From IMG/VR virus record IMGVR_UViG_3300001525_000075, positions 15,144 to 79,143 of that record: 64,000 nucleotides of DNA; one strand, given 5' to 3'. This document shows, in pieces, positions 1 through 64,000 of the stretch (positions within the stretch are counted from its first letter, which is position 1; each line of letters opens with the position of its first letter). The stretch comes from a virus. Lineage: Duplodnaviria > Caudoviricetes. The position numbers and the translations under genes were made by a program. Under the pieces are notes generated by a model. The model was not told where the DNA came from. It ran no database searches and saw only the letters and a program-made list of their open reading frames with translations.

Positions 1-713
1 AACAACAATTAAAAACTTCTAATGTGTATGTAATACAAGATTTTTAGTCTATTTACCAAACAACTGACGGAAAAATATACGGAGGTGAAATCATGCCTAG
101 TGAAACATATTGGTTATTCTTACGTCCAACAAGTAATTCTACTTTTGACTCTAGAGTAGCTATGTATTCTCCTACTGATTCTAAGGTTTCTAGATGGACC
201 GCTGAATATGATATTACACCTGTTCAATTTACAGATGGAACTACATCAAAAGGAACTATCACTTATTTAAAAGATCATAATAATAATACTGCTTATTATG
301 ATTTTAAAAATATTAGATGGTATCGTAGTGCTGAAGACATGAATAAAGGCCCTGTAGGTTATATTAATCCTACCTATTGTCTTACTTTTTCTGATGATTC
401 TTCCAAAAATAATCATCTTGCAATAGGAGCAATTAATAATGTATTTTTAGGAAATACTTAGAATGTAACTTTATCAGCAGATAGCCACAATAATACTTTC
501 TTTAAAGAATGTGAAAACAGTACTTTTGATTATGGCACTTACAATAATTTCTTTACTAAATCGTTAAGTATGTGTAATGGTGCAGTACATGATAGAACAT
601 TAGGAGAAGAAGTCGGAATGACTTGTCCTAAGCAATTTAATGTACTTAATGATAATCAAGTATTAGTATATCTTGATCCTCAAACTGAAACATTTCAAAT
701 AAAGAAATTATGA
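1..713 (+). CDS. Partial (5'-truncated) virion/tail-associated protein, TAG=Gln
   Basis: Frame is open from nt 3 through TAG at 45 and 459 to TGA at 711-713 and includes track ORF 93..461. The YLKDHNNNTAYYDFKNIR segment resembles Bacteroidota phage tail proteins (recalled). Confidence 0.6.
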
Positions 714-1843
714 ATACAATATTAGGAGCAGGAGACACTGATTCCCTCTTTCTATCCTCAACACAATATTAGGAGCAGGAGGTTTGTAAAAGACCTTCTG
801 TTTCTAATTCTGTTTGTGGGTCAGATGTTCTTTTAAAGAAGAATTTTTTATCTGAATTTTTAACCGAAGAAGAAAAACAAAAAGCAAGAGATAATCTTGG
901 AATTAGTAAACAATTAGTAAGTTGGGCGAATATTGATGGAAGTATATATGATAATGCTTAGATGAACGAACTTATTGAAAATATTGGAACTAAATTACAA
1001 GAATTAAGAACTGACATTGATAACAAAGTAACTAAGGATATTGAAGAACTTAAAGTCAATATGACTCAAATGGAAGATACTTTAGTTACAGGTTTAGATA
1101 CCAAAATTACTAAAGAATTTACAGATACCAATAAAGCTGTTGAACAAATTGGATATAATGTTTAGGGTAAAGATTTTCAAACAGTATAGGATGCTTTAGA
1201 TTCGTTATTTTGGTCTATTCCTTCGTATTCAACTTTAAATCAAAATAAGTGCAGTTCTTAGAATTATTATAGATATAAAGTAGATTCTAGTAATTCGGAT
1301 ACTATTACATTTAATAGAGAATTATCTCAATTCATTATTAATTAGTACGAGTTAACAGTTGATGATTTAGACAATTTAACTTCTAAGACTTACAGTTTAA
1401 ATCCTTTTCGAGATATTATTACATCAGATAATAAAGTGTTTACTATAAATAATTTATTTTCAGAAATACCTAGCGGTTATATTAAAACTATTAAATGTTC
1501 AGGTACTGCTGTAGAAGGAACACATTCTTTTAATTGGAATATAAATATAAATAATATTAGTACTATTTATTATACTGTTGATTCAAATAAACCCGATATT
1601 CCAGCAATAAACTGGAATGGAACTAGAAAAGCATATGGAGATTTTAGTTGTAATGCTGGAGTTGGTCAATATATTTGGGTATATATTCCTAATAATATAA
1701 CTACAAATCCTAAATTTTATGTAGGTGGATTTGAAGGTGGTTTTACTAAAGTAGAATCTATAACTGCTTTAAACAACGAAGTATATACTTTATATAAATC
1801 TGATAATCCTAATTTAGGTTCAATTACCGTAAATCTTAAATAA
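710..1843 (+). CDS. Hypothetical structural protein, 377 aa (TAG=Gln)
   Basis: ATG overlaps the previous stop (ATGA). One frame joins track ORFs 962..1165 and 1436..1843 with only TAG interruptions and ends in TAA. Confidence 0.75.
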
Positions 1844-1845
1844 CA

Positions 1846-4800
1846 ATGGGAGTAGAAATAATTAGCGAATTGATTCAAAAGAATAATGGTGAATTCCCAT
1901 TAGTTGATTCTAATAATATCAGAGGTGGTTTTTATCAGGTTAATACTATTGCAGAAAGAGATGCGATACCTACTTAGAGAAAAAAAGAAGGTATGTTAGT
2001 GTATACTGTTTCTGATAAAACTTACTGGAAATTAGAATCAGGAGATTGGGTAGAAGCTAAATTTGGATCATCTTTTACAGGAATTCCTTTAGTAGATTAG
2101 GAAATTATTGATTCAGGTGTCGAATTACCTGATAAGTATGTAACTATAGGAGATGAAAAAACAGATACTGAATAGTATCCTTTGTCTAGAGAAATAAAGG
2201 CTACAGGTACTTATACAGATATTTTATTTAAAGCGATTCGTAGTTTACAACACGAAGTGGCTAAATTAAAAAATAGTTTTAATACAGGTATTATATCTTA
2301 TACGGATGAACATACAGCAAGTAGTGACGTAATTACTGAAGATGAAGAAGCTGAAGAACCTTTATGGGCAATAGATCCTGAAGATTTAGCAGAAGTTTCT
2401 TCAATTTACATTAATAGTGAAACACAATTACTTCCTATTAACGGAAGAGTAGTTAATGAGAATAGTATTACTTGTTCAGATTGTTATATAGATTTAGATA
2501 CCTCTGAAGTGGAAGAAACTCAATTAGTTAATTATACAATTATTGATCCTACAGATAATTGGGATTTTATAATAGATTTAACTAATGATATGAGTATTTC
2601 TTTAGCTTCCTTTATAGATAAATAGAAATGTAATATATTTACACTCTTATGTAGAAAAGAGGATGCTTAGTATATTTATATTTCGATTACTAATAGTAAT
2701 AATCAAGTAATTATTAACGGATATATTAATAATGAAGGTAATTTACAATCTACACAATATTCTTTTTCAGGAAAAAATTTAGGATTTAGTAAATTAACTT
2801 TTAAAAATCTTGATTTATACAAAAGTACAATATCTTCAAGAGCTTAGTCTTTTACTAATGAAGATTTAATTCCTACACAACCTTAGACCGATGATTATAG
2901 TTTCAAGGCTGCTCATATTACTATTAGATCTGTAAAAACTAAAGAAATTTTAAATAAACTATCTGACAGAATACTCAATAACGAATTAATTTGGGTAGAA
3001 TCTGACAGTCAATTATATATTAAATCTAAATATAAATTAATAGCAATCGGTTCTAAATCGGGAGGCGATGATTCTGGTATGACTGAAGAAGAAGTAAAAC
3101 AATGGTTGATTGATAATAATTATATCACAAGTAATGGTCAGCTTCAAAGTGCAAATTTAGCACCTATTGCTGATATTACATTTATACACGAAGATTCAAA
3201 TAAGAAGTTTAAAGTTACTATAGATTCTGAAGGTAATTTAAAAGGTAATGAAATTGTAACGTATAAAGAAGATACAGGTAACCCTTCAGAAACCGCTGTA
3301 AAACGTGGTACAGTTGCATATTATAATGCAGGTACTAATTACGAAACTAATAAAGCATCTGATTTATCTAATGTAACTACATCATCAGATGGGGTTTCAA
3401 TTTATGTATTAGGTGATAGAGTAAGAATTAGCGAGTGGTATATTCCTAATTTAGGACAAACTCAATTTAATTGCACTCATGATTTTATAGAACTTACTAA
3501 TTGCGGGACAGTAGATTATCCTCTTGGAAATGCTGTCGTATACCTGTTAAAGAAAGTTGATAGTAAATATCAAGTTGAAAAATTTGAATTAGACGGAGTA
3601 GTTCCTGCTGGAGCTTCTTATCTTATTAGAGGTAAACAAAGATTAGATTTAGATTCTGAAATTGCACATATGAAAATATCTACATATGATAAAGAACTTT
3701 GGAAAGATGGTTCTTTATATGATATGTCAGGTGTGTTAGGTATAGTTTTATGTCACAAGAATTTGAATTTATCAGTAGATTCTAATAATAAAACAGCTCT
3801 TAAATCAAATTGGCAATCAACCGCTGATAGTGAAGGATTTTTAGGTTCAATCAATCCTAATTTAATTGATGTTGTTTTATGGGATACTGATGCTCAAAAT
3901 TATTTCAAAGACGGTTCTGCAAATACTTGGGTTGATAAAACATATAGTAATCCTGCAAATAGTGTAATTAAAGATTAGTATTTATTAGATCCTGCTAAAT
4001 AGGCTTTCCGTAGCTTAACAAGTACTACTGAAACCTCTAATTGTAGATTAAATAAAGTTGCACAAGAAACAATTCCTTTATCTGAAGAAAAGATTTCGTT
4101 TTATCATAGTGATCAAACTGTACCTATTACTAATTATACACCTAAAGCATCTTATGAAAATAGTAATGTTTGTACAGACAAAACTAGATTAGATGCAAAT
4201 AAACCTAATATGGTAACGTGCGCTTTTGGTATTAATGGTTATACTACTAGAACATTTAATTGGGTATCTGTCGGAGAATATAACGAATATTGTTGGATTA
4301 GAGAAAAAGGAACTGAAACTTGGAAACGTTTTGAATCTTATAAATCAGGCGATGATACTTTAACTCAAAGTACTACATATCCTAGAAAACGAATTTTTAA
4401 TAAAACAATTACAGATTCAGTTTATAAAAGAATTATTGGTGATTTTCCAGCAAATGGACAACATTATACTGCACACAAATTAATTCTTGACATAGTTGAA
4501 AATCCTGTAAGTAATGTTGCCTATGAATATGTTGTAGGTAGAAGTTTAAAAAATGGCAATTTTGATCCTGAACACTGTTCAGATATTCAAACATTTGTTT
4601 TACATGACTCTACTTGGACTCCTAGAGTTTATCAAATAACTGATCAACAAGGATTTGGATGGATGGAATATCAAGTTTGGTCTGCAACTGCTAATGAGTT
4701 ATATTCTAAAATTAATAAAGAATGTACTGAAACTACTAAACAATTCCCTGTAATTATCAATACAGGAGATATGACTCAAAATGGTACTCGTATTAATGAG

Positions 4801-6201
4801 TGGTACGATTATTATTGTAGTGGATCCGTTCTTGCATCGAAATACGAATAGATGTATGTAATAGGTAATAATGATTTAGCTAATTCATATAGTCCGGATT
4901 TCTTAGGAACTGGTGACGATAATGGTAAAAGTTCACCTTATTATTATAATTTATTCTATTGTTATGAAGTTCCTTCTGACGATTTTACAGAAGTAGATAA
5001 TTGGCAACATCCTTTAATTTATAATAATATTTATATTCCTTCTACTTACTATTTTTACTTTGATAAACAAGGTTATTTAATGGTAAATAGTGAACTGACT
5101 ACAGTAACTTGTAATATTTATTATAAAGCTACAACTAATTCAGGTATTATTAATTTATATACAGGATTTAATTCTAATACTAAAGAATTTACAAGTTATT
5201 CTTTATCGTAGACTATTCAATCTATGATTACTAAAATGCAAGGAAAAAATATTATTGCTGCTTGTCATGAAATGCCTTTTACTGTAGTAAATCTTGCATA
5301 CTTAAAAGGTGTAGGCGGAGCAGATATGACTTGCGCTTCTGCCGATAGATGTATTTAGTATAAAGCACTTCCTTCTACTACTAGTAAATCTTTAATTGGA
5401 AGTCATATGAATAGAATTAGTCATGATGATGCATATGATAAAGATAATAACTACTGGTTTAGCAGAATGCTTGAAAATAACGGTATAACCTTATGTATAG
5501 GTGGACATAAACATACATACTGCTGTACTTATCCTGTAAGAGAATGGAAAAGTGGTGACCCTACTCAAACTAGTGTATCTACAACTAAGCAAGCAGTAAT
5601 TAAACGTTCTGACTATTCAACTGTAGATGGAAATAAAGTAATTAGAGCTACAGAAGATTGTTTTTATTGGAATGTAGATCCTGATTTAAAAACAGGTGTT
5701 GTTTATTTTATGCTTCAAGCTAGTGGATTCAAATTAGCTTCTAATAAAGAATTGCCTTCTCGTGAATAGGTATTCAGTAAAATTGTTCCTGAATCAGATA
5801 CTGCCAAAAGTAAACCTGATGTATCACAAAGTTATCCTATGTATGCAGTAATTTCATATGATACGTCTAATTATAATATTGATTTATATAGAGTAAGCGG
5901 AATTAAAGTAGAAACTATTTCTGAAAACAAAGCGGCAATTACTGAATTTAGTGAATTAAAGTATTCTACTGATCCAATGTATTCAGAAAAATTACTTGTA
6001 GTTAAAAAAGGAAAAACCGATGCAGATAAACTTGGAGTTTATTATACTAATTATTGGTTAGTAGATTCTAGTGTTAAAAATTATGCAATTGACCAACAAA
6101 GATGTTATTGGGAAGATTCACAATTAAAATCTGTAACTGAAGTTATTCCTGGAACTTGGAATAATACTGAACATACTGAAACTGTACCTTATAAGTATTA
6201 A
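1846..6201 (+). CDS. 1451-aa multidomain virion-associated protein: N-terminal fibre-like domain, lamin-tail-like domain, calcineurin-like metallophosphoesterase domain (TAG=Gln)
   Basis: Track ORFs 2182, 3079, 4210, 4852, 5407 and 5839 are all in frame 1, and the gaps checked contain only TAG. Motifs: AERDAIPTQRKKEGMLVY; DFIELTN...GVVPAGASYLIRG (LTD-like); TDQQG / GDMTQNG / GNND / CHEMP / GGHKH (metallophosphoesterase). Confidence 0.75.
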
Positions 6202-6205
6202 TTGA

Positions 6206-9200
6206 ATGAAACTTAATAATGGAAGTAAGATTATTGGGACTGATGATATATTTGTCAGTTCCAATAATTCTCAAATTGGTGAGGATTTAGCAGCAGTCTT
6301 AACTAAACAAGATGCTGACATATTAGATTTAAAAAAGAACGTTAAATGGTTGTATAAGTATGGTGGTGTAGGTGGATCAGGAGGAGGTTCTTCTACAGAA
6401 TCTACTAAAATATCTTGTACTATTACTTATACTAATACAGCAGGTAAAGAAGTTCAAGCAAAGATTAATGAAGGTAGTACTTTTAATATTGAGAAAGGTT
6501 CTTAGATTACTGTATCTTGTAGTATTGTTAGTAAGAAAAGTCTTTCTGAATATAAAATGACTTTTGCAGGTGAAAGTATTACAATTAAAGCTACAGATGT
6601 TGCAGGTGTAAAGAAATTAATTCCTACTGCAAATTCAGCATATACTCTCACAGTAATAGGTGAAACTACAGTAACTTTAGATTTTTCAGTATTTGTAGAT
6701 GTACAAGAGGTTGCTGGAAAAATACTTTTATCAAACGGCATTTCAATTGCTTCTAATCAATCTATTTATGCCTCTCAATTAGAGGGTGCTAATTATGTTT
6801 TTTAGTTAACGAATTATCAACCTCAATCTTTTGAAAGTTTTGTAAATTCTGTATCATTGAATGATGTTACATTAGATACATCTAAATATACTGTAACTGA
6901 ATCTGTCGACACATCAGGCACTAAAACTACTACAGTAAAAGTACTTATTACGGATGTATTTACTGATTATGATATTTATTATTTTAAAGTAAATTATACA
7001 TTCGGATCAGATACTAACGTATTATCTAGTTAGTTTATTTATCAATCTGATCAAGCATTTGTGTATTGTTATGCTAATGCTTTTGATGTATATAAAAATC
7101 CAACAAGTACCCCAGTAGGCACAAATAGTTATAACAATACAATTAGTTATTAGATTTATCCTAATAAAACTGATTCACTTACAGCACAATATAATCTTAC
7201 TATTGAAGTGGATGGTGAAACTACAAGTCAAGTTGTAAGTGCTGGAACAACGTATTCTTATACTATTACTAATACAGTAAAGACTCAAGAGCCTAAAGAA
7301 ATTGCTATTAAATTTTCTTTAGATAACACAAGTTATACTTATTATATATATTTAATTAAACCTGAGAATGTAGTATATATATTTGAAAATGAAGGTACTA
7401 AATTATATTAGGCTATAGCTTGCGATACTGAAGAAAAGAATAATGATATTATAGAATTCCCTCCAGGTAATCCCTTAATAGAAGGTAACCCAATTCAAAT
7501 TACATCTGAGAAAACATATTAGTTAAAAACGATATGCACACATCAAGGTACTTTGTATTCTAGTAATCCTCAAAATACATTAATTTCAGATTTTCTTATA
7601 AGTGAACCTCAAACTTTGGGAAATCAATCTAGAGTTGATGCTTTATTTTCATTTGGATTTAAATATGCAGGTTCTAACTGGGATTCTAAAATAATTACAA
7701 TTAAACACCAAGGTTCAGGTAGTACATCCGAAGTTACTTTGTATAAGAATAAAATTACATTTAGTAATGGTACTGAAACTACTAAAGTTTGTATTCCTAA
7801 TGATGGAGAATATCATTTAATTTAGTTATATTTTAAATCTGACTATAATACAGATACTGATAGTGCTGATACAGGTGATACTAGTAAATCTAAACAAGTA
7901 GTTGCATTATTCATAGATGGCGTAATTGAAACTGCTCCTTTTGAAGTTACTAATTTCTTTATTGAAAAAGAATATACTTATTTAGTATATCACGTTGGAC
8001 AATGGACATTTGACCACGTTGGTGTTGCAACATTTAATTCTAAGTTAATTCAAGGATTTTACGGAACAGATCATTCCGCAATTGCGAGATATTTATTTGA
8101 TTTTGATCCGTTTATTCCAGCTAATTATTATTAGACTTATCAAGTTAAACTTAGAGGAAAATCTATTAATGCGTTTGATAAATCTATTTACAAATCATTC
8201 GACTAGACATCAGCTGGTAATCCTTAGTGGTTAAATTATTTTTGTTATGATTAGGATGAAGATCAAAATAACTTATATTTGCATAAGTTTATTAATGTAT
8301 CTCCTAGTATTATATCAAAGATAGCTCCTGATATGGAAATTTACCGCATCGTTCCTGAATCTACACATTATACTAAAGATGAGAGTGGATTTGAAGAAGT
8401 ACCCGATGAACATTTTAATCAATTTGTTTATAATACATTTACATCATTCGGAGAAACTGATAAGATTTCTAAAGTAACTTGTAGTTTTTAGAAGTGGGTT
8501 GATGATAAATTTGTAGATTTAATTTAGGATAAAGAAGGAGAAGATTCTATCCAGTTTAGAATTAAATATCAAGGTTCTTCTACATTATTGTATAGTTGCA
8601 AAAATTTTGAAATTAGTGCAGAACCTTTAGTAGATAGTGAAGGTGTATCAAGAAATGTTTATTTTACTCCCGATATTGATAAATTTCCAAAACTTGAACA
8701 GAGTTTTAATTTAAAAGCTGACTTAGTAGATTCTTCGCATAGTAATAATGTAGTCATTGGTAATTTTGTTAATGATTACATGACATCTCCGTTTAATACT
8801 ACTGATAGAACTTATAGAGCTTGTTTGACAGGTAAACCTATTTTATTATTTATTTAGAATAATGCACGAGATAAATCAGGTGAAACAGTTTATGATACAA
8901 GTGATTTCTTTTTAGGTATATATTCTTTAAATTTAAATCGTAGTTCTGTAAATAATTTAGGTTATTCTAGATTAATGAAGAATGATACTGAAGAAATAGA
9001 TATAGGTACGAATGAAGAATTACAAGATAGATGTTGTGATAAGATTACTAAATTTCATGTATTAGAAGGCACTGAAAAAATCGATAGTAGTAATAACTTT
9101 GCTGTTGCTGAAATTCAAGGTAACGGTATCTTGTATGATTGGTCACAATTTGATTAGACACTATTAGCTAATGAAGTATTAGGTGATTTCTATGTAATGG

Positions 9201-12200
9201 AAAATGGGAGAATCAGCGAAGAATTTACTTCAGTTTTATCTAAACCTTTTAAAGCATTAGCTCAAATAATTAAAACTTATTTGTTAGGTACTAATCCTAT
9301 ATTTAATACTATTGATTATTCAACGATATTTAAAGATAACGAATTAGTAAATCCTGAAAATTATTATTATACTAATGATGGAGCTATTACAAGTATTCCT
9401 AAAGACGCATTAGTAATAACTTCTACTACTTTAAATAATTTATCAGATCCAATGCCCTATCGTAGTTATGAAACTACAACTCAAGGATTAAAAATTAGTA
9501 AAATTAATAATCCAATGTATTAGTTTCATTTAGTATGTAATAGTTTAGGACAACCTCTTGTAAATAATAAAGTTTAGTACTATTATATAGAGAAATTAAA
9601 TTAGTTAAACTACGATCCTGAAAATCCCCCTGCTTATATTGATATCGAGAGTGCAGTTAAGTATTATGTGATTTGTATGGCATTTGCAATGGTTGACTCT
9701 GTTTAGAAGAACTTAACTATCAAATGTCCAGATACAAAAATTAAAAATACTTGGTATCCTGAATTTTATGATATGGATACAGCATTTGGTATCAGTAATT
9801 CAGGTGGTGAAACATCTTTCCAAGCGTATAGCGATTGGGTAAATTCTGACGGAACTATTACTCAAGATTATACAGATAAAGATGCTGGAGAAGGTTATTA
9901 TGATACTCCTTCATCATTCTTATTTATGTATGCTAAATATTTAGATATATTAAATGATGATTTTTCAGGAGGTAAAGGTGTTTATCCTTATAAAGAATGG
10001 GCTAACTTAAGATCTTCTACAGGTGCATTTTCTTCGGGTACCGCGTTTTGTAAAAAATATATTGATGGTTTTTTTGGAGATATTAATCCTATTATTTGGA
10101 ATTTAAACTATTTATATAAATATTTTTCAACTTCTAAAAATGATTCTTCTACTACTGGAGATTCTGAAATTGGACGTTTTAACGGCACTAGAAGATTTTC
10201 AAGAAAAGAATATTTAAATAATAGATTTAGATACCTCGATGTATTATTTGGTTGTAGAAATCAATCTGCAATAGGTATGGATACATTACATACCATTACT
10301 AATAATACTGAAACTATGGATGGTTTATCTAATTCAGATATTAAAGTAAATTCTCAAATGTTTCCTAAATTTACAAAAGGTGTAATTGGAAATATTTATG
10401 CTACGGTAACTGAAGAACCAAAAACTCCTGTTGTATTATAGTTAAGTCAAAATGTAAGTAAATTATATTTAACTGATTCACAAGGTACGGCTACAGTACA
10501 AGGTAATATCCCTACAAATACAGGTGCGGGTTTCTATGGAACTAAAGAATTATCATCTATTTCAGAATGCGGGCAATTCTTAATAAATACATAGAATACA
10601 AATACTATTGAAAATAATATTATAAAAGATATTATTATTTCTAAATCACCGAGTTCTAAATCTGCAGATTTAGAATTAGATCTAGCTAAATTAACTAGTG
10701 TTGAGAATATCACGATATCTTCAGGAAGTTAGTTATATTATAAAACTCTTACTATTAGAAATAGCGGATCTTTAACTCAACAATTAAATAAAGTTACGTT
10801 AAAAAATATTTAGTGTAATACTTTAACTTTGAATAACTTATCAATTAACAACCTATCAATTAGTGATTGTTAGTGTACAGAGTTAAATATGACTAAAATA
10901 ACTCCTGATTCATTTAGTTATTCTAGCAATAGTTGTCAAAAGATTAATTTTAATACAGTAATATTAAAATAGGATTATACATTAAATGATTTAAAATGTA
11001 CTTCATTTACAGATGCTAACAGTACTTATTTAAATTTTACACTTAATTTAAATAGTTATTTATCTACATTAAGTCTATCAGGAACAAAATGTTCTAGTTT
11101 TACAATACCTAGTTGTTATAATATTTCTTAGATTACTGTTAAACAAATCAATTGTCCTAAATTTTATCTAAATACTTTATATGGAGAAGGTAGCGTTAGT
11201 ACTGTGCCTATTGAAGATGTGTTAGAATTAGGATTTGTAAATTCTACAGTAGAACTAAGAATATCAGGATTTAATAATATTACAGGTTTAACTCTTGGAA
11301 ATGTGACAACTTGTAATTTAGCTACAAATGCTTTGTGTGGATGTAGTTCTTTAGAATCTCTTCCTAATATTAATTTTAATATTATCGGTACTGGTACTTT
11401 AGGTAAAACTCATAAATTAGCTTGGGATGATAAATTACGAGTAAAAGTCGGGACAAATAATTTAGCAGGAACATTCATTTATTGTGATGACGTAACATTA
11501 GAGTTTGTTACTCAATGGTTAGAAGCTCATAAAAATGATTCTACTAAAGTAACAGATATGTCTAGAATGTTTGCATTTACTGAAATTGAACAAATATGTA
11601 AAGGGTCGTTATCTGACGAATATTTATAGTTTGAAACAGCATTTGTAGAATACGCAGGAAGTAATAAAATTAAATTAGACTATATATTTTATGGAACTGG
11701 GTTTAATGTATTAACAAAAAATTTCATTAATTGTTCTACATCTAATTTATATTGTCCTGCGGGAGGTGTCGGTACTTCTAATTCAGATAAATTATATATT
11801 GAACAATTAGCTTTTAATGATTTAAATACTGTACAAATAAGTAATAGCAATTTGTATAATTGGTGGTATAGAGCTACATGTTATGTATTTGAAAGAGATG
11901 GTAATGATATATCTGTATTAGATACTTCAACAATGTCTGATTGGTTTAATGATAATTGTAAATTAACATCTTTAAGTACATTCAATCCATATAATAGTAA
12001 AAGTAGTCCGTTTGATTTTGAAAATGGATTTCCTGCTAGTATAACTTATATAGATATGTTTCACTATACAAGTTATTGTTGGGTAACAAATCTTCAAAAT
12101 GTGTTTAAAAATGTAAAGACTAATTGTACATTCTCACAAGGTAGTTTTAATCAATCGTCAAGTACAGATTATAAATATGACGAACTCCCTAATTTATATG

Positions 12201-13471
12201 AAATGTTAATTAACGATTCGGGTAATTTAAGAGTCAATCTTAACATGAATGAAAATATAGAAGGGGGTAGTTATGCATTTTGGTCTACTTGTACAGCTGA
12301 ACAATTTAAAACTATTATAAGTAAAATTGCAGAAAATCAATCTACTAGTAGTTCTGCTTCTCTTAATTACATATTACAAAAAACTATAGTTACTGATGCA
12401 GATTCTAATATATTAGATTATCAGTTAAGCACTTTTAAGAATTTGCTTTATTCTTTTAAAGATTGTATTTTTGAAGATAGTAATGGAGAAATAGTTTATC
12501 TAGATTTAACAAATGCGTTTAAAACAAATAGTACTGATTCCAAATACAAAACAGTAAAAAGATTAGACTATTGTTTTATGAACTGCTATCTAAATAGATT
12601 CACAAAAAGATTAGGTATTTAGAATGTAGAAAATATGTTATACTGTTTCTACAACGTTAATTGGAGAATTGACAGTTTTGGTAATACTGTTTCTGTTTGG
12701 GAACCTAGTCACTTATATAAAATTATTGTTTCTTCTGAAGACAAATTTATTCTATTACCTGAAAATTTCTTTAAAATTTGTGCTGCTAATTGTCAAATGC
12801 AATATTGTTTTGCTGCGTCAAGTTTTTCACAAACTAGTTTATACGGTTATCTTCCTAAAGAAGATACATTAGGTTTAACCGATGCTATATCAAAAGGAGT
12901 TTCTGTAGATAATATATTTTAGAATATAAGACTAATATATCATTATGTACCTGATTCAACCGAAGAGCAAACTGTATTTTTCTTTCCCAAATGGTATAAT
13001 ATATTAAGTTTTAATAATAAATATATGGTTTATATACCTACATCACCTAATGATGAAACTAAAGTATATTTATTTGAAGATAGTACAGTATATGGTTCAT
13101 ATGATTAGTTACCTTAGTTACCTCCTTCTGATGGACAAAGTACTGCAAGAATGTGTGATAGATTAGCAACAAAGGAACGAGATACTCATATTTTATAGCC
13201 TTATCCTTCTGCTTCAAGTTTACCTGCTATTTCAGGTACAACTTATAAAAATGCAATACCTTATACATTAGCTTTAATATTAACATTTGATGGCTCAATT
13301 ACAACAGTAATTGAAAACTTTGATACAGCATCAAGTAAAATCCAAAGTAATTCTACTCCTGTTTGTCAAAACGGTGGTGATCCTGAATGGTAGGGCTATT
13401 GTTTTGGTGGAAGTGGTGGTGATACATCTACTATAGTATCTAGTACAGTTAGTTCATATATATTCGGATAA
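6206..13471 (+). CDS. 2421-aa giant protein with a CotH-kinase-like core (~8560-10300) and LRR/BspA-like C-terminal region (TAG=Gln)
   Basis: Twelve track ORFs (6206, 6557, 7208, 7553, 8279, 8588, 8975, 9197, 9773, 11204, 11852, 12635) share frame 2; first TAA at 13469. Motifs: YQGSST..YSCKNF, LKADLVDSSHSNN, GIYSLNLNR, MVDSVQKN, WYPEFYDMDTAFG; later LxxLxI repeats and VTDMSRMF. Confidence 0.7.
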
Positions 13472-13472
13472 T

Positions 13473-15260
13473 ATGTCAATTAATAAAAACATTTCAGTTT
13501 GGAGGGGTAATTCTTCCCCTCCAACTGATTTTCATTTATGGGAATTGCCTGATGGCACATTAAAGTCATTTGTTGATAACAAATGGCAAGTGATAATATC
13601 TCCTGAGATATTAGATAAGATTAAAAATAATATTTTAGATTTAGGTACTTTTAATACATCAGGTGAAGCAGAAGCTTATGCTGCTAAATCTGAAATTTGT
13701 AGAAATACTAATGCTTTACTATTGCTTTACAAAGTAGGTAATGCTAACGGTATTATTATCCAACAAGTTGGAGAAAATAATACTTATCAAAAATTAATTT
13801 GGAAGAATACACAATATTCAAGATTGATTCCTGTTAATTCTGAACCCAAAGCTTGGACTCAGACTAATATGGATACATTAAAATGGAATTCTAGTGAAAA
13901 TAAGTATGATTTCTATTATTTAGATAAAAAAGTAAGTGGTCATACAGATTCTATTCCTAATGCAGATTCTTCTAAAAATGGATTATTAAATGTATCTAAT
14001 ACAGATATTTTATCGCAAGTAAATTCTGACGGAGATTAGGATATACAATTATAGATTAACGGTGTTACTAAAAGTAAAGTAAGAATTCAAGGTTTAGATA
14101 ATAGTACTAAATCTTTAATTAATAATTCTTTAAATTCTTTAATAGTAACTTCTGAAGATAAAAGTACTAAAATAGTATATACTATTAAAGGTAAAACTAA
14201 TTCAGATTCTTATACTACACCTTATACTATAGATGTACCTAAAGATACTTCTATTAAAACTGTAGAATTAGCTGATACTAATGCCACAGTAGATTTAAAT
14301 GGTAATATAATTCCAGGTTCTCCTCTTGGTGAAACAGCATTAAGTATTGTTTACATTCTTGCTGATCAATCTTATAAGATTGTTAATATAAATCTTTCTA
14401 AATTTATAGAAGAAGCTGAATTTAAAGATGGGTTACAAGTAGTCGATCATAAGGTTAGTGTAAAACTAGATTCTAGTACAGAACCTTATATTTCTGTATC
14501 ATCTGACGGAATTAAATTATCAGGAATTAAAGATACTGTAGATAAAATGAGTAGTATATATAATGGAAATCCTGAATTGGTTACACCTACTTTAAGTGGT
14601 AATTGGAAAATCTATAAAAATGACGGTGTTACTGAAGTGACAGGATTATCATTTCCTATAGAACAAGGTTATAAAGCACAATATACAGGAACTTGGAAAT
14701 GGAATACTGTGAGTGGTAAAAAAGATCCCATAAGTACTTCAGGTTCTTGGGGTACAACTTTACCTGCTTCGGGAGTAAATTCCAGTACTTATACTTCACC
14801 TGTATATACATCTAGTGCTACTATATCTCAAACTATTTATGCTCCTAAATATGGATTAATGGTTAGTGGTTCTAACGTAGTTCCTGCAAGTGGTAATGAT
14901 TCTAAATCAGCTAGTACTTCTTGTTCATTCTCTACCAAAGTATTTTACGGAGTTAATACTAATAATTCAGCGTCGGGAGATGTGACTACTATATTAAATA
15001 CACTTACTTCTACTTTAGGTGGAAAAGCTAGAACTGTTAATAACGTAACTGCCGACACTTCTAACTATTACTGGTATTCTTATCCTAAATCTTTAGGAGT
15101 CTTAACATCAATTATTCAAAATGGTGCTGCTCCTATTTTAGAAGATTTTAATAAATATGAAGTATCTTATACAAGTAATTCGGGAGCTACTTTTGATTAT
15201 TATTTGTATATATCTAAGAATAAAGGTGCTTTTAGTAATGTTTCACTTAAATTTGAATAA
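13473..15260 (+). CDS. Virion structural/fibre-like protein, 595 aa (TAG=Gln)
   Basis: Track ORFs 13473..14039 and 14547..15260 are joined in frame through two TAGs; S/T/G-rich beta-type C-terminal domain. Confidence 0.75.
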
Positions 15261-15262
15261 TT

Positions 15263-15790
15263 ATGGCAAAATATCCAGGAACATTAGAAACTAACAATAT
15301 TAATGAATATGGTATTGTTAAAGCAGATCAAATTTAGGGTCATAGAGTTGTAGAAAATTTTTCCGATTTAACTAAACTAACTCCTGCGCAAGTAAGTATA
15401 GATAAAACTAACGATAGTAGCAAGGGGTCAATATGGTATTCAAAAAATGATAATCAATTTTATTATTTAGGTGGAACTTGGGATAACGGGAGTCCAACTA
15501 ATATTAACAATTGGCATCCTGTTTTAACTTTTTTAGCCACGACTCCTTACGGTTATGTCAAAAATTATGAACCGATTCAATATATATTAGGACGTTCAGA
15601 AAAGATAAATATTCATGGGATTAACACAATTAACGGTTTTATGTTTGATGGCTCAGCAGCTGACTCTGTTTTAACTAAATCCCAAATAGAAAATTTAATG
15701 TCAACATACGTAAATCCTTCTGATTACTTACAAATGAGTAATTATTTAACTGAATCTGATATTAATAACATAATAGCAAATTGTGTATAA
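15263..15790 (+). CDS. Small fibre/adaptor-like protein, 175 aa (TAG=Gln)
   Basis: ATG at 15263, one TAG, TAA at 15788. Missed by the track. Ends in TESDINNII, a motif also seen at the ends of downstream fibre genes. Confidence 0.65.
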
Positions 15791-16671
15791 TGAAAATAAG
15801 CATAATAATGTCTGCATATAATGCAGAAATGACAATAAGAAAAGCGATTGATTCTTGTTTAAATCAAACGCATGATGATATAGAATTAATAATAATTGAT
15901 GATTGTTCTACAGATAAAACTAGAGAAATAATCAATTCTTATAATGATGATAGAATAATTCTAGTAACTCATGAAACTAATATGGGTGCAGGATGGGCTA
16001 GACATGATGGATTAAAGAAAGTTACAGGAGATTATGTTACTTTTTGTGATTCTGATGATTGGTATGATCTTACTTATATAGAAGATGTATTAAAATACAC
16101 AGAACACGAAGGTATTCCTGTAGATATTATTTCTTGTGGTATGAGAATACACAAAGACGATAAAGTTATAGATCGAATGCCTGATGAAGTATTTCTAACA
16201 GATAACCTGTTTCATACTGATAAAGCTGATACTTGCAGATTTATGAATTTATCTTTTATTAAAAAAGAATTGTGGGATAAAGTTAAATATAGTACTAGAA
16301 GATATATTGAAGATTCTCCTACTTGGATTAAAATAATAGCTTTAGCTAAAAATAGATTGGTAGTTCCTTGTATCGGATACCATTATTATCAAAGAGCTGA
16401 TTCTTTAATTCACACGGCATCTCCTTATAAAACAGGAATATTTCAAGTATTATGTGCTATTGACACTTATAAATGGTTTAAAGAAAATAATTTAAAATCT
16501 CAAATAGATTTTAAAACAGTATTATGGAAATTAATTGAAAACAATTTTAATACATTTTCTTTAAATGATTTTAATCTTACATCTGAAGTAAAAGAAATTC
16601 AAGATTTTATTAACGATGAAATTAAAAATTTATTATGTCTGAACGAAAATACTTAGATGAATCGGGCTTAA
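15790..16671 (+). CDS. Glycosyltransferase family 2 (GT-A fold), 293 aa
   Basis: KISIIMSAYNAE...IRKAIDSCLNQT...IELIIIDDCSTD, GAGWARHDGL, GDYVTFCDSDD (DxD) and IED motifs. TAG at 16654 read through to TAA at 16669. Confidence 0.93.
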
Positions 16672-18557
16672 AACAGGTATTTAAATATATTACTGATTCG
16701 ACTGAAGGTTATACATATTGTACATATTGGTTTGAGAGCACATATCTAAAAAACACTACAATATCTTTAATAGATAATTTATTAAAGAAAAAATTGATAT
16801 CTCAACCTATATATTTAACACAAACTGATGGATCGATAAATAATCTTTCACAGTATTCTTTGGAAACTAATTTTTCTCCAGGTGATAGAACTATTCCTAA
16901 TTTTCTTGTTTATAGTCTTAATAGCAACGATTCAGTTGGTATTTCACCAATGTCTTTATATTAGGCTGGTACAAATTCAACAGTTGGAATATATAATTAC
17001 GCTGATAAAATACGTAATGTTTCAGGTGATTCAGATAAATGTATTACTACTGCTGGAATTGCTCTTGGTTCAAATCTCAATCGAAATTATATTAAACAGC
17101 CATTGTTTTATTTAAATAATTAGGATAGATGTGTAAAACCTTATTTTCCTTATATAAAAGAAACTCAGTATAAATCTGATCCCAAAATATTAGGATATAC
17201 AGAATTTTATCCTGATAGTGGAGATCCGATATTTAGTCTCCTTCAACCTAGTGAAGTATTTAAAATAAATACAAATAATGAGGATATTGAATACTATGGT
17301 AAATTACAATTTGCCAACCGAGATAATTACATAATTCTTAGAAAGAATCCAACAAGTGTTTCTACCACACAATATCGTTTTGGAAATAATTCTTCAAATT
17401 TGAAGAAAACTACCACAATGGTTATTACTTATAAGACTGCAAGTGTAGAATATACAGGAACTTATTCTACAAGCGTTTCTTATGAACATGATAAAGAAGT
17501 AGTTAAAGCATTATTAGCAAATTCTACAATTGCGTCTGATTGGGAAGTTGATTCTACAGGTACGATTTTGATAGCAAAAAATAGTAATGTAGAAGATTTT
17601 AACATAGCTTTTAAAAGTGCATTAGATACCGTTTCTCCATTTGCTTGGCAGAAGAGTACAACTACTGTAACTAAAAATGTGTTATTACAATCTGCAATTA
17701 ATACTGCTAATGCAATATACGAAATACGATATGATTTTGATTTAAATGATCAAACTATTAATTTACCTGATAATTGTGTATTATATTTTAAAGGTGGTAC
17801 ATTTAATAATGGTACTTTAACTTTAAATGATGCTTATGTTGATTATAAAGATAAAGCATTTAATAACATAACGTTTTCAGGTAATTATAAGAGTGAGGAC
17901 AATAAATTAGGTTACGGAGCATATCTTAAATTAAAAGATGGAAGTTTAATTAAATCTGATAGCAATTTTAAAAATACTTATTCGTCAAATGAAGTAATAG
18001 GAATTGTATGTAAAACTAAAGATATTAATTTACTTATTCCTGCTACAACTTTAAAATCAGCTTATTTCTGTAATGGAACTTCAACTTGTTCTGATGTAAG
18101 TACTATTGCAACAGCTAATATCGCTACTACTTATTTTGATGGATATAGTACTACTAATTTATTAAAAAATAAATTAACTGCTGATTCTAATTGGGCTGTG
18201 AATTTAGCATATAATACCATGTTAGATGGCAGACATTGTTGGCTTCCTTCGATGGGTGAGCTAATGAATATTGTATCATTAAAGGATGAAATTGCAATCA
18301 TACTTAATAAATTAGGAATTACTTGGAATTTTAATGAAATTTGGTCTAGTGCTTTAGCAACATTAAAAGATGGTACTGAATATATAAATTATGTATATGG
18401 ATATTATTGGAAAACTAATGCTTATGATGGGTTTAATTGTCAAGGAGCTTATACAGTATTACCTGTTACAACAGCAGAAGGTTCTGATTATCATCAAATG
18501 ATTGATTATTTAACTCAATCTGATATAATAGGTATTGTTCAAAATAATATTAATTGA
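16635..18557 (+). CDS. Tail fibre/receptor-binding-like protein with C-terminal C-type-lectin-like (DUF1566-like) domain, 640 aa (TAG=Gln)
   Basis: Track ORFs 16635 and 17400 joined via two TAGs. N-terminal KYLDESGL adaptor-like motif; YEIRYDFDLNDQTINLPDNCVLYFKGG segment; WLPSMGEL...IWSS C-terminal motif. Confidence 0.65.
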
Positions 18558-18559
18558 TT

Positions 18560-20230
18560 ATGGAATTTGTAACAAAATCAAATTTAACTAAATATACCAC
18601 TTATCTAAATGAATATTTAAAGAAATATTATTAGCATTTAGATATTAATGGGTATCAACAACAACCTAATATTACTGGAACTACTGTAGGAACATCAGGT
18701 AATGATAATTATTTAAGAGCTTCTATTCCTACAGGAACTACAGGTGAAAATTCACCCAATTGGTATTATGCTACTGATGGTAGTTTGTAGGATATTAGTA
18801 CTAAAACTGTTGCTTCTGCTGATAAATTGAGTAATACTGTTAAAATATGGGGTAACGATTTTGATGGTAGTAGTGATATTGACGGGGATATAACAATTAA
18901 CGGTTCTATTATTGCATCCGACTCGCAATTAATTGACCTTGGTCTCACAAGTGGTACACTTTGGATGGACAGAAATGTAGGTGCAAGTAGTCCAGAAGAT
19001 GCAGGTTTATATTTTGCTTGGGGTGAAACAACTGGTTATACTGCTGATGAAGTTGGTAAGACAAAACAGTTCAGTTGGGATGATTATAAGTATGGAAATA
19101 GTCTGACTAAGTATAATAAGACTGATGGTTTAACCACTTTGGAAACTACTGATGATGCGGTATTGCAGAATGTGCATAAGTACAGTATGCCTACTAAGGA
19201 GCAGATAGTTGAGCTTATCAAGGAAACTGATGTGTATTGCATTAAGGCAGATGGCACTGAAGTACATGGCACATATCAAGAAGGCACTGGTGCAGGTGGC
19301 CGAATGATTGCTTGGGATAGTGAAATCGGTGATGATGAGCAGCTTAACGGTATTGAGTTTAGAAAGAAAACGGATAATTCAATCAAGGTTTTCGTTCCTT
19401 GTGCAGGCAATGGCTATGAAGGCTCTATGTACGATGTTGGCTTGAGTTGTTTCTTGTGGGCTAGCTCTTTGAATGGGGATGGTCCTTACGATGCTTGGAG
19501 CTTGGGCTTCTATTACCGTGGTGGCTACTGTGTCAGCGGCAACGGTCGCTGTATCGGTCTTCCTGTGCGAGGTGTGGCAACACCAGTAGAAGGTTCTAAA
19601 ACATATACTCTTCCTTCATCAAGTGGTACATTAGCTTTAGACAACGTAGCTAGTACAACCTCTAATGGATTAATGAGTTCTGAGGATAAAACTAATTTAG
19701 ATGATCATTTAAAAAACTATGATAATCCTCATAAAGTCACTAAGAATCAGATAAATTTAGGCAATGTAGATAACACATCAGATTCTTAGAAAAATGTATT
19801 ATCTGCAACTAAATTAACTACAGTAAGAACCATTTGGGGACAATCGTTTGACGGAACTGCTAATATTTCAGGTGATGCTACATATTTAATGAGCATTAAT
19901 AATTCTGATGGTGATTCTGTTACTAGTATTAATAACGAACCTTCTAATACTAATCATTTTATACAGTTTGGTAAATAGAATCGAGATTATGTATTATGGA
20001 ATGAATACGGAGGGATTTGGAAATTTAATAGTGGAACCAACGGGGCTAATTTCCTTGTTCAATTAGGAAATACTAATTATTTTGCTAATAATATAGGTGT
20101 TGGAACAAGTTCTCCTTCGGAATCTATTCATACAACAGGAAATGTAAAAGCTTCTGAATATAAATTAACTGATGGTTCTGTTTACGCTGAACCTAGTACT
20201 ACTGATGACATAAATACTTTGTTTGAATGA
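18560..20230 (+). CDS. Tail fibre with an internal Fib_succ_major/C-type-lectin-like domain, 556 aa (TAG=Gln)
   Basis: ATG at 18560, in frame with track ORF 18827, TGA at 20228. Two IWGxxFDG shaft repeats flank DLGLTSGTLWMDRNVGASSPEDAGLYFAWGE...LPVRGV. Confidence 0.75.
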
Positions 20231-22212
20231 AATATGTATCTAAAGACAATCTGACACAATATGATTCTTTAATTAAAGAATATATTAAAAATAGAACTCA
20301 AGATATTGATGATATTTTCAGTTATGGTGTAACTTGGAAAGTTAATCAAGCAGATCCTCATGTTACTAGAATAGGAAATATGAATTATCACAAAACTCTT
20401 CCTATTCAAAGTAATATGAGAGGATGTATTGTTCAATTTACAAGTGGTAAACCTTCAGTTCAATATTATTTAAATCCTGATGATTGGAGATTTATGCCAA
20501 GTGGTAAAGCTGTGACAATTACAAGCTATACTAGAACTGATAATACTATAACAAATACTACATATTTTTCAGATCATAAATATGAATATTCTTGGATTAA
20601 ATATTATAATTCAGATAATTCAAGTTATACTGAAATGTGGATTGGTAGTATTGATATTAGTACAGGTACCGCAACATTATATGCTGATGAAGATAAAAAT
20701 ACTATAGATGACTCAGTTTGGTTAAGTTCAAACCCTAAAATAGAATTGGGAACTTCTCTTAATGGATTTGACGGTCAGGTTATGGTAGAAATTCCTGAAT
20801 TTTGGATTAAATCTAAACAAACTGATACAGATAATGAAGTTAGAATTTATACTGCGCCTGTAGTTGAAAATTTAACGCATTAGAAGAAATGTTATCTTGC
20901 AGCATATCACATGAGTACTTTAAATAGTGCTGTAACGAATTGGGGTTATCTTAGTACATTTAAATCATTTCCTGTTGGTTTAAGTATTAAAAATTATAAT
21001 TCTGCTTGTAGAGGTGGAAATCGTAATACACATTATGAAAATACTAATAGATATAGATGTACTTTAGGTAAACCTGCAACAAGCTATAACCGTACTCAAG
21101 TTAGAACATATTGTAGATATAGTAATATTGAGAATATGAACTATGTTCAATACAAAAATATATTGGTTTGGTTATGGGTTATTGAATATGCTAATAGATA
21201 CTCACAAGAAACTTTTAATTCTTCCTTGACAACTGAAGGTTATCATCAAGGAGGTATGGGAGCAGGTGTGTCAATAGTAGGAAATTGGAATTATTTAAAT
21301 GAACAAAATCCTTGTATTACCAATGGATTTACTGATTCGTTAGGTAACAATTCAGGTTATATTACAGCTACTATTCCTTCGTTTGATTATACAAAATATT
21401 CTATTTGGTTTAATTCAATGGCTACAAATGGAAATGTTGTAGTATCTAGTAACGGAAGTAATAATTCTAAAGTAATTACTCAAGTGAAAGCGGTTACTAA
21501 TTATGCATTTTATCATAATCCTGATAATGTTTGGGGAACTACAACTTATGTTATTAGTGGATTAACTGATGGACAAAGTGTATATTTCAGAGAAGGAAGT
21601 GGATTTACTACAGCTAATACAATATTAGAAGTAACTGAAGATGGTACTTATGACGTGTCTTGGCAAGGTTATAATACAGGTGGACAGAAGGGGGTATCTT
21701 TTGGTAAAGAACAAACTAGTTGTAATATTACAATTTATAATTCTAAACAAACAACAGCTGTTGTAACACAATCTCAACAAACTGTTCAAGTACCTAGATG
21801 GAGAGGTATAGAACAACCTTTTGGTGATATTTGGAATAGTATTGAAGGTGTTGCATTTGTAGTAGAAAATAGAAAAAAGAATATGTATTATACTACAGAT
21901 CCTGACAAATATGTTGATTCTAATTTCTCTACAAATATGGAATTTCATGGTGAAATTCCACAGACTTCATATTGGATTTCTGAAATTGATTTATAGGAGA
22001 GCGCAGAAATAATTCCTAAAGCAGCTTGTAATAGCTCTAATACTTATTATACAGACTTTATTTGGGGGAATAATTCTACTAGTTGTGGTTTGTTGGTGGG
22101 TGTCAACGCCTGGGACGGGGCTCAGGGCGGCCTTTTCGGTTTCTTTTCGCGTTTCGGCGTTGGTCTTTCTTGGTCGCTTGTCGGGTTTCGCCCTTCGTAT
22201 GAACTTTCATAA
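20227..22212 (+). CDS. DGR target: receptor-binding fibre with C-terminal CLec-fold variable region, 661 aa (TAG=Gln)
   Basis: Track ORFs 20227 and 20911 plus the tail are joined by TAGs at 20881 and 21994. Ends ...VGVNAWDGAQGGLFGFFSRFGVGLSWSLVGFRPSYELS-TAA, which contains the VR. Confidence 0.88.
22084..22196 (+). repeat. DGR variable repeat (VR), 113 nt
   Basis: Ungapped alignment to 22344-22456 (offset 260) with 13 mismatches; lies in the last ~38 codons of the target gene. Confidence 0.9.
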
Positions 22213-22225
22213 AACTGTTTTGCTG

Positions 22226-22245
22226 AAAATTAAATTTTTAATTTT
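22226..22245 (+). other. Inverted repeat downstream of VR (candidate DGR homing hairpin)
   Basis: AAAATTAA-ATTT-TTAATTTT, 14 nt after the target stop. The position matches VR-downstream hairpins of characterised DGRs, but it is pure A/T and could be chance. Confidence 0.4.
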
Positions 22246-22254
22246 ATTGTAAAA

Positions 22255-22286
22255 TTTGTGTATATCTCGAAAATATAATACCTTAG
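22255..22286 (+). promoter_or_regulatory. Putative Bacteroidota-type promoter for the TR-RT transcript
   Basis: TTTG-N20-TAccTTAG, one mismatch to the TTTG-N19-21-TAnnTTTG consensus, ~60 nt upstream of the TR. Confidence 0.45.
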
Positions 22287-22343
22287 TAAATGTGAGTTAA
22301 TCACACGGTTGCTACTGACAGTAAACTTGTGTCACATCAAAAG

Positions 22344-22456
22344 TGTGGTTTGTTGGTGGGTGCCAACGCCTAGAGCGGAGCTCATTGCGGCCTTTTCGCT
22401 TTCTATTCGCATTACGACGTTGGTCGTTCTTGGTCGCTTGTCGGGTTTCGCCCTTC
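22344..22456 (+). repeat. DGR template repeat (TR) position, non-coding
   Basis: Second copy of the repeat, lying between the target gene and the RT. Preceded by nested stems (CACAC/GTGTG, TGACA/TGTCA) and followed by ACCTTACCTCTTGGTAAAA (22509-22527), which resembles the post-TR segment I recall from Bacteroidota DGRs. 7 of the 13 differences from VR are at TR adenines. Confidence 0.8.
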
Positions 22457-22661
22457 CTAAAAGTAGTCTATAAAAATCGTTACCGTAGGGTTAGATAAGT
22501 GCAGTAGAACCTTACCTCTTGGTAAAAAATAAAGTTTACAGTGGGTGTAGATCCTAGTAGAGAAATCGAAAGGGTGTTAAACACTACTTCAATAATATAT
22601 AATTAAAAAATAGACTACTTTAAGACAATTCATTTTATTAACTAAATAAATTTTAAAAGTT

Positions 22662-23921
22662 ATCAAGCGCATTGGTAATTTAATGCCTCGTCTATGTTAC
22701 ACTTGGAATCTAGAAAATTCAGATTTACAAGCAAGAAGAGGTAAAAAATGTAAGAGAGCTATAATTGAACATTCACTTGTAGCTGATGAACACTATAAGG
22801 AGTTAATAAATAAGTTTCAAACAGGAACTTATAAAACATCTCCTTATAGTCTTTTTAAGATATATGAACCCAAGGAACGTATTATTTATAGACTACCATA
22901 TTATCCTGATCGACTGACACACCATGCAATTATGTCAGTCGTGAAGGATTTATGGATTAAACAATTTATACCTAATACTTACAGTTGTGTTCCGGATAGA
23001 GGAATTACAAAAGTGGTTCATGATTTAAAAAGAGATTTATATAGATATGAATGGAGAACAACTTATTGTTTAAAATTAGATATAACTAAATTTTATCCCT
23101 CTGTTAATCATCAGATTCTAAAAGATATTCTTGCTAAAAAGATTAAAGATAAACAATTTTTAGCATTACTTGGAGAAATTATCGATTCGGTTAATGATTA
23201 TGTTCCTCAAAAAGGAACAGGAATTCCAATAGGTAATTATTTATCTCAATATTTTTCTAATCTTTATTTGACTTATTTTGACCGATGGTGTAAAGAAACT
23301 TTACATTGTAGATTTTATTATAGATATGCTGACGATATAGTGATACTATCGGATAGTAAAGAATTTTTACACAATTGTTTGAAACAAATCAAAGAATATT
23401 TAAAAGTTAATCTTAAACTCACAGTTAAATCAAATTATTAGGTGTTTCCTGTTGAAGCTAGAGGTATCGATTTTGTTGGTTATGTATTTAGACATAATTA
23501 CATAAAAGTGAGAAAGAAAACAAAAAAGAAAGTAATGCGTTTAGTTACCGCATTTCAACATAAGAAAATATGTAGAGATGTAATGTTTGATCATCTTGTA
23601 GCGTATTTAGGAATATTAAAATATGCTGACAGCAAGCATCTTCTAAAGAAAATTGAAGATATTACTAAAGTTCGTTACTCTAATTTCAAAGGTAAGTTAG
23701 ATAAAATTTCTAATTTTTATAATAGTGATTTAACCTATGTTATAGAGGCGATAGGACATCACAAGTATTATACCGTTAATTTTACATATAAATGTAAACC
23801 TTATACAGTAAAAAGTAGAAATGTTGATCAATGGTATGAATTAAAATGTGATATGAAATTACCTGAACTTTATTCTTTTAAAAAACATGAGAAACCCAAT
23901 TATACAAAAGTTTCAAGATAA
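22662..23921 (+). CDS. DGR-type reverse transcriptase, 419 aa from ATC 22662 (412 aa from ATG 22683), one internal TAG
   Basis: IYEPKERII..LPYYPDR..HHAI, LKLDITKFYPSV, GIPIGNYLSQ (DGR-type IGxxxSQ), YADD, then NY-TAG(Q)-VFPVEARGIDFVGY, where Gln fits the recalled QVFPV motif. Confidence 0.95.
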
Positions 23922-24243
23922 ACCTGATACATTTATTGATTTAGGAACTGGCGATTGGTATTATAATTATAATATTAATCAATGTGCTATGACAGTTTTT
24001 TCTAATATCGAATCTACAGAAGTATTCTCTGAAACTCCTGGATATGAATTTATTCAAGTTCGTATTTCAGGAAGACCTACATATGAAAAATGTGTAAGAG
24101 CGATTATTAGAGAGTATGTTACTATGGATGAAGAATTTGATCTTATTAATTCTTATAATAGAGATAATTCTAATGAAGAATATAAAGAATATCTTAAACT
24201 GTTAGAAGAAATTAAATCAAAAGTTAGAAAAGATTTTGATTAA
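23887..24243 (+). CDS. Small phage protein, possible fibre assembly chaperone, 118 aa
   Basis: Track ORF ending TAA. C-terminal DEEFDLINSY...EYKEYLKLLEEIKSKVRKD helix pattern resembles proteins seen next to phage fibre genes; the function is a guess. Confidence 0.6.
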   Translation: MRNPIIQKFQDKPDTFIDLGTGDWYYNYNINQCAMTVFSNIESTEVFSETPGYEFIQVRISGRPTYEKCVRAIIREYVTMDEEFDLINSYNRDNSNEEYKEYLKLLEEIKSKVRKDFD

Positions 24244-24270
24244 TCTAAAATAATAATTTAATTTAACACC

Positions 24271-24310
24271 ATAAAACCTCGGAATCTTAGGATTTCGGGG
24301 TTTTATTTTT
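24271..24310 (+). terminator. Rho-independent terminator closing the fibre-DGR unit
   Basis: AAAACCTCGGAATC-TTAG-GATTTCGGGGTTTT stem followed by ATTTTT. Confidence 0.8.
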
Positions 24311-24324
24311 ATATTTATTAAAAT

Positions 24325-24355
24325 TTTGTTTTATAATAATTAAATCATATATTGG
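24325..24355 (+). promoter_or_regulatory. Putative Bacteroidota-type promoter
   Basis: TTTG-N19-TAtaTTGG immediately after the terminator. Confidence 0.45.
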
Positions 24356-24444
24356 AGGAGTCATGACAAAATCGAACTTATAAATTTTAATCAGATAATT
24401 ATATAACAAGATTTCATTAGTTTAACATTTTTAATTTTTATTTT

Positions 24445-25350
24445 ATGTCTGATAGTAAAGTTTTTATGTTTCCTGAACAAAGTAGTAATTCAGGAATCAT
24501 GTCTATGTTAGCTCCGTTGTTATAGCAAAAAGGAGTTGATCCTAACGTGTTATTAGCTATGAGAAACAACTCAGGTTTTGGAGGTGAAGGTGGCTGGTTC
24601 ATGTGGGTAATTTTCTTATTCTTCCTTATGGGATGGGGAGGAAATGGTTGGAACGGATTGGGAAATAGAGGTACTGAAGGTTTAACAAATCAAATTAATA
24701 ATGATTATGGAAGAGACCTTTTATTACAGGCTATTAACGGAAATGCCACAGCTATATCTCAATTAGCTACTACTCTTAATTGTGATGTTAATGCTATTCA
24801 AGATGCAATTAATTCTGTAAATTCTAATGTAAGTAATGTAAGTAATCAAGTTGGATTATCTAGTCAACAAGTAATTAATGCAATCCAAAGTGGTAATCAA
24901 ACTATTGCTGCACAAATGGCACAATGTTGCTGTGATAATAAATTACTTGTTACTAATCAAGGATATGAGTCTAGAATAGCAACGTTAGAATAGACAAATC
25001 AATTAGGATCTAAAGTAGACGCAGGAACAAGTCAAATTACTAATGCTATTGCAAATTAGACTGCACTTATTAATGATAGATTTTGTGCATTAGAATTGCG
25101 TGATATGCAAGCTAAGATTGACGCTTTGCAAGAAGAAAAGAGTACTTTACAAAATCATATAAGTAATGCTAATCAAACTACTCAAATTCAATCTTATATC
25201 GCAAATGTAGTTAATCCTATTGCACAAGAAGTTAATGCTATTAAATCAGCATAGCCTGCTACAGTAACATTACCTTATAGTTGTGCAACTGCTGTCCCAA
25301 CAGCTTTAGCTTATCAACAAGGTTTAAGTACTTAGGGTTTATGGTATTAA
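24445..25350 (+). CDS. Conserved gut-phage protein with a Gly/Trp-rich hydrophobic segment and coiled coil, 301 aa (TAG=Gln)
   Basis: MSDSKVFMFPE...GGWFMWVIFLFFLMGWGGNGW...NDYGRDLLLQAINGN...AQCCCDNK; in frame through TAGs to TAA at 25348. Confidence 0.8.
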
Positions 25351-25364
25351 GAAAGGAGGTATCT

Positions 25365-25685
25365 ATGTTTATTAATAGATATTTAAGTAATACTTCAGGA
25401 ATTCCTAGATTTGAATCTAATTCTGTAAATGTCAATAGTTCAAATGTAGTATTTTCATTTACAGATGCTGGAACTTATTTTAATGATAATTTTTGTGGAC
25501 TAATTTTAATTAAGATTAGTCAAAGTATTCCATCGGATACTACAACTACTCTTCCTATTTTAATTAATACAATTCCTGTAACTACATATGGAAATGAATC
25601 AATAACAGTTTCTGAATTTAAAGGTACAGGAATATATTTAGGATATTATGACGGAAAGAGCAAATCTATTCAAATAATATTATAA
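25365..25685 (+). CDS. Hypothetical protein, 106 aa
   Basis: ATG preceded by GAAAGGAGGT. The track start at 25281 overlaps the previous gene and is unlikely. Confidence 0.7.
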   Translation: MFINRYLSNTSGIPRFESNSVNVNSSNVVFSFTDAGTYFNDNFCGLILIKISQSIPSDTTTTLPILINTIPVTTYGNESITVSEFKGTGIYLGYYDGKSKSIQIIL

Positions 25686-25686
25686 T

Positions 25687-26151
25687 ATGTTTTCAGCATT
25701 ACAACAAGGTGGAGTTTTGCATATATTAGAAAAATCTAATACTCCAACTTATAAAATAGGTTAGATTCAAAGTATTTCTTCTTAGAAATATACTTCTAAT
25801 TTTATGTTATCTACTATAGACATTACAGTCGAAGTTGATGATTAGAAGTTGGATTTTAAAAATATTCCGAGTTCACAATCTATAGCTTATTATAACGATG
25901 TAATTATCACAGAAACTAAAGAACAAATGCTTTCAGAAGTAGAAAATTTATTACAATCTTCTAAAAATATATTGGAAAGTATAGATAAACATAAAGTTAT
26001 AGTAGAATCTTGTGAAGAAATACTTAAATCTTTAAATCCGCAGTTTGCTAAAGAACATGAAAGAGATTAGAGATTAAATACTTTAGAATCTAAGTTTGAA
26101 ACTGTAGAATCTAAAATTGATTAGTTAATAACATTAGTAAATACAAAATAA
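25687..26151 (+). CDS. Hypothetical coiled-coil protein, 154 aa (TAG=Gln)
   Basis: MFSALQQGGVLHILEK...; contains track ORF 25849; TAA at 26149. Confidence 0.7.
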
Positions 26152-26152
26152 T

Positions 26153-26317
26153 ATGACTGTCATGGAACTCGATGATACTAAATATACCAAAGTACACAAA
26201 GCATTAAATTGTTTAAGTGAACAAATAGAATATTTAAAAGAACTTATGGATGATTCTATTGATTTTAGAGAACCTAAAAGATATAGAGAAGATTATCCTA
26301 GATACCGTTACTATTAA
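26153..26317 (+). CDS. Small hypothetical protein, 54 aa
   Basis: Exactly fills the gap between neighbours (TAATATG start, TAATG overlap); Y/R-rich C-terminus. Confidence 0.5.
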   Translation: MTVMELDDTKYTKVHKALNCLSEQIEYLKELMDDSIDFREPKRYREDYPRYRYY

Positions 26318-26694
26318 TGAGAAGTTTAGATATTTATGAAACTAAACCAAAAGATATGATAAGATATTTATCATATTATGGGTGGCATTTTAATAAGAAA
26401 ATGTGTCAATTTGCTTTGAAATAGTTACATAATAAAACTATAGACAAAGATAAAGTTGATACGTTATTATCTACATATAACATAGAATTAGAAAACAATT
26501 ATTCTTACGATTATGTGTATGTTGCTAATTTTGGTTTAGTATATTATTTAAAATCTAGTATTCCTGATGAAAAATGTTTAGCATAGTATATTAAAGATAC
26601 TATAGATAAACAAGATTCAGAACTAGTATTTACACAGTGGTATGCAAGTATGTGTAGACTTGGAATTCCCATTGATTGGGAAGATATGTTATAA
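26317..26694 (+). CDS. Conserved Bacteroidota phage hypothetical protein, 125 aa (TAG=Gln)
   Basis: YLSYYGWHFNKKMCQFA...YDYVYVAN...SSIPDE...GIPIDWEDML; missed by the track because of two TAGs. Confidence 0.7.
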
Positions 26695-27016
26695 TAATTG
26701 GACAATCTATATACTTTATAACTGTTCTATCGATTTAGTTAAACAGTATTTAAAGGAAATAGATTGTCCTTTTTCTATATTAGATAAAATAGAATCTACT
26801 AATAACTTAGGGTTTACTTATTCTAATTACTCTTTAAAGAATAGTATTATTTCTATTAAGTATACTAATCATATTTCCGATTTTATAAACACTTTATCTC
26901 ACGAATGTACTCATTTGGTATTTCATATAAATTAGTATATCTTTAAAGAAGATATTGCAACTCAAATTGGTGATTTATCTTAGATAATATTTGAATTATT
27001 TTCAACTAATAAATAA
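26642..27016 (+). CDS. Small HExxH (zincin-like) protein; start uncertain
   Basis: GFTYS...INTLSHECTHL motif; extends through TAGs to TAA at 27014. Confidence 0.55.
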
Positions 27017-27022
27017 ATTTTA

Positions 27023-27277
27023 ATGGAAACTATTTTAGGTAATAGTTACGAATCTGTCGGAAATGTAAATACAGATTTGTTATTAAAAACTAGAGGAAAT
27101 ATTAAAGTTCAAGTTGGTAATACTTTTAAAGACCTATTGGAAAATGAAGGAAATACATCTATTGTTAAAACTACAGATAGTGAACCTTCTTCAAGTTTAA
27201 GTTCAGGATTTTATTTATATGAAAATAAGTTATATTTAGTACACGGAGAAACCGTATTAAAATTTAATCCTGCGTAA
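27023..27277 (+). CDS. Hypothetical protein, 84 aa
   Basis: Track ORF with ATG and TAA; DLLLKTRGNIKVQVGNTFKDL. Confidence 0.7.
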   Translation: METILGNSYESVGNVNTDLLLKTRGNIKVQVGNTFKDLLENEGNTSIVKTTDSEPSSSLSSGFYLYENKLYLVHGETVLKFNPA

Positions 27278-27293
27278 ACAAAACTTTACAATT

Positions 27294-27323
27294 TTTGTTA
27301 ATTCAAAATTATTATTATTTTTG
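27294..27323 (+). promoter_or_regulatory. Putative Bacteroidota-type promoter for the scaffold/MCP operon
   Basis: TTTG-N18-TAttTTTG, with a perfect -7 element. Confidence 0.5.
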
Positions 27324-27346
27324 AAATTGATTATTAATTAAAAATA

Positions 27347-28384
27347 TTGAAAATGACAATAGGAATTGATGACATTGATGATTTTGAAGAACCGATTCAA
27401 GAACCTTATGCGGAACCTGAACCTAATGGTTTTGAAGAACCTACGGAATCTCCTGCTGAAGGTACGACTGAAGATGATATTATTAAATCACTTTTAAATG
27501 ATAGAGGTATCAAAGATCCTGATAAAATCACATTTGAAGATGAAGGAGTAGTAACTGAAAGATCTTGGAATGATTTGACTAATGATGAAAAACGTGCAAT
27601 TTTGAATCAAAGTCCTGATAAAGATCCTGAGGTTGATTTAGATGAACAAGAAATTCAGATGATTAATCAAATGCGTTTAAATGGTATGAATCCTGAGCAA
27701 TACGTAACAGCTTTGAGAAAGCAAGGTTATGATTATTATGTTAAAACTCAGAATGATACTACTCCAGATTATTCAACAGATGATTTATCTGATGATGAAC
27801 TTTATATGTTAGATATTCAATATAGAACTCCCGAGATGACAGAGCAAGAAGCTTATGATGCACTTGTAGCAGCTAAAGCCAACGAAACTCTATTCAATAA
27901 ACAGATGGTGGGTTTAAGAAATTATTATAGAGGTTTGGAAACTGATATGAAAGCTCAGAAAGATGCTGAAGTTAAAGAACAAGAACAACAGCAATTTCAA
28001 CAGTATTCAAATTCTATTATAAACGCTATACAAAATACAAGATCCATAGGTAATTTGGACATTGACCTCAATCAACAAGATAAAGAGGACATTGCGCAAT
28101 TTATTCTTGGACGAGATCAGGCTGGTATTAATTGGTTCGGTAAAGCCCTTGAAGATCCAGATACTGTAGTTAGAATGGCTTGGTTTGCACTTAAAGGTGA
28201 CGAAGCTTTTAATGATATTGAAAACTACATATCAGAACAGATTAAAACTGCTGCTCAAAATGCTTATAATAAGGGGTTAGCAGATGGAAAAAATAAAAGC
28301 AACGCATCAGTAGTGATAACAAATAATAATCCTACGATACGTAATTCTAGAGAAATAACTAGTGTAAACGATTTAGATTTTTAA
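27347..28384 (+). CDS. Acidic protein directly upstream of MCP (putative scaffold); start may be ATG 27353
   Basis: 345-aa TAG-free ORF with a very acidic N-terminus and helical Q/E-rich middle. Function inferred from position and composition. Confidence 0.6.
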   Translation: MKMTIGIDDIDDFEEPIQEPYAEPEPNGFEEPTESPAEGTTEDDIIKSLLNDRGIKDPDKITFEDEGVVTERSWNDLTNDEKRAILNQSPDKDPEVDLDEQEIQMINQMRLNGMNPEQYVTALRKQGYDYYVKTQNDTTPDYSTDDLSDDELYMLDIQYRTPEMTEQEAYDALVAAKANETLFNKQMVGLRNYYRGLETDMKAQKDAEVKEQEQQQFQQYSNSIINAIQNTRSIGNLDIDLNQQDKEDIAQFILGRDQAGINWFGKALEDPDTVVRMAWFALKGDEAFNDIENYISEQIKTAAQNAYNKGLADGKNKSNASVVITNNNPTIRNSREITSVNDLDF

Positions 28385-28402
28385 TTTTAAAGTTTATTTA
28401 TT

Positions 28403-31400
28403 ATGATTATAGCGAATTTTGTTAGCAATCGTCCCACAATGTCTGAGACGAGAACTTATGAGGACTTTTACAAATTTTTGGGTATGTGAGTGCCACTTTA
28501 TTTAGTAATAAATAATAGTAACTATGTGAAACGGAGAAACCCTCCATTACAAAGGGTAATTCCGTAGGAAACTTTGACATAAAGGACCTCTAACGAATAG
28601 AGATTTGCTTTTAAATAATCCGAATTCACGGAAATATGGAATTAAGGAAAAAATCAATATTGATAGCTTTAGTTATTGGTGACGGAACTATTAATTATCA
28701 AACTAAAGTTATTAAAGGAAAAACATATAAATACGCTAATTTAGAAGTCAATCATTCTTATAAACAATTAGAATATTGTAAATGGAAAGCTAATTTATGT
28801 AAATCTATTACTGGAAGGAAATGTTTAATACGCTACAAACACGTTCCTGAAAGAAAAATAAATAATCGGATAACTAAATCTACAGAAGCTTGTAGATTTA
28901 CTTGTTGTCACAGATATTTTAGAATTTTACGAAAGTGGCTTTATCCTAATAATAAGAAAAGATTAACTTCTAAATATTTAAAGTATTTAGATGAACAAGG
29001 TTTAGCAATTTGGTATATGGATGATGGTTCTTTATATGTAAGACCTGATAAATCCGCATTTAATTGTGAATTACATACTCATATTCCTAAAGAAGACGCA
29101 GAAGATTTAATTTTAATGTTTCAAAACAAATGGAATATTAAATTTAATTTACATCATGTTGGTGAAAATCAATATAATTTGAGATGTTGTTCTTATGCTG
29201 GTGTTAAATTTATAAAATTGATTTCTCCGTTTGTACCGCAATGTATGGATTACAAATTAAAAATTCCTGAAAGATTTCTCCACGAGTGCATAGTACCCTA
29301 ATTATAGGGTAATGATATATTCTAAACTAACAAGATGGCAAATTGTTAGAACTATAGGATAAAGAGCCTATAGGATAATATTATTGACTAAGCCCCATAA
29401 GTTGGGTGTAGTTTCACGTCTATACCCTGAGTTAACAGCTTCCTATCTTACTGAATCATTGAGAAATATCTTTTATCAAGACCGTAAGTCTAATAACAAG
29501 TATCAATCAATTGATTCTATGTATCATTTTTAAAATCGGTACATATTAAATTCTCTGAATTGCTGGAATGTCTTTTAGATAATCAGCAGCTAAAATAAAA
29601 TGTTCAACGACTAATCGAAAGATGTAATGTATAAAGTAATAAAAACTGTAAATGTAAAAACGGATGATTATTATCTTGGAATTATTTATTCTGAGAAAAA
29701 TTCGTTTGATGGACAACTTGGAAACGGAGTTAACATAAATGACCCTATGACTTATCAATTTAGTAAAACTAAATTTCAACAACAAGTTAAAGAGTGGGGT
29801 GTTAAATCCTTTAAAGTAGAAGTATTAAAAGAATATGATTCTTTAGAAGAAGCACAAGAATATTTAAATATAAAACTTACTCCTAAAGAAGTAGCTACTA
29901 AAGAGTGTTTAAATAATACTTATGCTGACAAGTTATATGAAGTATATGTATATGATAATACAGGTAAATTTGCTAATAGTAAAATATTAGTAGACGCTGA
30001 CACTGCATTTAATGGATTAAAACTTGATAAACAATATTTAAGTTTTTTATATGATGAAAAAGGATTCAGTAAAGCCAAGAAGATGCAGATTCAAAATAGA
30101 CCTGTATATAAGTATGATATAAATGGAAATTTTATTTGTTCATACGAAACTCAAGTACAAGCTGAAAAAGATAATAAATATAGTAATATTACTAAATCAA
30201 TTAAACTTAAACAAGCTTGTAGAAATGGATTTTATTGGACTCTTCAAAAACTACCTAAATTATATTGGAAGAATCGTAAATGGGTTCAAGTTTATGATTC
30301 TCATTATAAATATATTAGAGGTTATAAGTTTTTAAAAGAATGTCAAAGAGTAAAAGGATTTGAAGTTCGTGATGTAATGAATAAAAATATGTTATATGAT
30401 GGATGTTTTTACTTTTATAAATGAAGTAGAGAATACTGAAATGTAATGATATAGTCTAATCTTAATAGAAATATTAAGTATTAATGTTTGAGTGGGAAGT
30501 TGAAACGAATTACATCAAGCGTGTTGAACTCGCTGATACTCCCCAAGGAGATGGCTCAAACGGTTCTGAAATTGAGTTTGCGTTTAAGGAAAGATATTAT
30601 GAAAAGTATGATATTTTCAAGCATGACAAGACTATGCAACAATTTATGGTTGTAAGTCGTCCTATTCGTAAAGCAGACAATTACTGGGTAGTCACCTGTC
30701 GTTTAATTGATAGTGACTATTCTTCTAGCATTGATCTTAACGATTATTCTATTGGTGACACCACTAGATTCCAATCTAATGCAATGCCTGAATTACACGA
30801 GGAAGGTAAACTTAACATATTAAAAAGAATTTACATTGCTTTCCTCCGTTAAGTTATTAACTTAATGAATAATTAAAATAAAATTCTTAATTACTGGAAA
30901 GCCTATATTGGTAATCAGTAGCGAAATCTCAACTTTTACAAAAGTTCTGAGAAACGTTCAACGACTAGTCTAAAAGACGTAGGAGAAATGAACTCCGAAA
31001 TGGAATAAATCTAACTTAAATACAATGAAATATATATAGTATATCAAACAGTAAATAAAGTAAACAATAAAATTTATATAGGTGTCCACGGAACAACTAA
31101 TCCTAACGAATTCGACGGTTATATTGGAAATGGAGTTTTGATGGAGTAAATGAAGCGGGAAGATATTTGAATCCTAAAGCAATTGGTGCAGGACATTTAC
31201 CTAGAGCAATTAAAAAAGGTCACCAATTTTTAGGACATCAATTCTCATACGAAAAGCTTCCATCTATGAAGAAATTAAAACATAGAAACGTAACTACTGT
31301 CGATAAACCTTATATTGGAGGAAAAATTGGAAGATATAATGATAATGGAGAACTTTTAGAAATTCTTCCGAATATGACTGAATGTGTTAAAGCAGGATAC

Positions 31401-34400
31401 AAGAATGCTAAACAAGTAGCATTAGGAAAACGACAACATTGTAAAGGATTTGTATTTAAGTATTTAGATTAAGATATAGTCTGAACAATATTGAAAAGTA
31501 TTGAATAACATAATTGTATGTAAAATATCAAAGTAATATTGAGCGTCATCGCAATTATATTACTACTCACCGCGTAAATAGAGTAGTAATATTAGAATAA
31601 TTATCGACTGCGCAAGATTATTAATAAAACAGATTAATCTGAAATAGTAATAATCAATATCTTCTAAATTGCTGGAAAGTTCTTACTAATCAGCAGCCAA
31701 AAAATAAAAGGTTCAACGATTATCCAAATGGAGTAAAATTATGAAAAGGAAGATATATAATATAAATATTAAATGAAATATATAGTATATTTAACAACTA
31801 ATACACTTAACAACAAAATTTACATAGGAGTACATAAAACTGAAAATCCTGATGTGTTTGACGGATATATCGGATGTGGAGTTAATATGTGTTATCCAAG
31901 TAGTTACACAGATCCTAAAACTCCATTTCAGCACGCTGTTAAAAAATATGGAATTAAGAGTTTTAAGCGATATGTTTTACAAATTTTTGACTCTGAAGAA
32001 GAAGCTTATAATTTGGAATCAATTTTAGTAAATAAATCTTTTATCGCAAGAAATGATACATATAACATATCATTAGGAGGAAATAAAGGAAATTATTTAT
32101 TTCCTATAAACCAATTTAATAAAGATGGAAATTTTATCAAATCTTGGGATAACATGCTTGTTGCATCTGAAGCTTTGGGCGTATCACATACTAGTATTAA
32201 TAATGCTAAATTGTTTAAAGTAAGTTGTTTAGGTTATTTTTGGTCTACAGATTCATTTATTAATATAAAAGAATATAGTTATCATGTTGGAAAAAATGTT
32301 TATAAATATACTAAAAATGGCGAGTTAATAGATTCTTACGAATCACTGACTAATGCTGCTAAAAGTAATAATAGTTTAGAAAAAACTATATTTAGGTCGA
32401 TTCAATCAAATATTCAAGTTCAAGGATTTTATTATTCATTTACACTTGTAGATAAATTTATTCCTAAAAAATTACCTAGTTTAAAAGGTAAAATTGTATA
32501 TATTTACGATTTAAACGGAAATTATCTAACAAAAAAAGAAAGTGGATCTGAATTAAAAAAATATTATAATGTAAAATCTTACGGTTGTTTAAGGCAAGCC
32601 CTTATTACTGGGAAACCTTATAAAAACACACAAGTTTCTTTAGAATTTAAAGATAAGTTAAATCCTGTAGAATCTTCAACTAATAAAGCAAAACGCATAG
32701 GTGTTTATGATTTAAATGGAAATTTAATAGAAGAATTTGAATCTATAAAATCTGCTTCTAGAAAATACGGGAGTTGTGTGTTTAGAGTACTCAATCATCG
32801 ACAAAAACAATCTAAAAATTTAATATTTAAATATTTATAATTATATAAAGATATAGTCTATTTTGAGACGATAGTTATTCAGCCCTCTACGCTGCTCATG
32901 AGAACCAATTTATCAGTATTGCCGAAGGTAAAGACCAAGGTTCTCTTACTGAAACCATCTATAAAATGCAAAAGAAGGAAAAGACTCTTCTCGACAATTT
33001 CCTTTATGTGCGTAATAATGGCTTATTATTTAATAAGTGTAATGTTGATGTGAACGGTTAGTGTTTAGCCGCATAATAAATAATTTATTATGAAAACCTT
33101 TTGAATTGCTGGGAAGCCTGTGATGGTAATCAGCAGCTACTTTAAAGAAATAGAGTAGTTCAACGACTAGAAACTATTAGGTAATTTAATGAATAAATAG
33201 ATTCATATATTATAATTTAATAATCAAATAGGATTATATGGAATTAACAGAAGAACAAAAAAGCTTATTGCTAGCGTTGTGTATAGGAGACGGTTGTTTA
33301 CGAAAACCTCATCCTAAATCAGGAAATGTTCAACTAGAAATTGCTCATTCTACAAAACAAGAAGAATACTGTAAATGGAAACGTGATTTAGTTTATAGTA
33401 TTTTTGGAGGAAAAAGAATTCCTAAAATAGGATATAAAACAATAAAATTAAAAAATAGAGATAAGGAATATAAAGCATGTAGGTTTACTAAATCTCATCC
33501 TTATTTCTTATACTTAAGACATTTGTTATATCCTAACAATGTGAAAGTTATGACTAGAGAAATATTAGATAAGTTGACATTACAAGGTTTAGCAATTTGG
33601 TACATGGACGATGGTTCTTTTTACAAAAAAGATAACGAAGATGGAACTAAATCTATATGCTTTGATTTAAGAATTTCAACTGATTCTTTTTCTTATGAAG
33701 AAAACGTATTAATATGTGATTTCTTTAAAGAAAAATATGGTATAAATTTTTATCCATATAAAACACATAAAGAAAAAGAACATAGTTGGGTTTTAAGAGC
33801 TAATAAACAAGCTGCTATAAAGTTTATAAATTTAATTAAACCTTATGTTATTCCTTCAATGAAATACAAAATAGAATATAAAAGTTAATAGTTTCCAAGA
33901 GTAAAAGGCAACTTTAAAATTAAAGTTGAAGATATAGTCTAAACTTATACGAAATTAGAAGTATAAGAATTACAGGATAAAGAGCCTGTAAGATAATATA
34001 ATTGAAGCCCACAATCAGCGATCCTGATACAGGTAGACCTAAACATTGAGTATAGTAACTTAATAAATGGGTCGAATAGATGTAAATCTATTTATAAATA
34101 ATTTTCTTTAATTGCTGGAAACTCTTATTTAAGATAATCAGCAGCTAATTTTTACATATAGTAAGCATTAATAATGTAACTGTAAAAAAGTTCAACGACT
34201 AGGTTTTAACCGTACATCTATAAGATGGAAATAGGAAATAACTTAAAGTAAAAGTATAAAACTTATGAAGTATGTAGTATACTTAACTACAAACAAAATA
34301 AATAATAAAACTTGTGCAGGTTTTAAATGGAGTTATGAAAAATCAAAAATGATTTTGCCTTACAAAAAATCTAATATAAAACCTGTAAAAATAGCGCAAT

Positions 34401-36446
34401 ACGATTTAAATCATAAGTTAATAAAAATTTGGAATTCTGTATCTGAGTGTAAAAAAGAATTTCCAAGTTGTCAAAAAGTTTGTAGAAAAGAAAGAAAAAC
34501 TTCAAAAAATTTTATATTTGAATATATAAGTTAAAGATATAGTCTGCTCTTTATAGTAATATAAAGATAACAAAAGAATTTATATAGGTGATGGTATCAT
34601 ACCTCAAGTTGAGCGTTTTGCATCTAAGTATGCTTTCGCTAAGTTAACTATTGAGGTATTCCATACTGTAATTGCTACACTTAATGAAAAAGCTTCTCAA
34701 CCTACTGGTAATCACTATATGTTTATATGCAACGAACGTATGTGGAACCTCATTCAACAAGTTCTTGGCGATTATCTCGCTAAGTTCAAGACTGATGGTA
34801 CTTATCTTTACTCTAAGGCTGCTAACGGCTATGTAAAGGTGGGCGCAACGTTTGATTCATATGAATACGGTGGAAATAGTATTACTTTTAAGGTTGATCG
34901 CACATTCTCACGTGAATATGGCTTTGAAAAAGGCTACTGCCTTTGCCTTGATTTAACTGCGGATTAGACTTCCGCAGAACCTCCTATTTAAATATCTAGG
35001 TAGGAGTTAAAAATAACTTCCTAATTGCTGGAAACTCTTATTTAAGACAATCAGCAGCTAAGTATTAGAATATGCAAACTTTATAAGTAGCTCTAATAAA
35101 AGTTCAGAGGCTAGTTACGAAACTTAAATTATTAAAATAATAATTGAAATGGAAGACAAATTTAAATATATAGTATATTTAACTACAAATCTTGTAAATA
35201 ATAAAATTTACATAGGAGTACATAAAACAAAAAATCCTGAAGTATTTGATGGGTATCTTGGATGCGGAGTTAAAATATCTGACAGATCGACTTATAGATA
35301 TTGTCATACTCCATTTGAATCAGCTGTTAATAAATATGGACCTTCTAAATTTAAACGAAAAACTTTAAAAGTTTTTAATAAATTAGAAGATGCGTTAGAT
35401 CTTGAACGACGGCTAGTAGATTCAAACTTTATTAAACGTAAAGATACTTACAATGTAACCTTGGGTGGAAATTTACCTCCTACATCAAAAAAAATTATAT
35501 ATCAATATTCTTTAAAAGGATCTTTTATAAAAGAATGGGATTCTATAACAGAAGCGTCCATTTTCTATAAATGTAGTTCTTCTTCTATCGGAAAAGCTAT
35601 ATTTGATAGAACACCTAGTCGAGGTTATTTATGGACAGATTACAAATATGAATACATTGATATAAATAATTTTAGAATTAATACAAATAAACATACTTGC
35701 TATATATATGATAGTTTGGGAAATTTTATAAATAGTACAACTTCTATAAACGAAGCTGCAAAACTATATAATCTTTCTTCAGGTAATATTTCTAACGCTA
35801 TATCTGGCAAATATTGTGTAAACAAACAATATTATTTTTCTTCAGTTAAATATACTAAATTCCCAATCCCTGAAAAAATTTCTTATGATGACGGCTTTTA
35901 TATGTATGATTTATCAGGTGTATTTATAAGACATTTTAAAACAATATCTGAAATACAAAAGTTTTTTAATACTAAACGAGTAAGCTCTGTATATAGAGCT
36001 ATACGAACAGGAAATACCGCTTTTAATTATCAATGGAGTAATAAAAAATTACAAAACATGAAAGAATTAAAAGTTTATAATCAAAAACGAAAAGTTGGAA
36101 AATATAGCTTAAACGATGAACTTTTAGAAGTTTTTGATACAGTAAGAAGTGCGAGAAAAATAGCTTCCGGTGTTCCACAAGTGTTAAAAGGTCAAAGAAA
36201 TACGGCAGGAGGTTATAAATGGAAATATATAGAATAAATTTGAAGATATAGTCCAAAACTCAGTAGATGTTTACTTTGAAAGGGGGTGACTTCATCTCTA
36301 ACAAGTACCTCGGTGTTGGTGGTGAAGATGGACTCAGCTCAGGTGTTGTTTCAAGTCCTGTTGCTGGTTCTAAGCTAATTAACTGGGGTTACAGTGGTGT
36401 AGGTGTATTTAATCCCTACAGATCTTTCATTTTGCGTGAAATTTGA
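28403..36446 (+). CDS. Major capsid protein, 473 aa, join(28403..28483, 29387..29524, 30487..30807, 31517..31575, 32866..33058, 34005..34040, 34578..34988, 36264..36446)
   Basis: Exons sum to 1422 nt and splice in frame: KFLG|TKPHKLG, IDSMY|FEWEVETN, LHEEG|YVKYQSN, THRV|DDSYS, DVNG|KPTISDPDTGRP|IYIGDG, EPPI|QMFTLKGG...FNPYRSFILREI-TGA. Resembles crAss-like MCP (recalled). Two TAGs (34965, 36264). Confidence 0.9.
28484..29386 (+). mobile_element. Group I intron MCP-I1 (903 nt)
   Basis: 5' exon ends in U and intron ends in G; P7 GAATA/TATTC; IGS-like AGTGCC near the 5' end. Confidence 0.85.
28636..29301 (+). CDS. LAGLIDADG_2-type homing endonuclease in I1
   Basis: IALVIGDG and LAIWYMDDGS motifs; 221 aa. 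Confidence 0.9.
   Translation: MELRKKSILIALVIGDGTINYQTKVIKGKTYKYANLEVNHSYKQLEYCKWKANLCKSITGRKCLIRYKHVPERKINNRITKSTEACRFTCCHRYFRILRKWLYPNNKKRLTSKYLKYLDEQGLAIWYMDDGSLYVRPDKSAFNCELHTHIPKEDAEDLILMFQNKWNIKFNLHHVGENQYNLRCCSYAGVKFIKLISPFVPQCMDYKLKIPERFLHECIVP
29525..30486 (+). mobile_element. Group I intron MCP-I2 (962 nt)
   Basis: P/Q/R/S elements AATTGCTGGAA, AATCAGCAGC, TTCAACGACTA, TGATATAGTCT; P1 pairing TATGTAT/GTACATA; ends in G. Confidence 0.9.
29627..30424 (+). CDS. Divergent GIY-YIG-like endonuclease with NUMOD1-like repeats in I2
   Basis: YKVIKT...YYLG degenerate motif; F..EVLKEY..LEEA..E; VYKYDINGNFICSY repeats. Confidence 0.65.
   Translation: MYKVIKTVNVKTDDYYLGIIYSEKNSFDGQLGNGVNINDPMTYQFSKTKFQQQVKEWGVKSFKVEVLKEYDSLEEAQEYLNIKLTPKEVATKECLNNTYADKLYEVYVYDNTGKFANSKILVDADTAFNGLKLDKQYLSFLYDEKGFSKAKKMQIQNRPVYKYDINGNFICSYETQVQAEKDNKYSNITKSIKLKQACRNGFYWTLQKLPKLYWKNRKWVQVYDSHYKYIRGYKFLKECQRVKGFEVRDVMNKNMLYDGCFYFYK
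30808..31516 (+). mobile_element. Group I intron MCP-I3 (709 nt)
   Basis: TTACTGGAAA / AATCAGTAGC / TTCAACGACTA / AAGATATAGTCT; IGS TACATTGCTTTCCTC pairs with the junction GAGGAAGGT|TATGTA. Confidence 0.9.
31025..31472 (+). pseudogene. Degraded GIY-YIG endonuclease in I3
   Basis: ATG AAA TAT ATA (+TA) GTA TAT frameshift; KIYIGVH...FDGYIGNG then TAA at ~31147; only a C-terminal NUMOD fragment remains (31167..31472). Confidence 0.8.
31576..32865 (+). mobile_element. Group I intron MCP-I4 (1290 nt), phase-2 insertion in a Val codon
   Basis: AATTGCTGGAAA / AATCAGCAGC / TTCAACGATTA / AAGATATAGTCT; IGS TCGACTGCGC; ends in G. Confidence 0.9.
31773..32840 (+). CDS. GIY-YIG homing endonuclease with NUMOD1 repeats in I4
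   Basis: YIVYLTTN..NNKIYIGVHKT...DGYIGCG; EAYNLE; repeated YDLNGN.I.EF.S motifs; 355 aa. Confidence 0.88.
   Translation: MKYIVYLTTNTLNNKIYIGVHKTENPDVFDGYIGCGVNMCYPSSYTDPKTPFQHAVKKYGIKSFKRYVLQIFDSEEEAYNLESILVNKSFIARNDTYNISLGGNKGNYLFPINQFNKDGNFIKSWDNMLVASEALGVSHTSINNAKLFKVSCLGYFWSTDSFINIKEYSYHVGKNVYKYTKNGELIDSYESLTNAAKSNNSLEKTIFRSIQSNIQVQGFYYSFTLVDKFIPKKLPSLKGKIVYIYDLNGNYLTKKESGSELKKYYNVKSYGCLRQALITGKPYKNTQVSLEFKDKLNPVESSTNKAKRIGVYDLNGNLIEEFESIKSASRKYGSCVFRVLNHRQKQSKNLIFKYL
33059..34004 (+). mobile_element. Group I intron MCP-I5 (946 nt)
   Basis: AATTGCTGGGAA / AATCAGCAGC / TTCAACGACTA / AAGATATAGTCT; ends in G. Confidence 0.9.
33238..33888 (+). CDS. LAGLIDADG_2-type homing endonuclease in I5
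   Basis: LALCIGDG and LAIWYMDDGS; 216 aa; paralogous to the I1 ORF. Confidence 0.9.
   Translation: MELTEEQKSLLLALCIGDGCLRKPHPKSGNVQLEIAHSTKQEEYCKWKRDLVYSIFGGKRIPKIGYKTIKLKNRDKEYKACRFTKSHPYFLYLRHLLYPNNVKVMTREILDKLTLQGLAIWYMDDGSFYKKDNEDGTKSICFDLRISTDSFSYEENVLICDFFKEKYGINFYPYKTHKEKEHSWVLRANKQAAIKFINLIKPYVIPSMKYKIEYKS
34041..34577 (+). mobile_element. Group I intron MCP-I6 (537 nt), apparent terminal A
   Basis: Full P/Q/R/S set; IGS ATAAATGGGTC pairs with the junction GACCT|ATTTAT. Confidence 0.85.
34265..34534 (+). pseudogene. Internally deleted GIY-YIG remnant in I6
   Basis: MKYVVYLTTNKINNK is fused directly to TCAGFKWSY...QYDLNHKLIKIW; the YIG motif and catalytic region are missing; 89 aa. 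Confidence 0.75.
34989..36263 (+). mobile_element. Group I intron MCP-I7 (1275 nt)
   Basis: IGS ATCTAGGTAGGAG pairs with the junction CTCCTATT|TAGAT using two G-U pairs; P/Q/R/S present; ends CAG. Confidence 0.9.
35149..36237 (+). CDS. GIY-YIG homing endonuclease with NUMOD1 repeats in I7
   Basis: YIVYLTTNLVNNKIYIGVHKTKNPEVFDGYLGCG; 362 aa; paralogous to the I4 ORF. Confidence 0.88.
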   Translation: MEDKFKYIVYLTTNLVNNKIYIGVHKTKNPEVFDGYLGCGVKISDRSTYRYCHTPFESAVNKYGPSKFKRKTLKVFNKLEDALDLERRLVDSNFIKRKDTYNVTLGGNLPPTSKKIIYQYSLKGSFIKEWDSITEASIFYKCSSSSIGKAIFDRTPSRGYLWTDYKYEYIDINNFRINTNKHTCYIYDSLGNFINSTTSINEAAKLYNLSSGNISNAISGKYCVNKQYYFSSVKYTKFPIPEKISYDDGFYMYDLSGVFIRHFKTISEIQKFFNTKRVSSVYRAIRTGNTAFNYQWSNKKLQNMKELKVYNQKRKVGKYSLNDELLEVFDTVRSARKIASGVPQVLKGQRNTAGGYKWKYIE

Positions 36447-36502
36447 TAAAATCACTGTAATAGCGTAAAGATAGCGCAAATAATATAATATATACATAGA
36501 TT

Positions 36503-36535
36503 AGGTAAGGAGTTTTTCTCCTTACCTCTCTTTTG
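36503..36535 (+). terminator. Stem-loop after MCP (terminator or processing site)
   Basis: AGGTAAGGAG-TTTTT-CTCCTTACCT perfect 10-bp stem followed by CTCTTTT. Confidence 0.6.
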
Positions 36536-36551
36536 ATTAATATGGATTAAT

Positions 36552-37394
36552 ATGAGTACGAAAGTAACTAAAAATGAACTAAGAGTAAATGATGTAATTG
36601 TATTGAGAAGTGTATATGGAAAGGTTGGACAAAAATATTATATTCAGCCTTGTAGAGACCAAAAAACAGGTAAAATGCCTGATTGTGTCAAGCACGTTAA
36701 TTCTCAGGGTGATATGATTTTAACTGATTCTGAACGTAACAGTGGTAAATATTTTATAAAAGAAAATGAAACTTTCATCATTGAAGATGGGAAAACATTT
36801 GATTTATCTGATCCTATTGAAAAAGCTCAATGGGAATCAATTAAAAATTGTATTCTAATAGCACCTGATCGTTATGCTAAAGATGCACAAGGTAATCTTC
36901 TTATTGATGGTACGGTCGGATGGAAAAGCAGAAAGCCTCGTTACGGTGTTGCGGAATTATATATTGAACGTCCTGGATATGAAGCAGTACGAAAAGTAAG
37001 CAGAAGGAAAAAGATACATCAAGCTGTATCCTTTATTTTAGATGATCCTAAAGGTTCAGAAGGTAGAGTATTAATTGCACGTTTACTTGGTAAACATATG
37101 ACTAATATTCCTGATGCCGATGTAGAAGATTATTTACTTACTATTGCGGAAAAAGATCCTGATAAAATCATTAATCTCTATACAGGTGATGATATTACTC
37201 TTAGACTTCTTTTTATGGAAGCTAAGGATAAGCATATTATTAATTTGAAAAACAAATTGTATATTTATGCTGACAACATTGTATTAGGTGCAACAGATGA
37301 TGCAGCTATTACTTGGATGAAAGATCCTAAGAATAAAAAAGTACTTGAATTAATCAAAAAAGATACTTACCCTGACCTTTATGGTGAGGATTAA
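36552..37394 (+). CDS. Conserved crAss-like protein downstream of MCP (likely auxiliary capsid protein), 280 aa
   Basis: TAG-free ORF; assignment from synteny with crAss-like head modules (inference). Confidence 0.55.
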   Translation: MSTKVTKNELRVNDVIVLRSVYGKVGQKYYIQPCRDQKTGKMPDCVKHVNSQGDMILTDSERNSGKYFIKENETFIIEDGKTFDLSDPIEKAQWESIKNCILIAPDRYAKDAQGNLLIDGTVGWKSRKPRYGVAELYIERPGYEAVRKVSRRKKIHQAVSFILDDPKGSEGRVLIARLLGKHMTNIPDADVEDYLLTIAEKDPDKIINLYTGDDITLRLLFMEAKDKHIINLKNKLYIYADNIVLGATDDAAITWMKDPKNKKVLELIKKDTYPDLYGED

Positions 37395-37414
37395 ATTTTT
37401 AAAATTTAAAAGTT

Positions 37415-38704
37415 ATCACAGCAAGACAAATTTTTGAGGGGTTGCTCATCGAACTTAGTAAAGTTCATGCCCCGTCCTTGTTACTTTAGGATTTTAATTA
37501 TCTATTTAACAAGGCTATTAACTAGTACATAAATAAACGATACAATATTTATGATGTTAATTAGCAAACTACTGATGATTTAAGAGTTTTAAAAGCAACA
37601 ACAATGTTGACTCCTACAAAAGCTTATTAGAATACTTATTTTAACAGCACAATATTAGGAACTAAACATCCTAGTATTGCTAATTTACAAGGAGCAACTT
37701 ATGAAGTAACATTACCCAATGATTACTTACATTTATTAAATTGTATTTGTGTTTATAAGGTAAACAAAACTTATAAATGCTATGATAAGGATACTTATGT
37801 TTAGTTTGCTGCTAAACGTTTAACTGCTGATGCTTGGTCTACTATCATTAATGACTTTTATAACAGACCTCTTCCTGAAAGACCTTATTATTATATTCAT
37901 AATGTAAATTAGAGTGTTTCTGAACCCACTAATTTATATCAATCTAGTATCCCGGGGTCAACTGATCAATTAGATTCTAAAATTTATGTTTCTACATTAA
38001 ATGAATATTGGGATATCGTAGGTGAAGATAAACACGGTCGTTCAATTCTTAAACCTATTGATAATAGTAAGCTTTGGAAATTATCAATTCTTGATGAAAC
38101 GGGTGAAGAAAGTACAGAATACAGTATTAATAAATTGACGTCTGTTATAACATTAATTGGTAAACTGATTAATATAACAGGTCTTGATTCACAAGGAAGC
38201 GAAACTGAATTTTACTTAGGAACTAAGAAAGTAAACGATTTAGATAAAATTTGTTTAGTAATCGAGGATTATTTACCCGAAGCTCACGAGGGGATTAATA
38301 GAAGTGAATTTGACACTAATCAATACCCTCGTACTTTAGATTTAAGAGGCAATTCTATTTCTTTAATAGAAAAACCTGCTTATCTCCGTCATTCTAATGC
38401 TACAGAAGTACGTTGTGAAATTAGATATGGTAAGGATGATTCAGTTTTTGAATTAGTAGAAGTATTAGTAGATTATATTAAATCGCCGTAGTATATTAGA
38501 TTAACTCAGGAACAACTTGATTTAACAGAGGATACCTCTCAAATTATGGAGTTTCCTGATAATGTTTGTAATGAGATAATAAATGAGCTGGTAACTGTAG
38601 TAATGGAGAATACTCAAGATCCTAGACTACAAACACATGTTGCAGTTTCTTAGTCTATTGCCTAGCCTGCTCAACAATAGACTGCTTAGCCCGCTTAGGC
38701 TTAA
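37415..38704 (+). CDS. crAss-like tail ring/adaptor protein, 429 aa, apparent ATC start (TAG=Gln)
   Basis: (M)TARQIFEGLLIELSKVHAPSLLLQDFNYLFNKAINQYINKRYNIYDVNQQTTDDLRVLK; in frame with track ORF 38135; TAA at 38702. Confidence 0.7.
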
Positions 38705-38723
38705 TTTTTAAAATTTTAATATT

Positions 38724-39617
38724 ATGTTTCAATTTACGACAACTACCGTAATTAGTGAAAACAAAGACCTTACCGCAGGTTTAGTAAAGTTTGAAGGTGT
38801 AGAAGGTGTACTTAAAGTAAAACGTCTTAATGACTTTAAGAAGGATAACATCGAAGCTGTTTACAAGCGTACAGCTACTGATCCTAAATTTGCTAAGGTT
38901 AAGTTTGCTAGTCTTCCTACGACAGCAGGTTTCTACCGTATTGCGCTTTATGTGCGTCTTTCAGGTTCTCAAAACTCTTATTATTCGAATGATTTCGTAT
39001 TTAAGGGTAAACCTTTCTACATTGAATTTGAAGTAAAGAGTGGTGAAACTGCTGCTACAGTAGCAAAGAAAATTGCTTCTAATGCTAAGAAGTACATGTT
39101 GATGGTTTACGAAAACGATCTTCTTAAAGTAACTGCTGACGCTTCTGCTGTTACTATTGAAGCAATTGATGAATACCAACGTATCACTAAAGCTGATCTT
39201 GAAAAGTATGATGATGACAAAGAAGCTTATGTAGTTACTGCTTCTGCAACTGTAGAAGAGGCAGGTGCAGAAGGCTTCGGCACTTATACTCATCTTATGA
39301 AAGATCTTCGTCTCCCGACTGCCGCCAATACTCGCTGGACTGCAATTGTGCGTGACGAAATGCCTGTTCCCGGTGTTAAATATAATCAATATACTCTTGT
39401 ATATTGTGTTAATCGTGGTATTATGGGTGGCGATGCTGTAGGTGAAGTAGTTAAATCTCGTACTACTCATGTATTCTATGTAGCTGATTCACTTGCTTCA
39501 GATTTTGAAACGGCAGTTACTACTGCTGGCGCAACAGTTACCGAAATTACGGATATTACTTCTGCTCTTGCTGAAACAGAAGCTGAGGCAGAAGACAAAT
39601 CTGTTATTACTGATTAA
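38724..39617 (+). CDS. crAss-like structural protein (likely capsid accessory), 297 aa
   Basis: TAG-free; codon usage resembles the MCP exons (AAC, TTC, CGT, AAG), suggesting high expression. MFQFTTTTVI N-terminus. Confidence 0.6.
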   Translation: MFQFTTTTVISENKDLTAGLVKFEGVEGVLKVKRLNDFKKDNIEAVYKRTATDPKFAKVKFASLPTTAGFYRIALYVRLSGSQNSYYSNDFVFKGKPFYIEFEVKSGETAATVAKKIASNAKKYMLMVYENDLLKVTADASAVTIEAIDEYQRITKADLEKYDDDKEAYVVTASATVEEAGAEGFGTYTHLMKDLRLPTAANTRWTAIVRDEMPVPGVKYNQYTLVYCVNRGIMGGDAVGEVVKSRTTHVFYVADSLASDFETAVTTAGATVTEITDITSALAETEAEAEDKSVITD

Positions 39618-39623
39618 TAATAT

Positions 39624-39660
39624 AAGCGAGGGTATCTAATACTCTCGCTTTTATTTGTTT
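39624..39660 (+). terminator. Rho-independent terminator
   Basis: AAGCGAGGGTA-TCTAA-TACTCTCGCTT followed by TTATTTGTTT. Confidence 0.75.
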
Positions 39661-39664
39661 ATAT

Positions 39665-40351
39665 ATGATATTTGAAAAATTAGCTTCTGCAATTAGAAAT
39701 GATGTTGTCTCAGGATTATAGGGGTATCATACAAATCTATCTATGTCTACAGAACAACTGATGGACGACATCGTAGATGAAAGATTACAAATATTAAAAG
39801 AATATTCTGTACAAGGAATACTTCCTGTAAAAGATTTACTATTATCTATTAATTGTATTCCTGTAGATTGCAAGGATTTGGATAAGTGTAGTAAGTGTTC
39901 AGGAGGAATGTCAGGAACTCCCATTGCACATTTTGAAGTTCCTTAGATATTAATGGATTTTGGAAATAAATCTATTGCTTATATTGGTTCAACTGATAAA
40001 CAAAATTCATTTAGATATACAACATCAATTACTAATTGGTCTTTATATAATAAATATAGAAAAAGAGGTAAAGATAAACCTTATGTTTATATAGATTCTA
40101 CACCTAATGAAAATGGGATGTATGATTGTTATATTTTCAATGCACCTTTAATTAAGCAAATATCTATTACTGCAATATTTAAAGACCCTAGACAATTAGA
40201 AGCATTCGGTTGTTGTAATGAATATTAGGATGATAATTTCTCTTTTATTAATAATGAAATTAAAAAGAGATTAACTCAAAAGAAAATACAATATTATCGT
40301 AGTTATGCTGCTCATGTTGCACCTAACGATCAAAAATATCAAGCGGGATGA
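39665..40351 (+). CDS. Tail tubular/ring protein, 228 aa (TAG=Gln)
   Basis: MIFEKLASAIRNDVVSGLQGYH; joins track ORFs 39743 and 39953; AIFKDPRQL motif; TGA at 40349. Confidence 0.65.
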
Positions 40352-41040
40352 ATGATTTTAAATATGCTTTAGTTTTAGCACATCAACTTTACGGAATTGA
40401 TTTAGATGAATCTGATTATGAAGAATTGGGTTTAATTGCTTGGAATTTCATTGGAAATAAAAGATGTAGACTTTATAAATATTCCACTAAATTAGATTGT
40501 ACTAATTTAACAGTAGAATTACCTTGTAATGCTGATATTATAGAAGCAGTAACTTACGACTTTGAAGATTGGCGTTACACTACTAATGATACTCCCAATG
40601 GAGATTTAAATTCAGCGTTTGTAGAAGGATATATTGAAAGTCGTAAAGCATTTACAGATCCTTTATATATTTCAGGTAAATATGCTCATTTTGAAAGAGT
40701 CGGAAATACTTTATATTTTGATAAAGATTACGGAAGAATTACTATACTTTATAAAGGTGTAATATTAGACGATGATGGATTACCTCAAATAACTGACAAA
40801 GAAGCACAAGCCATTGCAGCATATTGTGCATATACTGAAAAATATAAAGAAGGTCTTATGACTAATAATGTTAATATTATTAACATAGCCAATATGTTAA
40901 AGAATGAATGGAATAGATTTGTTGATGCTGCTAGAGTTAGTGATTATGTAAATCAAAATGAGATGAACGAGATATTAGATATTGGTACAAGATATGACAG
41001 AAAGATATTTAATAAATCTTATAAGCCTATTATATCATGA
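40348..41040 (+). CDS. Tail ring-type protein, 230 aa
   Basis: Track ORF with ATGA overlaps at both ends; ELPCNADIIEAVT, YKGVILDDDGLPQI. Confidence 0.6.
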   Translation: MNDFKYALVLAHQLYGIDLDESDYEELGLIAWNFIGNKRCRLYKYSTKLDCTNLTVELPCNADIIEAVTYDFEDWRYTTNDTPNGDLNSAFVEGYIESRKAFTDPLYISGKYAHFERVGNTLYFDKDYGRITILYKGVILDDDGLPQITDKEAQAIAAYCAYTEKYKEGLMTNNVNIINIANMLKNEWNRFVDAARVSDYVNQNEMNEILDIGTRYDRKIFNKSYKPIIS

Positions 41041-41477
41041 GATACGCATTAGGTGCTGCTTTTAATGTTTCAGACATTTTTGATTATTTCGATTTGAAAA
41101 AATTGAAAATATCCTAGAAGGATTGTCAATCTAAATTAGGAATTGATAGACGATCTAAATTAGCAAAAGATATGTTTAGAGAATGTTTTAATGAAGTTAT
41201 TAATGATATTATAGATAATAATGTAACATTTGAATTACCTGTAGGTAAATGTAAAGCAACAATTTATTTAAAAAGATTTGCAGATAAAGACTTTGTAAGA
41301 CTACGAAAAAAAGGTGCGTTCAAAGATGTTGACTTTTTAGCTTCTAATTTTTCAGGATATAATTTAATGTTAAGTATGCCAAGCGTAGGTAGAGATAGAG
41401 ATAAACCTATCTATGTAGACAATAACATTAAATAGAAAATAATAGATAATACTAATTCAGGTAAACAATATTGTTAA
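41037..41477 (+). CDS. IHF/HU-like basic protein, 146 aa (TAG=Gln)
   Basis: Contains track ORF 41172; NDIIDNNVTFELP segment. Position matches the IHF-like genes reported in crAss tail modules (recalled). Confidence 0.5.
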
Positions 41478-41528
41478 TTGTATTATTAATATAATTATCT
41501 TATATTATTAGATAAATAATTAATAAAA

Positions 41529-42104
41529 ATGCAAGTTAAACAATTAAAAGACTATTATGAATCAATATAGTAGAAATATCCCGGTGTTCCTTTAAGTGAT
41601 ATTAAAAAGATACTTAATTACGGGTGGAAAATCTATTATTTATATAATACACAAGGAGGAGATGTAATTATAAAGAATAAATCCTTTTGGAGTTATACTG
41701 GATTCTTAACTAAGAATACATTAAAACATTTTATTTCTTATACAAGAAAATTAGCTACAAAAATTAGAATTCTTAATTAGAGAAATAAAACTCCTTGGTC
41801 AGGTTATTATTATTTCGCTTTAACTGATAAACAATATGAAGATTATCTTAAATAGAAGAAATCAAAAGGAAGACCTAGAAAGAAATTCAATTACGGAAAT
41901 CAAATTCTTTTTAAATTATTAGAAGAGTGTAGAGTAATTAGGTTTAATAGAAAATATATTTTCAGAGTTCCTTATATTGCTGCTATAGGTTCTAGATTAT
42001 ATAGACCTAATTTTATTTCAGATAAAGCCGAATTAATAGAAACAAGAGAAACTATAAATATCTCAGATATATTAACTTCTAATTATAAATATCAATATAT
42101 ATAA
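41529..42104 (+). CDS. Basic protein, probably second IHF-like gene, 191 aa (TAG=Gln)
   Basis: Missed by the track (contains TAG TAG at 41568-41573); DIKKILNYGW; KKSKGRPRKK AT-hook-like stretch; TAA at 42102. Confidence 0.6.
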
Positions 42105-45100
42105 TGGATAAAGCAGCACAAAATACATTTGCTAATGGATTAAGTTTAGATGCAAGTCCTTTTATTTCAGTAGATAGTACTTTATCCAATTGTTTAAATG
42201 GTACTATTCTTACTTATGAAGGTAATGATTAGATACTTTAGAATGAAAATGGTAACGGAAGAATAGGATTAAAAGATAGTGAAGGTAATATTCAATTTGC
42301 CGAATTATCCAAAGGATATGTACCTGTAGGAGTTAAAGAATTCAAAGGTATTATTTATATAGCTTCTTTAAATCCTAAAACTGGAGAATGTGAAGTAGGT
42401 TCATTTCCTTCTCCTGATTATGATTCTTATGATGAAGTTACATACGAAGATAATGATACTGTTAACGAGTTACCCACTAATATAACATCTTTAGTTTACG
42501 ATGAACAAGTTTTGTTTAAAGATGTTAATTTAATACAAGGATCAGTAGTAGAATATACTCCTAATAACACAGGGTTTATTCAATTTGAAGATACTGATAA
42601 TAGTATTACAGATGATAATATTAAACAACATCGAATGGTTAAATATTCTGTGATTTCTACTAATGTTTCTGACAATAGCCAAACTGACATTACGGAATAT
42701 TTTAAACAAGAAGGAGATACTTATACTTGTGTTCACGATTTAGAAACATTAAAAGGTGTAAATGTTTATTATGGAATAAACGATGTATATTTAAATAATA
42801 TTGCTTCTACTCAAGAAGATGGATATTTACAATTAGCAGAAGAAGCAATGTTTATAAAATATAATTGTCCCGATGGAAGTACAGATTTAGAAGTACCTGT
42901 AGAATGGGATTCTAGCTATATTGATGTAAACTATTTAAATAACATAGAATTTGTTATGAAAGATGGCACAACTTTAACTAATGACAAATTCACTTGTGAA
43001 TCTATTAGTTATAATAGTGATACTAATCTTTTTATACGCAAATATTCTATAGATTTTGGAGATTTCGATAGACAATCAACTTTTGATGTAGTAATTGAAG
43101 GTAAAAAAGGAAGAACCAAATTTTAGACTTTTAATAAAGAAATAGAATCTAGAAATTCTTTCTTTAATTATAACAATACAAGATGTATGTGGGGAAATTG
43201 GGATAGAAAATATATTCCCGGACCCGATTATCATCCTGTAAATAATAGTGAACAAACTAAAAGATGGATATTTCAAAATAATGATTGGGAACAAGTTAGT
43301 TGTGCTTATACTGATTCTTGGGAAGGAACAATTGAAACTCGAAAATTATTTTGGCATGTATCTCCACACATATGTAAATTAGCTGCATTTCCTATTAAAA
43401 ATAATAGTACAGGAAAAGGCAAAATATTTGAAGCTCATAAAGTCGGGTGTTATGTATTAAGTATGATAAAATCTCTTACAGATTAGAGATATTATAGAAG
43501 TTTCTTTGATGTAACCGAATTAACTGAAAACGGATACATAATTTTAATATACAGTATTGTTGATACAGGAATAGAAATTTATGATCTCTAGTATTATTTC
43601 CCTAATGCTGATTATAATAACTTAGATTCTTACGGTAATTCATTTTATTATAATAATTATATTCCTGCTTCTAATAGTAATGACGGTACTAATTCCGATT
43701 AGGATTCTTTAGGTAGAATTAAAGTTGGAAATGATTATATCTATAATACATATTATGCTGAAACTGAAAAATTATACGATTTCGGTAAACAAACTAAAAA
43801 AGCAAAAAGAGTTATAACAATTCCTATACAAGAATCAGAAGAAAATACTCTATATTTAGCTTTGTCTAATAATACAATATCAGATTCCGTTGATCTTGAT
43901 TCTGATTTTGAAAATACAATAAAAACTGAATTGTATAACGATTCTGATGTAATAGCTATAAGTCCTATAAGTAATAATTACATATCTGATATAACTAATA
44001 AAAACATATCTACAAAATTCACTTTTGGTAATTTGTATTACGGTTATCCTGAGAATGTTTCTCATGGAACAGGTAAATATAGTATTTATTTTAAAAAAAT
44101 TGAAGATGAAGTAATAACTTCTGAAATTTCAACAGAAAATACAACTTTACCTATAAAAGGAAAAGTAACTATAAATTCAGAATCATGTACATTTAAAAAT
44201 AAAAATAGTAATACTTTAAATTGCAATTCAGGAGAATATTCTTATAATAGAACTGTTCGAACTACAACTGATATAATTAGAAATTAGTTTGAATTACAAA
44301 CTCCTGTAACTAAAGAGGTGACATTAAGTCATAATGGAACTAACTTTACTATAAATGGATTAAAATGCGACAACTTTATAGAATATTTAGAAGACTTTGG
44401 AAAACAAAATCCGTCAGGAGGTTTTCTTAATGTCAAGTTAGATAATTCTATAACTAATAACAAAGGTGTTACTAATGTATATGATCAATTTTTTGTATAT
44501 TATGATCAAGTAAGTGATCAAGTGAAAATCGTATACATAGAAAAATCTGAAGGTGAAGGTAATTATACTTTAAATGAAGAAAGATATTGGAAAAATTCAT
44601 CTTTAGAAACTAGTACTTATAGTTCTTATTTACCTGATTTTGGTAATGTGAGTGATTTTGAAAAACTTACATTAGACATTGATTTATCTAATTCTGTAAT
44701 TACTTATGATAATAATGATTATAACGAATTAATTAATTCTGTTATAACTAATGCTAAATTTCCAAAATATGTTTCTAGCTTAATTACAGGAAATGACGAA
44801 AAAGCTTTATTTATAACTGATAACATTTCAGGATACACCTTCACTAAAGGTAAAAATGTATGTGAAACGCAATCAATGTATGGCGATACTTCAGGACAGT
44901 CTAGAGCATACGAAATTTCTGAGAATAGAATCGATGTAATTCCTAGTGATTTTATGAAAAGAAAATTTGTTAAAATAGTTGGAGATAAGTGCGATAATTT
45001 AGACGTAGAAGGTAATTATAGAGTAGTATTAAAAGGAAAAAACGATAAAGATTATTCAGACGATATTACAACGTATTTTCATTATACTAAAGATGGTTAT

Positions 45101-45181
45101 AAATTAGAATTTCAATGTGATTATTTAATAGTAGACGGATTAGGTGATTACGGAAATACTTCTAAATCTTATATAGTATGA
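42104..45181 (+). CDS. Large tail (hub/stabilization-family) protein, 1025 aa (TAG=Gln)
   Basis: NTFANGLSLD...LSNCLNGTILTYEGNDQILQNENGNG...GYVPVGVKEFKGIIYIAS...GSFPSP; joins track ORFs 42512, 43187, 43862 and 44318; TGA at 45179. Confidence 0.7.
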
Positions 45182-48100
45182 TTCTTAATTTTAAAGTCAC
45201 AAAGAAAACTTATTAGGGATCTATGCTAGATAAGTATAGTCCTTTTAAAAATTATATAAATTCAGACGGAAAATTAGATTTATTAAGAACTGATAAATTA
45301 AATTTTAGTTTGAATCATCCTGTAGATATATAGTGCCAAAGATCTTATGATAATTCTGTTAATTTGATATTAAATGACGGAAACAGTCAACCTAAATTAA
45401 TTAATAGTAGATTTATAGCTTCTAATGGTTCTTATAAAGAAGCCGACAGAACAGGTTCTGCTGATTCTAATCTTTATAGAGATAGTGCTTTTTATTTAGA
45501 TACTGCATTATTCAAAATATTTAAAAGTTATATTAAAGTAAATCTACAAGGTATTCATAACGGTGGAAACCTTAAAGTGGGTAATTATACTTTTTATTTT
45601 AAATATGTAGATGATGATAATAATGAAACTAATATAGCAGGATGGTCTAAGCGTTGTCCAATATTTATTGGTGAAAATTCTAAAATAGATGGAGGATATT
45701 GTAATAAAAACTCTAACAAATATATTGAATTACAACTTACAAATTTAGATACAACCTATTAGTATTTAAATGTTTATTATACTAGAGATTCTTCTGATTA
45801 GTTTGAATTAAATGCCACAACTTGTTTTAAAATTAATTAGAAATTTTCATTTTCAGAATCAACTAAAAGATTAATTATTACAGGAAATGAAAATACAATT
45901 GACTATACAGTTGAAGCTTTAAATTTAAATAATTAGATATTAAATTCTGTCGAAACGCAAGCAGTATGTTCAAATACATTATTATTGGGAAATGTATAGC
46001 AACATTCAGTAGAATATGAAGACCTTAAAGATTTAAGTCTTAGAATTTATCCTACATTTGAACCTATAACTAATAATACTAATTATTCAGATGTAAATAA
46101 TATCTATAATTTTACAGGTTATTTTCCTGGAGAATTTTACTCTTTCGGTATAGTTTATATTTACAATAATAATAAAGAATCTCCTGTGTTTCCCATAAGA
46201 GGTAATATTAGACAAGGTGTTTCTGTACCGACTATAGAAGATATTTATGATTCAGAAAGTAAACGTAATTATTTAGCAATAGATTCAGATAATTATAGAA
46301 TACTTCCTGAGGGAATTGATAATTCTAAAGGTGTAAGTAGAGTACCTTCTGATTATAATGTTCCATATTCTGTTATTATTAATTTTCCTGAAAATAAAAA
46401 CTTTAAAGATATTTTATCTTAGCAGAATATATAGAGTTATTATATAGTACGTCAAAAGCGAATACCTACTGTATTAACTTAGATGTATGTATTACCTACT
46501 AATGAAAATATAGGATTACCTCTTGTTCCAAATAGCAAGACTGGTTATAAAGTTCCTGACTTTAAATATGTTTTAGATTCAGATGGGAATGAATAGAATT
46601 TAATAATAAAAGAAAAAGAAGATATTTCTAAAAACTACGCTTGTGGTATAAGCCCTGACTTTACAGTAAGACAACCTTATTATAATAATATTATTACAGG
46701 TGATGATTTTAAAGTAAGAATTGTAGGTAATGGAAATATTGATTTTCCTGATGATGAGAATGATTACAAGAATAATTATAAACAATTTAGAATTAATACT
46801 TAGAATTTAGATTATAAAATATCTAGTCACTGGGTTAGAATTGATTCTTCTTTTACTATAAACCCTTATAATACTACTGATGTTTAGACATTTGAAAATT
46901 TAAAAGTATATGTAAGGCATCACGGTTCAATAGATTCTAAAATTGATATAAAAGTTAACGAATTAGTAAATGATTATATTATAAATTGTAGTTTAACTTT
47001 GTATCAAAAAGGTTATTATGTCTATAATCCGCACGGAGGAACTTATACTAAAACGTATACAGAAATCTGTAATATTCCGAGTATTAATTTAGCGGGTATG
47101 ATTATATTACCTGAGTATTCTAAATTACAAAAGGTAAATTCAGACAAAGAAGTTAATTCTAATCTTTATACAATTCAATTACAAACTATAAAAGAAGATG
47201 TTCCTAATGTTAAATTAGGAGATCTAAAATTTCATTCTAAAGCAGGAAGTGCTGAAGATTTAAAGAAATTTTTATATAATTTAGAGAATAAAGAGGAATT
47301 ACTAAAACGATGGAATAGTTATCAATGTACAGATAATAATAAGGCTAGAAACATAAATTCAACTGACCTTTAGAATTTATCAAATCGTCCTGCTGTAATT
47401 AGAGGTAGTTATTCGCCTTATATTGCAATTAAAGGAGATAATATTTCTGATTTAATAGGTAAAATTGTTCAAGTATATGTTCCCGGATATGATGAGAATA
47501 ATATAGAAAATTTCTTAAAAATACGATATGCTGATACATCTTACTATAGTAATATTAGTGATGTAGAATCAATATCTGATTATTTAGGAAAATCTTTAAT
47601 ATGTCATCAAGGTGATTGTTATGACTGTTCTTTTACTCAAAGAATTTATAAAAATTTCCAAGATCCTGTTGCTCCTAATAACGACAGTTTGGTAAAACAA
47701 ATAGGTTATTGCGCAGTTCATAATGAAGGTAATGATGGTGCAAATATGGATAATCCTATTGAAGGTAAAGACGCCAAAATGGTATTAACAGGATTTGATA
47801 ATATTAATAGAGGTGATATTAATGCTATTAAACTTGGTACTTGGATGACAATTCCTGTACTTAGTGTTAATAATTTAAACATACGTTCTGTTGATGATAC
47901 TTACGCTAGTGAATGGGCTTTAACAGGTAATACTAGAGCTTTCTATCCTTATAGAGATATAGATTTATCAGGAAATAATAAAATTCCTGAATCACAATTT
48001 ATAAATGAAGGTTTTAGTCAATCATTAGGATATTTAAAGAAATTTGCATATCAAAGTGTTCCTGCTATTAAAAATGATTTTAGAAATAGAATATATTATT

Positions 48101-50049
48101 CTAATATAGCAGTACAAGATTCTTATTAGAATGGGTTTAGAGTATTTTCTGAAACTGCTTTTAGAGATTATAAAATAGAATACGGAACAATTACTAAATT
48201 ATTAGAATATAATGGTGCTTTAGTAATAGTATTTGAACATGCTATTGGAATTGTAAATATAGGTTCTCCTAAAGATACTGAACAAGACTATTTAAATACT
48301 GCAAATAGATTACCTGAAGACATTACGGTAATCTCTGATTCATACGGAAGTTCCTTTAAAGATAGTATTATTAAAACTCCTTCAGGCATTTATGGAGTAG
48401 ACACTACAACTAAAAAGATTTGGAGATATAATGGAGAATTCAGATTAATCTCAGAACAATTAGTTGATTCATTCTTATTAAAAAATATTAAAGATGATAT
48501 AGATGTTACTATAAGTGTTAGTAATTGTAAAACAATTTATAATGCTCAAAAACATAAAATAATGTTTACATTCTATACTCCTAAAAATAGTATAGATGAA
48601 ATAGCTTGGAATCTGTGTTGGGATGAAATGATTTAGAAATGGCAAACTTTTTATTCTTGGATTCCATTGCACGGAGTAAATGTCTATAATAATTTTATAT
48701 CTTTCGATAGAGAATTAAATAAAAATAATATTAAATATGTTACTTCAGATTCTCTAACTGACGATAATTTAATTTAGGATACAACGTTCTATGCTTTAAG
48801 CATTTTTGAAGGTTATAATGATGGAGAAATTAAATTAATAGATACAACATTTGGAACTGATTGTTGTAATTTTAATTTTATCGAAGGAAGTGCTTTGATA
48901 AAAAGAAAACATTATTATTTACAAATCAATACTTCTAAAATATTATCTAAATTAAAGAAATTAGGATATATAGATATAGTATTTTCAATTAAAGGTGAAT
49001 ACAAAACTTATACCCTGTGGTATTCTGATAGTATTCCTGAATTTACTAATTATTTTTATATTCACAGTTCCAATCAATTATATAGTTATTAGGAAAAAAT
49101 ATTACCCACTTATTGGTATAATAAACAACATCCTTTTGAATTTGAATTTATAGTATCTAAAGATTTACCCATACATAAAATCTTTAATAAAATGACTATT
49201 ATAGGTAATAATTCTGAACCCGAATCGTTCCATTATGAAATTACTGGTGACTGTTTTGATTTTGCAGAATTAAAACCCGAAATCTATTTTAGATAGGAGA
49301 TTACTAGAGCATTTTATCATAAAAATGGATCTAACATTAGTTGGGATAAAACTATTGAGTTAGACGAAACATTACAAAATGGTTCTAAATTGTGGGATAT
49401 TAGTAGAACAAATACTAAAACTAACAATAAAGGATATTTTATTTATAAGTCTACACAATTTCCTACTATTTATAATTATAAATCTGACTATTTAAATACT
49501 ATAGAAGATTATTATACATAGGTTACCAGTGATAGTAAGAATTATTCTAATTTAGCTGGAGCTGAAATCGTTAAAAACAATAATGAATATCATATTGTAA
49601 ATCACGCTAAAGGTGTTGATATGAAAAAAGACGGAAGATTAAGAGGTAATATGTATTATTAGGAAGATAGGTGGTTTGTACAAATTAATCCTATTACTAT
49701 AGTTCAAAAGAATGAATTATCTTCTACTTGGGCTAAAAAAGATGATAGATATTTCCCTGCATTAGTTGTTGGAAATGGATTACCTTCTGATTTATTAACT
49801 TATAATATTAATAATGACAGTATTCCCGAATTTCTTAAAACTAACTTCAATTACAATATTTCTAATATAGATACTACCGATTGGGGAATTTATCCTACTA
49901 ATGTAAATGGAACTATAGTATATGCAGATGCTCATACTAGACAAGAAATTAAAGTAAAGGATAAATATATGAAAGTTAAAATACGATATTCAGGAATTAA
50001 ACCTGTAAGTATACAGAATATATTAACTTATTATACTGAAGTCAACTAA
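45178..50049 (+). CDS. Tail stabilization/muzzle-type protein, 1623 aa (TAG=Gln)
   Basis: FSLNHPVDIQCQRSYDNSVNLILNDG..PKLINSRF; NRIYYSNIAVQDSYQNGFRVF...YGTITKL...VFEHAIG; track ORFs 45364, 46186, 46999, 47689 and 48895 are all frame 1. Confidence 0.7.
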
Positions 50050-50050
50050 T

Positions 50051-51946
50051 ATGTAGTTAATCAAAAAATTTCAAATGCCTTCAGGCGCATTATATAGATC
50101 AAATTCTCAGTTTAATTTTAGACCTAGTTTAACTAATTATGAGATAGGTTAGAGTGCTTTATCTTCTTTAAATACAACTAATTCTAATCTTTTTGGAGTA
50201 GATAATCCTGCTGAATCCTTCAAGATAGATAAAAATTTGCAAACGAGATTTTCGGGACCTACTGAAACTAATATTAATAAACCTGTTGAATTTAACAAGT
50301 CAATTAATATAGGAGAATCTTCAGGACAAGATTTTACAAATTATCATAAATATTCTAATACTAAAACTATTGATGATATATACAGTCGTATATAGTCAGC
50401 TAAAGAAAACAAACTAACTGAACAATAGCAACAGGTATTACAAAATAGATTGGATGCCAATATCGCTTTAGACAATGCTAATGGTGATAAAACTCAGCTT
50501 ACTAAATAGCAAAGACGATATTTAGGTAATGATTCAGAAGTTGATGCAGCTATAAGTAAACATGAAAAATCTTTATCCAGACAAACTACTGCTGGAAATA
50601 TAATGGGGCAAGTTTCCGATGTTGCCGGGAGTCTAATACCTAAAACTGATCAATCTGCTTTAACTGAGGGGTTAAATAATACTTACGATCAAGCGTCTAA
50701 TATGGTATCGTAGGTTAATCCTTTAGTTGGCGATATTATGAAAGTAGGAGGTTTAGTATCAGACGGATTAACAGCATTAGGGGTTGGAACTGACCAAATG
50801 ACTACAACTGACAAAATACTTGATTCTAAGTTCTTAAAGCTTACACCAATGGGGTTAATTAATGCTATTGGTGCTAAAAAATCAGATGCTTTAGCGAAAA
50901 ATGATGAAGTATTTACTCAAATAGGTTCTGCGTATGAAGGAACTGAAGCAGATGTAGATTCTGCTGTTACTAAAGCAGGAAAGAAATATGGATTGTTTAG
51001 TAGGAGAGCTAGACAAAAAGCTAATGATCAAATTGCCGAAGCTAAAACTCAACAACTCATTGCAGGAAATATTGCTGAAAATTCTGCTTCTGATTTTGAT
51101 ACTCAAGCTAGTATGTCGGATATTTATTCTAATAAATTATCATTCCTTTCTTCAGGAGGATTTAATCAACGAATGGCAGTTGGTAAGCAAGGTATGAAAA
51201 TCTTTAATAAAGAATCAGTTTCTAATATTAGAAATTGTATCAAGGCTTAGAAAGGAACTAAACTACCTTATAAACTTTGGGTATCTAATGTAAATCCTGA
51301 TTTTTTAAATGATAATTACGATTTAGAAACTGCTTATAGATATTTACCTATTGAACAATTAGATGCTTGGAAATTCGCTGTTAATAGCGGAATACCCAAA
51401 TATTTATTGAATTTAAAAGATCGTAATGGAAAACATCTTTTTCATTTAGGTTCAGTAGCTAAATTACCTAATTCTGAAGACTATATCTTTTTAAAATTAG
51501 GTACTGAAAAAACCAATCCTGAATTACATTGGGAAACTGATTTATATTATAATGGAAAGAATGGTCTAAAAAAAACTCATGACTTAGTTTATGATGGTGA
51601 TAGATATTATTACAGAAAGAAAAAATCTTAGAAATTTGAAAAAGGCGGTAAAGTTAATGTAATTCCCGATGGAGCGTTACACGCTAGATTACACCATATG
51701 GATGTAGATAACATTACTAAGAAAGGTATCCCTGTAGTAGTTCAAAAAGAAGGCGAAGAAATCGAACAATAGGCTGAAATCGAGAGAAACGAAATAATAT
51801 TTAATTTAGATGTAACTAAAAAATTAGAAGAACTTTGGAAAAATGGTTCTGATGAAGCTGCAATTGAAGCAGGAGAAATTTTAGTGAAAGAAATTTTAGA
51901 TAATACATAGGATAATACAGGTCTAATTAAAGAAGTAGAAGTATGA
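50051..51946 (+). CDS. Putative internal cargo/ejection protein, 631 aa (second codon TAG)
   Basis: MQLIKKFQ start; Gly/Ala-rich amphipathic middle; C-terminal NVIPDGALHARLHH...KGIPVV...EIERNEIIF; TGA at 51944. Confidence 0.6.
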
Positions 51947-52524
51947 TAATAGAGCTTGGTGATAATACATATGACGTAAAAGAAGCTAAAACTGATGAAG
52001 AAAAAGCAAAAGGTTTATCTGGAATAACATCTCTTCCTAAAAACGAAGGTATGATTTTTTATTTTGATGAACCTCAATCTACTTCTTTTTGGATGAAAGA
52101 TACACTTATTCCTTTAGATATAATATTCATTAATAAAGATAATGAAGTTATTTCAGTACATCAAGGAAAACCTGAAGATGAAACTCCTATTACGGAAGAT
52201 AATGTATTTTATGTAGTAGAAGTTAACGCTAATTCAGGTGTAGAAGAAGGAGATGATTTAGAATTTGAAGAACCTGAAACAGATTCTGATAAAATGTTAG
52301 TATTAGCTCCTAATGGTGAAACACAAATGGAATTAGAAGGCGGTGAACGAATTTTTAGTAGAAGTTGTACTAAAATGATGATTAAAAAAGCAAAAAAAGC
52401 TAGGGCAGTAGAAAATGATAAAAATAAATTCAAAAGAGCTTGTAAGTCCCTAGGAAAATATTTATTTAAAGAATTAACCGCACAAGAAAATAGAGATCCT
52501 GAATATGTTGAAGCACCTAATTAA
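51943..52524 (+). CDS. DUF192-family protein with C-terminal extension, 193 aa
   Basis: AKT.EEKAKGLSG...GMIFYF...FWMKDTLIPLDIIFI...VVEVNA. Confidence 0.85.
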   Translation: MIIELGDNTYDVKEAKTDEEKAKGLSGITSLPKNEGMIFYFDEPQSTSFWMKDTLIPLDIIFINKDNEVISVHQGKPEDETPITEDNVFYVVEVNANSGVEEGDDLEFEEPETDSDKMLVLAPNGETQMELEGGERIFSRSCTKMMIKKAKKARAVENDKNKFKRACKSLGKYLFKELTAQENRDPEYVEAPN

Positions 52525-52544
52525 AGATACTTAAATAACGAAAT

Positions 52545-52576
52545 TTTGGAATTTTGATACAAAACTATTATATTTA
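52545..52576 (+). promoter_or_regulatory. Putative Bacteroidota-type promoter
   Basis: TTTG-N20-TAtaTTTA in the intergenic gap. Confidence 0.4.
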
Positions 52577-52612
52577 AAAGTGATTAAAAGTTAAACATTA
52601 AACTAGTTTATT

Positions 52613-52915
52613 ATGAATTTAAAATTTAGAAAATTCCAACAAGGTGGTGCTATGCCCGAAGAAGCAGCACCTGAAACGACTGCTCCCGAAGGTGGTGCTG
52701 CTGGCGCACCTGCTGGTGGTGAAGATCCTATTATGCAGTTAGCACAAATGGCTGCTCAAGCACTTCAAGGTGGAGATTGTAATATGGCTATGCAAGTTTG
52801 TCAAGCATTTATTCAGATGCTTCAAAGTCAACAAGGTGGTGGCGCTCCTGCACCTGAACAATCTGAACCTGTTTATCGCAAAGGCGGCACATTGGTAAGA
52901 CGAATAAGAAAGTAA
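52613..52915 (+). CDS. Small A/P/Q/G-rich putative cargo protein, 100 aa
   Basis: KFQQGG at the N-terminus, YRKGG at the C-terminus; GC-richer codon usage. Confidence 0.7.
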   Translation: MNLKFRKFQQGGAMPEEAAPETTAPEGGAAGAPAGGEDPIMQLAQMAAQALQGGDCNMAMQVCQAFIQMLQSQQGGGAPAPEQSEPVYRKGGTLVRRIRK

Positions 52916-52920
52916 TTTTT

Positions 52921-52954
52921 AGGAGTGTACAAAATTAATGTACACTCCTTTTTT
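52921..52954 (+). terminator. Rho-independent terminator
   Basis: AGGAGTGTACA-AAATTAA-TGTACACTCCT followed by a T run. Confidence 0.85.
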
Positions 52955-52966
52955 ATTATATATACT

Positions 52967-55900
52967 ATGTCACAAATTATATAGAAATTTCAAGAAGGTG
53001 GAACTACTCCAACTTTATTTAAATGGAATTAGGGAGGTATAGAAACTGATAGATTAGTTAATGCTATATCTGCAAATATAGATTAGTATTTAGACGAACA
53101 AGATTGGTCTGTAAAAAGGAAAGAACGTTTTGTCAATTCTGTAAATAAATTTATTACAGGAATAGAAAATGGTAATATTACTGAAATGTCATCTACTGGA
53201 AGATTTTTAGATTCTAGAGGAATTAAAGGTGGTGGAGTTAGTAATGAAACAGGTAATAATAGATTTAGAGAAGATAGAGAAGCCGCTTCTTTTGTTAAGT
53301 GGGTATTGAACGGTTAGACTCCTTATTAGAAACCTGAAAAGAAAGTAGAGCCTTTTGATATAAATAAATCCTTTGCTAAATCTTTTAATAAAAAATATCT
53401 TAATAATACATCAGATACTTTTAATCTTGAAGCTTTAAGTAATGTCAGTTATAATTATAGAAATAATCTAGTTTATCCTATATTTGAAGCTTTGAGAAAC
53501 GTAGATTCCGAAGATTGGGGTGATTACGGAAATAAACAAAATTATTTAGCAGCTGTTGAAAGAGCTAGCAATCAATATAAAAAAGCACTTAAAGCTGGAT
53601 TTAAAGATGATACAGATGCTGCTAAAACTATAATTTCTGCTTTATCAGGATTAAATATAAACTCAGGATTTTTAAGATCTTGGTTTTCTACTATAGATGG
53701 TTTATTTTCAACCCCAACTTAGTCTCAGGTTTAGCCTACAACCGATACTCCAACATAGGCAACTGACGCTCCAACATAGGCAACTGACGCTCCAACATAG
53801 GCAACTGGAGAATCTCCTTCACCGTCAACTCAGGTTTAGCCTACAGCTGACACTTCATATGAAAGTTTATTATTTTATCCAACAATTCAGAATTTATGGA
53901 AAATTGATCAAAAAACAAATATTAAATTACCTGCAAACCGTTGGATAAATAGTGGAGGTTATGAACAACGCATTGGACCTCAGTTTACTGGGAGTGATAA
54001 CTATCTTGCAAAATTATTTCAACATGTTGTAACATTAGATAGTAAAAATTGGAATAATTCTGCAAAAAGTGAATATCAAGTTCCTTATTGGGATCCGAAA
54101 ACAGCAACGTGGAAATTGAATTATAATAATACATATACAGAATTAATGGGTGATGCGATTAACTATATGTTACAAACTAATAATTCTGATTTATTAAAAT
54201 TAAATGACGGTTCTGTGGTTATAGGTTCTACGATAAACGTTAAATATCCTGTATGTCTTGCGTATAATCCAAATACTAAAGAACTTAAAAGAGTTCCGAT
54301 TTACTTATTAATGAATGAACCTAATGTAGGTCCTAAAATTAAAGAACAATTAGCAAATTCATCTCTTTCTGCTAATGTTCCTTCTTCACCCAATATTTGG
54401 TCACATAAAGAAGGTGGATCAATAAAGAAATTCCAAACTCCAGCAGGACCTCTAAAATTTGATGCGGATAAATACGGTAAATACGTAAAATTCGATACAA
54501 ATAAACGTTATAGACTTAATTTATAGGATGACGGAACTGTAAATCTTGTAGATAGAGCAGATCTTAATGTTATAGATAATAATCATAGAGGATTTTATGC
54601 CCCTGAAGGCAATGTAGCTGAAGTTGAAAAACAACCGTGGTTCAAATATTGGACTGATGTGTTAACCACGAATTCAGATATAGCTGAACCTTGGAGTAAA
54701 GGTTATGTAGATCACAACCAAGTTTATGGAAAATAGTATGAAAATGCTTGGAGTACTGATGGAAAATTCGATTTTAATAAATTCTCAAATACTAAATTTT
54801 TAGGTGGAAACGCTAATGCAAGTACTGATAAAAATGCTAAATTTTTGTGGTATGATACATTAAATGGACCTGGACACGATGTATTTAAAGGATTAATGTA
54901 TCATATTAAAAACGATAAAGGTGAAGATGAATTCGGGTCCCGTGAAGATTTTGAAAAATTAGGATATGTATTACCTGATGATGCAAAAGAAAATCCTACA
55001 GATAATCCTCTTGTTTATTATAAAACATTAATTAAGAAAGATAATCCTGAAACAGACGATACTAAAGATAAGACTACTGCTTCGAAAACTAATTCTGCTG
55101 TTGACCCTTCAATACATACTGATAAAGGAATAGATTTTAATTGGGAATCTTGGGCTATTCCTTTCGCTGGATCTACTTTAAGATATTTAAATACTGAGCG
55201 TGCCAATAAACAAATGTTAAATGAGGCACTTAATTCATATAAACCTTATTATAAAGATCCTAAACGATTTGAACGTAATATTTATGGTGACTACGCTTCA
55301 TTATCTAACGCAGAAAATGAAGCACATCAAATAAATGTAAAAGCTGAAAATCCTACATATTCTGATGCACAAATTCAAGCAGCAAAAGAATTAGAAGGTG
55401 AAAAAGTTGCTGCGAATAAACGTGCTGAAGGTCAAAGAGCGTATTCTAATGGAATTCGAACCACTCAAGAAGCTACATTAGCACAAGCTAAAGAAAATGA
55501 TTATAATGCTATTGATACAGCTAATGAAAATAGATACAATTAGTGGAATACTAATATGTTGAAGAGTCAAGCAAGACAAGGATACATTAGTAGAAGAGCT
55601 TAGAATCTTAACACATTTTTACAAGAGTTACAAATGCAGGCTCAAAATAGACTTGATAAAAAACTCAATTTAGACGAAAACGCATTAAATGCTTACATTA
55701 AAGCTAAATATAATAATGATCCTGAATTGTTAGCTTTACAAAGAGATGCTCAACAATGGATAGCTCAAGGTAATGACTTGAATACTTGGGATACTAAAAA
55801 ATACAATCGATTAATAACATTGTAGAATACATTAGCTTATGATGAATTAAGATTTAGACTTGAAAACATTGGAAAATTACAAGGAGTTGGAGTTAATAAT

Positions 55901-56146
55901 AGAATTTTAAATTAGATTAAAAGTAAATCTACTCCTGTTATTGTTCCTCAAAAAGATGTTGTAATTAATAAATCAGGTGGCACTTTATCTGATGAAACGA
56001 AAATAAAAATATCTAAGATGAAACATCAATTAGATAAATAGAAATTATTTTAGAAAAATATTAGAGAATCAATTAATGATAATTCTAAAATGATTAATAA
56101 TTTATCTAATACAATGCAAAAATTATTAATGCAAGTAATAAAATGA
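52967..56146 (+). CDS. Putative cargo/ejection protein, 1059 aa (TAG=Gln)
   Basis: MSQIIQKFQEGG start; joins track ORFs 53492, 54116, 54845 and 55634; P/T/Q linker; helical C-terminal third; TGA at 56144. Confidence 0.65.
53748..53807 (+). repeat. 21-bp in-frame tandem repeat (~2.9 copies) encoding a PTQATDA linker
   Basis: CTCCAACATAGGCAACTGACG x2 plus a partial copy; flanked by CTCAGGTTTAGCCTACA at 53724 and 53829. Confidence 0.9.
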
Positions 56147-58053
56147 AAATACTATTCAGATAGCAAGGAGGCGCAATGCCTCCTTACCTTGCTTATAATC
56201 CGTTTGTTCCTCAATCAACAGGAACAGTGTAGACAACAACACAAACAACATAGACAACTAAATCTTCTGATTCTAATGAATTAAAAGATAAAGATTTATT
56301 AAATATGTTAAACGAAATAGACGGATTACCGAACGACATGTAGATTGTTATAAGTAATGTTCAAAATATGTATCAACTTTAGAGTTTAATTCCAGGCTCT
56401 TCCACTAATAAAAGTTTAGTGAATATGTATTTAGGATCATTATATAAAACTAAAGTTGCAGGATATAACAAAAAAGAATATGATAATGCTTATCAAATAG
56501 TTAAAAATAATAAAGGTTTATCTGAATTTGCAATAACAGATAGCGGATCTTTAGTTGTACAAGACAAAGAAACAGGACGATTTTCTACTATTAAGGTTCA
56601 AGAGTATTTAGCAAACCCCGAAGCATTTAATAGTTCTGTAGGTAAATATGCAGTTCAAACTAATTCAAATTTACTTTATTGGCGCGCTCATTCTAAAAAT
56701 CAAGCATTTAATAATGGAGTATTTTCTATTGTAGAAAATGGAATAGGTTTAGAAAAAGTTGCAGAACTAGTAAAAAATAATTTAGATAGTTTAGGTAAAT
56801 CTGAAAGATCAACTCCTTTCAGTGTTTATAGTAAAGATGGACAAATTGTAGCGGGTGCTGATATATTAAAATAGTTACAAAGTCAAGGTGTAAATGCTAC
56901 TATAGACGGATTATACGAAGGTAAAGTAATTACGGAAACTTAGAAAGAACAAGCTACAGCTGCTTTAAATTATCTGTATAATATTCTTCCTAAGAATGCT
57001 CAAACCTTATTACAAATAAAAGCAGGTAATACTGAAAATCCTGTATTAGGAGCAAAACAATTATTAAGTCAACTTATAGTATCAAAAGAGTCTAACAAAT
57101 TTAATATTGAATTTGATTACAAAGGATCTTATAATGCCGACGGTAGTAGAAAAACAGATTCTGACGGTAAGTCAGATTTTGATAAAACTAATTATAGTGC
57201 AGCTGCTCAATTTGTATTAGGAGTAGGTTATGCATCTCAATTTACATTTCAAGATGGAACTACAAACGGTATGTCTGTTTATAGTACCGAGATGCCCGTT
57301 ACTAAAAATAATCAACCTATAGGACGTTCTACTGTACAAGATTTAACTACTAGTGACTTTAGCGGTATACTTGATTTTCAACAAGTATCTATGGGTGGTT
57401 TAATGATTAGTCCTACAGGATTAACTAAGGTAATTACAGATGACGGCGCCGCACATTCAATTGATATGCCTATTGATACACAAGCTGCTTAGTCAGGAAC
57501 AATTAAACCCGATTTGAGATATTTTAAAAAGAAGGAACAAGCTGATAATTATATTAGAGAAAATAACATTAACGAGAAAGATTATGAAGCTATAAATAAA
57601 GTATATCAACAATATGGACTTCCTGTTAAATATAGTCAAGATGGAAAATTAAATACATCTGCTTATGCAAGATTTGCAGTATTTAATGGTGAAGCAGTTA
57701 ATACTGCATTTTCAACTAGTCAAGATTCAGATATAACGTTTAATGATTATTTGAAAGAATTATCAGAACAAGAAGAAACTAATGTTATAAATGATCTTAA
57801 AAAGATTGATAACAAATTTTCTTATGATTCTAAATCTTGGTGGGATAGTATTTCTCCATTTTGGAATGGACACGATAGTATTTATAAAGGAACTATTTGG
57901 ATTCCTGTTAAAGCACATATGCTAAATGCTATGGCTAGTTAGAGTGGAGGTCTTAGTTCGAATCAAATTAATACTCTTGAAGCTTTAGAATAGGCTAAAC
58001 AAAGAACCCCTGAATTATAGCAAAAATATAAAAACGGTAATGATTGGAAATAA
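56143..58053 (+). CDS. Putative cargo/ejection protein, 636 aa (TAG=Gln)
   Basis: MKILFRQQGG start; joins track ORFs 56419, 57271 and 57514; TAA at 58051. Confidence 0.65.
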
Positions 58054-61000
58054 TGAATAATAAAGACAATGATTTACTTCTAAATATGTTAACTAATCCT
58101 GATTTCACTTTAGGTGATTTTGAAACTATCGGTTTAAATGCTGATAATACAGGATTAGATACTCCAGATTATTATAAAAATAATTCTCATGTTCAAGAGA
58201 TTTTTAAAACACCTAATGGGAATTTCGACGAAGCTGCATTTAATAAAGCTTATAATGCAGCAGCTGCTGCGTATACTGTAATGTCTACTCAAACTTATGA
58301 TAAGATTGCATTACAGCAAGCTTCTTTCCATAGAGATAATGTATTAGCCGCTCCTGAACAAAGACGTAAAGGTCCTGATGTTACTCTAGTTACTTTACCT
58401 AATCCTATGAAACAACAATCTAGTATTATAACATTAGGTAAAACTGGAGCACCTACAATGTCTATAGATGAAATTGCATAGACACAAAAAGTTTGGGATC
58501 CTACTACAGCAACTTGGCATGATTCTCCTAATGATTCGTTCTTTACTGACTTTTTTGATACTAGAGTATTAGCTCAATGGGACGAAGCAGGTGAACATAA
58601 AGATCCTATTACAGGAGAAATGGTACATCATGAAAAATACGAACCAAAATTAAACGATCAAGGTTATTATTATTACGAAAATTTAGCAGGTCGTGATATT
58701 TATGGTAGAAGAGTATTAAATAAAATGAATACTCTTACGACTGATGGTTCATTTTGGAATAAATATGACTTCTTTGACTCTGACGATATACAGCAAAAAA
58801 GTATAGGCGGAACATTATTAAAGAATCTTGCTTTAGTAGGATCTATGTTTATTCCTTATGTTGGACCTTGGATTGCAGCAGTTAGTGTCGGCACTCAATC
58901 TTTAGGATTTTTAGCTACATTGGGTAAAATGGCATTTGGTAGTGATTCTCCTAATTTATCTGCAATCGAAGGTTGGGTTAATTCTGTGAATAGACAAACT
59001 GCTAAAACGGATTATGCTCAATAGCATACTTGGTGTTGGGAAAACTTTATTAATCTTGTTGGAGATGTAGCAGGACAATTAAAAGAACAAAGATTTATTT
59101 TTGAAAAAACTCCAGCTTTATTTAAAGGAACTACAGGAACATCGTTAGCCAAACAAGAAAAATATCTAGCACAGATTGAAGCAGATTTAAATAAAAAAGC
59201 AGCATCTGAAGTAGATGGATTAATCAAGACTAAATCTAAAGAATTACTTGACAAAGGTAAAAATGTTGTATTTGATAAGAATAAAGCTTTAGCTGAATTA
59301 AGAATTGCAAATCATACAAAAGCTGTAGATGAACTTAATTCATATATGAAAGGATATAATAAATTAGGTTCGGTTTTATCTAAAGCTTATATGACAGGTA
59401 TTACAGTTAAAGATTCATATGGGGAAGCTAAACTTGCAGGTGCTACTGATTTAGAAGCTACTTTACTTGCGATGGGCTATGCAGCAGGAGAATATTGGAT
59501 TTTAAATACAGGTATAGGTGAACATATTTTACCTGAATTAAGAGCAGAAAAAGCACAAGTTCGCTCTATGATGAGAGCGTTACAAAAAGCTGCCGTAGGT
59601 GATGCAACACAAACTGCACAAACTGCTACTGAAAAATTAGGTATAGTTAAAAAGTTATTTAAAGCTGGAAGAGATATTGCAATTGAAGACTATACTACAG
59701 GAAAGAAGTTAATGCCTTCTATATTTGCACATGCTTTAGGTGAAGGTACTGAAGAAGTTTCTGAAGAATTACTTGCAGACTTTTCTAAATCTTGTTTTAA
59801 TGTAGCCCAATGGCTCCAAGGTGATGATACTAGAATGCACGCTTGGGAGAATATGGCAGATAGATATGGTATGTCATTCTTTGGGGGTTTAATTGGTGGT
59901 GGAATTAATGCACCTTTTGTTAGTTATAAAGCTATTAAATCAGGTGAAAATATGACCTACAATCAAGCTGTACAAGAAATGATTTATATGGTTCGTAATG
60001 GTAAAACTAATGACTTACATAAAGCAATTGATAAATATCACATTGCAGATAAAAATTTATCTGCAAATAAAACTATTACCGATACAGATGGGAATATAAT
60101 TCCTGCTCCTGCTGAAAAATATGAAGACAGTCAAGATTATGCAATTAAACAAGCAATGCATAAACAAGTTAAATTAATTGAAGACATATTAGAAGCAGAA
60201 GGTGCAAATATTAGTGATACGTCGTTTTTAAATAAACAAACTCTTAAAGATTTACGCTTTTCTAGTTTAACTAGATCTACAACTGCTGGAAGATTTTTAT
60301 AGGAATTTAATAATGTAAATTCTCAAATTATTAGTTTAACTCAAGAATTAAATAACATTAATCCTAATAGAACTGATAGAGAAAATCGTGCAGTTAGAGA
60401 TAGAGAATCTGAAGGTAGAGAAACCGCAGAAGATATTACAATAGAAAATAAACGTAAACGTTTAGAAGAACAATTAACTGAAGCACGAAAGAAAAAAGAT
60501 GATTTATTAAACGGAAATCGTTCTACTGAATTTATACAAGATTCATTATTTGAAATGATTCCTGCAATTAATCAACTTTTTACAAAACCTACTTTTATAC
60601 AATATGCTGAACATATTGAAAATAAAAAGATTGACGATATTCCTGAAGCAAGACAAAATGAATTAAAAGAAGAATATTCTTAGTGGAAAAATACTGAAGC
60701 TAAAGATCAAATTCATTTTATGTCAGAATTATTTACTTCTTTAGTAAGAGATAATAGTAATATGATTAATACTCATGTTGAAACTTTTAAAAATCAAACT
60801 AAAGAAGCTTTGGAATATGCTCAATTATTAAATAATTTATATTCAGAGTTAAACATGATTGCTCCTATTACAGAAGGAGATGTGTGGTAGGAGAATGTTT
60901 AGAATCAATTAGGAGATTCGATTAATAATATTAAAAAATTTCTTTCAGTAACAGCAGCCGAAAAAATATCTTCAATTGATAAAGATCACGCTACAAATTT

Positions 61001-64000
61001 AGAGAATTTAAAAAAGGATTATGACTCAGAAGTCAAAGTAAAAAATGAAGATTATAATAAAGCTGTTGAAATTATTAATAATGAACACGACAATAATATT
61101 AAATAGTACGAAAGTGATTCTACAATAACTCCTAAAGATTTAGAAGAGTATAAAGTAATAGAAGAACAAGAACGAAAACAAAAATTAAGTGATCTTGAAA
61201 ATAGTCACAATTAGGATATTCTTGAATTAAATGAAACTTATTTTGATAAATTATAGGATTTTATAAAATATCATAATGAAAATGTATTAGATACTTTAAC
61301 GGATCATTTAAATGATATTTTAGATCCAATTTTAAATCAAGGTTTTGTAAATTCTGAAGTAAGAAATAATTTATTAAATCTTATACAATCAAGTACTGCT
61401 AGATTAGAAAATAAAAGTAATGAATATTTTCTAACACATTAGGAAGATTTCATGGGTGTAAATAATCCATATCCAAAATTACAAAATGAATTATTTGCTA
61501 AAAGAAAACAATTAACAGAATTACCTCACTCTCCTATAGAAGAACAGTTAAATCAATTTTCTTTGTCTACTACAGGTAAACCTTTTAAAATTACTGAATT
61601 ATTCAATACTTTACAAACTTTATTGAATACTAAAAATTCCGATTTATCTGAATTCAATATAACAGGTGATATTAAAGATCAATTAGTAGAAGCTTTAAAT
61701 GTAGTAGAATTATATAAAGCTATTATAAATAGCGTAAAAACTGACAATGTTGGATTTGGAACAACTTTTAAATATAATAATGATGTAATTGATGGTTCTG
61801 ATATTTGGGGTTATAGTAAAACTTTAAATGAGATAAATGAAAAACAAGGTAATAAATCTTGGCAAAAATTAGCTGAAATTGATACAGATACAGCTAATTT
61901 ATTTCTACAAGATTTAGATTTACTTGCAAACAAATTACAGTTTTTCAAAACTTTGTATGCTATAAATCAAGGTCAGAAACTTAATTAGCAAAATAGAGTA
62001 GCACTTAATTTAAATTATAATACTTACAATAAAGTATCAAAAATGATTGTAACTATTCCAGATGATTGGGATGGTAAACAAGAATTAGATGCTAAAATTA
62101 AATCATTAGAAGATTTAAAAGATTTAGCTAAAGATAAGAATTTTAATTTAACTCCTGAACAAAAAGAAACTGTAGAAAGACAAAAACTTCAAATGGAAGA
62201 TGCTTTATATGATTTCTTCCAAAAGAATAAATCTAAATTAGAAAATGTTGATGAACTCAAAAAATTTATTAATCCTAAAAACTTTAATATGTTTACAAGA
62301 GAAACAACATTGCTTAATGAAGATACTACAGATATAGACGATAATTCATTTATTTGGTGGTTAGCTTCCCGAGCTGCAATAAAATCATCTCAATTCTACG
62401 GAATATTTAAAAATTCTATAAGTGAACAAATTGCACCTATTCCTACACAAGAAATGGCAGTATATTTAAACTATGCTAACATTGTAAATGGAAATGTGTT
62501 TAGCAAATTCGTAGAAACTTATGGTAAATCTATAGTTGAATATTTTGAATCATTAGATAAATCTGAACGTAATAAAATAATAAATAAATTAGGATTGAAA
62601 GTTAACGGTGTAGATTTAACCGAAGATGCTAATTTCTTATTATAGTTACAATTAAGTCCTTTATATAGTAATATTGTATTAACTGAAGGAATTCCTGGTT
62701 CAGGTAAAACTAATGGTGTATTTCAATCGTTAATTCATTTACTCAAAGCAAATCATTCTGAATTATTAGAAAATTCTATTCTTTGTCACGGAGCTAATGA
62801 AAATAGTGGAAATAAATTAAAAGATGATACTGATTTTTCAGAAGCTAAAATAATGAGTAGAGAAGCGTTATTAAAATATATAAGTAATGATTGGCATGAA
62901 TTTACAAAAGATTCAAACGGGATGTCTCAAGTAGAAGAAGCTGATTTTACTTATAACAATGGTGTAATCCATACTAATTGGAAAATTAATGCTTTAACTG
63001 ACGTACCTAAAATTATAATGATTGATGAAATTTCTAAATTTAATAATTTAGAAATGGATTTATTAAATAATTTTGCTAGAAAATATGGAGTTACAATTGT
63101 AACAGCAGGTGACTTTGATCAATCTACTGCTACGGGTGAATTTAAACTTACTTATAAAGGAAGAGAAATTCCGATGACCTTAGAATCTAGCAGATTAGAT
63201 TTTATTAGATCGATGAAGTTAGGAGTTAGTATGCGTACTACTAATTCTTAGAAAAATACTAATCTTGTTAATTTTTTAACTTTTATTGAAAGTAAAGGTA
63301 AACAAGATTTAAGATTACATTATTATCAAGATGAAAACGGTATTTATGGTGAAAAATATTATGGTGTTAATGCTTCAGAATTAAGTGATACTTTATTAAA
63401 ACAAGTATTACTTGATATTGATTTAATGATTTCAACTAATAAAGAAGCTAAAGTCGGGTACATTTATTATAGTAAGGATACTAAACTATACAAAGCTTTA
63501 TCTGATAGTAAATATTCTGATAAAATAGAATTATTTTATGGAGGTTCTGCACAAGGTCTTGAAGGTGAATATTATATTGTAGAAACAAATCCTACTGAAA
63601 CTAATCTTAAAGATTTATATACAGGCTTCACTAGATCTAAAAAAGGTTCAGTAATTATTGGAGCATCTCGATTAAATGATAAATAGGTTTTTAGCGTTCA
63701 AGACAAAATTACAACTGAAGAAGGATATTCACCTGAAGGTATTAAAAGATATGCTAATACTAGAAAAGAATTATTAGATAAAATTTTAACCGATACAGAG
63801 CCTATTACATATAATCCAAGAACTTCAGAAACAATTCCTGTCGATCCTCCTTCTAGTGAATCTGACGAAAAAGGATTAGATGATAATGTTACTCCACAAA
63901 GTAAACCTTCTGTAACTCCAACTACTGAATCAACTCCAACTACTGAAGAAACGGAAACTACTGAATCAACTCCAACTACTGAAGAAACGGAAAGTACTGA
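58053..64000 (+). CDS. Giant (>1980 aa, 3'-truncated) virion-associated protein with SF1 helicase-like domain (~62670-63670) (TAG=Gln)
   Basis: Track ORFs 58044, 58620, 59346, 61452, 62043, 62853 and 63426 are all frame 0. Motifs: EGIPGSGKT, IIMIDEIS, AGDFDQ, MRT, SAQGLEG, LYTGFTRSK. Confidence 0.7.
63921..64000 (+). repeat. 36-bp in-frame tandem repeat encoding TTESTPTTEETE
   Basis: Two perfect copies (63921-63956, 63957-63992) and the start of a third at the window edge. Confidence 0.9.

Follow-up and report, generated by a model that had tools for sequence, protein, structure and literature searches.

Invariance of the template, which allows indefinite re-diversification, is stated as the rule for the model DGR system (PMC3240598). 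In the DGR of BPP-1, the template repeat (TR) 'remains unchanged throughout', and the direction of transfer is set by a 21-bp IMH carrying five mismatches to IMH* (PMC3240598; PMC7826257). For crAss-like DGRs, IMH and IMH* are reported to be identical (PMC7290462). Self-mutagenesis of the TR, with preferential removal of adenines, has been observed in synthetic DGRs lacking directional control, and the authors of these engineered systems contrast it with natural DGRs (10.1101/2025.03.24.644984; 10.64898/2026.07.21.739853); template erosion is treated as a fault peculiar to synthetic designs (10.64898/2026.07.21.739853). To date, only engineered systems have been described as breaking the rule of one-way transfer from template to target.

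The window (the whole 64,000-nt stretch of phage DNA analyzed here) encodes a DGR that shares its layout with the crAss-like phage DGR of the LMMB type (RT lineage 3; PMC7290462). In both, the order is target–VR–TR–RT, avd is absent and the target is a tail protein; in the window, no ORF separates VR and TR. An imperfect repeat pair lies beside an RT gene, with the VR ending the target ORF and the TR non-coding, as expected of a DGR. Unlike LMMB, the window phage recodes TAG as Gln. Read in this way, the target gene (20227..22212, plus strand, like all features below) encodes a 661-aa tail protein with TAG=Gln codons at 219 and 590; it matches phrog_5302 tail protein (E 1e-53) and has orthologous 661-aa counterparts in relatives, while searches of Pfam and NCBIfam returned no match. 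The VR (22084..22199), delimited by the repeat family, alignments and translation, makes up the final ~38 codons of this gene and encodes CGLLVGVNAWDGAQGGLFGFFSRFGVGLSWSLVGFRPS, with a GC content of 58% vs 29% for the genome. In BPP-1, too, the VR closes a receptor-binding tail gene at its 3′ end. For the last 199 aa of the target, AlphaFold gave a model with a mean pLDDT of 36, unusable for fold assignment; the C-terminal pattern ...GxxWS..GFRP is merely suggestive with regard to a C-type-lectin (or Ig) fold.

The reverse transcriptase (22683..23921; 412 aa, TAG=Gln at codon 253) was identified from its translation and from matches to Pfam RVT_1 (E 2e-17) and phrog_1423 (E 2e-99). Its nearest solved structure is 8ub7 (E 5e-39, vs 1e-14 for group II intron and retron RTs), which we take to be the Bordetella phage bRT. 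The motifs IGNYLSQ and YADD are present, fulfilling the DGR-clade signature [I/V/L]GxxxSQ defined in PMC7826257, and the equivalents of bRT R74/I181, the adenine-mutagenesis residues (PMC7826257), are retained; in its bRT homology, IGxxxSQ motif and R74/I181 equivalents, the enzyme resembles that of BPP-1. The protein keeps 61 of the 61 columns invariant among 33 homologs, and its dN/dS on the window branch is 0.18, indicating purifying selection. Its closest GenBank relatives are those of crAss-like phages, at 65–69% nucleotide identity, and all 21 GenBank phage matches are crAss-like or uncultured gut phages (64–75%). This grouping rests on GenBank matches, without a formal tree against lineage 3 references.

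The repeat pair (22084–22199 and 22344–22459) is 116 nt long, ungapped and 88% identical, at a spacing of 260. Across the 113-nt core used for mismatch counts (VR 22084–22196, TR 22344–22456), VR and TR differ at 13 sites, seven at TR adenines and six at TR C, G or T (22363, 22375, 22385, 22386, 22399 and 22426). The TR core contains only ten adenines, and the terminal 30 nt are identical between the repeats. The mismatches remain adenine-biased (7/10 A sites vs 6/103 others, p = 5e-6). The DGR criterion that differences be (almost) confined to TR adenines is nevertheless unmet in the window, whereas all nine close relatives satisfy it; nor does the window TR conform to the expectation of an A-rich TR invariant among related elements. 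In the LMMB DGR, VR and TR likewise end in identical GC-rich 3′ sequence, but its TR holds 28 adenines, with 21 A-to-N and two non-A differences. Compared with BPP-1, the window element has an altered TR, lacks avd, and its VR and TR flanks diverge fully after the common 11–30 nt.

In ten contigs of related phages, obtained from independent samples, the same locus holds a near-invariant TR with 30–31 adenines. The VR/TR mismatches of the nine close relatives fall at adenines in 20–25 cases and at non-A sites in 0–2, the same adenine specificity as in BPP-1. Pairwise, the relatives' TRs differ at 0–6 of 102 sites, and at 1–6 of 102 even between clades ~10% apart in their flanks; the window TR differs from them at 24–27 of 102. 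Relative to the relatives' consensus TR, 20 of 30 adenines are changed in the window vs 3 of 83 other sites (Fisher p = 5e-12), and change at adenines on the window branch amounts to 67% in the TR vs 5.8% in flanking DNA. In the relatives, the TR adenines are better conserved than flanking DNA. The 20 rewritten adenines comprise 11 A>G changes and nine transversions; compared with A substitutions in the flank, this transition/transversion spectrum could not tell DGR mutagenesis apart from ordinary substitution. Diversification is evident in the relatives L005, L007 and L010, which show no differences in 1.25 kb of flanks plus TR and 12–14 differences over 102 sites in the VR.

The altered TR resembles a VR allele. 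In the frame of the VR, its translation is CGLLVGANAQSGAHCGLFAFYSHYDVGRSWSLVGFRPS, a complete VR-like peptide with every scaffold residue of real VRs; its in-frame TAG is a sense codon, since the genome reads TAG as Gln, and in-frame TAG also occurs in VRs of relatives. At the eight sites where all VRs carry G, the window TR has G at seven, and the eighth is synonymous (GGA). At the 14 unconstrained rewritten sites, window VR and window TR agree at 12, while unrelated VRs match at 2–5. Overall, 110 of the 113 TR bases match the family TR or the window VR, the exceptions being 22375 G, 22417 A and 22426 G. The TR locus itself (22344..22459) has a position and flanks (…ACATCAAAAG and CCTAAAAGTAGTC…) orthologous to those of the relatives' A-rich TR; on its 3′ side, it has kept the TR-type flank and has gained neither a VR-type flank nor an inverted repeat. 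The window TR is thus derived, its change is adenine-specific, it is VR-like, and the RT beside it is intact.

A sequence-only reading of this locus had proposed that the template itself was rewritten. Its counts (13 mismatches in 113 nt, seven A and six non-A, ten TR adenines, identical final 30 nt) all held on recount, as did its TR reading frame, in which TAG is a sense codon. The alignment of TRs from related genomes that it called for favors rewriting through the adenine-specific change at 20/30 vs 3/83 sites in comparison with ten relatives. A third, AAY-rich copy of the repeat, which would have refuted it, was not found in an ungapped scan of both strands of the 79-kb record, although the phage record is only ~45% complete. 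Its reading of the six non-A mismatches as TR rewriting held only in part. Two of these sites (22375 and 22426) were template adenines that changed in the TR; at the other four, the TR retains the family base and the VR has changed, with loss of an otherwise invariant Cys among the changes.

A diagonal scan of more distant loci yielded ~60 in which a VR/TR pair could be detected, loci without one not being counted. The TRs of these ~60 are all A-rich (22–35% A), with 0–3 non-A mismatches. Fourteen seemingly A-poor survey loci were considered as further examples and rejected as VR–VR pairs of multi-VR cassettes; most have an identifiable A-rich TR adjoining the RT. A search of IMG/VR with the RT protein as single query yielded no relative. 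Exact-pattern scans of IMG/VR and JGI metagenomes with the shared 3′ end of the repeat, with the rewritten TR plus TR-type flank, and with the conserved spacer gave nothing, and hence no independent copy of the rewritten TR is at hand. The DGR module (~22050 to ~24700) is ~10% diverged from its nearest relatives vs 2–3% for the backbone, so its history includes recombination and cannot be fully reconstructed.

The likely explanation is that the template was overwritten with adenine-mutagenized VR-type sequence, either by mis-homing of cDNA or by VR-to-TR conversion. By which route this happened, in what order events took place and whether the element is active today are matters of inference. 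In this scenario, an ancestral TR with ~30 adenines, nearly intact in all sampled relatives, would have lost 20 and kept ten in the window lineage. The element's own products are the likely source: mutagenized cDNA may have entered the TR rather than the VR, or gene conversion may have carried a selected VR allele back into the TR, perhaps with a mosaic outcome; after either event, VR and TR would hold the new bases in common. Both routes, self-homing and VR-to-TR conversion, had been named in the sequence-only reading and both remain, as the sequence cannot distinguish them from each other or from mosaic repair. Block-wise patchy conversion would take more than ten switches within 80 nt and appears unlikely, while base-by-base heteroduplex repair could produce such a pattern. 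The mismatches left at TR adenines are consistent with the eroded template having since directed at least one normal homing event. Homing cannot account for seven other differences (four VR-only at non-A sites and three TR-only), which suggests that it has been rare or absent since the rewriting. By inference, the variable codons would drop from ~18 to ~8, so that the element would explore only a small neighborhood of one receptor-binding allele.

The overwriting model has weaknesses. It rests on a single metagenomic contig without read-level support, and no second genome has the same TR. Because the TR flank is still of TR type, nothing accounts for the TR having become a homing target. The four VR-only and three TR-only changes require extra events in every version of the model. 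Were TR and VR reads merged site by site into a consensus, the observed match of the TR to the family TR or the window VR at all but three sites would also result. The engineered DGRec (10.1101/2025.03.24.644984) and HGT-DGR (10.64898/2026.07.21.739853) systems, whose end state the window TR matches, differ in using recombineering integration without IMH control on E. coli plasmids, whereas the window belongs to a natural phage genome.

Among the alternatives, gradual selection under steady host conditions would have point mutations swap TR adenines singly to the favored base, with homing copying each to the VR. Theory foresees exactly such an outcome in a slowly changing environment, with TRs losing adenines and converging on the adapted VR while the DGR becomes progressively inoperative (10.64898/2026.02.18.706561). 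Selection of this kind accounts for the shared TR and VR bases and for the functional-looking allele encoded by the TR, and the 11 A>G changes and nine transversions are indistinguishable from ordinary flank A substitutions. We nevertheless consider it unlikely. It needs ~20 separate fixations at 11 times the rate of flanking A sites, at adenines that in all relatives are more conserved than the flanks, and it predicts a continuously active DGR with ~0 non-A mismatches, while six are observed. The theory models single spontaneous mutations, and the 67% vs 5.8% contrast together with the non-A mismatches better fits wholesale rewriting. An assembly or strain-mixture artefact, in which the true TR is A-rich and TR and VR reads, or two coexisting strains, were merged into a consensus or chimeric contig TR, is also improbable, yet, as the sequence-only reading had allowed, cannot be excluded without reads. 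In its favor are the 110 of 113 TR bases equal to the family TR or the window VR, the absence of the rewritten TR from any independent contig found, and the shift in divergence between module and backbone, which could reflect strain switching in assembly. Against it, the family TR and the window VR have no common exact stretch longer than ~11 nt, so a de Bruijn assembler could not have alternated sources at intervals of a few bases; the TR is bordered by TR-type flanks on both sides; 22375 G, 22417 A and 22426 G derive from neither source; and the VR locus shows no reciprocal admixture.

Two further explanations have little support. A pristine A-rich TR could lie in the unassembled part of the genome, the copy at 22344 being a second, non-coding homing target. 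The incompleteness of the record (~45%) and the existence of related DGRs with two or three VRs leave room for this, but all ten relatives have their sole TR at exactly the 22344-type locus, directly upstream of spacer and RT, multi-VR relatives keep an A-rich TR beside the RT, and 79 kb contain no third copy; we regard it as very unlikely. A noncanonical RT that misincorporates at all bases from a normal template, an alternative also raised by the sequence-only reading, would produce non-A mismatches directly. Such differences occur in 23% of DGRs, with up to 11 per target (PMC5758913), and the four VR-only changes at non-A sites are real here. This leaves the 20 adenine changes of the TR relative to the family TR unexplained, and the RT retains its DGR signature, all 61 invariant columns and the bRT-like adenine-mutagenesis residues, while relatives with 87–94% identical RTs show 0–2 non-A mismatches; it too is very unlikely. 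Neutral drift of an unconstrained TR was rejected, predicting ~6% adenine change vs the 67% observed. Descent of VR and TR as independent mutagenized copies of one old TR was rejected on their agreement at 12 of 14 informative sites, and an IMH swap on the unchanged TR flanks.

Returning to overwriting, a bolder reading remains possible, namely that the DGR is not strictly one-way and that mutagenized cDNA or VR product also replaces the template, irreversibly spending its adenines. If true, this would be a natural self-limiting ratchet turning a broad hypermutator into a narrow one around a single successful receptor-binding allele, and the TR-only adenine losses at 22375 and 22426 would imply that the process occurred more than once. 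The host-range ratchet proposed in the sequence-only reading stays an inference.

A natural template bearing the element's own adenine-specific signature would show the safeguard failing or being bypassed in nature, and a natural self-rewritten template would give a concrete route for DGR decay or specialization. The window TR would also offer an empirical case for the predicted loss of adenines (10.64898/2026.02.18.706561). Several VR/TR differences at non-adenine template positions were likewise seen in a survey of 372 DGRs (PMC5758913), whose authors put them down to unusual incorporation by the RT, faulty integration or independent mutations and did not consider TR change. Unlike in that survey, the relatives of the window permit polarizing, which identifies two of the six sites as TR changes at former adenines. 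We suggest that some of the non-A-to-N differences reported there may stem from altered templates and not from mistakes of the polymerase, a point checkable wherever close relatives exist. For DGR-finding software, few adenines in a TR combined with mixed mismatches do not necessarily mark a false positive.

Other parts of the locus were also compared. The only small ORF next to the cassette, a conserved one of 118 aa (23887..24243), overlaps the 3′ end of the RT gene and has a 116-aa counterpart in all relatives; it matches phrog_11557, of unknown function, with no Avd, other Pfam or NCBIfam match, and a link to the DGR is not shown. The 223-nt spacer between TR and RT (22460..22682), presumed to be the 3′ part of the DGR RNA, has 94% mean column identity across seven genomes. 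In the consensus fold, a conserved 14-bp long-range helix pairs 22457–22471 with 22610–22624; it is invariant across the compared genomes, and the fold lacks covariation support. In two small spacer hairpins, three pairs are disrupted in the window only. At the 3′ boundary of the VR, a DNA fold placed a short inverted repeat, TATGA/TCATA (22198..22211), which spans the last target codons, is weak (z = -1.4, not significant vs shuffles) and has no equivalent at the TR locus. It might be a VR-specific target mark, which we offer as a lead only. Its variable pair reads C-G in the L005 type; the type shared by the window and L009 has T-A.

The target of the diversity-generating retroelement (DGR) is a 661-aa tail-protein gene (20227–22212), which carries at its 3′ end the variable repeat (VR), a GC-rich repeat of 116 nt (22084–22199) in a window with a GC content of 29%. 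The second copy, the template repeat (TR, 22344–22459), lies 260 nt downstream of the VR copy and is followed, after a 223-nt spacer, by a reverse transcriptase (RT) of 412 aa (22683–23921). This target–VR–TR–RT order without avd is the layout given for crAssphage LMMB (PMC7290462), and the closest GenBank sequences to the window RT are RT genes of crAss-like phages. TAG is a sense codon across window positions 1–64000 and the whole 79-kb record and was taken as glutamine; under this translation broken frames join into long genes, many of which are long ORFs only with TAG read as Gln. No tRNA, suppressor tRNA included, is encoded in the 79-kb record. Among relatives, the RT contains 0, 1 or 2 in-frame TAGs, with none in L013.

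Contigs of related phages were drawn from independent Logan and ENA assemblies, ten with the TR locus (L005–L014) and one (L003) with its 3′ end only. The TR position is the same in all relatives, flanked by the same gap and spacer sequences (90–95% and 87–92% identical to the window, respectively). Their TR is nearly invariant, with 30–31 adenines per 113 nt, and their VR/TR mismatches lie at adenines in 20–25 cases and elsewhere in 0–2. Between clades with ~10% flank difference, the TRs differ at just 1–6 of 102 positions, which makes the template better conserved than the DNA around it. L005, L007 and L010, three contigs recovered from separate samples, are identical in the TR, the VR–TR gap and 1 kb spanning spacer and RT, while their VRs (L005:3398–3509 and equivalents) differ at 12–14 of 102 positions. 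VRs that differ within identical surroundings are direct evidence that the DGR is currently active in this sister lineage.

Compared with the adenine-rich consensus of this family, the window TR is changed at 20 of 30 adenines versus 3 of 83 other positions (Fisher p = 5e-12), one further changed position being itself T or A among relatives; 5.8% of flanking-DNA adenines are changed on the same branch. Translated in frame with the VR, the family TR gives CGLIVGANTQNRANCSLFSFNSNNSVGNSQSNNSFRPS and the window TR CGLLVGANAQSGAHCGLFAFYSHYDVGRSWSLVGFRPS, the latter having all scaffold residues common to real VRs, e.g., ..DGAxCGLF.. and ..SWS..GFRP. Of eight former adenine sites that are G in every VR, seven are G in the window TR as well, and the remaining one is a synonymous A. 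Among 14 rewritten sites where VRs are unconstrained, the window VR agrees with the window TR at 12; unrelated VRs match at 2–5. The VR-like scaffold, the G sites and the 12/14 agreement indicate that the window TR is a VR-type adenine-mutagenised sequence. It is probably related by copying to the VR of its own phage, and it lies between unchanged TR-type flanks.

The sequence-only reading had reported 13 VR/TR mismatches in 113 nt (seven at TR adenines, six at TR C, G or T), only 10 adenines in these 113 nt of the TR and identity of the final 30 nt of both copies; all of these counts held on recount. The mismatches are adenine-biased, affecting 7/10 A sites versus 6/103 others (p = 5e-6). Polarised against relatives, six of the 13 retain the family adenine in the TR and are changed in the VR, which is the normal DGR pattern, and position 22417 carries a G-to-A change in the TR alone. 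The expectation that the non-A sites were former adenines was met at two of six only (22375 and 22426, now G in the TR, with A and T, respectively, in the VR). At 22363, 22385, 22386 and 22399 it is the VR that departs from the family base still present in the TR, non-synonymously in all four cases. One of the four costs the window VR a Cys that every relative has in both VR and TR (TGC>GGC; VR codons CAG GGC, 22125–22126), and an invariant Ala has become Val (codon GTC, 22103). Both changes fall at non-adenine template positions and could reflect adaptation, decay or compensating change.

As a control, 80 IMG/VR loci with RTs 44–56% identical to the window RT were surveyed. Wherever a VR/TR pair was detectable, the TR was 22–35% adenine with 0–3 non-A mismatches, and the adenine-poor template is unique to the window among ~70 related elements. 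Fourteen apparently adenine-poor loci were not exceptions, being VR–VR pairs from cassettes that hold two or three VRs; an A-rich TR lies near the RT in 11 of them, and for L051 and L084 the next repeat recovered proved to be a third VR, the TR not being located. A multi-VR subgroup of the related IMG/VR phage DGRs (L047, L051, L068, L070, L074–L076, L078, L079, L081, L084, L087, L094) carries tandem VR-bearing repeats, two or three per element, ~380–420 nt apart, and 11 of its members have a single A-rich TR adjacent to the RT.

In the model system the TR "remains unchanged" (PMC3240598), and surveys that record non-A-to-N differences for 23% of DGRs leave a changed template out of consideration (PMC5758913). 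Template self-mutagenesis with adenine loss has been described in engineered systems, which the authors set against natural DGRs (10.1101/2025.03.24.644984; 10.64898/2026.07.21.739853); no natural case was found in the full-text literature searched. The window element belongs to a known kind and is in a natural state not documented before, with the reservation that this rests on a single assembly without read-level confirmation.

The sequence-only reading had proposed rewriting by self-homing or VR-to-TR conversion and suggested alignment with TRs of related genomes; the alignment supported a rewritten template and left the route unresolved. Mutagenised cDNA may have integrated into the TR, a selected VR allele may have been copied to the TR via gene conversion, or base-by-base repair of a VR/TR heteroduplex may have left a mosaic, and all three yield the same end state. 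The first two would need one later normal homing round to give adenine-biased mismatches; the third would not. A source already selected as VR is favoured because G is nearly complete at structurally fixed sites, a pattern that a single unselected cDNA would give with a probability of roughly 1e-3 (hand estimate, viable outcomes only). Repeated self-homing with selection also remains possible. Under every version of the rewriting model ~7 differences exceed what homing can make, and at flank neutral rates these suggest a long interval without homing. A long-dead element is disfavoured, since the RT frame is intact and its dN/dS is 0.18 on the window branch (0.06–0.13 on sister branches).

Among the rival explanations, gradual selected loss of TR adenines is predicted by a recent model (10.64898/2026.02.18.706561), but ~20 fixations would be needed, at a rate 11-fold that of the flanks, and zero non-A mismatches would be expected; we regard it as unlikely. 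The chief technical concern is an assembly artefact: the window TR matches the family TR base or the window VR base at 110/113 sites, like a site-wise consensus. Against this, the family TR and the window VR have no common exact stretch longer than ~11 nt, both TR flanks are TR-type, three TR bases are absent from both sources and no reciprocal admixture is seen in the VR; an artefact is improbable, though not excluded.

A pristine template hidden elsewhere is poorly supported and very unlikely. The whole-genome search proposed by the earlier reading, run without gaps over the two strands of the 79-kb record (estimated 45% complete) with the family TR, window TR and window VR as queries, found no third copy; the next best identity beyond the two known copies was 0.46–0.48. 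Equally little supports an RT without adenine bias, which we consider highly improbable. The window RT carries the DGR signature IGNYLSQ and a YADD motif, and falls in a 90%-identity protein cluster whose members are 84–94% identical to it; the contigs encoding these members supplied the relatives compared here. Its top solved-structure relative is PDB 8ub7 (E 5e-39; retron and group II intron RTs ~1e-14), which we take to be bRT, the DGR enzyme of Bordetella phage. Equivalents of bRT R74 and I181, two residues promoting adenine mutagenesis (PMC7826257), are retained.

From the last TR bases onward, an invariant 14-bp long-range helix pairs 22457–22471 (CTAAAAGTAGTCTAT) with 22610–22624 (ATAGACTACTTTAAG) and, in the predicted fold, encloses a multi-hairpin domain of the TR–RT spacer. 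This domain probably forms the structured 3′ portion of the DGR RNA; no covariation was found in the spacer fold. Only in the window do two small predicted hairpins lose pairs, three in all. Within this family VR and TR have just a short GC-rich 3′ end in common, and IMH and IMH*, the 3′ marks of VR and TR that set transfer direction, are reportedly identical in LMMB (PMC7290462). An IMH-type swap was rejected as the cause of lost directionality, the TR 3′ flank and the long-range helix being unchanged in the window. A short inverted repeat directly follows the VR over the final target-gene codons (22198–22211; L005:3512–3525), with one pair C–G in L005-type genomes and T–A in the window/L009 type; it is weak against shuffles and has no equivalent at the TR.

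The DGR module (~22050–24700) differs from L005 and L008, the closest relatives, by ~10% (up to 21%), versus 2–3% for the backbone on either side (19950–22050 and 24740–27400), in agreement with a dS of 0.17 in the RT versus 0.045 in the target body. From this contrast, which includes synonymous sites, we infer that recombination has probably swapped the module, with a junction close to the VR; the donor lineage may be where the rewriting took place. The most diverged part of the module (21% from L005) is a 118-aa ORF (23887–24243) that overlaps the RT 3′ end by 35 nt and is present as 116 aa in all relatives. It has no Pfam match and matches phrog_11557 (unknown function), and its role as a DGR accessory gene is not established. 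Upstream of the DGR target, the fibre gene at 18687–19750 is unalignable to relatives (~50% mismatches), whereas the following gene is 97–98% identical, identifying a swapped tail-fibre module.

Follow-up and report, generated by a model that had tools for sequence, protein, structure and literature searches.

Results

Exon map of a split major capsid gene

We have analysed a window of 64,000 nt, i.e., the whole stretch of DNA considered here, from the 79-kb contig of an uncultured crAss-like gut phage. At 28403–36446 on the + strand it holds a capsid gene that is split into eight exons by seven introns. The exons were mapped by tblastn with the 473-aa protein of an intronless capsid gene (L001, 8179–9600 of MT835470.1) as query. 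Eight colinear pieces were found in the window, corresponding to L001 residues 1–27, 28–73, 74–180, 181–199, 201–264, 265–276, 277–413, and 415–473, and the refined exons are listed below.

28403–28483, + strand: exon 1, 81 nt, residues 1–27, last base U (tblastn)
29387–29524, + strand: exon 2, 138 nt, residues 28–73 (tblastn)
30487–30807, + strand: exon 3, 321 nt, residues 74–180 (tblastn and a weak Crass_capsid match)
31517–31575, + strand: exon 4, a micro-exon of 59 nt, residues 181–199 and two bases of codon 200
32866–33058, + strand: exon 5, 193 nt, residues 200–264 (tblastn)
34005–34040, + strand: exon 6, a micro-exon of 36 nt, residues 265–276 (tblastn)
34578–34988, + strand: exon 7, 411 nt, residues 277–413, with an in-frame TAG at 34965–34967
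36264–36446, + strand: exon 8, 183 nt, residues 414–473 and the TGA stop, beginning with a TAG codon

The exons sum to 1422 nt and, when joined, encode a 473-aa protein that is interrupted neither by a frameshift nor by a TAA or TGA stop. The introns occupy 6622 of the 8044 nt of the locus (82%). A preliminary description, made from the sequence of this DNA alone, had given the same intronic share and the same eight exons with micro-exons of 36 and 59 nt, and the refined map agrees with it on both counts; its overall anatomy, with seven group I introns and two endonuclease families, was right as well. The 36-nt exon also exists in L254, a divergent phage, where it is flanked by ORF-less homologues of introns 5 and 6. 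Inteins or frameshifts were ruled out as the cause of the gaps, which hold stops in all frames and ribozyme cores. A megablast comparison of the locus with GenBank phages gave no match.

The joined product aligns with the L001 protein from residues 1–473 to residues 1–473, gap-free and at 75.9% identity, which is the end-to-end agreement with an intronless crAss-like capsid protein on which the preliminary description had made its claim depend. A second intronless homologue (L002) aligns over the full length at 58.7% identity. L001 and L002 match the Pfam family Crass_capsid (PF23898) at 52.2 and 40.4 bits (cut-off 27) and also fall in a PHROG major head protein family; exon 3 alone reaches 15 bits against Crass_capsid. 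At the level of sequence, and with the family assigned via these homologues, the split gene is confirmed as a crAss-like major capsid gene.

TAG as a sense codon

The capsid exons carry two in-frame TAGs, and L001 has Gln at the position aligned with the TAG that opens exon 8. In the other long ORFs on the contig we have counted 179 in-frame TAGs in 17,480 codons (~1 per 100), and TAG positions are most often aligned with Gln in relatives. Judging from these ORFs and alignments, TAG serves as a sense codon all over the contig, probably for Gln. Stop-codon recoding is known for crAss-like phages (PMC7886860), and the contig-wide use of TAG fits this. No tRNA gene, and hence no suppressor tRNA, was found in the window or in the contig of 79 kb, which is presumably not complete.

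All seven gaps hold group I introns

The introns are listed below with their ORFs, core elements, guide pairings and, for introns 2–7, the partial matches to the Rfam model Intron_gpI (RF00028, gathering score 50 bits).

28484–29386, + strand: intron 1, 903 nt, terminal G; LAGLIDADG_2 ORF 28636–29301, whose last codons overlap P3' and P8; P1 GGU/GCC, with P1 and P10 of just 3 bp each
29525–30486, + strand: intron 2, 962 nt; GIY-YIG-like ORF 29627–30424; core P 29558, Q 29581, R 29602, S 30448; P1 of 7 bp, alone and without P10; 34.7 bits (E 5e-6) and a 3' piece of 24.3 bits
30808–31516, + strand: intron 3, 709 nt; decayed GIY-YIG gene with an N-terminal fragment 31015–31149 and a shifted C-terminal ORF 31167–31472; core P 30889, Q 30913, R 30956, S 31473; P1 of 9 bp, P10 of 7 bp; 39.7 bits (E 1.7e-7)
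31576–32865, + strand: intron 4, 1290 nt; intact GIY-YIG/NUMOD1 endonuclease ORF 31773–32840; core P 31667, Q 31688, R 31711, S 32850; P1 and P10 together 11 of 12 pairs; 32.9 bits (E 1.9e-5)
33059–34004, + strand: intron 5, 946 nt; LAGLIDADG_2 ORF 33238–33888, framed by a stem of 7 bp between P7 and P3'; core P 33104, Q 33128, R 33158, S 33931; 32 and 15 bits
34041–34577, + strand: intron 6, 537 nt; 89-aa GIY-YIG deletion remnant 34265–34534; core P 34110, Q 34136, R 34190, S 34536; 43.2 bits (E 1.5e-8)
34989–36263, + strand: intron 7, 1275 nt; intact GIY-YIG/NUMOD endonuclease ORF 35149–36237; core P 35023, Q 35049, R 35102, S 36245; P1 of 8 bp, P10 of 5 bp (AUCUA/UAGAU); 35.2 bits (E 4e-6)

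The covariance model, which the preliminary description had suggested as a check, finds partial matches in the P3–P7 region of introns 2–7 (32–43 bits, E 1.5e-8 to 3.5e-5), with separate P7'–P9 pieces in introns 2, 3, and 5. That six introns within 9 kb reach such E-values counts against chance. At the gathering threshold the whole window gives no match, the best intron score being 43.2 bits, since the ORFs split the model. Actually, scores above the threshold (63.8 and 104.1 bits) are reached by the ORF-less L254 homologues of introns 5 and 6. At E ≤ 0.05 all group I matches in the window are confined to the capsid gene.

The P, Q, R, and S elements have 0–3 mismatches in introns 2–7. The claim that every intron has such elements holds for these six and needs a qualifier for intron 1, in which they are divergent yet base-pairing. 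With the covariance model, intron 1 scores no more than 13.4 bits (E 0.26). For introns 1 and 5, we have checked each helix from P2 to P9.1 base by base, and all of them pair; in intron 1 this extends to P1. Relative to intron 5, P3, P4, P7, and P8 of intron 1 are compensated, e.g., CUAUG/CAUAG instead of CCUUUU/AAAAGG in P3, and GAAUA/UAUUC instead of GACUA/UAGUC in P7. In addition, the 3' regions of the two introns are 80% identical. By these pairings, intron 1 can be placed in group I as a divergent member paralogous to intron 5, and the assignment of all seven gaps to group I is confirmed by the core elements and folds taken together.

As described before, every intron ORF sits between R and S. 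Near-identical core stretches recur among the introns (introns 6 and 7 share ~40 nt), and two related lineages can be recognised from the sequences: introns 1 and 5, whose LAGLIDADG gene lies between P7 and P3', and introns 2, 3, 4, 6, and 7, whose GIY-YIG gene lies between R and S.

Endonuclease genes and their decay

The ORFs of introns 1 and 5 match LAGLIDADG_2 (PF03161, cut-off 25) at 98.8 and 103.7 bits, and are 41% identical to each other. For the ORFs of introns 4 and 7, the catalytic domain stays below threshold with PF01541 (18.6 bits, cut-off 22.6), PF19835 (21.5 bits, cut-off 25), and TIGR01453 (41.8 and 33.2 bits, E 1e-10 and 5e-8, cut-off 56), and the NUMOD1 DNA-binding modules are above their cut-off of 22.8, with 65 bits in intron 4 and 50.6 bits in intron 7. 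The intron 7 ORF shows I-HmuI_NUMOD-like (30.2 bits) and SegE_GIY-YIG (21.5 bits) matches. Besides the TIGR01453 E-value of 1e-10 for intron 4, PHROG homing-endonuclease families support both genes, and a Y-I-V-Y ... Y-I-G motif is conserved in four copies. An AlphaFold model of the intron-4 endonuclease (pLDDT 77) has the I-TevI catalytic domain as its three best PDB matches (probability 0.98–1.00, TM 0.46–0.62, all E-values > 0.001), followed by the Slx1 and UvrC GIY-YIG domains; a PDB sequence search with the intron-4 endonuclease returned chance-level matches only. Overall, the motif and the modelled fold support the view that introns 4 and 7 carry I-TevI-like GIY-YIG endonucleases.

Intron 2 has a weaker GIY-YIG paralogue as its ORF, 31% identical to the intron-4 endonuclease. 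Introns 3 and 6 keep deletion remnants: intron 3 has an internal deletion of ~270 nt compared with its ~1,000-nt same-site homologues in L153, L157, L159, and L115, and intron 6 has lost ~800 nt of ORF compared with its full-length homologue in L115. Thus the two families that had been said to colonise the gene, LAGLIDADG_2 in introns 1 and 5 and GIY-YIG in introns 2, 3, 4, 6, and 7, are both present, with the restriction that, of five GIY-YIG genes, two have decayed.

Splice junctions and the unusual end of intron 6

All seven 5' exons end in U, which forms a U.G pair in a P1 of 3–9 bp. In six introns a P10 of 3–8 bp adjoins P1, its strand lying directly 5' of the P1 strand. These guide pairings fix six of the junctions; for intron 2 there is just a P1. 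The predicted junctions are 28483/29387, 29524/30487, 30807/31517, 31575/32866, 33058/34005, 34040/34578, and 34988/36264; they are now precise enough for designing RT-PCR and peptide tests.

Six of the seven introns end in G. The exception is intron 6, whose last base is A (34577), with a G one base upstream (34576, position –2). Its guide AUAAAU-GGGUC pairs contiguously with both exon ends, and the intron could end in G only with a 5' site that follows C and not U. Moving the borders so as to have both U(–1) and a terminal G was tried and ruled out, as it adds one base and brings a stop 7 codons past the junction. By its predicted borders, intron 6 must either violate one canonical splice feature or be mis-spliced in this allele.

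The latter would mean a decaying allele, in which at least one intron (intron 6 as the first suspect, then intron 1) no longer splices correctly. Little or no capsid protein would come from this genome, which would be a dead-end variant or depend on co-infecting helpers. The terminal A of intron 6, with canonical ends leading to an early stop, the endonuclease remnants left by deletion in introns 3 and 6, and the low Rfam score of intron 1 are in line with such a defect. On the other hand, the same AGA/AUUUAU end and the same guide are kept in the intron 6 homologues of the divergent phages L115 and L254, whose P9 hairpins carry compensatory changes. These changes, together with the shared end, indicate that the junction is no lesion in this genome and has probably been maintained by selection. 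Moreover, the ORF-less copy in L254 scores well above the gathering threshold, the core helices of intron 1 all pair and are compensated against intron 5, and the exons are open throughout. Identical or near-identical pieces of the window are also present in two other runs from one study, which may include the source sample. A defective allele is therefore considered improbable.

If intron 6 is spliced where the guide places it, we think a terminal A likelier than a C–G pair at the 5' splice site. It is conceivable, though we would rather doubt it, that the intron-6 family is a natural group I intron with a non-canonical splice junction. To our knowledge, the omega-G at the 3' end of group I introns is otherwise universal. 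If the proposal were true, the G-binding step of exon ligation would, in nature, tolerate another terminal nucleotide or be adapted to it. The odd junction, conserved as it is, offers a specific anomaly of group I chemistry that can be tested.

A 14-mer scan of IMG/VR with the intron-6 guide gave mostly chance matches in AT-rich DNA. After a context filter, the true intron-6 context was found at three loci: L172 (on the L111 contig), L219 (on the L115 contig), and L254. The last of these is the only new locus from the scan.

Presence and absence of the introns in strains and relatives

We have compared the locus with the contigs of four runs, which are of DNA or unlisted library type; none of the runs listed for the stretch was RNA. 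In runs X3 and X5, contigs of ~95%-identical strains skip introns 3, 4, 6, and 7 (709/710, 1290, 537, and 1275 nt), the skips falling exactly at the predicted intron borders, and retain introns 1, 2, and 5. Introns 3, 4, and 7 are skipped in both runs, and intron 6 in X3. The joints observed in skipping contigs include 30806/31517, 31575/32866, and 34988/36264. Such contigs could represent intronless DNA or, in principle, spliced RNA, as the library type is off record.

The preliminary description had also proposed a look at intron presence and absence in relatives, and polymorphism was indeed found. Homologous introns occur in IMG/VR relatives at sites 180/181, 276/277, and 413/414, with further introns elsewhere, and most loci are intronless. 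That is, among 97 distinct loci, 77 have no intron, 18 have one, 1 has two, and 1 has at least three. The site of intron 7 is occupied in 16 of 161 mapped loci, a count in which some contigs were fetched twice. Across the clade at least 14 insertion sites are in use, and they differ among intron-rich relatives. Same-site presence and absence, in combination with intron-encoded endonucleases, points to introns that are mobile in the clade.

Since intron content varies among strains in the same habitats, one may ask whether introns of several strains were stitched together in assembly, so that no single phage has all seven. The near-identical core stretches between introns (as in introns 6 and 7) would favour such joins, and one X3 contig does join both LAGLIDADG genes via a 21-nt repeat. 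The exon order and frame are correct, however, and identical or near-identical contig pieces from X1 and X2 span the exon–intron borders at 29284–29538, 29503–29725, 34925–35080, and 36194–36474, with further X1/X2 pieces within introns 1–5 and 7. A separate IMG/VR contig (G001) independently shows a capsid gene with six introns. Given these pieces, we attach hardly any weight to a chimaeric assembly.

The same comparison bears on the proposal, made in the preliminary description, that seven sequential splicing events and TAG readthrough gate the production of the capsid protein, i.e., that ordered splicing and suppressor-dependent TAG reading were selected to delay or dose it. Seven introns must be out and two TAGs read before any capsid protein is made, all group I matches and endonuclease homologues of the 79-kb contig are confined to this gene, and stop-codon recoding has been proposed to time phage late genes (PMC7886860, PMC12386605). 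TAG, on the other hand, occurs contig-wide at ~1 per 100 codons and is thus nonspecific to the capsid gene. Four of the seven introns are missing from close strains, and all seven from most relatives, so the number of introns is no conserved trait. Insertion sites vary among the intron-rich relatives, and the decayed endonucleases fit a selfish homing cycle. No evidence was obtained for ordered splicing, and neither part of the proposal was borne out: nothing shows order or regulation, and the TAGs are no special gate on this gene. We regard a selected gate as very unlikely.

Discussion

Based on the above analyses, it is very likely that the locus represents a single major capsid gene, from a crAss-like phage with recoded TAG, into which seven mobile group I introns have moved. 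From the genome sizes of its relatives (90–190 kb), the recoding, and the intron load, we infer that the phage belongs to the Zeta group.

In the proposed mechanism, the gene would be transcribed as a single precursor of ~8 kb, in which each intron folds into a P3–P9 ribozyme core. The guide would pair with the end of the upstream exon (P1, with U.G at the cut) and with the start of the downstream exon (P10), and two guanosine-dependent transesterifications would excise each intron. The product would be a 1422-nt mRNA for the 473-aa capsid protein, with the two TAGs read as sense, probably as Gln. Splicing of all seven introns is logically needed for capsid protein to be made. The endonucleases would spread the introns to intron-less alleles in co-infection (homing), and their genes would decay after the site is fixed; such decay could account for the intact genes in introns 1, 2, 4, 5, and 7 beside the remnants in introns 3 and 6.

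Several features recall the group IA introns of phage T4. The td, nrdB, and sunY introns lie in essential phage genes, have P/Q/R/S elements, and are associated with I-TevI-type endonucleases, in which a GIY-YIG catalytic domain is combined with NUMOD-type modules; their spread through homing is known, as are endonuclease genes in decay. Group I class, P/Q/R/S elements, and GIY-YIG plus NUMOD-type modules are common to both systems. In T4, however, there is one intron per gene, the genes serve nucleotide metabolism, and the ORFs are in P6 or P9 loops, whereas here seven introns share one structural gene, with the ORFs between R and S. The relation to the I-TevI families is sub-threshold in sequence and moderate in fold. 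Staphylococcus phage Twort, which is of a different phage group, has three group I introns in one protein-coding gene (orf142), compared with seven here, and we know of no stop-codon recoding reported for it. When the literature was searched for phage genes carrying five to seven group I introns, the only cases returned were from organelles and rDNA.

Intron-split major capsid genes have been reported in crAss-like phages belonging to the Delta and Zeta groups (Yutin et al. 2021, PMC7886860; reviewed in PMC10136315), in agreement with the preliminary description, which had mentioned intron-rich capsid genes in some of these phages. The phage assemblage, the gene, group I inserts recognised by endonuclease domains, and stop-codon recoding are shared with that case, as are relatives with genomes very large for the group. 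The published gene has five fragments, with intron-type domains in three of four gaps, whereas here there are eight exons, including micro-exons, and seven introns, and the ribozyme cores, guide pairings, junctions, and strain-level presence and absence are resolved. Recoded TAGs lie inside the capsid exons here, and the published example is without in-frame stops. The split capsid gene is thus a real and extreme case of something already described for the crAss-like group in 2021.

Many group I introns and homing endonucleases have also been found in the Jug jumbo gut phages, with splicing confirmed by metatranscriptome reads (PMC12880540). Both are gut Bacteroides-type phages with fragmented essential genes. 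The Jug introns, ~206 nt on average, are scattered across many genes (terL, nrdD, DNA polymerase), while those described here are gathered in one gene, each with an endonuclease or its remnant.

The locus illustrates the extent to which an essential, highly expressed phage gene can be loaded with selfish introns: intronic sequence makes up over four fifths of it, and two of its exons fall below 60 nt. With standard gene callers one would obtain endonuclease ORFs and no capsid gene here, and correct exon maps matter for the annotation and classification of crAss-like phages. Stages of the homing cycle can be seen side by side: some endonuclease genes are intact, others survive as deletion remnants, and relatives have copies that lack the ORF. 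With so many sites in use across the clade, the locus is a good natural system for studies of intron invasion and loss.

Exon map of the capsid gene

Within the 79-kb viral contig, of which the window covers bases 15144-79143, the region 28403-36446 shows under the standard code only endonuclease-like ORFs and short capsid-like fragments. Searching one capsid fragment against GenBank phages has returned two unannotated gut-phage records, in each of which the same neighbourhood contains a capsid gene without interruption, encoding 473 or 474 aa. The proteins of the intronless loci L001 (MT835470.1, 8179-9600) and L002 are members of Pfam Crass_capsid (52.2 and 40.4 bits against a cut-off of 27), and that of L001 also matches a PHROG major head protein family. 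By tblastn, the L001 protein falls on the window in eight colinear pieces covering all 473 residues, and the exon borders were then refined at the nucleotide level.

Exons of the capsid gene
28403-28483, plus strand, exon 1
29387-29524, plus strand, exon 2
30487-30807, plus strand, exon 3
31517-31575, plus strand, exon 4 (59 nt)
32866-33058, plus strand, exon 5
34005-34040, plus strand, exon 6 (36 nt)
34578-34988, plus strand, exon 7
36264-36446, plus strand, exon 8

The exons sum to 1422 nt, and their joined product aligns gap-free with L001 (1-473 on 1-473, 75.9% identity) and shows 58.7% identity to L002. This is the end-to-end fit to intronless capsid proteins that the preliminary description had proposed as a check. 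Its coordinates, exon count, micro-exon sizes and intron share (6622 of 8044 nt) are all correct, and so is its structural interpretation; the observed gene structure is confirmed in detail.

Group I identity of the introns

The Rfam model Intron_gpI aligns over P3-P7 in introns 2-7 with scores of 32-43 bits (E 1.5e-8 to 3.5e-5 in 9 kb), and over P7'-P9 separately in introns 2, 3 and 5. None of these matches reaches the gathering score of 50 bits, because an ORF of 0.3-1.1 kb breaks each match. This is directly demonstrated by the IMG/VR locus L254, where ORF-less homologues of introns 5 and 6, standing either side of the same 36-nt exon, exceed that score with the full model (63.8 and 104.1 bits).

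The core elements P, Q, R and S, previously described for every intron, were found with 0-3 mismatches in introns 2-7 and are divergent in intron 1. Intron 1 scores only 13.4 bits, but all its helices from P1 to P9.1 pair, with compensatory changes relative to intron 5 in P3, P4, P7 and P8. Introns 1 and 5 are 80% identical in their 3' regions and 41% identical in their LAGLIDADG proteins, and in both the ORF is inserted between P7 and P3' (in intron 1 it overlaps P3' and P8 at its end); by sequence, intron 1 is a paralogue of intron 5. Every intron ORF lies between R and S, as had been noted earlier. Judged by sequence and predicted pairing, each of the seven gaps is a group I intron.

The P9.1 hairpin of introns 1 and 5 (CUAUAGG-AUAAAGAG-CCUAUAG; 29347-29378, also 33965-33998) occurs with unrelated flanks in many contigs of the public sequencing runs X2, X3 and X5, so other genes or phages in these samples probably harbour introns of this family too.

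Splice junctions

The last base of the upstream exon is U in all seven cases, and six of the seven introns end in G. In each intron a guide sequence pairs with the upstream exon end, with a U.G pair at the cut, and in six it also pairs, directly adjoining, with the downstream exon start; across the ligated junction the pairs number 11/12 for intron 4, 11/11 for intron 6 and 13/13 for intron 7. The intron 7 pairing assigns the TAG at 36264-36266, aligned with Gln in L001, to exon 8.

In contigs ~95% identical to the window, from two runs of different studies, stretches of 709/710, 1290, 537 and 1275 nt are skipped, exactly at the predicted borders of introns 3, 4, 6 and 7. These runs have no recorded library type, and the contigs could represent intron-less alleles or spliced RNA; since introns 1, 2 and 5 are retained in the same contigs, intron-less alleles are more likely. 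Either reading confirms the predicted borders of these four introns.

A perfect 10-bp hairpin (31559-31568 with 31581-31590; AUUACUACUC / GAGUAGUAAU) spans the exon 4/intron 4 splice site, with the P1 bases GCGU lying in its loop. It may act as an alternative fold that competes with P1 or positions it.

For intron 6, canonical choices at both ends add one base and lead to a stop seven codons past the junction. Two options remain in frame (slashes mark the cuts): CCU/...A/AUU, with a canonical 5' site, contiguous guide pairing and a terminal A, and CC/U...G/AAUU, with a terminal G and C at the 5' site. The same AGA/AUUUAU end (window 34576-34578; L115 5040-5044; L254 543-547) and the same guide sequence are found in the full-length homologue of another relative, L115, and in the ORF-less one of L254, and the P9 hairpins of both carry compensatory changes. 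The odd end is therefore conserved in this intron family and does not stem from misassembly. The one real oddity of the gene is this conserved non-canonical predicted junction.

In the relative L111, an apparent 15-nt micro-exon (GAT ACA AAC AGA CCT, about 11880-11900) separates the intron-6 homologue from an intron at site 271/272.

Intron-encoded endonucleases

Intact endonuclease ORFs
28636-29301, plus strand, intron 1
29627-30424, plus strand, intron 2
31773-32840, plus strand, intron 4
33238-33888, plus strand, intron 5
35149-36237, plus strand, intron 7

Two endonuclease families are present, as first described. The ORFs of introns 1 and 5 are LAGLIDADG_2 (99 and 104 bits). Those of introns 4 and 7 carry NUMOD1 DNA-binding modules above threshold and the PHROGs label of homing endonucleases, and their GIY-YIG, SegE_GIY-YIG and TIGR01453 matches are sub-threshold; when the N-terminal domain of the intron-4 protein is modelled (pLDDT 77), its three best PDB matches are the I-TevI catalytic domain. 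The ORF of intron 2 is a paralogue at a greater distance (31% identity). Intron 3 retains the N-terminal piece of a GIY-YIG gene and C-terminal sequence in a shifted frame; in intron 6, an 89-aa ORF fuses the first 19 residues with the C-terminal module. Relatives carry longer homologous introns at both sites, which show that these are internal deletions of about 270 and 800 nt, respectively.

In one X3 contig, from a related strain, window position 33581 is joined to 28995 across 21 shared bases, so that the N-terminal half of the LAGLIDADG gene comes from intron 5 and the C-terminal half from intron 1. The joined gene is either a real recombinant or a product of the assembly.

TAG codons

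The capsid exons contain two in-frame TAGs, which had been read as a gate on capsid production together with sequential splicing. That proposal is without support, and the capsid gene is no exception in its use of TAG: 179 TAGs occur among 17,480 codons of the window's remaining long ORFs, aligned most often with Gln in relatives, a pattern in keeping with the stop-codon recoding reported in crAss-like phages (PMC7886860, PMC12386605). In the 1419 codons of the five intact endonuclease ORFs TAG is absent, against about 14.5 expected, and each of these ORFs ends in TAA or TGA. With TAG accounting for 24% of the Gln-type codons in ORFs of the phage proper, this absence has P about 5e-6; the selfish endonuclease genes remain readable with the standard code.

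Despite the heavy recoding, no tRNA gene was found in the whole 79-kb contig (the window and 15,143 bases upstream). Considering that relatives measure 90-190 kb, the contig probably represents an incomplete genome whose missing part would hold the suppressor tRNA.

Intron load across relatives

Within the contig, all group I matches, R elements and endonuclease homologues are confined to the capsid gene. Intron presence does vary among relatives, a comparison suggested at the outset: among 97 distinct related capsid loci from IMG/VR and GenBank, 77 are intronless, 18 have one intron, one has two and one, on a truncated contig, at least three. In addition, L254 and L278-L280 form one six-intron capsid gene on a single IMG/VR contig (bases about 6527-13867), with sites near residues 15, 78, 252, 264, 276 and 457. 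It includes the ORF-less copies of introns 5 and 6 and shares only two insertion sites with the window; across the clade, at least fourteen sites are used.

A phrase search of the literature turned up no phage gene carrying five to seven group I introns. The benchmark in print is a capsid gene of the Zeta group, broken into five fragments (PMC7886860), whereas the gene described here has eight exons. Overall, it is an extreme case of a known kind: capsid genes split by group I introns in crAss-like phages with stop-codon recoding.
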